This document shows positions 1 through 5,835 of a stretch of DNA of 5,835 nucleotides, in pieces. The position numbers were made by a program, and so were the translations under genes. The notes below the pieces were generated by a model that saw only the letters and a program-made list of their open reading frames with translations, searched no databases and was not told the DNA's origin. Positions within the stretch are counted from its first letter, which is position 1, and every line of letters begins with the position of its first letter. This stretch comes from a virus, in the IMG/VR virus record IMGVR_UViG_3300045988_014863, positions 1 to 5,835 of that record; one strand, written 5' to 3'.

Positions 1-55
1 TGTATCCTTGCCGCCAGATTTCTTCTTTGTGTTCTTGATAATAGTGATCGCCGAG
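1..55. repeat. Terminal direct repeat, copy 1, identical to 5781-5835. This is a circular-genome assembly overlap, and the unit length is 5780 bp.
   Basis: Positions 1-55 and 5781-5835 are identical over 55 of 55 nt. The VP4 reading frame stays in phase across the join (5833-5835 corresponds to 53-55). Confidence 0.95.
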
Positions 56-802
56 GCCCGGCTTTAGACTCATGCATGCAAATGGTTTTGTTTGCCCTAA
101 CTCGTAGTATGCATTTGCTTTCTTTCCGTCTATTTCGTACATTTTTTTTGTAACGTATCCTGCAACATACCTATAGGTTTCTGGAACTGCTTGTGCTATC
201 TGTATTTGACCCATTCCCCATAGGTTTTCTAACCATTTACTGGTATAGTATCCGTTGTGGTGAATCTTGTATAGTTGTTCTAGGTCTGTTGGTCTCCATC
301 CGTATAGAATCATATGATAATGCGGTCTCGCTGTCTGTTCTCCGTACTCCCCCGCTACAAAATAGCGTAATTTGCCCCTGTAAGCCTTTCTGAGACGTTT
401 TAAGAACTTCTGAATATCTTCATACAGTAAAATTTGAACACTGCTAGGGAGCTTCTCTCCCGGTTTCCATGTGTACTGCACCTTTCGCATGATTTCACCT
501 GTTTTTACTATCATGCCTGGTATATGGTCATCATCATAAGTTAGCGTGATAAACCATACTTGTTCTTTCGGATAATCTCTTGCTTCTAGTTCTATTCGTG
601 TTGTCCAATCCTCTCGCTGCCTGATTCTGCATCCGATGCACTGTCCGCATGGTATCAACATGACTTTTGGATTATACATCAAATCTTCATATTTTAGCTG
701 TTTCCCGCTTAGCTCAGAAAAGCGGGCGAGTGAATAAACTCGTCCGCTCTGTTCTTTATTATCCGGGTTGTACAGCCTTATTAATGGCTTGTAACAACTC
801 AT
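1..802 (-). CDS. VP4: Replication initiation protein VP4 (HUH rolling-circle endonuclease, phiX174 A-like), N-terminal 267 codons. The gene continues across the circular junction into 5563-5780.
   Basis: Manual minus-strand translation starting at ATG 802..800 gives MSCYKPLIRLYNPDNKEQSGRVYSLARF...PCGQCIGCR...VWFITLTYDD (motif I)...ARPHYHMILYG (HUH motif II)...YRYVAGYVTKK (motif III, two Tyr three residues apart as in phiX A, YVAKYVNKK). SD AGGTGA sits 9 nt upstream. The ATG overlaps the VP2 stop as ATGA. The ORF track missed this gene because it runs off the window edge. Confidence 0.9.
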   Translation of the reverse strand, partial: MSCYKPLIRLYNPDNKEQSGRVYSLARFSELSGKQLKYEDLMYNPKVMLIPCGQCIGCRIRQREDWTTRIELEARDYPKEQVWFITLTYDDDHIPGMIVKTGEIMRKVQYTWKPGEKLPSSVQILLYEDIQKFLKRLRKAYRGKLRYFVAGEYGEQTARPHYHMILYGWRPTDLEQLYKIHHNGYYTSKWLENLWGMGQIQIAQAVPETYRYVAGYVTKKMYEIDGKKANAYYELGQTKPFACMSLKPGLGDHYYQEHKEEIWRQGY

Positions 803-1683
803 TTCAGATAATCACCTGGCTTTCTTTTTTCACCATAGTTTCCCGTTTTATTCTGCATAGGGTTTTCTGTTTTGTGCCCTACTTTGTTACTGCCGCTTGT
901 CTTTTTCCCTGTTTTATTCGTGATGTCCCCGATTGTTTTGCTTGTTTCGTTATCGATATTCGTTAGCGCTTTCATTAGGCCGTAAGGACTTAGATGTGTT
1001 TCACTTAGCATTTGATTCCAGCTTTGTGAAGCGTTATACCAATCCGATTTACTCCAGCTTTCGCTGCTGTACGAGTTTGGAACAAATCCGTTACTTCTGC
1101 TTACTCCTAGTGCGCTGCTGCTTGCTAGTCCCATGCTTGCTCCGCTGATTGTTCCCGCTGACCCTCCCGGTGTGCTTGCTCCGCCGTTTGCAAATGCCAG
1201 AATCGGGTTTAAACCTGCTTTTTTCATGTCTTCAACAGTTCTTTGATATGCTGTGCTGCTCATATACTCTTGGAACTGTCTGTTTGCTAGTGCTTCGGCG
1301 CTGTTGTAATTCATTGCGGCTGTGTTTTCGATGTGGTTATATATTCCTTGCATGATGGCCTGCATCGTGTTGTATCCCATCTGTTGCAGCATGCTTTTTT
1401 GGTTGTATTTTTGCTGTGCTACGCCCTCTGCGCTTTGGTATCCGTACGCTTGCTGTAAATATTTTGCGATTTGTTCATCATTTGTTCCGGATAGACTTCC
1501 GCTTGCGGACATTCCACCGCCTTGGCCTACGCTTCCGCCTCTGCTTTGCCCTGTTCCTTCATTTCCCCAACCGCCAAAAGTGCCGGTAACGTTTTTTACT
1601 GCGTTTGTTATGCTTCCTATGCTCGTTGCAACATTGCCGAGTATGCTTGTTCCTTTTATAATTGCTCCCCATGGAATTGCCAT
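799..1683 (-). CDS. VP2: VP2 minor capsid / DNA pilot protein (Gly/Ser/Thr/Gln-rich, 294 aa).
   Basis: The ORF lies immediately downstream of VP1 in the conserved VP1-VP2 position. Low-complexity G/S/T/Q/N composition (GGWGNEGTGQSRGGSVGQGGGMSASGSLSG) is characteristic of Microviridae VP2/H-like pilot proteins. Its stop overlaps the VP4 start. Confidence 0.8.
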   Translation of the reverse strand: MAIPWGAIIKGTSILGNVATSIGSITNAVKNVTGTFGGWGNEGTGQSRGGSVGQGGGMSASGSLSGTNDEQIAKYLQQAYGYQSAEGVAQQKYNQKSMLQQMGYNTMQAIMQGIYNHIENTAAMNYNSAEALANRQFQEYMSSTAYQRTVEDMKKAGLNPILAFANGGASTPGGSAGTISGASMGLASSSALGVSRSNGFVPNSYSSESWSKSDWYNASQSWNQMLSETHLSPYGLMKALTNIDNETSKTIGDITNKTGKKTSGSNKVGHKTENPMQNKTGNYGEKRKPGDYLK

Positions 1684-1691
1684 TTTAAAAT

Positions 1692-1712
1692 AGCCGGGTT
1701 TTTGGCCCGGCT
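1692..1712 (-). terminator. Intergenic VP1-VP2 hairpin AGCCGGG-ccaaaaa-CCCGGCT followed by ATTTTAAA. Candidate partial terminator/attenuator, or a structure that bridges the distant SD and the VP2 ATG.
   Basis: A 7-bp GC-rich inverted repeat (1692-1698 pairing with 1706-1712) is followed by a U-rich tract on the sense strand. The only SD, AGGAGG at 1718..1713, lies about 29 nt upstream of the VP2 ATG (1683) with the hairpin in between. Confidence 0.35.
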
Positions 1713-1723
1713 TCCTCCTTTCT

Positions 1724-3406
1724 TTACAGTTTTTCCAGTCCCGGCACGCTGTACAGCGGCATGCAACGAGTAGTATTGTTTATTACTCGGATTGCTCCAA
1801 AGAACTGCGGCTCGTTCTGCTCAATCAAAGTTCTTGCAATTTCGTCTTTTCCTTCGGTCATCCATTCTTGACTGAGTGTTGGCACCTCCTTGTAGTTGTC
1901 TGCATAGTGCCAGAAGTCCAGCGTTCCTTCTGCATTGCTTCGCATTTTACCACTTACCCGGTTCGGCTTCATTCGATAGTCGGCCCAGGCCTCCTGGTAG
2001 CCGAACGTATCATCATCTGTTGCCTTTCCTGTAACCATGATTTCTTTCTTCTTTACTGGCTGTTCGCCTATATTTGCGAACTGCGGAAAGTAGTAGTCCA
2101 GTCTGTCGCTACGGCTCCAGAAGCGTTCCAAGCCCTGCTGGTAGCTGTGATCGTGACGCACGCACATGACGCCGATAACAAAGCCGTGCTCCTCAAAGCT
2201 CTTTGTGAAGGAACTTTCGTTAATGGGTGTTACTGACATTGCACCGGTTTCACCGATAGGTGTATCATTTGCTGCCTGCTGTCCGCTGGTCTGCACGATT
2301 TGGTTGATGTTCACATGATAGCGTCCGCCGCCCAGATATTCCGGCACCTGAACGGTTTTGTCGCTGATGCTTACACCAAAAAGCGCACGTACCTGTTCAC
2401 GGTATCGACTGCCGCCGCGTGCCAGTGCTTCATAATAGTGCTGAACTGCAAAAGCTTGGCGCAACTGGTTGATTGTTGCTGCTTCAATTTCGCTGAGGTC
2501 GGTTGCAATGTATCTTGAGACAGAGACTCCGCCTGTCTGTTCTGTTGAGCCTAGTGCTATGATTGGGTCATTTGCAGTGTTCTGTGTTAGATATGCCGCC
2601 TTTCCACTCATCCAAATTAGAGTTGGGTTCGTTGGCCCGTTGATTCCTTCGTCGTCGTACATTTTTACAGGCGCATTTCCTGTTAGTGCGAGGGTCACTT
2701 CCGGTCCGCGCTGAGGATACGGCATACAGGATGAGAAGTAGTCGTGGAAGCGATTTACCGGCAGGCAGTATCCGCCGCAGATAGCATATTTGAGAATATT
2801 TTCTTTGGATACTTCGCTTTCATTCCCGCTTCCCGCTTCGTATTCTATGTCATCGTCTCCTGTACTGAAGACTGCCGGGTTCCCTACGTTTTGGTCTCTG
2901 AAAAATTCATTCCAGATTTTAATGTATGCTCTGACGGGGAGTGCGTTTATTTTTACGTTTCCCGTTTCTCCCTTTTTGATAATTTTTGCCGGGACTCCCA
3001 TATAGTCTAGAATGCTGTTTGTGTCTGGGTAGTCTCTTGCTGCTCCACCTTTATCGTTATCGATTATGATATTCGGCACTTTGTATGTTTTTGTCGGCAT
3101 CCACGGGTTATCGTCTGCTTCTCCCATGAACCGCTTGAAGTTATCCCATAGGATTCGGTTTGGGCAGTAGAAGTAGTAGAAGTCAATGTATGCATCGTCG
3201 AACACGGGATATTTCGGCGTAGTCATTCGGATGATTGCCGCTGTTTGCACGTTGAACGTATCGCCGGGAAGGACTTCGTCAACGTAGAACGGAATCAGTT
3301 TTCCTGCATCGAAAGTCGTGAGGATATTCTGGTCTCGATTGAACCGCGTTCTACTGACGTGTGTTTCCGGTACCTGGTTAAAGTGTCTTTCATTATTCCG
3401 GTTCAT
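1724..3406 (-). CDS. VP1: VP1 major capsid protein (Microviridae F-like, gokushovirus type), 560 aa.
   Basis: The N-terminus, HFNQVPETHVSRTRFNRDQNILTTFDAGKLIPFYVDEVLPGDTF, is the canonical gokushovirus VP1 signature (compare Chp2 ...TTFDAGYLIPIFCDEVLPGDTF). Size of 560 aa is typical. SD GAGGAAA sits 7 nt upstream. Confidence 0.95.
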   Translation of the reverse strand: MNRNNERHFNQVPETHVSRTRFNRDQNILTTFDAGKLIPFYVDEVLPGDTFNVQTAAIIRMTTPKYPVFDDAYIDFYYFYCPNRILWDNFKRFMGEADDNPWMPTKTYKVPNIIIDNDKGGAARDYPDTNSILDYMGVPAKIIKKGETGNVKINALPVRAYIKIWNEFFRDQNVGNPAVFSTGDDDIEYEAGSGNESEVSKENILKYAICGGYCLPVNRFHDYFSSCMPYPQRGPEVTLALTGNAPVKMYDDEGINGPTNPTLIWMSGKAAYLTQNTANDPIIALGSTEQTGGVSVSRYIATDLSEIEAATINQLRQAFAVQHYYEALARGGSRYREQVRALFGVSISDKTVQVPEYLGGGRYHVNINQIVQTSGQQAANDTPIGETGAMSVTPINESSFTKSFEEHGFVIGVMCVRHDHSYQQGLERFWSRSDRLDYYFPQFANIGEQPVKKKEIMVTGKATDDDTFGYQEAWADYRMKPNRVSGKMRSNAEGTLDFWHYADNYKEVPTLSQEWMTEGKDEIARTLIEQNEPQFFGAIRVINNTTRCMPLYSVPGLEKL

Positions 3407-3788
3407 TGTTTTCCTCGTCCTTTTTTTGTTTGTTTGCTGTCTCTTCCTGCATTTGTTTCAGTTCCATTGCTTTGGCCTGCGCCGTTGCCATCATTGCGTG
3501 GTATTCGTGGATGTTGGTAGGCCATTCGGTGATATCCATAATTTCGTCTGTTTTTGCGCTGTCTGCAAGACTTTTTGCAAATTCCGGGTCAAAGCTTGCT
3601 TTGCGGACAATGTTTTTGATGTCGCATTCGTCTGCATAGCTTTCAATTTCTGCTTGAGTGTCGATTGGCTCTGTTTCAATCAGTTTTTTGTTGCCTTTTT
3701 CGTCCTTCCCCCAGACGTACTGTTTGCGTAGTTTTTCGCCTGAATCCGTAAAGAAGGGCATTCGCTCTTCTTCATATCGCTTATTCAT
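3393..3788 (-). CDS. VP3: VP3-like internal scaffolding protein (131 aa, acidic).
   Basis: It lies immediately upstream of VP1, overlapping it by 14 nt. It is acidic with a Glu-rich C-terminus. It contains an ECDIKNI motif resembling the ECDINNI motif I recall in gokushovirus VP3 proteins. SD GGGAGGG sits 8 nt upstream. Confidence 0.6.
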   Translation of the reverse strand: MNKRYEEERMPFFTDSGEKLRKQYVWGKDEKGNKKLIETEPIDTQAEIESYADECDIKNIVRKASFDPEFAKSLADSAKTDEIMDITEWPTNIHEYHAMMATAQAKAMELKQMQEETANKQKKDEENNEPE

Positions 3789-4020
3789 GCGGTTTTCCCT
3801 CCCATGCTTTATCGTTCATGTTCTGGAACTCGCCGGTTTCATCTTCAAACATTGCCAGTTTGTAACCCACGTAATCGGCCGGAGACTGGCCGATGAACGT
3901 TTTTTCGTCTTTTGCCATTACGTTGCACATCCTCGCAAACGTTTCGTTGTTTTTGCTTTCGCCTACCCATGCGTAGCACTTCGCCACTTTATCGTAGATA
4001 CCATAGTAACTGTGAATCAT
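3781..4020 (-). CDS. Hypothetical small protein, 79 aa (possible VP5 analogue).
   Basis: Strong SD AAAGGAG 7 nt upstream of the ATG. The stop overlaps the VP3 start by 8 nt. No TM segment is apparent. Confidence 0.55.
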   Translation of the reverse strand: MIHSYYGIYDKVAKCYAWVGESKNNETFARMCNVMAKDEKTFIGQSPADYVGYKLAMFEDETGEFQNMNDKAWEGKPHE

Positions 4021-4140
4021 GTTTTTCTCCTTTACAGTCTGATGCCGCCCCTCATGGGTTTCTGGCTGAGATTAATACTCTTCGTTTTGCGTGCCGTCAC
4101 GTTGAACATTCGTTTGTCAGTTCGTCTCGGCATTCTCTGC

Positions 4141-4362
4141 CTATGCTTCATTGTTGTACTCCCTTCGGATTAGTTCCAATTGGATGTCGTTTGCCCATGC
4201 TTTCATTATCCAGATTCGGTCAATGATTTTTTTTGCGTCTTCTAAGTTGGATACTTTTTTAATCATTTTGTATCCAGCTTCAATTTCTTTGTATAACTTG
4301 TCTGCTTCGATTCGTAGGTCTTTTTCGGTCTGGTCTCTCACGTTCCATGTCTTGTGCAGCAT
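4141..4362 (-). CDS. Hypothetical small protein, 73 aa (charged, predicted helical).
   Basis: SD AAGGAG lies 8-9 nt upstream of the ATG. Composition is coding-like and Lys/Glu/Ile-rich. It sits in the sense-strand gene array. Confidence 0.55.
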   Translation of the reverse strand: MLHKTWNVRDQTEKDLRIEADKLYKEIEAGYKMIKKVSNLEDAKKIIDRIWIMKAWANDIQLELIRREYNNEA

Positions 4363-4367
4363 TGTCT

Positions 4368-4472
4368 TTACTCCTTTTCCTTCAGAATGTGGTAAATCTG
4401 GTCCAGCTTTTCCAGCACGGTTTTGATCAGCTGGATTGCTTCTCGCAGATCCTTGACTTTGATTAATGCCAT
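4368..4472 (-). CDS. Candidate unannotated 34-aa ORF (MALIKVKDLREAIQLIKTVLEKLDQIYHILKEKE). It is below the ORF-track size cut-off.
   Basis: ATG at 4472..4470 lies 3 nt after the peptidase stop. SD-like AGGGGG sits about 8 nt upstream. The amphipathic, helix-like sequence fills the gap between the peptidase and 73-aa genes exactly and ends 5 nt before the next ATG. Confidence 0.3.
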   Translation of the reverse strand: MALIKVKDLREAIQLIKTVLEKLDQIYHILKEKE

Positions 4473-4475
4473 AGG

Positions 4476-4862
4476 TTACACCCCCTTTCTGTATCGCTTT
4501 TCACGCACATCAACGTGTGTGAAGTTTGTGTATTTGATTACGCCGCCTTGCTCCATGATTTCATCTGCGTACTTTGCGACTTCTTTGCTGCTGTGTCCTT
4601 TTACTACGATATCCGCCGCCATTCCTTTGCAGTGGTACGAGTTTGGCGCTCCGCCTGCTTTTGCATTCCAGCTTGGCGTGCGGTATCCGCTGTTGATGAT
4701 GACTGGTGCGTTGAAGTGGTTTCGGATTTTTTCCAGTATTTCAATCAGTTCTAAGCAGTACAGGAATTCTTTTGTTCCGTCTTTGCATTTGAATTCTTTT
4801 CCTGTAAAATGCTCTGCCCCTATAAGCTTTCCTTCGTATTCGTCAGCGTAAATCGATCTCAT
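4476..4862 (-). CDS. Peptidase M15 family (VanY / D-Ala-D-Ala carboxypeptidase-like, Peptidase_M15_3/4-type) peptidoglycan hydrolase, the putative lysis enzyme; 128 aa.
   Basis: The zinc-peptidase signature SxHxxGxAxD is present as SYHCKGMAADIV, with SGYRTP upstream and the HxD element (FTHVDV) downstream. Size is about 130 aa. SD AAAGGAAG sits 7 nt upstream. Confidence 0.85.
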   Translation of the reverse strand: MRSIYADEYEGKLIGAEHFTGKEFKCKDGTKEFLYCLELIEILEKIRNHFNAPVIINSGYRTPSWNAKAGGAPNSYHCKGMAADIVVKGHSSKEVAKYADEIMEQGGVIKYTNFTHVDVREKRYRKGV

Positions 4863-4908
4863 GGTGGCTTCCTTTCTGTCTTTGTTATATCATGGCGTTG
4901 TTTTCTTG

Positions 4909-5094
4909 TCAATGCCATATAAGTCTTTTTTCGTTTTCAAGTTGGTTAACTCTTTGTCTGGATAGCTGGCCGCTTCTGTTTTCCCAACATCCTTTCTTCT
5001 TGTTGTAAGTGTATGGATACAGTGGACGCTTGCCAATTCTCGGATTGTAGCATATTAATTTTTTGTTTTCGGTGTATTCGTAGTCGCTTCTCAT
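4909..5094 (-). CDS. Small basic protein, 61 aa (MRSDYEYTENKKLICYNPRIGKRPLYPYTYNKKKGCWENRSGQLSRQRVNQLENEKRLIWH). Putative DNA-binding/packaging protein (J/VP8-like).
   Basis: The true start is the internal ATG at 5094..5092, preceded by SD AAAGGAG (9 nt spacer) and the consensus promoter. The track ORF start at 5148 lies inside the -35 box. Net charge is about +8. Confidence 0.55.
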   Translation of the reverse strand: MRSDYEYTENKKLICYNPRIGKRPLYPYTYNKKKGCWENRSGQLSRQRVNQLENEKRLIWH

Positions 5095-5119
5095 GTTGTT
5101 TATCTCCTTTTCTGGTTTT

Positions 5120-5148
5120 ATTATAACACTATTCTTTACCTTTGTCAA
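5120..5148 (-). promoter_or_regulatory. Near-consensus sigma70 promoter on the sense (minus) strand: -35 TTGACA (5148..5143), 17-bp spacer, extended -10 TGtTATAAT (5128..5120), with an A-rich UP-like tract upstream (5172..5149).
   Basis: Plus-strand tgtcaa at 5143-5148 and attata at 5120-5125 are separated by exactly 17 nt. TG lies 1 nt upstream of the -10. The sense strand reads GGAAAAGTTTCAAAAAAGAC immediately upstream of the -35. An SD and ATG follow about 12 nt after the predicted TSS. Confidence 0.6.
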
Positions 5149-5174
5149 GTCTTTTTTGAAACTTTTCCTAAATG

Positions 5175-5215
5175 GTCATGCGGTCGGCGCTGGTGCGCCG
5201 AATGAAAAGCATGAC
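5175..5215. repeat. Bipartite imperfect hairpin GTCATGC-ggt-CGGCGC-tggt-GCGCCG-aatgaaaa-GCATGAC, upstream of the promoter.
   Basis: Outer 7-bp and inner 6-bp inverted repeats were verified by reverse complementing. It lies about 26 nt upstream of the -35 box on the sense strand. Confidence 0.4.
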
Positions 5216-5256
5216 GTAACTTTCGGCTTTCGCTCGCCGGACGGCCTTTATTAGTT

Positions 5257-5418
5257 TTCAACATTTTCAACATAGTTTTCAACATTTCAACATTGTTAAA
5301 CTTTAGCACAACAGAGTGTTTCAACATTTCAACAAGTTTTCAACAAAGTTTTCAACATTGTTTTTTGTTTGTTTTTAACGCTCTAACGTTTTAAAATTAT
5401 ACTTTTCAACTTTTCAAC
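5257..5418. repeat. Iteron array: ten direct copies of TTTCAACA(T) in three clusters (4+4+2), with 8-12 bp phasing inside each cluster.
   Basis: TTCAAC cores sit at 5257, 5266, 5278, 5286, 5320, 5328, 5339, 5351, 5405 and 5413, all in the same orientation. This is a non-coding AT-rich region between the VP4 terminator and the promoter. Confidence 0.7.
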
Positions 5419-5455
5419 ATACCCTACTACTACGACTACAACAAGTTATATTATA

Positions 5456-5506
5456 ATACGTGCGCACGCGTGCGCGTGTAGTTTTCGCGTGCACGTGTGT
5501 GCGCGA
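5456..5506. repeat. Two GC-rich alternating purine-pyrimidine palindromic tracts. The first spans 5456-5480 and contains the perfect 14-bp palindrome GCGCACGCGTGCGC at 5462-5475. The second spans 5486-5506 and contains the palindrome CGTGCACG. They are flanked by an AT-rich tract (5441-5457).
   Basis: Perfect R-Y alternation runs over 25 nt and over 21 nt. The palindromes were verified by reverse complement. The two tracts are also partly complementary to each other. They are embedded in otherwise AT-rich DNA. Confidence 0.6.
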
Positions 5507-5518
5507 TTAGATTAATAA

Positions 5519-5550
5519 AGCCCAGTACTCTACTTGATAGGTACTGGGCT
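5519..5550 (-). terminator. Hairpin AGCCCAGTAC-(12-nt loop)-GTACTGGGCT followed by TTTATTAAT on the sense strand, 13 nt after the VP4 stop. Putative rho-independent terminator ending the genome-long transcription unit.
   Basis: A 10-bp perfect inverted repeat (5519-5528 pairing with 5541-5550). A U-rich tail (revcomp of 5509-5518) lies immediately 3' on the sense strand. Confidence 0.45.
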
Positions 5551-5562
5551 AGGTGACACCAA

Positions 5563-5835
5563 CTATAAAATACCACGCTTTTTCGTTTGTTTTTTGGTGA
5601 CACGTTCTTTTGTCTCTAGGACTGTCTTGTAGTCCTGTGCTTCTAGCTGTAGACGCTTCTGCTCTATGGCGTTTTTCTGTCTGTTTTGCTTAATTCTCCA
5701 CAATCTTTGTGGGTTTTCCGCTTCCATCTGCTTTTCGTAGTATCTTGGAATCTGCGCTTGTTTTCCGTTTGTGCATTGAATGTATCCTTGCCGCCAGATT
5801 TCTTCTTTGTGTTCTTGATAATAGTGATCGCCGAG
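5563..5835 (-). CDS. VP4: VP4 replication initiator, C-terminal part (72 codons plus stop; 5781-5835 duplicates 1-55). The full protein is 339 aa.
   Basis: The frame is continuous with 1..802 across the junction. The tail reads ...QCTNGKQAQIPRYYEKQMEAENPQRLWRIKQNRQKNAIEQKRLQLEAQDYKTVLETKERVTKKQTKKRGIL and ends at TAG (5565..5563). This Lys/Arg/Gln-rich tail is typical of gokushovirus VP4 C-termini. Confidence 0.85.
   Translation of the reverse strand, partial: LGDHYYQEHKEEIWRQGYIQCTNGKQAQIPRYYEKQMEAENPQRLWRIKQNRQKNAIEQKRLQLEAQDYKTVLETKERVTKKQTKKRGIL
5781..5835. repeat. Terminal direct repeat, copy 2 (a duplicate of 1-55 from linearising a circle).
   Basis: Exact 55-nt identity with the window start. 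Confidence 0.95.

Follow-up and report, generated by a model that had tools for sequence, protein, structure and literature searches.

The window, i.e. the whole stretch of 5,835 nt that was analyzed (IMG/VR record IMGVR_UViG_3300045988_014863), raises two questions: whether it represents one complete phage genome, and what role is played by a non-coding region of ~470 nt, which is the only unusual feature of this genome.

Genome completeness and lineage

The window is almost certainly one complete circular gokushovirus (Microviridae) genome of 5,780 bp, as had been proposed in an earlier note on this DNA. Bases 1-55 match bases 5781-5835 exactly, giving a unique circle of bases 1-5780, and the 339-aa VP4 reading frame was recovered in frame across the join on the circularized 5780-bp sequence, running on the minus strand from its ATG at 802 to 1 and then from 5780 to 5563. 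An ENA scaffold (ERZ28644999 scaffold_1331, L004; length 5824 bp, its ends overlapping by 44 bp) proved to be a circular permutation of the window with 0 mismatches, broken at window position ~1760 and continuous across the 5780/1 join; circularity is based on these two concordant assemblies, possibly from the same sample or the same reads. The end overlaps among relatives (55, 77, 99, 119, and 141) correspond to assembler k-mer sizes, and the 55-nt repeat is therefore regarded as an assembly wrap-around and not as a biological terminal repeat.

As circularity is read from assembly overlaps of k-mer length, the contig might instead be artefactual, a chimera that includes host origin DNA, or a fragment excised from a prophage. 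Such an explanation is hardly credible, however, given two identical assemblies broken at different points and a gene set, order, and size that agree with those of over 80 circular relatives, which come from many samples and all have the cassette described below in the same location. A search of 185,579 bacterial genomes revealed neither relatives nor microvirus genes, and no prophage copy was found. No integrase was found in the genome, and the best dif-like motif (18/28) was within the shuffle range and not above chance, in line with the earlier view that integration features are missing.

The 10-11 genes lie on one strand, the minus strand, in the order 61-aa accessory, M15, 34-aa, 73-aa, ORF8/J-like, VP5, VP3, VP1, VP2, and VP4, with the promoter before and a hairpin after them, an arrangement already recognized in its main lines in the earlier note (Table 1). 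The gokushovirus affinity that it had suggested is borne out by VP1, which could be aligned over its full length with VP1 of Chp2, phiMH2K, and SpV4 at 34-36% identity; the alignment with phiX174 F was local only. Among annotated records, the nearest are Gokushovirinae in NCBI from feces of humans and pigs, which share the gene order and have an annotated M15 peptidase. M15_3 peptidases have already been reported in gut gokushoviruses, for which Clostridiales hosts were suggested (Roux 2012, PMC3394797).

Among these M15 gut gokushoviruses (SH-CHD5 KX513868, WZ-2015a KT264791, Microviridae sp. MG945xxx, and the Roux 2012 Human_gut/feces genomes), the gene set and order, a size of 5.5-6.1 kb, the M15_3 peptidase, and the non-coding cassette are the same as in the window, and VP1 and VP4 are 67-75% and 84-86% identical, respectively; in IMG/VR, these values rise to as much as 83% and 95%. 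The divergence is at the species level, nucleotide identity to the best annotated record being 78% over 58% of the genome; VP2 shows mosaicism, and a different accessory gene lies between promoter and M15. The genome is an ordinary new member of this known human/pig gut lineage with an acquired M15 peptidase. The ICTV Gokushovirinae type members Chp2, phiMH2K, and SpV4 share homologues of VP1, VP2, VP3, VP4, VP5, and ORF8/J-like protein, and both they and the window are without phiX-type external scaffold or spike genes. In contrast to the window, the type members, with their distant VP1, have no M15 peptidase and are ~1.2 kb smaller.

Gene content and expression signals

The VP1, VP2, VP3, and VP4 genes named previously were all substantiated by profile searches (Table 1), and the VP1 signature TTFDAGKLIP...DEVLPGDTF is present. 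VP4 matched PF23343 (4e-17) and phrog_942 (6e-109) and contains the HUH-superfamily motifs FITLTY(84), HYHMIL(161), and YVAGYVTK(212); its start overlaps VP2 by 4 nt (ATGA). The earlier gene list, sound for the main genes, had overlooked VP5, the 39-aa ORF8/J-like protein, and the conserved 34-aa ORF. The ORF8/J-like protein contains 33% Lys/Arg and ends in PMRGGIRL, similar to IMRGGIRF of Chp2 ORF8 and AMRGGIRL of the phiMH2K J-like protein, with tblastn matches in 185 related loci. Substitutions in the 34-aa ORF are conservative across its tblastn loci. No significant match was obtained for the 73-aa protein in family profile searches, and seven plus-strand ORFs of 99-171 aa (the longest ORF among them) had no family match.

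The M15 peptidase, found in 81/83 relatives, carries the Zn/catalytic motifs SYHCKGMAAD (75-84) and HVD (116-118) and is presumably responsible for lysis; no holin partner was found. The slot between the promoter and M15 is variable: protein-level homologues of the 61-aa accessory protein occur in 11 loci, and other small genes fill the slot elsewhere. This gene had been described as a 79-aa ORF, the TTG start of which turned out to be the -35 box of the promoter. A 60-aa ORF (5327-5145), previously listed as a small basic protein, overlaps the DnaA-box-like clusters; it is mostly translated DNA repeat array, shows no conservation as a protein, and is probably spurious. A host among the Firmicutes would agree with the Shine-Dalgarno sites on 8/10 genes and with the perfect match of the promoter to the sigma-70 consensus.

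Table 1 Positions of genes and DNA elements in the window
Feature	Position	Strand	Remarks
Wrap-around copy	1..55	none	Identical to 5781-5835; permuted independent contig crosses join
VP4 replication initiator, N-terminal part	1..802	-	Start ATG 802-800
VP2 DNA pilot protein, 294 aa	799..1683	-	Gly-rich N-terminus; phrog_8742 2e-110
VP1 major capsid protein, 560 aa	1724..3406	-	PF02305 1e-134; phrog_514 5e-198
VP3 internal scaffolding protein, 131 aa	3393..3788	-	PF09675 7e-11; phrog_24309 1e-57
VP5 (Phage_ORF5), 79 aa	3781..4020	-	PF20577 2e-11; phrog_1670 8e-18
ORF8/J-like basic DNA-binding protein (by likeness), 39 aa	4032..4151	-	Shine-Dalgarno; phrog_10695 1e-10
Conserved helical 73-aa protein	4141..4362	-	In 79/83 relatives
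Conserved 34-aa ORF	4368..4472	-	Shine-Dalgarno; tblastn matches in 168 loci
M15_3 zinc peptidase, 128 aa, putative endolysin	4476..4862	-	PF08291 5e-24; phrog_894 1e-35
61-aa accessory protein	4909..5094	-	True start of "79-aa ORF"; AAAGGAG 8-11 nt upstream of ATG 5094
Consensus sigma-70-type promoter	5120..5148	-	TTGACA-17-TGTTATAAT; 12/12 match, extended -10
GC-rich hairpin	5175..5216	none	Core CGGCGC-TGGT-GCGCCG (5185-5200); kept in relatives as DNA structure
DnaA-box-like repeats TTTCAAC(A), two clusters of four	5256..5356	+	5256, 5265, 5277, 5285; 5319, 5327, 5338, 5350
Tandem proximal boxes	5403..5419	+	TTTTCAACT 5403-5411; TTTTCAACA 5411-5419
Spacer, DnaA-trios, and extension	5420..5445	+	TACC 5420-5423; CTA CTA CTA 5424-5432; then CGACTACAACAAG
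Candidate DNA-unwinding element	5446..5458	none	TTATATTATAATA, 13 nt, 100% A+T
Alternating CG/CA purine-pyrimidine palindromic block	5459..5505	none	Orientation kept when cassette inverted
Conserved hairpin just 3' of VP4 stop	5519..5550	none	10-bp stem AGCCCAGTAC/GTACTGGGCT
VP4, C-terminal part, across join	5563..5780	-	Stop codon 5565-5563

An origin-like cassette in the non-coding region

Of the non-coding region, the earlier note had seen the promoter and a terminator and had missed a conserved origin-like module between them. Ten TTTCAAC(A) boxes are arranged in three clusters, the last of which is the tandem pair; the repeat array has a TRF period of 21, and GTTGAAA occurs in 10 exact copies against 1.1 expected (0/200 shuffles), all inside 163 nt. 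The three DnaA-trios are perfect and read 3'-GAT-5' on the coding strand, the extension CGACTACAACAAG after them is clade-invariant, and the strand opposite the trios carries DnaD TnnT repeats. The GC-rich hairpin on the promoter side is not conserved as protein among relatives.

The same array is located between dnaA and dnaN in at least nine Oscillospiraceae/Ruminococcus/Clostridia genomes (loci L101, L107, L111, L123, L146, L149, L157, L174, and L195), although the matches listed are no unbiased sample of the taxonomic spread, the phage motif having served as the starting point for scanning bacteria. The flanking DnaA and DnaN were confirmed by Pfam. Host origins and phage have in common the order of tandem box, C-rich spacer, CTA trio, and AT-rich stretch (L101, TTTTCAACagTTTCAACAccccCTACTACTACTACTaaacatatatac; L195, TTTTCCACAgcccCTACTACTACTACTaaaataaatat; window, TTTTCAACtTTTCAACAtaccCTACTACTACgaCTACaacaagttatattataat), and their box flanks and spacings agree; the composite pattern appeared in 0/20,000 shuffles. 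None of the nine dnaA-dnaN regions contains canonical TTATCCACA boxes. No candidate DnaA box other than TTTCAAC(A) is repeated in these origins; it adjoins the DnaA-trios, its assignment in Oscillospiraceae being based on position and repetition, and the non-canonical TTTTCAACA/TTTTCCACA box is identical to that of the window. The recognition helix of the host DnaA reads RDHSTIVYA, compared with RDHTTV(I/L)HA in the B. subtilis, Aquifex, and E. coli structures.

At the sequence level, the cassette has the architecture of the basal unwinding system (BUS) of a bacterial chromosomal origin, and the features that define a BUS (Pelliciari 2021) are present in it. The window shares tandem boxes, a C-rich spacer of ~4 nt, at least three 3'-GAT-5' trios, an A+T-rich stretch, and extra upstream box clusters with B. 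subtilis incC, C. difficile oriC2, and the Oscillospiraceae origins L101/L123/L195; the trio region of C. difficile resembles that of the window. Unlike bacterial oriC, the cassette resides on a 5.8-kb ssDNA-phage genome away from dnaA, its A+T stretch is shorter (13 nt), GC-clamped, and abutting a GC-rich block, and it has the phage-specific invariant extension CTACAACAAGTTA. No prior description of an origin-like cassette in microviruses was found in the literature. The boxes are quite probably binding sites for DnaA.

The repeats might alternatively be Spo0A "0A boxes" (TGTCGAA-like), through which the master regulator of a sporulating host would silence the phage, as in phi29. A single base separates TGTTGAA from TGTCGAA, and in oriC of B. 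subtilis the two types of box, 0A and DnaA, overlap. We nevertheless consider this very improbable: TGTTGAA dominates among exact 7-mers of the non-coding region, where TGTCGAA is not recurrent, the TGTTGAA unit is the sole repeated candidate DnaA box beside the trios in host origins, and many Oscillospiraceae are non-sporulating.

More than 170 microviruses have kept the cassette. Its orientation with respect to the genes can be either one, which argues for a function in double-stranded DNA. In these genomes, the tandem pair, spacer, at least three perfect trios, and A+T stretch are strictly kept; the array geometry is fixed in 70/75 relatives, and boxes are nearly absent outside it in each genome. 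The box cluster and the box+trio site are absent from phiX174, Chp2, SpV4, and phiMH2K. The extension CTACAACAAGTTA is invariant in the phages, even where VP4 identity falls to 34%, and is absent from the nine host origins compared, which suggests that something beyond DnaA acts there.

This extension next to the trios would suit phage iterons like those of rolling-circle plasmids and CRESS-DNA viruses, bound by VP4, VP5, the ORF8-like, or the 73-aa protein; the likeness to origins would then be due to convergence or be left over from an old capture. Rep-encoding replicons commonly carry iterons close to the nick site. It is an improbable reading, since the box sequence, flank preferences, spacings, and higher-order layout are those of host dnaA-dnaN origins, the boxes are unchanged where VP4 is down to 34% identity and accessory proteins are lost, and a siphovirus without any of these four proteins bears the same cassette.

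If DnaA does bind, the cassette need not be an origin. The distance from the ten boxes to the sole consensus promoter (5148-5120), downstream of them, is 110-270 nt, and the A+T stretch is short; DnaA is known both to regulate transcription and to be titrated by box clusters. The array could thus be a datA-like DnaA sink that stalls host initiation, or a DnaA-responsive operator coupling the promoter to the replication state of the host. Even taken together, these two versions appear unlikely: they need boxes only and leave the conserved tandem pair, spacer, trios, and A+T stretch unexplained, and the cassette occurs in both orientations at a variable distance from the promoter.

A conserved hairpin downstream of VP4

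The hairpin after VP4 is likely a terminator and/or a recognition site for Rep or ssDNA. Its stem is paired in 96% of cells with 3 compensatory pairs, covariation is 0.128 vs 0.047 (0/500 shuffles), and the folding z-score is -3.4. The loop core ATCAAGTA on the coding strand is invariant, with its complement ACTTGATA at 5532-5539 of the + strand. The phiX174 origin reads CAACTTG/ATA (viral strand CAACTTG/ATATTAATAAC, the slash marking the gpA nick), and the 8-mer ACTTGATA, the exact complement of the window loop, spans this nick; phiX174 has an HUH initiator with a two-tyrosine motif, as has the window in VP4. The window 8-mer, however, forms part of a hairpin loop and is on the antisense strand of the genes, whereas the phiX174 origin is within gene A on the sense strand and has no hairpin; the two sites are at most candidate homologues. 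There is also a hint, from a mutation skew at synonymous sites, that the phage may package the strand antisense to its genes.

Proposed role of the cassette

Other elements have borrowed host sequences of this kind. Enterogokushoviruses (EC6098) lysogenize via XerCD at dif (Kirchberger & Ochman 2020). They and the window, both without integrase, carry a host chromosome-maintenance site in the non-coding region, but the window has taken the origin and not the terminus. The mobile replicons P1 oriR, F, pSC101, and RK2 carry DnaA boxes of their host, through which its initiator is brought in beside their own Rep, a combination of boxes and Rep also seen in the window; to our knowledge, they combine DnaA boxes and Rep iterons with no full box-trio-DUE copy of a host origin, and none is microviral. 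The "A site" of the ABC primosome is a DnaA-box hairpin. Replication of phiX174 depends on gpA together with the Rep helicase and the PriA primosome, and we know of no microvirus that needs DnaA.

Taken as a whole, the window is rather likely to be a gokushovirus genome that carries a host-like, DnaA-dependent origin cassette and infects an Oscillospiraceae host. Whether the phage, in replicating, uses the cassette for unwinding or as an origin we judge to be evenly balanced. In this role, host DnaA would fill the boxes in the double-stranded replicative form, oligomerize from the tandem pair onto the trios of the coding strand, and melt the A+T stretch. The melted site would then either load the host helicase or offer single-stranded DNA on which VP4, the HUH initiator, would start rolling-circle synthesis. 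The close copy of a Ruminococcus-type chromosome origin in the non-coding region points to the host, which we infer to be an Oscillospiraceae/Ruminococcaceae bacterium, and the cassette suggests that the phage may depend on the initiator protein DnaA of this host.

Genome structure and gene content

The 5,780-bp circle proposed in the earlier note was confirmed: the first 55 bases of the window equal the last 55, and an independent permuted scaffold crosses the 5780/1 join. This ENA metagenome scaffold (L004; 5,824 bp with its own 44-bp overlap), retrieved by look-up of the exact VP1 protein, is a circular permutation of the window with 0 mismatches. It is broken near window position ~1760 and reads through 5780/1 uninterrupted. 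Terminal overlaps among related IMG/VR contigs measured 55, 77, 99, 119 or 141 nt, all of them k-mer sizes used by assemblers; the 55-nt repeat thus marks an assembled circle rather than a terminal repeat of biological origin. The circle lies within the ~4.4-6.3 kb size range of Microviridae/Gokushovirinae.

Every credible gene was located on the minus strand, as had been stated, including a 339-codon VP4 frame that starts at an ATG and closes over the join. Seven plus-strand ORFs of 99-171 aa, the longest included, had no family match and were dropped as genes. The only Rfam hit, RAGATH-33 at 2006-2124 on the minus strand inside VP1, reached 26 bits (E = 0.036) and was treated as chance, being far below the gathering score of 120.

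Profile searches gave the expected families for VP1 and VP4, and VP4 carries the HUH-superfamily motifs FITLTY (motif 1), HYHMIL (HUH) and YVAGYVTK (Y-motif, two tyrosines). No ORF matched families of the external scaffold (D) or spike (G) proteins in Pfam or PHROGs. With VP1, VP2, VP3, VP4, VP5 and an ORF8/J-like protein present, and no D or G matches, the gokushovirus-like Microviridae identity stands. Its probable placement in Gokushovirinae rests on how NCBI classifies the nearest records and on VP1, which is 34-36% identical end to end to VP1 of Chp2, phiMH2K and SpV4; the match to phiX174 F is local (72 residues).

Features of the window, with profile matches where available
Feature	Position	Strand	Description
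VP1		minus	PF02305 1e-134
VP2	799-1683	minus	phrog_8742 2e-110
VP3 internal scaffold		minus	PF09675 7e-11
VP4	802-1, then 5780-5563	minus	PF23343 4e-17; phrog_942 6e-109
VP5		minus	PF20577 2e-11
M15_3 peptidase		minus	PF08291 5e-24; phrog_894 1e-35
ORF8/J-like basic protein	4151-4032	minus	39 aa, 33% Lys/Arg, Shine-Dalgarno site, C-terminus PMRGGIRL
34-aa ORF	4472-4368	minus	conserved, 168 loci
Promoter	5148-5120	minus	TTGACA-17-TGTTATAAT, perfect consensus
Hairpin	5550-5519	coding	10-bp perfect stem
Hairpin loop core	5532-5539 (plus)	both	coding strand TAACTTGTTGTAG; plus-strand complement ACTTGATA
Alternating CG/CA palindromic block	between hairpin 5550-5519 and TATTATAATATAACTTGTTGTAG-TC-GTAGTAGTAG	coding	
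GTTGAAA x10	after TATTATAATATAACTTGTTGTAG-TC-GTAGTAGTAG	coding	three clusters
Second tandem box	5403-5411	plus	TTTTCAACT
Proximal box	5411-5419	plus	TTTTCAACA
DnaA-trios	5424-5432	plus	CTACTACTA
Extension CTACAACAAGTTA	5433-5448	plus	CGACTACAACAAGTTA
A+T stretch	5446-5458	plus	13 nt, 100% A+T

The earlier gene map required changes at its small ORFs. It lacked the 39-aa basic protein and the conserved 34-aa ORF. The C-terminus of the former resembles those of Chp2 ORF8 (IMRGGIRF) and the phiMH2K J-like protein (AMRGGIRL), and because of this likeness and its presence in 185 related loci, it is identified as the ORF8/J-type DNA-binding protein. The "79-aa ORF" of that map is indeed a gene with a different start: the proposed TTG is the -35 hexamer of the promoter, and the true start is ATG 5094, preceded by AAAGGAG, which gives 61 aa. 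Gene content varies in the interval that separates the promoter from the M15 gene (4863-5119); the 61-aa protein was found in the window and 10 other loci, and other genomes carry unrelated small proteins there (e.g. MKHTYELRKFNDD...), some of them two. The 60-aa basic ORF (5327-5145), previously listed as a gene, was regarded as spurious. Its N-terminal half is translated DNA repeat (ATG-TTG-AAA read as M-L-K), and a natural inversion splits it. In relatives, the C-terminal half shows no conservation at the protein level, although a GGCGC-N4-GCGCC DNA hairpin within it is conserved.

The M15_3 protein contains the zinc motifs SYHCKGMAAD (75-84) and HVD (116-118), which fit SxHxxGxAxD, H-x6-D and the C-terminal H. 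Together with PF08291, these motifs make it a candidate M15 (LAS-type) zinc peptidase endolysin. No coding-strand ORF of at least 20 aa had a 19-residue hydropathy window above 1.6, so no holin or other membrane partner is visible for it. This hydropathy scan likewise gave no sign of an export route for a role in lysis (holin, signal peptide or SAR domain).

Relatives and lysogeny

The best annotated relatives are Gokushovirus WZ-2015a (KT264791), which aligns over 58% of the genome with 78% identity, Human gut gokushovirus SH-CHD5 (KX513868) and Microviridae from pig faeces. All share the gene order of the window, and KX513868 has an annotated "peptidase M15". At least 167 relatives were found in IMG/VR, with up to 83% identity in VP1 and 95% in VP4. 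VP2 identity to relatives tends to fall into two classes (~84-90% or ~50-70%) irrespective of VP1 identity, which indicates mosaicism or recombination inside the clade. M15_3 peptidases that grouped with Faecalibacterium proteins were already described in human-gut gokushoviruses, for which Clostridiales hosts were speculated (Roux et al. 2012, PMC3394797). The window genome is therefore a new member of a known lineage. The reading in the earlier note is correct and, as stated, ordinary; apart from its non-coding region, the genome is routine.

Searches in Pfam and PHROGs found no integrase, in agreement with the earlier statement that no integrase or attachment-site features are visible, and dif-like scores were at chance. 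The dif core consensus had 0 matches in the window at up to 3 mismatches. The best full-length matches were 18/28 (E. coli) and 17/28 (B. subtilis) versus shuffled maxima of 19-20; the dif of the host may differ from both. Scanning 185,579 bacterial species genomes for VP1 relatives gave no hit. A prophage or lysogenic state was rejected on these results. The window thus differs from enterogokushoviruses, which integrate via XerCD (PMC7062461), in having no dif-like motif above chance.

An origin-like cassette in the non-coding region

The real interest of the window is a conserved putative copy of an Oscillospiraceae-type origin in its non-coding region. From the VP4 stop (5563) to ATG 5094, the coding strand carries in order the hairpin, the CG/CA block, TATTATAATATAACTTGTTGTAG-TC-GTAGTAGTAG, an array of GTTGAAA boxes (TTTCAAC on the plus strand), GC-rich hairpins and the promoter. 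The ten boxes compare with 1.1 expected over the whole window (0/200 shuffles). An array of 4-12 copies occupies the same region in 70 of 75 relatives and is nearly missing from the rest of the genome. Box offsets from the anchor ACTTGTTGTAG are fixed (+36, +90, +102, +121 etc.), even where VP1 is only ~70% identical.

The basal unwinding system (BUS) of bacterial origins consists of a DnaA box with up to 2 mismatches, often in tandem, a spacer of up to 16 bp that includes a GC cluster of ~4 bp, and three or more 3'-GAT-5' trios (PMC8287927). Boxes were compared with the 9-mer consensus, allowing up to 4 mismatches in the second tandem box (Pelliciari 2021), and the box and trio scan used the published minimum of three trios. 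Window 5403-5458 reads TTTTCAACT-TTTCAACA-TACC-CTACTACTAC-GACTACAACAAG-TTATATTATAATA on the plus strand. The proximal box has 2 mismatches to the universal TTATCCACA and 0 to the local host box, and the 4-nt spacer TACC corresponds to cccc, gccc or cgccc in host origins. Three perfect GAT trios follow on the coding strand (3 to 6 in relatives), and the A+T stretch is directly followed by a GC-rich block; host A+T regions are longer. Judged by sequence, box, spacer and trios thus fall within the published BUS definition, even against the universal consensus. The composite box/spacer/trio pattern was found in 0 of 20,000 shuffles of the window, and neither a box and trio site nor a box cluster was present in phiX174, Chp2, SpV4 or phiMH2K.

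In bacterial chromosomes, the BUS of oriC lies beside dnaA/dnaN, whereas here the cassette is flanked by VP4 and the accessory genes of a phage. It would thus work like, or copy, an origin module rather than being a chromosomal oriC. The trio region of C. difficile is CACCTACTACTATTACTACTATGA, upstream of the unwinding element (PMC7561715). TnnT repeats, which are recognized by DnaD (PMC10201434), are present on the strand opposite the window trios. Beyond the trios, the extension CTACAACAAGTTA does not vary among microviruses, even where VP4 identity drops to 34%, and is absent from the nine host dnaA-dnaN origins described below; it could be a site specific to the phages, perhaps for VP4. 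Read on the coding strand, this region also contains AACTTG, a hexamer shared with the phiX174 origin.

Origins of candidate hosts

A bacterial genome collection was scanned for three closely spaced copies of TGTTGAAA, which yielded at least 120 loci; none of those listed had microvirus proteins. In nine of the matches listed (L101, L107, L111, L123, L146, L149, L157, L174 and L195), labelled Oscillospiraceae, Ruminococcaceae, Ruminococcus or Clostridia, the array was directly downstream of dnaA and upstream of dnaN. Pfam searches on the host loci identified DnaA (PF00308 7e-69, PF08299, PF11638) and DnaN (three beta-clamp domains). In the host dnaA-dnaN regions, TTTCAAC occurs up to 19 times and canonical TTATCCACA boxes are absent. 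These regions end in the layout of the phage cassette, as in L101 (TTTTCAACagTTTCAACA-cccc-CTACTACTACTACT-aaacatatatac) and L195 (TTTTCCACA-gccc-CTACTACTACTACT-aaaataaatat). Box flanks agree between host (A51 G41 T63 - TTTCAAC - A90) and phage (A50 G34 T52 - TTTCAAC - A86), as do box spacings (8-12 bp).

The DnaA recognition helix in six of these loci (L101, L111, L123, L146, L149 and L157) reads RDHST(I/M)(V/T)(Y/T), e.g. RDHSTIVYA, with KNYSTVIY in L111. In solved DnaA structures (B. subtilis, Aquifex, E. coli) it reads (R/K)DHTTV(I/L)HA, in contrast to the RDHSTIVYA of Oscillospiraceae/Clostridia. We take the changed residues to correspond to the base-contacting T435 and H439 of E. coli DnaA, and such changes would fit a shifted box specificity. 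The altered helix, together with the lack of canonical TTATCCACA in the origins, indicates that TTTTCAACA/TTTTCCACA is the probable DnaA box of this Oscillospiraceae-type group in place of TTATCCACA. From these sequence comparisons, we conclude that the phage cassette is a likely copy of an Oscillospiraceae-type chromosomal origin, and the predicted host is a member of the Oscillospiraceae/Ruminococcaceae. In the searchable literature, we found no description of Microviridae with DnaA boxes; searches for DnaA-trios and bacteriophages returned reviews and unrelated reports, none on phage-borne trios, and a viral-tagging paper on F. prausnitzii contained no microvirus result.

Distribution and orientation of the cassette

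IMG/VR was scanned with a pattern of tandem box, spacer and CTACTAC. At least 109 new loci were listed, of which 104 of 109 were microviruses, with identities to the window down to 36% in VP1 and 34% in VP4. The order boxes - spacer - (CTA)3-6 - CTACAACAAGTTA - A+T was kept throughout the listed microviruses, and the proximal box of most phage relatives is TTTTCCAC. The cassette is on the opposite strand relative to the genes in the most distant microviruses (VP4 up to 44%). Five close relatives (L003, L048, L052, L054 and L076) carry anchor and array flipped together as one unit, with the post-VP4 hairpin and the CG block in their usual orientation. About 30 distant microviruses (L211-L314) likewise have the ~230-nt box/trio cassette inverted relative to the genes, and CG-rich sequences at both cassette ends could mediate inversion. 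Two "microvirus" contigs are far longer than one genome (L058, 10.7 kb; L070, 8.8 kb); L058 has boxes on both strands (9 and 8 copies) and may be a head-to-head dimer or a misassembly.

A complete box array and cassette (TTTTCAACAGTTTCAAC-cgccc-CTACTACTA-AT-rich) was also found at 1780-1975 of L239, a 39-kb IMG/VR contig representing a siphovirus fragment with Dit and Gp37-like tail genes. A dense box array also lies at 2068-2286 of L253, another larger viral contig. These arrays suggest that the origin-like module is not limited to microviruses. That unrelated phages of a single host group share an element in either orientation points to a host protein that acts on double-stranded DNA. Rival readings of the same boxes are that they titrate DnaA or control the promoter, that they are iterons of the phage, or that they are Spo0A boxes.

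The hairpin after VP4

Among 30 distinct sequences of the hairpin at 5519-5550, 96% of cells were paired, and three pairs had double-sided changes (11 cells). Covariation was 0.128 versus 0.047 in shuffles (0/500 reached it), and slid controls collapsed. The hairpin is largely confined to genomes with at least 52% VP4 identity and thus follows the lineage of the initiator. Its role may be that of a terminator, of a Rep site, or of both. A strong, covarying stem is followed by a tail that is TTATTAAT in the window and not T-rich in many relatives; for a plain intrinsic terminator, the invariance of the 8-nt loop ATCAAGTA would not be expected. The phiX174 origin (rep_origin annotated at 4306) has CAACTTG and ATATTAATAAC on either side of the gpA nick, and its core equals ACTTGATA, which in the window is inside the hairpin loop on the strand antisense to the genes. 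As a nick site conserved across microviruses, ACTTGATA was rejected for SpV4, where the only copy is in coding DNA, has no hairpin and is probably there by chance.

Strand asymmetry

The coding strand contains 37.6% A and 18.1% T, and four-fold AT skew is +0.55 to +0.70 in every gene of the window. The corresponding values were -0.30 to +0.13 in the nine candidate-host loci, -0.01 in L239, a dsDNA siphovirus of the same putative hosts, and +0.26 in phiMH2K VP1. The sign is opposite to that of the window in phiX174 F (-0.85), Chp2 VP1 (-0.32) and SpV4 VP1 (-0.40). This strong A-over-T skew at synonymous sites is specific to the window lineage (the window and its relatives L005-L317). Cassette orientation was rejected as its cause, as the skew is the same in both orientations (+0.55, n=126; +0.49, n=31).

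Substitutions in 24 independent sister pairs were polarized against outgroups. G>A changes (104/886 sites) were three times as frequent as C>T changes (30/774; p = 2e-9), T>A was commoner than A>T (p = 5e-5), A>G equalled T>C, and the polarized rates predict the observed composition. The excess of G>A and T>A on the coding strand means that changes toward T are elevated on the antisense strand, which is the pattern of the packaged strand in ssDNA phages. The strong strand asymmetry of synonymous substitutions is compatible with an ssDNA phase. Because these changes and the phiX-like nick core are on the same strand, the clade might package, or expose as ssDNA, the strand complementary to its mRNAs, a reading that we regard as doubtful. 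Its main rival is selection for a purine-rich, poorly self-pairing sense strand.

Proposed role of the cassette and its significance

In the mechanism that we propose, host DnaA would fill the box clusters on the double-stranded replicative form and oligomerize from the tandem box pair onto the trios of the coding strand, leading to melting of the 13-nt A+T stretch, whose distal end is clamped by the CG block. The melted stretch could either serve to load the host helicase, via DnaD and its partners, or provide VP4 with a single-stranded substrate. A further reading, with the odds against it, is that in the window phage, as in many gut microviruses, the double-stranded replicative form starts replication from this borrowed host origin like a minichromosome, using DnaA and the host helicase loaders.

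Few phages of the human and animal gut are as abundant and stable as gokushoviruses, and to our knowledge, the lineage of the window has never been cultured. The host-specific, non-canonical DnaA-box/DnaA-trio cassette would offer a testable host call from sequence, and TTTTCAACA as the Oscillospiraceae DnaA box would be useful for origin prediction in those genomes. If the minichromosome reading is true, a phage with neither integrase nor dif could be maintained in Oscillospiraceae/Ruminococcus cells and passed on as a plasmid is, and its replication would be tied to the host cell cycle. The cassette suggests that a rolling-circle ssDNA phage uses the chromosomal initiator of its host, which is outside the phiX174 paradigm, and such use could explain long-term persistence without lysogeny.

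Follow-up and report, generated by a model that had tools for sequence, protein, structure and literature searches.

Peptidase genes of the M15_3 family have been known in the Microviridae since 2012, when Roux et al. reported them in 11 human-associated genomes, five of them Gokushovirinae, and noted that the Alpavirinae of the human gut likewise carry them (PMC3394797). In that study the microviral genes were shown to be horizontally acquired, homologs were found in the holin-endolysin cassettes of phages and prophages, the gokushoviral peptidases formed a clade akin to those of Faecalibacterium and the Clostridiales, and the enzyme was proposed to be an endolysin which dissolves the cell wall as infection ends (PMC3394797). 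Kirchberger et al. (2022) counted peptidases as one of the two recurrent classes of microviral accessory genes, with documented recombination of the peptidase region (PMC9239249). Marine Occultatumvirinae isolates also possess M15 peptidases (PMC11499846), and the microviral enzymes are treated as lysis-associated (PMC9239249, PMC11499846). A literature search revealed no experimental work, biochemical or genetic, on microviral peptidases or holins. The gene described here is one more allele of this class, and the novelty implied by a first-pass annotation of the same DNA does not stand, since such genes were described in gut Gokushovirinae in 2012 (PMC3394797), were discussed later (PMC9239249) and are annotated in GenBank. 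What is added is a clade-wide negative search for holins and overprinted genes, together with a backbone that is common to relatives without the peptidase.

The window, by which we mean the whole stretch of 5835 nt that was analysed, carries a 55-nt direct repeat at its termini and thus closes to a circle of 5780 nt. It is a complete gokushovirus-type gut microvirus and is not phiX-like. Every gene is on the minus strand (Table 1), and VP1, VP2, VP3, VP4 and VP5 lie together on one strand of a circle in the ~4.5–6 kb range of gokushovirus-type genomes. The Pfam matches of the capsid, scaffold and VP5 proteins (Phage_F, Chlamy_scaf and Phage_ORF5) bear out the first-pass assignment to the microviruses. 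Megablast returned GenBank records named 'Gokushovirus' or 'Human gut gokushovirus' at 76–82% nucleotide identity over part of the genome. The lysis protein E of phiX174, which had been taken as the baseline, is the wrong comparator for this virus, since gokushoviruses are a group without E (PMC7062461).

Table 1. Coordinates of the genes and other features of the 5780-nt circular genome, with the match or occurrence recorded for each.
Feature	Coordinates	Strand	Match or occurrence
VP4/Rep, 339 aa	5563-5780 + 1-802 (across circle junction)	-	
VP2 pilot protein	799-1683	-	phrog_8742, 2e-110
VP2 N-terminal ~30 residues, membrane-active-looking	1594-1683	-	composition, moderate hydrophobicity
VP1 capsid protein	1724-3406	-	Phage_F, 1.2e-134
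VP3 scaffold protein	3393-3788	-	Chlamy_scaf
VP5, 79 aa	3781-4020	-	Phage_ORF5
orf39, 39 aa, very basic (pI 12)	4032-4151	-	43/43 relatives, 92% identity
orf73, 73-aa hypothetical protein, no TM segment	4141-4362	-	40/43 relatives
orf34, 34 aa, amphipathic, heptad-patterned	4368-4472	-	42/43 relatives, median 88% identity
M15_3 peptidase, 128 aa, ATG start	4476-4862	-	Pfam Peptidase_M15_3
orf61, 61 aa, basic (pI 9.8), no TM segment	4909-5094	-	9/43 relatives
Putative sigma-70-type promoter, TTGACA-17-TATAAT, TG before -10	5120-5148	-	12/12 consensus matches
Hairpin, 10-bp stem and T-rich tail, directly after VP4 stop	5519-5550	-	compensatory changes, z = -4.6

Homologs of the peptidase are widespread. 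Using tblastn, 528 phage records were matched, with annotated gokushoviruses at 47–74% identity; their GenBank labels read 'peptidase M15' (KX513877, KX513864, KX513868), 'similar to peptidase' (MG945xxx) or 'peptidase' (the Dulem viruses, PP511xxx). A large protein database yielded more than 1000 homologs, the best 120 of which show 71–91% identity; those of the 120 that are on long contigs are mostly on contigs of ~5.2–6.1 kb. IMG/VR contains 49 peptidase loci, 43 of them microvirus-sized genomes, and identity to the metagenomic relatives is 71–94%.

The 128-amino acid protein matches Pfam Peptidase_M15_3 (PF08291) at E=5.4e-24 (84.8 bits, cut-off 23.2), covering the profile from end to end (positions 2–108 of 108), which is far beyond chance. 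It also matches Peptidase_M15_2/DUF882 (E=2.4e-7; 31 bits against a cut-off of 27). Of the two Pfam families that the first-pass annotation had expected, M15_3 was therefore recovered above its cut-off, whereas M15_4 remained below it (E=0.087). Its term 'VanY-like' holds at the level of clan and fold but not of family: the protein belongs with M15A/Peptidase_M15_3, and VanY (PF02557) gave no Pfam match at E≤0.1. Among the PHROGs the protein falls to phrog_894, 'endolysin' (1.1e-35). In NCBIfam the housekeeping L,D-endopeptidase MepK was matched far below threshold (43.7 bits against 185).

The motif SYHCKGMAADIV occupies residues 75–86 and the H-x-D element is H116-V-D118. An alignment of 25 homologs contains 49 invariant columns, including R61, H77, D84, H116 and D118, so that the reading of the gene as a zinc peptidase of the M15 type with an SxHxxGxAxD motif and an HxD element is upheld at the level of sequence. 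With phmmer the PDB yielded no more than a partial alignment to the D-Ala-D-Ala carboxypeptidase of Streptomyces albus (1LBU), over peptidase residues 51–87, in which GYR is paired with GFR and NSYHCKGMAAD with NSRHMYGHAAD (viral/Streptomyces). From this conservation H116 would be the third metal ligand and D118 a ligand or a base. The AlphaFold2 model (pLDDT 83.4, pTM 0.80), when submitted to Foldseek, had 1LBU, a Zn DD-peptidase, as its top match (probability 1.00, TM 0.51), followed by Hedgehog N-terminal domains, Ply500, VanY/VanXY, LdcB, ChiX, LysECD7 and LysB4. The predicted fold is thus that of the LAS 'Hedgehog/DD-peptidase' group.

The peptidase is a bare catalytic domain, its first 15 residues being variable among homologs. 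It is basic (pI 8.7, charge +2.9) with a maximum hydrophobic moment (muH) of 0.48. Its C-terminal tail, REKRYRKGV, shows no variation within the clade at R120, E121, Y124, R125 or K126, and the model gives residues 125–128 as disordered (pLDDT <50). The final codons overlap the Shine-Dalgarno sequence of orf34, which may be a partial cause of the conservation of the tail. Across 43 genomes the median dN/dS of the peptidase is 0.20, near those of the core genes VP1 (0.14), VP3 (0.19) and VP2 (0.24); that of orf73 is 0.19. Judged by its sequence and predicted fold, the gene encodes a functional, selected M15A-type peptidase.

Transmembrane (TM) segments were sought with a hydropathy scan in which stop-to-stop segments of at least 20 amino acids were scored by the Kyte-Doolittle 19-residue mean (KD19) against a threshold of 1.6. 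The peptidase contains no signal peptide, SAR segment or TM segment, its maximum KD19 over the whole protein being 0.43, and its N-terminus, MRSIYADEYEGKLIG, is acidic and not hydrophobic. No TM-like stretch was present in the neighbouring sense ORFs orf34, orf73, VP5 and orf61, so the scan agrees with the first-pass description of these 34-, 73-, 79- and 61-residue proteins, as it does with that of the enzyme's N-terminus. Among the 82 sense-strand segments of the window only one reached the threshold, a 20-amino acid stretch (LVVVVVVGYVEKLK) that was rejected because it falls among the non-coding GTAGTAGTAG/TGTTGAAA repeats, without start codon context. A 60-amino acid ORF at 5145–5327 is probably no gene either, its 'MLK' repeats being TGTTGAAA DNA repeats read in frame. 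On the antisense strand 42 of 89 segments passed, because that strand is T-rich, and this abundance is an artefact of composition.

The same scan revealed no conserved sense-strand TM ORF in the window or in 42 related genomes. The few recurrent hits among the relatives have three sources: translation of the hairpin after VP4, an alternative frame of VP1, and the N-terminus of VP2. The ORF at 5451–5603 ('CHLAQYLSS(R/K)VLG...', 37 of 43 genomes) was rejected as the translated hairpin and T-rich tail that follow the VP4 stop, given the compensatory changes in the stem and the indel variation downstream. The VP1 alternative-frame ORF (2068–2196; 42 amino acids, hydrophobic ALLSASCACVTITA) overlies a conserved portion of the capsid gene, is recurrent and resembles phiX174 E, but it was discarded because the frame carries stop codons in roughly half of the listed relatives and the synonymous variation there is at a normal level (0.80–1.10). 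A hydrophobic antisense ORF of 142 amino acids opposite the peptidase gene (4423–4851) was likewise rejected, having a median of three stops and being open in only one of the 43 genomes. As a positive control, identical scanning of tailed-phage and prophage loci with homologous peptidases detected holin-like ORFs with 1–3 TM segments adjoining or near the peptidase in L044, L047, L052, L053 and L054; a lysozyme also adjoins the peptidase in L044, and the homolog in L049 bears a signal-anchor N-terminus.

Overprinted genes were sought with a synplot-style scan in which observed synonymous differences were set against expectation, in windows of 15 codons, across 39–43 genomes. For VP1, VP2, VP5, orf73 and the peptidase the observed/expected ratio stayed at 0.6 or above throughout. 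In VP3 it fell to 0.57, only at the overlap with the start of VP1. The sole other low stretch, codons ~22–41 of VP4 (minimum 0.44), contains no alternative-frame ORF of at least 25 amino acids, and a hairpin is present there. The first-pass statement that no holin is recognisable is accordingly confirmed for the alternative frames of the window and for the 42 related genomes, with a control that was positive; its suggestion of a small holin concealed in an alternative frame is not, since neither the overprint scan nor the antisense check found one. The absence of a holin and of a signal peptide is robust and holds throughout the clade.

Two GenBank genomes, MG945157 (5257 nt) and MG945423 (5313 nt), retain orf34, orf39, VP5, VP3, VP1, VP2 and VP4, and in neither was the peptidase found, even at E≤10. 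Since the same backbone occurs in relatives that lack it, the peptidase is, by genome comparison, an accessory insertion on a gokushovirus backbone. These relatives must also leave their cells, so the backbone would already possess a release function. The earlier claim that a peptidase implies a different lysis strategy was therefore an overstatement. The 34-residue orf34, which begins 3 nt past the peptidase stop and would form a strongly amphipathic helix (muH 0.68), was rejected as a lysis partner co-acquired with the peptidase, being present in both of these genomes.

Of the other small proteins, orf73 is present in 27 GenBank gokushoviruses, mostly without annotation, and orf39 is, from its composition and position, probably a DNA-binding or packaging protein like phiX174 J or ORF8 of the Chlamydia phages. 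The orf61 gene lies between the promoter and the peptidase behind an AAGGAG Shine-Dalgarno sequence. The N-terminus of VP2 (~30–45 residues) is nearly uncharged, rich in Gly, Ala, Ser and Thr, and moderately hydrophobic: across 42 genomes the maximum KD19 of the first 45 amino acids has a median of 1.12 (range 0.65–1.53), and the first 32 residues include 0–3 charged ones. It is the sole conserved element of the proteome that looks membrane-active and, speculatively, a candidate for breaching the membrane; orf34 is an equally speculative one.

The predicted promoter reads from 5148 to 5120, has an extended -10 and precedes the peptidase start by 286 nt. An exact consensus promoter occurs 55–287 nt upstream of the peptidase in nine of 43 related genomes. 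It is likely, judging by its sequence, to be the start of a single polycistronic transcript, and its position would make the peptidase the first or second gene to be transcribed. Strong GGAG-type Shine-Dalgarno sites precede most genes. The hairpin after VP4 shows compensatory stem changes in four relatives (L024, L031, L033 and L041) and a folding z-score of -4.6; it is predicted to act as a terminator and/or origin where the transcription unit ends.

The closest cellular homologs among GTDB species genomes are in Lachnospiraceae MAGs (48–49% identity), and further near ones are in MAGs of the Christensenellaceae, Eubacteriales and Ruminococcaceae. To our knowledge, neither Shine-Dalgarno sites nor this type of promoter are in use in the Bacteroidota. 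Since the homologs are Clostridia-like and the expression signals are of types which the Bacteroidota do not use, the sequences point to the Firmicutes/Clostridia as the donor and, plausibly, as the host. A Clostridiales link for gokushoviral peptidases had already been raised in 2012 (PMC3394797).

Taken together, these data partly support the first-pass interpretation, while its basic observation is confirmed. The account that we favour, with moderate confidence, is of a soluble M15A endolysin in the cytoplasm which is freed to act by a membrane-breaching function of the backbone. The gene would have been acquired horizontally and, as an accessory gene, reached fixation in a large gokushovirus clade of the mammalian gut. 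It would be transcribed second after the one consensus promoter of the genome, and first in some relatives, and the product would accumulate in soluble form in the cytoplasm, since it lacks a signal peptide or TM segment. Once the cytoplasmic membrane was compromised it would cut the peptide stems or cross-links of murein. The breach would not be the work of a canonical holin but would be supplied by the release function of the gokushovirus backbone. We infer the lytic role of the enzyme, its timing, the bond cleaved and the membrane-breaching partner. By analogy, the tailed-phage homologs that stand beside holin-like ORFs and the 'endolysin' label of phrog_894 argue for such a role. Against it count the incompleteness of any mechanism in which a cytoplasmic endolysin has no known route through the membrane, and expression that is promoter-proximal and probably constitutive, unlike that of late, timed lysis genes, although temporal control is not known as a feature of microviruses. 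Relatives within the same clan, moreover, include carboxypeptidases which trim murein and do not lyse, and by analogy this too may count against a lytic role.

A holin-independent variant of this account, in which a backbone protein without TM segments breaches the membrane late in infection as a functional holin, maybe in a Gram-positive (Clostridia) host, is put forward tentatively and is on balance unlikely. The proteins that may serve in this way are VP2, through its uncharged, Gly/Ala-rich N-terminus, and the amphipathic 34- and 73-amino acid proteins. If the host were indeed a member of the Clostridia, the clade would be one of the few microvirus lineages that infect monoderm bacteria.

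The peptidase could also be carried in or on the capsid as an entry enzyme, or one of both entry and exit, making a local opening in the murein for delivery of the DNA by the T=1 particle and its VP2 pilot; such help would count most in a thick-walled, Clostridium-like host. Virion-associated lytic enzymes are known in phi6 (P5) and PRD1 (P15), the lack of an export signal and of a holin would fit an enzyme that leaves inside or on particles, and the homologs in Clostridia MAGs and the Firmicutes-fitting signals fit a host whose thick wall would be a barrier to a phage without a tail. The tailed-phage homologs, however, are located in holin-endolysin cassettes and not in structural modules, PHROG classes the family under lysis, and the peptidase is absent from relatives whose capsid, pilot and scaffold genes are the same, and is therefore not an integral structural component. 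The protein is a catalytic domain in which no capsid-targeting extension was seen, and there is not much free space inside a T=1 microvirus capsid. We consider carriage by the virion rather improbable, and slightly more so a peptidase that leaves the cytoplasm by itself or with help from the host, through non-classical or host export or through perturbation of the membrane by its basic tail, to be activated when the membrane potential collapses. Some lysins of Gram-positive phages are exported independently of holins, and the basic character of the protein and its clade-wide conserved tail, disordered in the model, are consistent with such a route. Yet that tail is only ~9 residues long, its conservation is partly explicable by the orf34 Shine-Dalgarno overlap, and neither an amphipathic helix of notable moment (maximum muH 0.48) nor a signal or SAR-like segment was found in the protein.

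Far less probable than either is a holin or single-gene lysis protein, overprinted or on the complementary strand, that acts as partner of the peptidase. Overprinted genes of the Bullavirinae are known and have been missed by gene callers (PMC9239249, PMC9865509), Roux et al. saw one ORF on the complementary strand beside a peptidase (PMC3394797), and the window itself has the hydrophobic antisense and VP1-internal ORFs described above. The VP1-internal frame, though, is closed by stops in roughly half of the listed relatives and has a normal synonymous rate, while the antisense frame is open in a single genome of the 43 and owes its hydrophobicity to composition; outside codons ~22–41 of VP4, themselves without an alternative ORF of at least 25 amino acids, there is no unexplained window of low synonymous variation in the genes scanned. 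Just as improbable is a non-lytic role, in which carboxypeptidase trimming of murein stems would confer superinfection exclusion or resistance to lysins. The structurally closest solved enzyme (1LBU) is a DD-carboxypeptidase and the near-match in NCBIfam, far sub-threshold, is the housekeeping MepK, but a cytoplasmic enzyme cannot reach murein substrates for trimming any more than for lysis, and the phage homologs are annotated and positioned as endolysins. The accessory genes of microviruses are, in addition, almost only lysis enzymes and methyltransferases (PMC9239249).

With no conserved TM ORF, no signal of overprinting and relatives that have the same backbone without the peptidase, the clade-wide negative narrows the question of access to the wall to backbone proteins or host factors. 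The Clostridia affinity and the Firmicutes-like expression signals provide a testable host hypothesis for abundant, uncultured gut phages. The route of lysis in gokushoviruses, and the delivery of a signal-less peptidase from a 5.8-kb genome that has no holin, are questions that concern this whole, long-catalogued class.

Of the known systems, phiX174 resembles this virus in that both are Microviridae and both presumably lyse their hosts, but by unrelated mechanisms: E is a small, non-enzymatic TM protein that is overprinted in gene D and inhibits MraY, and such an ORF was not found here. VanY, VanXY and LdcB (M15B, PF02557) share the clan (Peptidase_MD/LAS) and the fold with the viral enzyme, with weaker Foldseek scores (TM 0.40–0.44) and, for the VanY family, no Pfam match at the level given above. 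The Zn D-Ala-D-Ala carboxypeptidase of Streptomyces albus G (1LBU, M15A) is the best match to a solved protein in both sequence and fold, with GxR...NSxHxxGxAAD aligned; the identity is 26% at a TM of 0.51, and the Streptomyces enzyme is a secreted protein of 213 amino acids with an extra N-terminal domain, as against 128 amino acids in the viral peptidase. The M15A/M15_3 endolysins of tailed phages (phrog_894), such as the 'endolysin' of Vibrio phage D478, that of Pectobacterium phage PP1 and the IMG/VR locus L044, have the same catalytic domain at 42–54% identity and presumably the same murein-peptide substrate, but they are flanked by holin-like ORFs with 1–3 TM segments and sometimes have a second lysin or cell-wall-binding domains, all of which the microvirus lacks. 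The M15_3 genes of the gut Gokushovirinae and Alpavirinae agree with the present gene in family, size (~127–130 amino acids), virus group and habitat. Those of the gut gokushoviruses also occupy the same accessory site between VP4 and VP5 and have the same Clostridia-like affinity, so that from them the gene does not differ in kind.

The window is a circularly assembled genome of 5780 nt, with an exact 55-nt direct repeat at its two ends. VP4 (Rep) is absent from ORF lists of the linear window because the gene spans the junction. Variation at synonymous sites, scored as observed over expected differences in 15-codon windows across 39–43 genomes, is clearly reduced at only one place genome-wide, codons ~18–41 of this gene, where the ratio falls as low as 0.44. 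No alternative-frame ORF of at least 25 aa was found within these codons. A predicted DNA hairpin, GAGCGGACGAGT...ACTCGCCCGCT (z = -2.4), overlaps the stretch, which may serve as a cis-acting element for replication or packaging inside Rep.

Coordinates of the features discussed, on the window
Feature	Position	Strand	Remarks
Direct repeat, 55 nt	1-55 = 5781-5835		exact
VP4/Rep, 339 aa	5563-5780 + 1-802	-	crosses circle junction
Low-synonymous stretch of VP4	~680-749	-	
Predicted hairpin in VP4	~721-748		
VP2 start	1594-1683	-	
Small ORFs of 39 aa (pI 12), 73 aa and 34 aa (amphipathic)	4032-4472	-	conserved
Consensus promoter	5148-5120	-	
60-aa 'MLK...' ORF	5145-5327		spurious
TGTTGAAA cluster	5256-5419	-	
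Alternating purine-pyrimidine tract	5460-5505	-	partly palindromic
Hairpin plus T-rich tail	5519-5550	-	directly past VP4 stop; highly conserved

The three small ORFs are kept in 40–43 related genomes and are under purifying selection; GenBank gokushovirus entries carrying them mostly leave them without annotation. In all of the relatives (L001-L043, microvirus-sized genomes bearing peptidase homologues) the pilot protein VP2 starts with ~30–45 nearly uncharged residues rich in Gly, Ala, Ser and Thr, in which small-xxx-small spacing occurs. Apart from this stretch, VP2 is the most divergent core protein (median identity 55%).

Two pig-gut microviruses of 5.26–5.31 kb, L059 (MG945157.1) and L060 (MG945423.1), share the backbone genes and lack the peptidase, and so provide natural 'minus-peptidase' comparators for the peptidase-bearing clade. 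The closest tailed-phage homologue of the peptidase (54% identity) lies on a 74-kb contig, L044. Positions 5616-7378 of this contig hold a two-lysin cassette, in which a lysozyme-like protein of 238 aa and a pair of holin-like ORFs come directly before the M15 peptidase.

Upstream of the consensus promoter, TGTTGAAA is present in nine exact copies, versus 0.32 expected by chance, and most relatives carry 2–9. These copies look like iterated binding sites. The 'MLK...' ORF was rejected as a product of the copies. The alternating purine-pyrimidine tract, GCGCACACACGTGCACGCG...CACGCGCACGCGTGCGCACG, is G+C-rich against the A-rich rest of the genome, and is kept in many relatives. The hairpin past VP4 is a terminator and/or replication origin. 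It consists of AGCCCAGTAC, a 12-nt loop CTATCAAGTAGA and GTACTGGGCT, followed by the T-rich tail; its stem shows compensatory changes among relatives and its folding z is -4.6. On the complementary strand the loop reads ACTTGATA, which is similar to the nick-site core of the phiX174 origin.

Follow-up and report, generated by a model that had tools for sequence, protein, structure and literature searches.

The DNA analysed here (the window) is the whole 5,835-nt stretch of the IMG/VR virus record IMGVR_UViG_3300045988_014863. Its ends overlap by 55 nt, and the genome is a complete circle of 5,780 nt. Every gene in the window lies on the - strand. We assigned genomes to the Gokushovirinae (Microviridae) by an F-type capsid, a Chp2-type scaffold, VP5, an HUH Rep and a circle of about 4.5-6 kb. 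This circle encodes the Pfam domains Phage_F (1e-134), Chlamy_scaf, Phage_ORF5 and REP_ORF2-G2P, the last in VP4, which is a normal HUH initiator. Gut gokushoviruses from GenBank are 72-76% identical to it.

A non-coding gap of 468 nt (5095-5562) contains the repeats studied here. The next largest gap measures 120 nt, so an earlier sequence-only reading rightly called this the only large non-coding region. A coding role of the repeat array was rejected. The 60-aa ORF at 5145-5327 shows no Pfam match. Moreover, the cluster-to-cluster distances vary among lineages by 10, 19 or 29 nt; therefore, the reading frame across the array is not conserved. An Rfam scan of 5000-5700 returned one chance miRNA match only, far under the threshold. 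The coordinates of the features are given in the table.

Table. Features of the non-coding region; positions are those of the window.
Feature	Position	Strand	Description
Sigma-70-type consensus promoter	5120..5148	-	TTGACA-17-TATAAT with TG, 12/12 matches
Conserved GC-rich hairpin, promoter-to-array interval	5175..5215	-	z -2.15; similar sequence in many relatives
Distal putative DnaA-box cluster 1	5255..5292	+	Four head-to-tail boxes; TTTCAACA starts 5256, 5265, 5277, 5285
Distal putative DnaA-box cluster 2	5319..5357	+	Four head-to-tail boxes; starts 5319, 5327, 5338, 5350
AT-rich spacer, distal clusters to proximal boxes	5358..5402	.	Semi-conserved ACG-N5-AACGTT at 5375-5388
Proximal tandem putative DnaA boxes	5403..5419	+	TTTTCAACT at 5403-5411, TTTTCAACA at 5411-5419, 8-nt offset; candidate box pair of a basal unwinding system (BUS)
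Spacer TACC	5420..5423	.	4 nt between proximal box and trios
Putative DnaA-trio block	5424..5444	-	+ strand: CTA CTA CTA CGA CTA CAA CAA
AT-rich stretch GTTATATTATAATA	5445..5458	.	Candidate DNA-unwinding element (DUE)
GC-rich alternating purine-pyrimidine block	5459..5510	.	Two imperfect 26-nt repeats; module membership uncertain
Hairpin directly after the VP4 stop codon (5563)	5519..5550	-	10-bp stem; ssDNA fold z -4.78

Several of these elements flank the array. The promoter drives the gene block starting at 5094, with a ribosome-binding site and the ATG downstream. The hairpin between promoter and array is a candidate single-strand signal. On the other side, the GC-rich block is present in relatives with a variable sequence, and its fold is no better than that of shuffles (z -0.20). 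The hairpin next to VP4 has stems that vary by lineage and a loop core, CTTGATAG on the + strand, that is kept. It may be a terminator and/or a VP4 nick-site hairpin. A dif/XerCD site beside the GC-rich block was considered and dropped, because by eye it matches dif only weakly and the GC block is not found beside the AT-rich core in some lineages.

The octamer TTTCAACA is present in nine exact copies in the window, all on the + strand and all inside 5256-5419. The chance expectation is 0.28 copies, and none of 200 dinucleotide-preserving shuffles reached nine. The sequence-only reading had described ten same-orientation copies at 5257-5418. The orientation and the ten units stand; nevertheless, the tenth unit (5404-5411, + strand) is the variant TTTCAACT. 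The array is real, with true limits one base further out at each end (5256-5419, or 5255-5419 with the units taken as 9-mers). Its three clusters are borne out, with 4, 4 and 2 units, and the start-to-start spacings are 9, 12, 8 / 34 / 8, 11, 12 / 54 / 8 nt. A spacing of roughly one helical turn holds only approximately, because the 8-nt steps correspond to abutting units. Likewise, the proposed 8/9 match to the consensus TTWTNCACA applies to six units (5255, 5264, 5276, 5337, 5349 and 5411). The other four match at 7/9 and none at 9/9. An additional 8/9 match, TTTAGCACA, is located at 5302.

The sequence-only reading overlooked the putative DnaA-trio block and AT-rich element at 5420-5458, which make the module origin-like rather than a mere cluster of binding sites. 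According to the published rules, a bacterial basal unwinding system consists of a DnaA box, frequently in tandem, a spacer of no more than 16 bp and at least three trios, most commonly 3'-GAT-5' (PMC8287927; PMC7561715, which also define the trio). Published spacers peak at 10-13 bp, counted from the better-conserved box (PMC8287927). Here, the tandem pair lies within 16 bp of the trios, at 4 nt for the proximal box and 12 nt for the upstream one. The trios (3'-NAN-5', typically 3'-GAT-5') are on one strand, the - or coding strand, as 5'-TAG-3' repeats. Only three of them are perfect and consecutive (CTA CTA CTA, 5424-5432), and these are followed by CGA, CTA and CAA CAA. Such a low number counts against an origin. 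(CTA)3 is found once in the genome, at this block, and the composite of box, spacer and (CTA)3 appeared in 1 of 2000 shuffles. The AT-rich stretch has 13 of 14 A/T positions. With about 14 nt before the GC-rich block, it is short for an unwinding element, which also speaks against an origin; in some relatives, the AT-rich DNA at this place extends over 30-34 nt. The predicted order of box, spacer, DnaA-trio and AT-rich DNA is the layout of a bacterial basal unwinding system.

To follow the array among related microviruses, as had been proposed, we compared 80 relatives picked by VP1 (capsid) similarity alone, with 68-83% amino acid identity. The array, counted as at least four same-strand boxes, is kept in 68 of them and the trio block in 70. 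In the box columns, the identity to the window is 0.885, against 0.62 in the non-box columns of the array (Mann-Whitney p = 1.6e-13). These values contradict the alternative of simple low-complexity AT-rich DNA. The columns of the trios and DUE (5424-5451) reach a mean identity of 0.94, and positions 5436-5444 together with 5445-5458 are nearly invariant. Cluster 2 is the best-conserved cluster, most of its box columns being 0.9-1.0 identical to the window. The boxes, the trios and the AT-rich core are under strong purifying conservation.

The substitutions in the boxes are informative as well. In the 70 relatives compared, the box slots, cluster 1 slots among them, include TTTTCCACA. The third box of cluster 2 is a perfect TTATCCACA in four relatives (L033, L040, L041 and L057), and some lineages have added an inverted TTTGTGGAAAA. 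The first proximal box is TTTTCAACT in 46/70 relatives. In the second, the commonest form is TTTTCCACA (32/70) or another TTTTCCAC variant, and the form of the window is present in about 13%. The orientation of the module is independent of the genes. In four genomes (L283, L286, L288 and L309) it is inverted relative to them, while the flanking hairpins are not, and this fits an element of duplex DNA.

The classical gokushoviruses phiMH2K, SpV4 and Chp2 present neither a box cluster nor (CTA)3. Therefore, the module is an accessory of this clade. A scan of IMG/VR for TTATCCACA-N(2-14)-CTACTACTA gave 79 contigs, only one of them a microvirus (L391). In this distant genome, the perfect DnaA box is inside a strong hairpin stem, and a BUS with canonical boxes in other microviruses was discarded as a candidate.

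We regarded a repeat as a DnaA box when it matched either TTWTNCACA or the lineage-specific box of the host's own oriC. An unbiased motif scan of bacterial genomes for three tandem units found at least 120 loci. Among the matches listed, about 38 belong to Oscillospiraceae/Ruminococcaceae/Ruminococcus by their record titles, and in six Ruminococcus/Oscillospiraceae genomes the arrays of highest density (14-21 boxes per 400 nt) directly follow dnaA. In the four loci that reach far enough (L210, L182, L129 and L144), dnaA and dnaN flank the array. Pfam confirmed both genes (Bac_DnaA, E 1e-63 to 1e-69; three DNA_pol3_beta domains). These four origins together contain 70 copies of TTTCAACA and 13 of TTTCCACA. 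Thus, the 8-mer of the phage is the dominant box of Ruminococcus/Oscillospiraceae dnaA-dnaN origins. The term "relaxed" DnaA boxes, used in the earlier reading, is not appropriate: the units are identical to the type of box that prevails in one bacterial group's chromosomal origins.

The similarity extends to the end of the array. The bacterial origins show TTTCAACAgTTTCAACA or TTTTCCACAgTTTCAACA at the position of the proximal boxes and (CTA)4-5 at that of the trios; they end in TTTCAACAgTTTCAACAccccCTACTACTACTACTA, followed by AT-rich DNA of variable sequence. One Ruminococcus oriC (L134) reads TTTCAACATACCCTACTACTAC, 22 nt identical to window positions 5412-5433, with the same TACC spacer. 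All six of the bacterial DnaA proteins share the recognition helix RDHSTIVY(A/S), compared with RDHTTVIHA in B. subtilis. Therefore, a change in the recognition helix accompanies the changed box.

Ruminococcus/Oscillospiraceae are the probable hosts. We infer this only from the box type and the gut origin, since the 120 bacterial loci listed include no VP1/VP4 or prophage match. A recent wholesale capture from a host origin was rejected; blastn against the bacterial loci gives only matches of 23-41 nt made of boxes. In the PLSDB plasmids, we found only short chance-like matches, in Acinetobacter.

The possibility of host DnaA recruitment, already raised from the repeats, gains strong support from four independent comparisons: the exchanges to TTTTCCACA/TTATCCACA, the boxes in dnaA-dnaN origins, the BUS-like end and the variant helix. 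We consider it probable that host DnaA binds the array. With some reserve, we favour the reading that this gut gokushovirus has an oriC-like module (5255-5458) in which the array serves as the DnaA-box field; for unwinding or origin activity, the balance tips only slightly in favour. Judged from the comparative data, the module would most likely serve to bind DnaA and to open the duplex of the double-stranded replicative form.

The proposed module would comprise, in order, two distal clusters of four boxes, a proximal box pair, a 4-nt spacer, the DnaA-trio block and the AT-rich element. It would use the box variant TTTTCAACA, the one dominant in Ruminococcus/Oscillospiraceae chromosomal origins. 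On the double-stranded replicative form, host DnaA-ATP would fill the boxes. The proximal pair would then nucleate a DnaA oligomer on the trio strand. After this, the AT-rich stretch would melt and give access to the host helicase-loading machinery.

The use that the phage makes of such an opening is more tentative. We rank first that DnaA drives a theta-type amplification of the replicative form or its maintenance, although as a possibility with less than even chances. Somewhat less likely, DnaA may help to expose a VP4 nick site within or beside the melted region. Against the origin reading, VP4 is a normal HUH initiator, so rolling-circle replication in principle needs no DnaA. Besides, we know of no characterised microvirus that needs it.

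In the strongest competing explanation, the array acts as a DnaA sponge or sensor and has no origin activity. Present in many copies, the replicative form might titrate host DnaA, like E. coli datA or the DnaA-box clusters of B. subtilis, and block or delay host initiation. Otherwise, DnaA occupancy might tune the nearby phage promoter to the growth state of the host. We consider this unlikely, but not negligible. The ten host-type boxes are consistent with it, as are the tailed-phage contigs L064, L093 and L045. In these, the same box is densely repeated at a distance from recognisable replication genes: in L064 between the portal and Mu-F-like genes, and in L045 with 34 copies in 1 kb. Arrays located in this way between structural genes fit a sponge equally well, which is a point against the origin reading. 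Some DnaA-box clusters that lie outside oriC are known to regulate initiation (PMC3245932). For a sensor, the consensus promoter is about 110 nt from cluster 1. Nevertheless, four genomes have the module inverted, so its distance and orientation to the promoter are not maintained. In addition, titration gives no reason for a trio block and AT-rich core that hardly vary and that follow a box pair at the spacing of an origin.

Another host protein active at the chromosomal origin, such as a Spo0A-like regulator or an origin-binding factor of Oscillospiraceae, could recognise the repeats instead of DnaA. Indeed, DnaA binding to TTTCAACA in Ruminococcus/Oscillospiraceae is a prediction, and the - strand reads TGTTGAA, one base away from the 0A box, TGTCGAA. 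However, the heptamer TGNCGAA is absent from the non-coding region, and Spo0A boxes were rejected for this reason. Genome-wide, it does not occur on the - strand, and its + strand form TTCGNCA is present only at 3072, 3275, 3980 and 4839, all in genes. The variants in relatives and hosts move towards TGTGGAAAA/TGTGGATAA, never towards TGTCGAA. Furthermore, in the hosts TTTCAACA and TTTCCACA take the position of the BUS box before the trios. We regard a protein other than DnaA as improbable.

The repeats had also been called iterons, with VP4 or a small basic protein as possible binder for replication control, packaging or autoregulation. Direct repeats are common beside the HUH-Rep origins of other ssDNA replicons, and the array adjoins the end of the VP4 gene and the promoter. 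Yet iterons as defined for plasmids, where the sites serve the initiator of the replicon itself and change with the cognate Rep, are unsupported because arrays of this 8-mer also occupy dnaA-dnaN origins, as well as tailed-phage contigs that encode neither VP1 nor VP4. The unit stays constant across VP1-diverged lineages, and canonical DnaA boxes replace it in some relatives. Classical gokushoviruses with a homologous VP4 have no such array. A phage protein is, then, an unlikely binder, and we give this explanation very little credit.

Equally little credit goes to a signal that acts on the single strand in the virion (a complementary-strand origin, primosome assembly site or packaging signal). 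In its favour, the conversion of ssDNA into the replicative form requires, in microviruses, a signal that the host recognises; the region is the only sizeable non-coding DNA of this genome; and the distant L391 has its box in a hairpin. However, the array is unstructured as ssDNA (fold z -0.68 versus shuffles), its boxes are all direct repeats, so that no duplex box can form on a single strand, the module is found in both orientations relative to the genes, and the flanking hairpins are better candidates.

The reading of the module as an oriC-like element would add to what is known of these phages. Rolling-circle replication without DnaA is classically illustrated by the microviruses. In the mammalian gut virome, these phages rank with the most abundant and persistent members, and almost none has a known host. 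In the literature searched, we found no paper linking DnaA boxes, oriC or DnaA-trios with Microviridae or gokushoviruses, and no prior description of a miniature bacterial origin inside a small ssDNA phage. If the reading is true, there would be a second, host-initiator-dependent layer in microvirus replication or persistence. It would also provide a natural minimal origin of about 200 bp for gut anaerobes without genetic tools. For host assignment, the TTTCAACA-type origin and the DnaA helix RDHSTIVY point to Ruminococcus/Oscillospiraceae. Finding the same arrays in tailed-phage contigs, which are unrelated, suggests that phages of these hosts commonly exploit DnaA. More speculatively, a large clade of gut gokushoviruses might have a dual replication, combining the VP4 rolling circle with an oriC-type minichromosome fired by DnaA through a captured or mimicked BUS. 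This could let the phage persist in Ruminococcus/Oscillospiraceae like a plasmid coupled to the cell cycle, by non-integrative lysogeny or in a carrier state, and the box type could serve as a sequence-encoded host label for uncultivated microviruses.

Several known systems resemble parts of the module. E. coli datA and the DnaA-box clusters of B. subtilis are, like the array, boxes outside oriC that bind many DnaA molecules. Unlike the module, to our knowledge they have no trio or unwinding element. The phiX174-type origin comes from the virus family of this phage and serves an initiator of the same class. It is a conserved 30-nt recognition and cleavage site of gpA on the viral strand, without repeats, and is not known to involve DnaA. 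The AT-rich core at 5438-5458 and the loop at 5529-5540, both on the + (non-coding) strand, loosely resemble the phiX174 sequence CAACTTGATATTAATAAC. This phiX174-like core is on the non-coding strand in most genomes.

In the origins of P1 (oriR), pSC101, F, RK2 and R6K, DnaA boxes are auxiliary elements. As proposed for the module, a mobile replicon borrows the host DnaA through boxes in its origin. These plasmid and phage-plasmid origins depend on their own Rep, bound to iterons of 17-22 bp, with one to few DnaA boxes, and we know of no trio block described in them. The phage has the boxes as its sole repeats, and an HUH nickase acts as its initiator. The mollicute oriC plasmids are small replicons driven by origin boxes. 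Their boxes are laboratory constructs or chromosomal sites, whereas ours are in a viral genome. The consensus TT(T/A)TCAACA, proposed earlier for mollicute DnaA boxes, includes a 9-mer identical to TTTTCAACA, although the same source doubts this consensus (PMC3322544).

The closest likeness is with boxes 6/7 and the trios of B. subtilis oriC and with the BUS of C. difficile oriC2. Like the module, they consist of a tandem box pair, a short spacer, 3'-GAT-5' repeats (5'-CTA-3' on the box strand) and AT-rich DNA, with further box clusters upstream. The C. difficile trio sequence, 5'-CACCTACTACTATTACTACTATGA, resembles window positions 5421-5444 (PMC7561715). Compared with the bacterial BUS, the phage module has only three consecutive perfect trios and an AT-rich stretch of about 14 nt. 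This candidate module lies on a 5.8-kb rolling-circle ssDNA phage without dnaA or dnaN, and it is squeezed into about 200 bp with all its boxes in one direction.

The unit TTTCAACA occurs nine times in the window, always on the + strand and always within 5256-5419. Only 0.28 copies are expected by chance, and none of 200 shuffles reaches nine. A tenth unit, at 5404, is the variant TTTCAACT. The ten units fall into three clusters (4, 4 and 2), with spacings of 9, 12, 8; 8, 11, 12; and 8. The sequence-only reading, which described ten copies of one unit, was correct, except that its coordinates are one base off and one of the copies is a variant. Between clusters 1 and 2, TTTAGCACA (5302-5310) is a further 8/9 match to TTWTNCACA and may be an eleventh, weak box. 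About 20 nt upstream of 5302, slot 4 of cluster 1 holds TGTTGCACA or AGTTGCACA in many relatives. The AT-rich spacer between cluster 2 and the proximal boxes contains a semi-conserved motif, ACG-N5-AACGTT (5375-5388), where another factor may bind.

The array belongs to a larger element, which the earlier reading missed. From the last two boxes onward, the stretch 5403-5458 reads TTTTCAAC, TTTTCAACA-TACC-CTA CTA CTA CGA CTA CAA CAA-GTTATATTATAATA. The (CTA)3 run is unique in the genome, and of 2000 shuffles one contains the composite box-spacer-trio pattern. The trios (5'-TAG-3' repeats) lie on the - strand, also the coding strand. Two Ruminococcus/Oscillospiraceae origins (L210 and L129) end likewise, with TTTCAACAgTTTCAACAccccCTACTACTACTACTA and then AT-rich DNA. 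The Ruminococcus locus L134 ends with TTTTCCACAgTTTCAACAtaccCTACTACTACTACTA, where 22 nt are identical to the window, including the TACC spacer. Read from sequence, the succession of box pair, spacer, trios and AT-rich DNA is that of a putative basal unwinding system of bacterial origins. Such a system comprises one DnaA box or, often, a tandem pair of them, at least three DnaA-trios, most frequently 3'-GAT-5', and an AT-rich unwinding element (PMC8287927, PMC7561715).

The unit itself is also of host type. Homologous box slots in relatives hold TTTTCCACA; one slot is a perfect TTATCCACA in four lineages, and an inverted TTTGTGGAAAA is added in some. These variants are canonical DnaA boxes. 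Bacterial genomes, one per species, were scanned for three tandem units, giving at least 120 loci. Among the matches listed, about 38 belong to Oscillospiraceae, Ruminococcaceae or Ruminococcus and 8 to unclassified Clostridia, counted by titles. The densest of these arrays, in which TTTCAACA and TTTCCACA are interspersed, reach 14-21 boxes per 400 nt. In six Ruminococcus/Oscillospiraceae genomes, they directly follow a gene of 460-500 aa, which Pfam identifies as dnaA (Bac_DnaA and Bac_DnaA_C, E 1e-63 to 1e-69). The four loci that extend far enough have a gene of 370-400 aa downstream, identified as dnaN. The dnaA-dnaN interval is the position of the chromosomal origin in Firmicutes (PMC7561715). 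Four complete dnaA-dnaN spacers contain 70 TTTCAACA against 13 TTTCCACA. For this reason the unit is not a "relaxed" DnaA box, as had been proposed, and by this tally TTTCAACA is the main origin box of the Ruminococcus/Oscillospiraceae group.

The DnaA of all six loci (L210, L182, L129, L144, L134 and L171) shares the recognition helix RDHSTIVY(A/S); that of B. subtilis is RDHTTVIHA. This helix coincides with origins built mainly of TTTCAACA, not TTATCCACA. The two altered positions presumably correspond to the base-contacting T435 and H439 of E. coli DnaA. Dense TTTCAACA arrays also occur in non-gut bacteria of other phyla: L154, L195, L230 (Mesoaciditoga), L188 (Athalassotoga), L160 and L128 (Anaerolineae). 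The A-type box therefore extends beyond Oscillospirales. In L154, a box-spacer-(CTA)n arrangement is present. The sequence TT(T/A)TCAACA was earlier proposed as a mollicute DnaA-box consensus (PMC3322544). None of the at least 120 bacterial loci listed carries VP1 or VP4, so they provide no prophage evidence for the host.

The units and their layout are conserved among related microviruses, a check that the sequence-only reading had proposed. In IMG/VR, a pattern scan gave dozens of genomes of 4-6 kb that share the three-cluster layout, each with 6-9 copies on one strand. To remove ascertainment bias, 80 relatives were fetched by VP1 similarity alone (68-83% amino acid identity). At least four same-strand copies of TTTCAACA are present in 68 of them, at least six boxes of A or C type in 63, and the trio block in 70. 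Those without boxes or trio block are mostly partial contigs. We aligned 70 distinct modules and scored their identity against the window. Box columns reach 0.885 against 0.62 for non-box columns inside the array (Mann-Whitney p = 1.6e-13), and columns 5424-5451 reach 0.94. The boxes are under purifying selection. Distances between clusters vary between lineages by non-multiples of three, and therefore the array is not coding. The non-coding region as a whole is about 80-85% identical to that of many gut gokushoviruses, above the genome-wide 72-76% found with GenBank gokushoviruses of pig, human and monkey faeces. Both the box cluster and (CTA)3 are absent from phiMH2K, SpV4 and Chp2, classical gokushoviruses with genomes of 4.4-4.6 kb, which makes the module an accessory of the larger-genome gut clade.

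The module is independent of orientation. In four box-carrying genomes, L283 (690-1010), L286, L288 and L309, the whole box-trio-AT module (about 220 nt) is inverted relative to the genes. The GC-rich flanking hairpins or blocks keep their orientation, and the flip may have arisen through recombination of GC-rich inverted repeats. With such inversions, a fixed relation to the nearby promoter is unlikely. Folding of the array gives no single-strand structure (z -0.68). Taken with the inversion, this suggests that the module functions as duplex DNA, and a single-strand signal is a less likely reading of the array. A nick site inside the module would still be compatible with inversion, since an antisense-packaging microvirus should be viable in principle.

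The first and last 55 bases of the window are identical (1-55 and 5781-5835), so the genome it holds is complete and circular, with 5,780 nt. All genes are on the - strand. Reading VP4 naively through the junction gives a false, frameshifted C-terminus. A metagenome scaffold carries an exact copy of VP1. The M15 peptidase is probably the lysis enzyme of the phage; its gene is absent from the annotation of the classical gokushoviruses examined. The only large non-coding region covers 468 nt (5095-5562), and no other gap exceeds 120 nt. In coding-strand order, the VP4 stop is followed by a hairpin, the GC-rich block, the module, the GC hairpin, the promoter, and the RBS with the first gene.

Features of the window and box arrays of other viral contigs
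Feature	Position	Strand	Remarks
61-aa protein	5094-4909	-
M15 peptidase	4476-4862	-	Pfam Peptidase_M15_3, E 5e-24
73-aa protein		-
VP5		-	Phage_ORF5
Chp2-type scaffold protein		-
VP1, F-type capsid protein		-	Pfam E 1e-134
VP2-like protein, 294 aa		-
VP4, HUH initiator, 339 aa	spans circle junction, stop at 5563	-
Sigma-70 promoter	5148-5120	-	12/12 match, extended -10
GC-rich hairpin between promoter and array	5175-5215		fold z -2.15; similar sequence in many relatives
GC-rich alternating purine-pyrimidine block	5459-5510		two imperfect 26-nt repeats, Z-DNA-prone composition
Hairpin directly after VP4 stop	5519-5550		strong fold, z -4.78
Dense box arrays, 9-13 copies	L037 1770-1970; L064 7180-7340; L093 10890-11120
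Dense box array, 34 copies in 1 kb	L045 1180-2180

The hairpin beside the promoter is a candidate complementary-strand origin. The one after VP4 keeps its loop core CTTGATAG (+ strand) across lineages, and its stem sequence varies. We take this loop to resemble the phiX174 cleavage context AACTTG|ATA, but on the non-coding strand. The hairpin could be a terminator, a VP4 nick site, or both. The GC-rich block is present in most relatives with variable sequence, some lineages lack it beside the AT-rich core, and it folds no better than shuffles.

From these features we infer a mechanism on the replicative form, the best-supported reading of the module. Host DnaA would bind the ten boxes, the proximal pair would nucleate oligomerisation of DnaA-ATP along the trios, and the AT-rich DNA would then open. 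Three consequences were considered. First, opening may allow a helicase to load and the replicative form to replicate in theta mode, with plasmid-like amplification or persistence as the result. Second, it may expose single-stranded DNA to the VP4 nickase. A hint comes from CTACAACAAGTTATAT (5436-5458), almost invariant in 70 relatives, whereas host-origin DNA after the trios is variable; the difference suggests a further constraint that is specific to the phage, for example recognition by VP4. We take CTACAACAAGTTATAT to resemble, loosely, the phiX174 origin CAACTTGATATTAATAAC. Third, the boxes may titrate or sense DnaA without initiation. Arrays of TTTCAACA boxes in tailed phages favour this, but it leaves the trios unexplained. 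Iterons for a phage protein, or sites for another host factor, are less likely readings of the array.

Four non-microvirus viral contigs carry dense TTTCAACA arrays. By Pfam, L037 and L064 are siphovirus-like, and L045 and L093 have no hits. In L064 the array is flanked by a portal gene on one side and a Mu-F-like gene on the other; L037 has, in addition, a succession of box, C-rich spacer, CTACTAC and AT-rich DNA. An IMG/VR scan for canonical box and trios found only one further microvirus, the distant L391 (VP1 38% identical to that of the window), in a different arrangement. Just upstream of its VP1, a hairpin at 566-605 has a 16-bp stem (z -5.78) with a perfect DnaA box, TTATCCACAGGGC...GCCCTGTGGGTAA, and has CTACTACTA in its loop. 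It presumably resembles the DnaA-box hairpins that are single-strand initiation sites on plasmids, and may be a different microvirus way of using DnaA.

Chromosomes are well known to carry DnaA boxes, trios and unwinding elements, and auxiliary DnaA boxes are known from several plasmid and phage origins. The literature searched contains no paper linking DnaA boxes, oriC or trios with Microviridae or gokushoviruses, and public records of the GenBank relatives annotate nothing in the matching non-coding region. What appears new, as a variation on these known elements, is the predicted complete module for origin unwinding, of host type, within an ssDNA phage that replicates by rolling circle. The trio of C. 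difficile is 5'-CACCTACTACTATTACTACTATGA (PMC7561715). In published systems, the spacer does not exceed 16 bp and, measured from the better-conserved box, is typically 10-13 bp (PMC8287927, PMC7561715); the window has 12 nt between the upstream box and the trios.

Follow-up and report, generated by a model that had tools for sequence, protein, structure and literature searches.

A gokushovirus genome carries, in its non-coding region, two long, GC-rich, strictly alternating purine-pyrimidine (Pu-Py) blocks. What role do they play? Gokushoviruses are the most widespread ssDNA phages in viromes of the gut and the environment. Hardly any has been cultured; we know of none in which a replication origin has been mapped. 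The window, meaning here the whole 5,835-nt stretch that was analyzed, is a circular gokushovirus of 5,780 nt with every gene on the - strand. The initial annotation read the blocks and the AT-rich stretch before them as a candidate phiX-type origin structure, folding in the packaged strand and priming complementary-strand synthesis. We favor a different reading, at a probability of about 0.45 and thus slightly short of even: the flagged 75 nt would belong to a host-type, DnaA-dependent unwinding module and form its distal half, with the Pu-Py blocks as a phage-specific structured boundary.

In the literature searched on origins, hairpins, DnaA and strand polarity of gokushoviruses, nothing treats this element, and the one relevant paper concerns generic intergenic hairpins in small microviruses. 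Full-text search of a limited collection found no papers linking Microviridae with DnaA boxes.

The locus and its relatives

The features lie between VP4 and the small ORFs (Table 1). Counts in relatives refer to 90 distinct related regions, the window among them, from genomes that share only about 72-88% identity in their coding regions. The region is modular in these relatives, with frequent insertions, and the 85 genomes compared contain a single cluster at 93% identity or more, made up of three genomes. The characterized gokushoviruses Chp2, phiMH2K and SpV4 have neither a DnaA-box array nor the hairpin at 5519-5550. The matches listed from one scan of bacterial genomes were chromosomal origins (oriCs) and not prophage or host-contig copies of the phage.

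Table 1. Features of the non-coding region and its VP4 border, in window coordinates.
Feature	Position	Strand	Description
DnaA-box-like 9-mer array	5255..5419	+	single orientation; six exact TTTTCAACA plus TTTCAACA variants
Trio-proximal tandem DnaA boxes, TTTTCAAC (5403-5410) and TTTTCAACA (5411-5419)	5403..5419	+	boxes abut
4-bp gap TACC	5420..5423	+	between boxes and trios
DnaA-trio-like triplets	5424..5445	-	+ strand reads CTA CTA CTA CGA CTA CAA CAA G
AT-rich tract TTATATTATAATA	5446..5458		candidate DNA-unwinding element past the trios
Pu-Py block 1	5456..5480	+	25-nt alternating run, GC-rich core 5459-5478; 5' arm of + strand hairpin
Spacer GTTTT	5481..5485	+	pyrimidine-rich, breaks phase; with TA (5479-5480) forms the hairpin loop
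Pu-Py block 2	5486..5505	+	20-nt alternating run; 3' arm of + strand hairpin
Hairpin, stem AGCCCAGTAC/GTACTGGGCT, loop TCTACTTGATAG	5519..5550	+	candidate VP4 nick site or VP4 terminator
Conserved GGTGACACC	5552..5560		adjoins hairpin, just after VP4 stop codon
VP4 stop codon	5563-5565	-	

A DnaA-type module upstream of the blocks

The basal unwinding system (BUS) of bacterial origins consists of a DnaA box with at most two mismatches to TTATCCACA or to a species-specific box, optionally a second box in tandem, a gap of about 4 bp, and at least three DnaA-trios (NAN, consensus 3'-GAT-5'; PMC8287927). The window has all of these in the same order and orientation. Its trio-proximal box TTTTCAACA differs from TTATCCACA at two positions, a second box stands in tandem with it, and the box-to-trio spacer stays within 16 bp. 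The - strand of the trio segment reads 3'-GAT GAT GAT GCT GAT GTT GTT-5'. With 3'-GAT GAT GAT GCT GAT-5' and then 5'-TGTTGAAAA, its polarity is identical to that in Table S1 of PMC8287927 (the strand with the 5'-TGTGGATAA-type box 3' of the trios). Beyond the trios lies TTATATTATAATA, the AT-rich region expected at that place. Upstream, the motif TTWTNMACA has six exact matches within 165 nt, all on the + strand, against 1.25 expected.

The module is retained in relatives. Two or more CTA repeats occur in 81 of the 90 regions, with the gap at 4 nt in almost all of these 81, and a box with at most two mismatches to TTATCCACA is present in 50 of the 90, nearly always at the 4-nt gap. Relatives carry TTTTCCACA (one mismatch) and perfect TTATCCACA at the same places of the array. 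The trio string CTACTACTACGNCTACAACAAG is nearly invariant; the tract past it is always AT-rich but variable in sequence and length (about 12-13 or 22-27 nt).

A close known system is the BUS of Bacillus subtilis incC (Richardson/Murray; Pelliciari et al. 2021, PMC8287927), which has the same order, orientation and spacing: TTATCCACA AATCCACA GGCC CTACTATTACTTCTACTA in B. subtilis and TTTTCAAC TTTTCAACA TACC CTACTACTACGACTAC in the window. Unlike that system, the window module is preceded by about 10 further boxes of the same orientation, has a short AT-rich tract (about 13 nt), and lies beside a rolling-circle rep gene in a 5.8-kb ssDNA phage. A BUS belongs to a chromosomal origin next to dnaA and dnaN; because the present module is in a 5.78-kb phage genome, it is oriC-like and not an oriC.

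Sequences matching the module are found at bacterial origins. The pattern TCMACNTTTYMACNNNNNCTACTACTAC, built from the module and expected to match by chance about 0.5 times, matches at least 120 bacterial loci. Five of these loci were checked, and in each the match immediately adjoins dnaA and/or dnaN: full copies of both genes at two (L196, L223), a DnaA C-terminal fragment with dnaN at L188, dnaA only at L176, and dnaN only at L254. The oriC of L254, a Clostridia metagenome-assembled genome, has a tandem box pair identical to that of the window; TTTTCAACA-type boxes are present at Clostridia and Ruminococcus oriCs, and a Veillonellaceae oriC carries the CTACTACTACGACTAC trio string. The bacterial gaps read GGCC or GCCC. 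This correspondence suggests that these small ssDNA phages use the host chromosomal replication initiator.

The bacterial copies also show what the phage has in addition. Across the 120 bacterial matches listed, the 40 nt past the trios average 79% A+T, and a GC-rich alternating Pu-Py run occurs in 1 of the 120 copies among them. The two blocks of the window thus differ from the bacterial arrangement and suggest a phage-specific addition to an oriC-type module.

The AT-rich tract and the AACTTG motif

The AT-rich stretch is present where the initial annotation placed it, before the alternating tracts. Its phiX-type context, however, is not borne out: the tract adjoins DnaA boxes and DnaA-trios of bacterial oriC type, and in that setting it reads as a DnaA-dependent unwinding element and not as a phiX-origin spacer. 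It was also considered as a promoter and rejected; TATAAT-like hexamers are found on both strands, without an acceptable -35. The only strong promoter is at 5148..5120.

The phiX comparison had extended to the motif AACTTG, which does lie on the - strand at 5447..5442, beside the AT-rich block. As a phiX key it does not hold up: the 6-mer is part of the trio string, has four copies in the genome, is not significant alone and is altered in one clade of relatives. The caution that it "may be coincidental" was justified. The phiX174 origin, CAACTTG|ATATTAATAACACTATAGACCAC, lies inside gene A, and its nick sequence CAACTTG|ATA is absent from the coding-sense strand here, where AACTTG is followed by TTG and not ATA. 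The phiX layout of spacer and key inside the rep gene is likewise absent; the AT-rich tract is 5' of AACTTG (- strand), not 3', and is non-coding. No homology to the 30-nt phiX174 origin was found in the window.

Sequence and conservation of the Pu-Py blocks

Block 1 was described accurately: a 25-nt alternating run (5456-5480) containing the perfect 14-bp palindrome GCGCACGCGTGCGC (5462-5475) with its ACGCGT core (5466-5471). The second tract alternates as claimed, and its length is 20 nt rather than 21, G5505 and A5506 both being purines. In 300 dinucleotide-preserving shuffles the longest alternating run averaged 12.8 nt (maximum 22) and the second longest 11.5 nt (maximum 16); none of the 300 reached runs of 25 and 20 nt together.

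Comparison with related gokushovirus regions, which the initial annotation had proposed as a check, leaves the structure standing. Both blocks are present in 77 of 90 regions, one in 8 and none in 5, so that at least one is kept in 85 of 90. What is conserved is alternation and not sequence. There are 58 distinct block sequences, with CG, TG and CA interchanging at most positions; block length stays within 14-26 nt; and the spacer (c, t, tt, tat, at, gctttt and others; 0-8 nt) always breaks the phase. Relatives of the same architecture differ within the blocks by 311 transitions and no transversions, whereas in the flanks transversions exceed transitions, and the blocks match the flanks in per-site divergence (0.11). 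Since blocks were defined as unbroken runs, the transition-transversion count is partly circular and is used only together with retention in 85 of 90.

The blocks could in principle be non-functional simple sequence, that is, products of CG/TG slippage or recombination scars carried along by functional neighbors. Their low-complexity composition, the modular surroundings with their frequent insertions, and four deletion variants (L063, L120, L121, L123) fit this idea, which is nonetheless already disfavored and, in our estimate, highly improbable: the blocks keep their place in 85 of 90 relatives despite the divergence of the coding regions, their lengths are confined, no transversion interrupts them at a divergence equal to that of the flanks, and their mutual complementarity exceeds the null expectation. 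The five regions without blocks lost them mostly through deletion; unless these contigs are defective or wrongly assembled, the phage can do without the blocks. The tract is thus confirmed as real and conserved; it forms structure and lies where replication of this ssDNA phage is controlled.

The block core begins mostly 34-35 or 44-49 nt past the first trio, whereas anything from 17 to about 155 nt separates it from the VP4-side hairpin. The steadier of the two distances assigns the blocks to the side of DnaA and the DNA-unwinding element (DUE). Relatives also insert additional perfect hairpins next to the blocks. An Rfam scan of 5000-5835 at a permissive threshold gave a chance miRNA match only (E 0.07). 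An intrinsic terminator was also considered and rejected; the only terminator-like match in a scan for such signals falls within block 1, + strand.

Folding and strand asymmetry

The blocks fold as a 19-22-bp hairpin on the + strand only, with G.T pairs tolerated and A.C pairs avoided. In the window the + strand tracts pair as a 20-bp stem (-21.2 kcal/mol, z -2.6) in which 15 pairs are Watson-Crick and five are G.T. Read on the - strand, each of these G.T positions is an A.C mismatch, and the fold (z -0.16) does not surpass that of shuffled sequences. When both strands are folded, the partial complementarity that had been claimed for the tracts thus appears on one of them and not on the other. 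Five further lineages form a single uninterrupted stem on the + strand (ensemble frequency 0.69-0.93, z -2.6 to -4.4), and the z of their - strand fold is near 0 in three of the five.

Among the relatives, inter-block pairs on the + strand number 793 C:G, 113 A:T, 232 G.T and 16 A.C; read on the coding-sense strand, these are 232 A.C mismatches and 16 G.T. An alternation-preserving null expects 55 +/- 4.5 A.C and 257 +/- 8 G.T. Part of the excess of G.T over A.C stems from the T>A skew that the + strand shows throughout the genome, in sequences that are phylogenetically related; the additional depletion of A.C beyond this skew is about 3-fold. Since the + strand is antisense to all genes, the strand that folds is not the presumed virion strand, and hairpins in the packaged ssDNA, as originally proposed, would need an unconventional packaging polarity.

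These results bear directly on the proposal of a complementary-strand (stage I) origin, in which hairpins on the packaged strand would serve host primase, RNA polymerase or a PriA-type primosome. The conserved structure in an ssDNA phage agrees with it: the hairpins form a GC-rich cluster in the main non-coding stretch and are well defined on the + strand in six lineages, and intergenic hairpins of microviruses have been proposed as negative-strand origins (PMC9865509). The n'/PAS site of phiX174, the G4 oric, the M13 (-) origin and the plasmid ssoA/ssoU elements are likewise non-coding GC-rich hairpins in which structure is kept over sequence. Strand, context and motif disagree. On the coding-sense strand A.C mismatches (232 against 16) interrupt the long hairpin, and in four of six lineages the fold does not surpass that of shuffled sequences; unlike in complementary-strand origins, the stable fold is on the complement of the coding-sense strand. 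No Rfam family and no known sso-type or PAS motif was found, RS_B, CS-6 and n' sites having been sought by inspection only, and the DnaA/DUE module to which the blocks are anchored works on duplex DNA. Strict alternation is unnecessary for a priming hairpin and is, to our knowledge, not a feature of complementary-strand origins. A priming origin is therefore unlikely, though it would fit well if the + strand were packaged.

Because a hairpin does not need strict alternation, it leaves the most striking conserved property of the blocks unexplained. Uninterrupted GC-rich alternating runs of at least about 12 bp are the substrate of Z-DNA, and the runs here are 25 and 20 nt long. Tracts of d(CG/TG)n form Z-DNA in supercoiled plasmids and phage RF, and the window blocks resemble them in being perfectly alternating, GC-rich and 20-25 bp long. 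A crude two-state estimate for the 5.78-kb circle predicts the B-to-Z transition at sigma about -0.04 per block, so that the Z-DNA formation suggested earlier for the duplex is physically plausible. The blocks might then be Z-DNA tracts and nothing else: a supercoil sink or sensor beside the unwinding element, or a shield against read-through transcription from VP4, with hairpin potential as a by-product of (YG)n composition. The preference CG > TG/CA >> TA, maintained through transitions only, speaks for this, as does the capacity of (YG)n to self-pair through G.T, which makes some hairpin potential automatic. Left unexplained are the extra inter-block complementarity (16 A.C against 55 expected), the constant out-of-phase layout of two blocks around a pyrimidine-rich spacer, and a mini-hairpin, AGCGTttttgcACGCT, at the block position in L120. 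The Z-form also relaxes supercoils and would oppose opening of the adjoining AT-rich tract. Ordinary d(CG/TG)n tracts differ in that the two blocks here are out of phase, under selection for mutual complementarity and fixed in position beside a DnaA unwinding element, an arrangement for which we know of no precedent. We consider a purely Z-DNA function unlikely.

Each block might instead be one copy of a repeated protein-binding unit, either a VP4 'bind' locus or a host-factor site. Plasmid pMV158 has a nick hairpin and a distant, separate bind locus of direct repeats for RepB (PMC1851628), which resembles the hairpin and blocks of the window. The blocks always come as two units of similar length between the hairpin of the rep gene and the rest of the origin region, and in several lineages (L033, L051, L096, L116) they are exact direct repeats, which indicates concerted evolution. 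Over the sample, however, direct-repeat similarity is weaker (mean z 0.9 above the alternation null) than inverted pairing (z 1.6), 58 versions with interchangeable CG, TG and CA are unlike a sequence-specific site, and the blocks lie at widely differing distances from the hairpin. The blocks are, unlike those of the pC194/pMV158 systems, not sequence-conserved repeats. We regard this alternative as improbable.

The VP4-side hairpin and packaging polarity

The hairpin at 5519-5550 is a second structured element (fold z -5.2 on one strand and -5.0 on the other). Its loop is invariant in 12 BLAST-derived relatives and its stem covaries, with C:G replaced by A:T, T:A and G:C. On the + strand the loop holds ACTTGATA at 5532-5539, which matches the phiX174 nick core at eight of eight positions and is unique in the genome; the pC194-family origin shares CTTGATA with this loop. 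VP4 itself has HUH (HYH) and YxxxY (YVAGY) motifs, identified by eye in its translation, which we take to be phiX A-like. Unlike the phiX174 site, the 8-mer occupies a hairpin loop outside genes and belongs to the antisense strand, which conflicts with conventional polarity. In a further difference from pC194/pMV158-type origins, the spacing of the blocks to the hairpin is not fixed. The hairpin was tried as a terminator, and that role was rejected: the - strand T-run is weak in the window and missing from some relatives. The invariant loop speaks for a role beyond termination.

Four independent-looking signals point to the + strand. The Pu-Py hairpin tolerates G.T and avoids A.C; variants of the 5519-5550 hairpin show seven G.T and no A.C non-Watson-Crick pairs on this strand; the loop carries the phiX174/pC194 nick core ACTTGATA; and 4-fold sites are skewed. 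The coding strand has 44-58% A and 11-14% T at these sites, a mirror image of phiX174, Chp2 and SpV4, which have 51-65% T. Deamination of C to T in the single strand has been given as the reason why ssDNA phages are rich in T (PMC4032129). At + strand 4-fold sites of the three genomes at 93% identity, C>T changes number 30/101 and G>A 4/83; since mutation polarity restates the composition skew at equilibrium, it is not counted as independent evidence.

On these signals one may picture a negative-sense microvirus. The + strand, antisense to every gene, would be nicked, displaced and packaged, replication being triggered when host DnaA opens the oriC-type module and holds the - strand, which would free the + strand to fold as the Pu-Py hairpin and the second hairpin and to present CTTG|ATA to VP4. 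We judge this scenario quite unlikely. The mirror-image skew and ACTTGATA also point toward a packaged + strand, on which a priming origin would fit well.

A model for origin opening

The favored reading, a DnaA-dependent unwinding module with a structured boundary, places each element in a sequence of events. Along the + strand the order is the box array ending in the tandem pair (5403-5419), the 4-bp gap, the trios (5424-5445), the AT-rich tract (5446-5458) and the Pu-Py blocks (5456-5505). Host DnaA would bind the double-stranded boxes and polymerize on the - strand trios, as in the basal unwinding system of oriC, and the AT-rich tract would melt as a result. The blocks, an imperfect inverted repeat, stand at the far edge of this bubble and may bound it. 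The computed hairpin forms on the + strand, which would be the strand free of DnaA; its folding could lock the opening and give a defined junction of single strand and duplex. The unfoldable - strand would stay open to helicase and primase, or VP4 could reach the nearby hairpin. In the supercoiled replicative form the blocks may alternatively flip to Z-DNA, which could account for conservation of strict alternation itself.

Several observations weigh against this model. Melting about 45 bp of duplex with roughly 80% G+C is costly, and in supercoiled DNA the Z-form would be easier to reach than a mismatched cruciform. The exact direct-repeat blocks of some lineages also fit a repeated binding unit, and bacterial oriCs function without such blocks.

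Implications for gokushovirus biology

A host-type module of DnaA boxes and DnaA-trios in these phages would, if true, be a new coupling of a rolling-circle phage to the host initiator. The module sequence tracks bacterial oriC variants (Clostridia, Oscillospiraceae, Negativicutes) and could help to predict hosts from sequence. In the Pu-Py double block there would be a defined, mutable element for separating the effects of hairpin and Z-DNA on origin opening, and the strand signals make the assumption that this clade is positive-sense directly testable.

Genome organization

The first and last 55 nt of the window form an exact direct repeat, so the contig is a circularly permuted, complete genome, a circle of 5,780 nt. 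The - strand carries every long ORF (see table), small ORFs are present besides the VP genes and the M15-type ORF, and by megablast the genome falls among gokushoviruses of human, pig and monkey faeces. The M15-peptidase-type ORF probably encodes a lysis enzyme. The sole large non-coding region, from about 5095 or 5328 to 5562, directly follows the 3' end of VP4 in coding-strand sense and holds two GC-rich blocks of alternating purines and pyrimidines (R-Y). A perfect sigma-70 consensus promoter (TTGACA-17-TATAAT plus an upstream TG, 12/12) is found downstream of the DnaA-box array and ahead of small ORFs, a feature that speaks for a host using canonical sigma-70 promoters over a member of the Bacteroidota.

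The non-coding region is conserved more broadly than the genes. It matched 71 phage records by blastn, 12 of which were aligned. An IMG/VR scan for the VP4-side hairpin motif yielded 120 loci; keeping microvirus-sized genomes only and dropping duplicates left 90 distinct regions, the window included, with the hairpin and GTGACAC. Scanned phage and bacterial loci carry L numbers.

Features of the window and their coordinates
Feature	Position	Strand	Description
Terminal direct repeat	1-55 = 5781-5835		
VP4	5563-5780 + 1-802	-	rolling-circle initiator, 339 aa; wraps the junction; stop codon 5563-5565
VP2	799-1683	-	long ORF
VP1	1724-3406	-	long ORF
VP3		-	long ORF
128-aa ORF	4476-4862	-	counterpart annotated peptidase M15 in relatives
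Sigma-70 promoter	5148..5120	-	
DnaA-box-like array, tandem pair, 4-bp gap, trio repeats	5255-5445	+	about 11 unidirectional 9-mers; trios on the - strand
Near-palindrome TTTCAACATTGTTAAAC	5285-5303		
AT-rich tract	5446-5458		
Block 1	5456-5480		
Block 2	5486-5505		
VP4-side hairpin	5519-5550		
Hairpin plus GGTGACACC	5519-5560		
Second GGTGACAC	5596-5603		

A probable DnaA-type unwinding module

Ahead of the AT-rich tract, the + strand has TTTTCAAC TTTTCAACA TACC CTA CTA CTA CGA CTA CAA CAA G. Still further upstream, TTTTCAACA recurs exactly another five times, accompanied by several 8-mer variants, all in a single orientation. In relatives, these box positions are taken by TTTTCCACA or by TTATCCACA, the perfect DnaA box. 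The near-palindrome, kept in six aligned relatives, is the sole inverted pair of box-like sequences in the otherwise unidirectional array.

The basal unwinding system of bacterial oriC is defined by a DnaA box with at most two mismatches, usually a second tandem box, a gap of about 4 bp and at least three DnaA-trios (3'-GAT-5'); the B. subtilis top strand reads TTATCCACA AATCCACA GGCC CTACTATTACTTCTACTA in Table S1 (Pelliciari et al. 2021, PMC8287927). The window shares the parts, order and polarity of the B. subtilis system, its trios lying on the - strand. Two or more consecutive CTA repeats are present in 81 of the 90 regions, almost always 4 nt past a box, and in 50 of the 90 the box differs from the E. 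coli consensus at two positions at most.

The deciding test was a single search through 185,579 bacterial genomes for TCMACNTTTYMACNNNNNCTACTACTAC, which returned at least 120 matches where about 0.5 were expected by chance. Those listed include Acidobacteriota, Negativicutes, Clostridia, Chloroflexota, Cyanobacteria and other phyla. At all five loci checked, dnaA and/or dnaN lies directly beside the match: full dnaA and full dnaN in Selenomonas ruminantium (L196) and Ruminococcus (L223), a DnaA C-terminal fragment and dnaN in Eubacteriales (L188), dnaA in Veillonellaceae (L176, checked for dnaA only) and dnaN in a Clostridia MAG (L254, checked for dnaN only). Among the matches listed, the 40 nt past the bacterial trios average 79% A+T. 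Because the pattern recurs at dnaA/dnaN loci with AT-rich DNA after the trios, the AT-rich tract of the window holds the position of the unwinding element. That this ssDNA phage carries a basal unwinding system copied from the bacterial oriC type is well supported; we put the probability at roughly 0.8.

L254 has exactly the TTTTCAACTTTTCAACA of the window, ATTCAACATTTCAACA of a second phage clade matches an Oscillospiraceae oriC (L203), and oriCs of Veillonellaceae and Selenomonas share the trio string CTACTACTACGACTAC. Phage clades differ in their box and trio variants, which match different bacterial oriCs (L254, L203, L188, L210, L223, L176, L158/L208) and may thus give a host-prediction signal.

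Structure and conservation of the alternating blocks

The sequence details given for 5436-5510 in the initial annotation are all present except the length of the second tract, which does alternate but spans 20 nt rather than 21. Alternating runs of 25 and 20 nt arose in none of 300 dinucleotide-preserving shuffles, in which the longest R-Y run averaged 12.8 nt and reached 22 at most. All 12 aligned relatives have two GC-rich alternating blocks in the same place with different sequences. By strict criteria (each block at least 14 nt and at least 60% G+C, spacer at most 12 nt), two blocks are found in 77 of the 90 regions, at least one in a further eight, and none in five (L063, L120, L121, L123, L080). 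These five losses are apparently deletions; the blockless relatives may be viable, may be defective genomes or may reflect collapse of the GC hairpin in assembly. The blocks of L123 and L063 seem cleanly deleted; L120 has a mini-hairpin, AGCGTttttgcACGCT, in their place.

The block pair occurs in 58 distinct versions, with blocks of 14-26 nt and between them a mostly pyrimidine spacer of 0-8 nt that breaks the alternation phase every time. Blocks of same-architecture relatives differ by 311 transitions and 0 transversions, a count that is partly circular, and flanks at similar divergence show more transversions than transitions; the retention of unbroken runs in 85 of the 90 genomes is not circular. 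The blocks are real, under selection and able to form structure. In L033, L051, L096 and L116 the two blocks repeat each other exactly, in direct orientation, over 14-23 nt, a sequence pattern that indicates concerted evolution by duplication or conversion.

The GC core of block 1 mostly starts 34-35 or 44-49 nt past the first trio, and a stretch of 17 to about 155 nt, into which various hairpin modules are inserted, separates block 2 from the VP4-side hairpin; the DnaA side is where the blocks are anchored. The non-coding region has a modular build, with perfect GC-rich hairpins such as GCGACAGCCCCATGAGCTGGGGCGCTGTCGC and AAGGGGGAGACC...GGTCTCCCCCTT inserted between block 2 and the hairpin (L003, L007, L040, L058, L106, L031) or between the AT tract and block 1 (L004, L012, L022-type). 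Since a GC-rich alternating run within 200 nt past the trios occurs in 1 of 120 bacterial modules among the matches listed, the blocks are read as a phage-specific addition. That one module, in a Clostridia MAG from water-buffalo caecum (L229), has the tract ACGCGTGCGTGTGCGTGCG about 37-56 nt past the trios, after an AT-rich region, and a yidC-family gene on the same contig.

Folded as DNA, the + strand of the window forms a 20-bp stem between the blocks (15 Watson-Crick and five G.T pairs, -21.2 kcal/mol, z -2.6); on the - strand the same five pairs are A.C and the fold is no better than shuffles. Each of five further lineages folds on the + strand into a single unbroken stem of 19-22 bp (ensemble frequency 0.69-0.93, z -2.6 to -4.4); their - strand folds are ill-defined, z being near 0 for three of them. 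For each of the 58 versions, the two blocks were paired in their best register and compared with a null in which C/T were shuffled among pyrimidine and A/G among purine positions, keeping alternation and composition. C:G pairs numbered 793 (null 702), A:T 113 (101), G.T 232 (257 +/- 8) and A.C 16 (55 +/- 4.5; minimum 42 in 300). Complementarity between the blocks exceeds the level from alternation alone and is a stronger signal than palindromy within them; A.C on the + strand is the sole mismatch type avoided. The + strand carries more T than A throughout the genome, which accounts for part of the strand asymmetry; beyond this, A.C is depleted about three-fold.

The initial annotation had proposed a priming site of the phiX type on packaged ssDNA. 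The blocks fold poorly on the conventional virion strand, and this reading is less likely than a boundary of the unwinding module. The + strand is the complement of the DnaA-trio strand and would be left free in a DnaA-opened bubble, where the blocks could act as a hairpin, possibly with Z-DNA in the RF. Strict alternation is the best-kept block property, and the hairpin does not require it. By a crude two-state estimate for a 5,780-bp circle, each block would undergo the B-to-Z transition near sigma -0.04, which makes Z-DNA in supercoiled RF plausible; it may be a second selected property of the blocks, or the main one. Of the readings considered, the likeliest is that the blocks form a structured edge, specific to the phage, of a DnaA-dependent unwinding module of the oriC type, a specific role that we propose tentatively, at slightly less than even odds.

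The VP4-side hairpin

The AACTTG at 5447..5442, earlier likened to the phiX174 key, is present but not significant by itself: it lies inside the conserved trio string, has four copies in the genome and is changed in one relative clade. The VP4-side hairpin folds with z about -5 on either strand, and its loop is invariant in 12 unbiased relatives. The stem covaries (C:G to A:T, T:A and G:C), its variants on the + strand comprising seven G.T versus 0 A.C. The loop holds ACTTGATA, a single copy in the genome, on the + strand and antisense to the genes; it matches the nick core of phiX174, which is nicked in CAACTTG/ATA (position 4305/4306), and the pC194 origin likewise contains CTTGATA.

A conserved GGTGACACC follows the hairpin, and many relatives have a second, unpaired CTAYTTGATAGAC copy upstream of it. 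In SpV4 (L135, 1637-1660), AAACTTGATAAG lies in a weak hairpin, CTAAACTTG ATAAG CAAGGTTTAG (z -2), some 100 nt ahead of VP1 on the coding strand, which is T-rich. The CTTGATA copies of phiX174, SpV4, phiMH2K and the window are each on the strand that is T-rich at 4-fold sites, a pattern confounded by composition.

Strand polarity

The T excess of ssDNA phages has been attributed to deamination of the single strand (PMC4032129). At 4-fold degenerate sites of the coding strand, T makes up 57-65% in phiX174, 51-53% in Chp2 and 65% in SpV4. The window genome mirrors these phages (VP1, VP2 and VP4: A 44-58%, T 11-14%) and resembles phiMH2K (A 46-51%). This skew, the G.T-tolerant Pu-Py hairpin, the G.T-biased stem variants and the orientation of ACTTGATA all point to a + strand that exists single-stranded, a reading of low probability. 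It contradicts the accepted polarity of Microviridae, which is positive-sense; we know of no test of that polarity in this clade. The + strand reading is nevertheless a high-value alternative that raises the question of which strand is packaged, and the answer decides the initial model of the blocks as a complementary-strand origin on packaged ssDNA, because they fold poorly on the conventional virion strand and well on the + strand.
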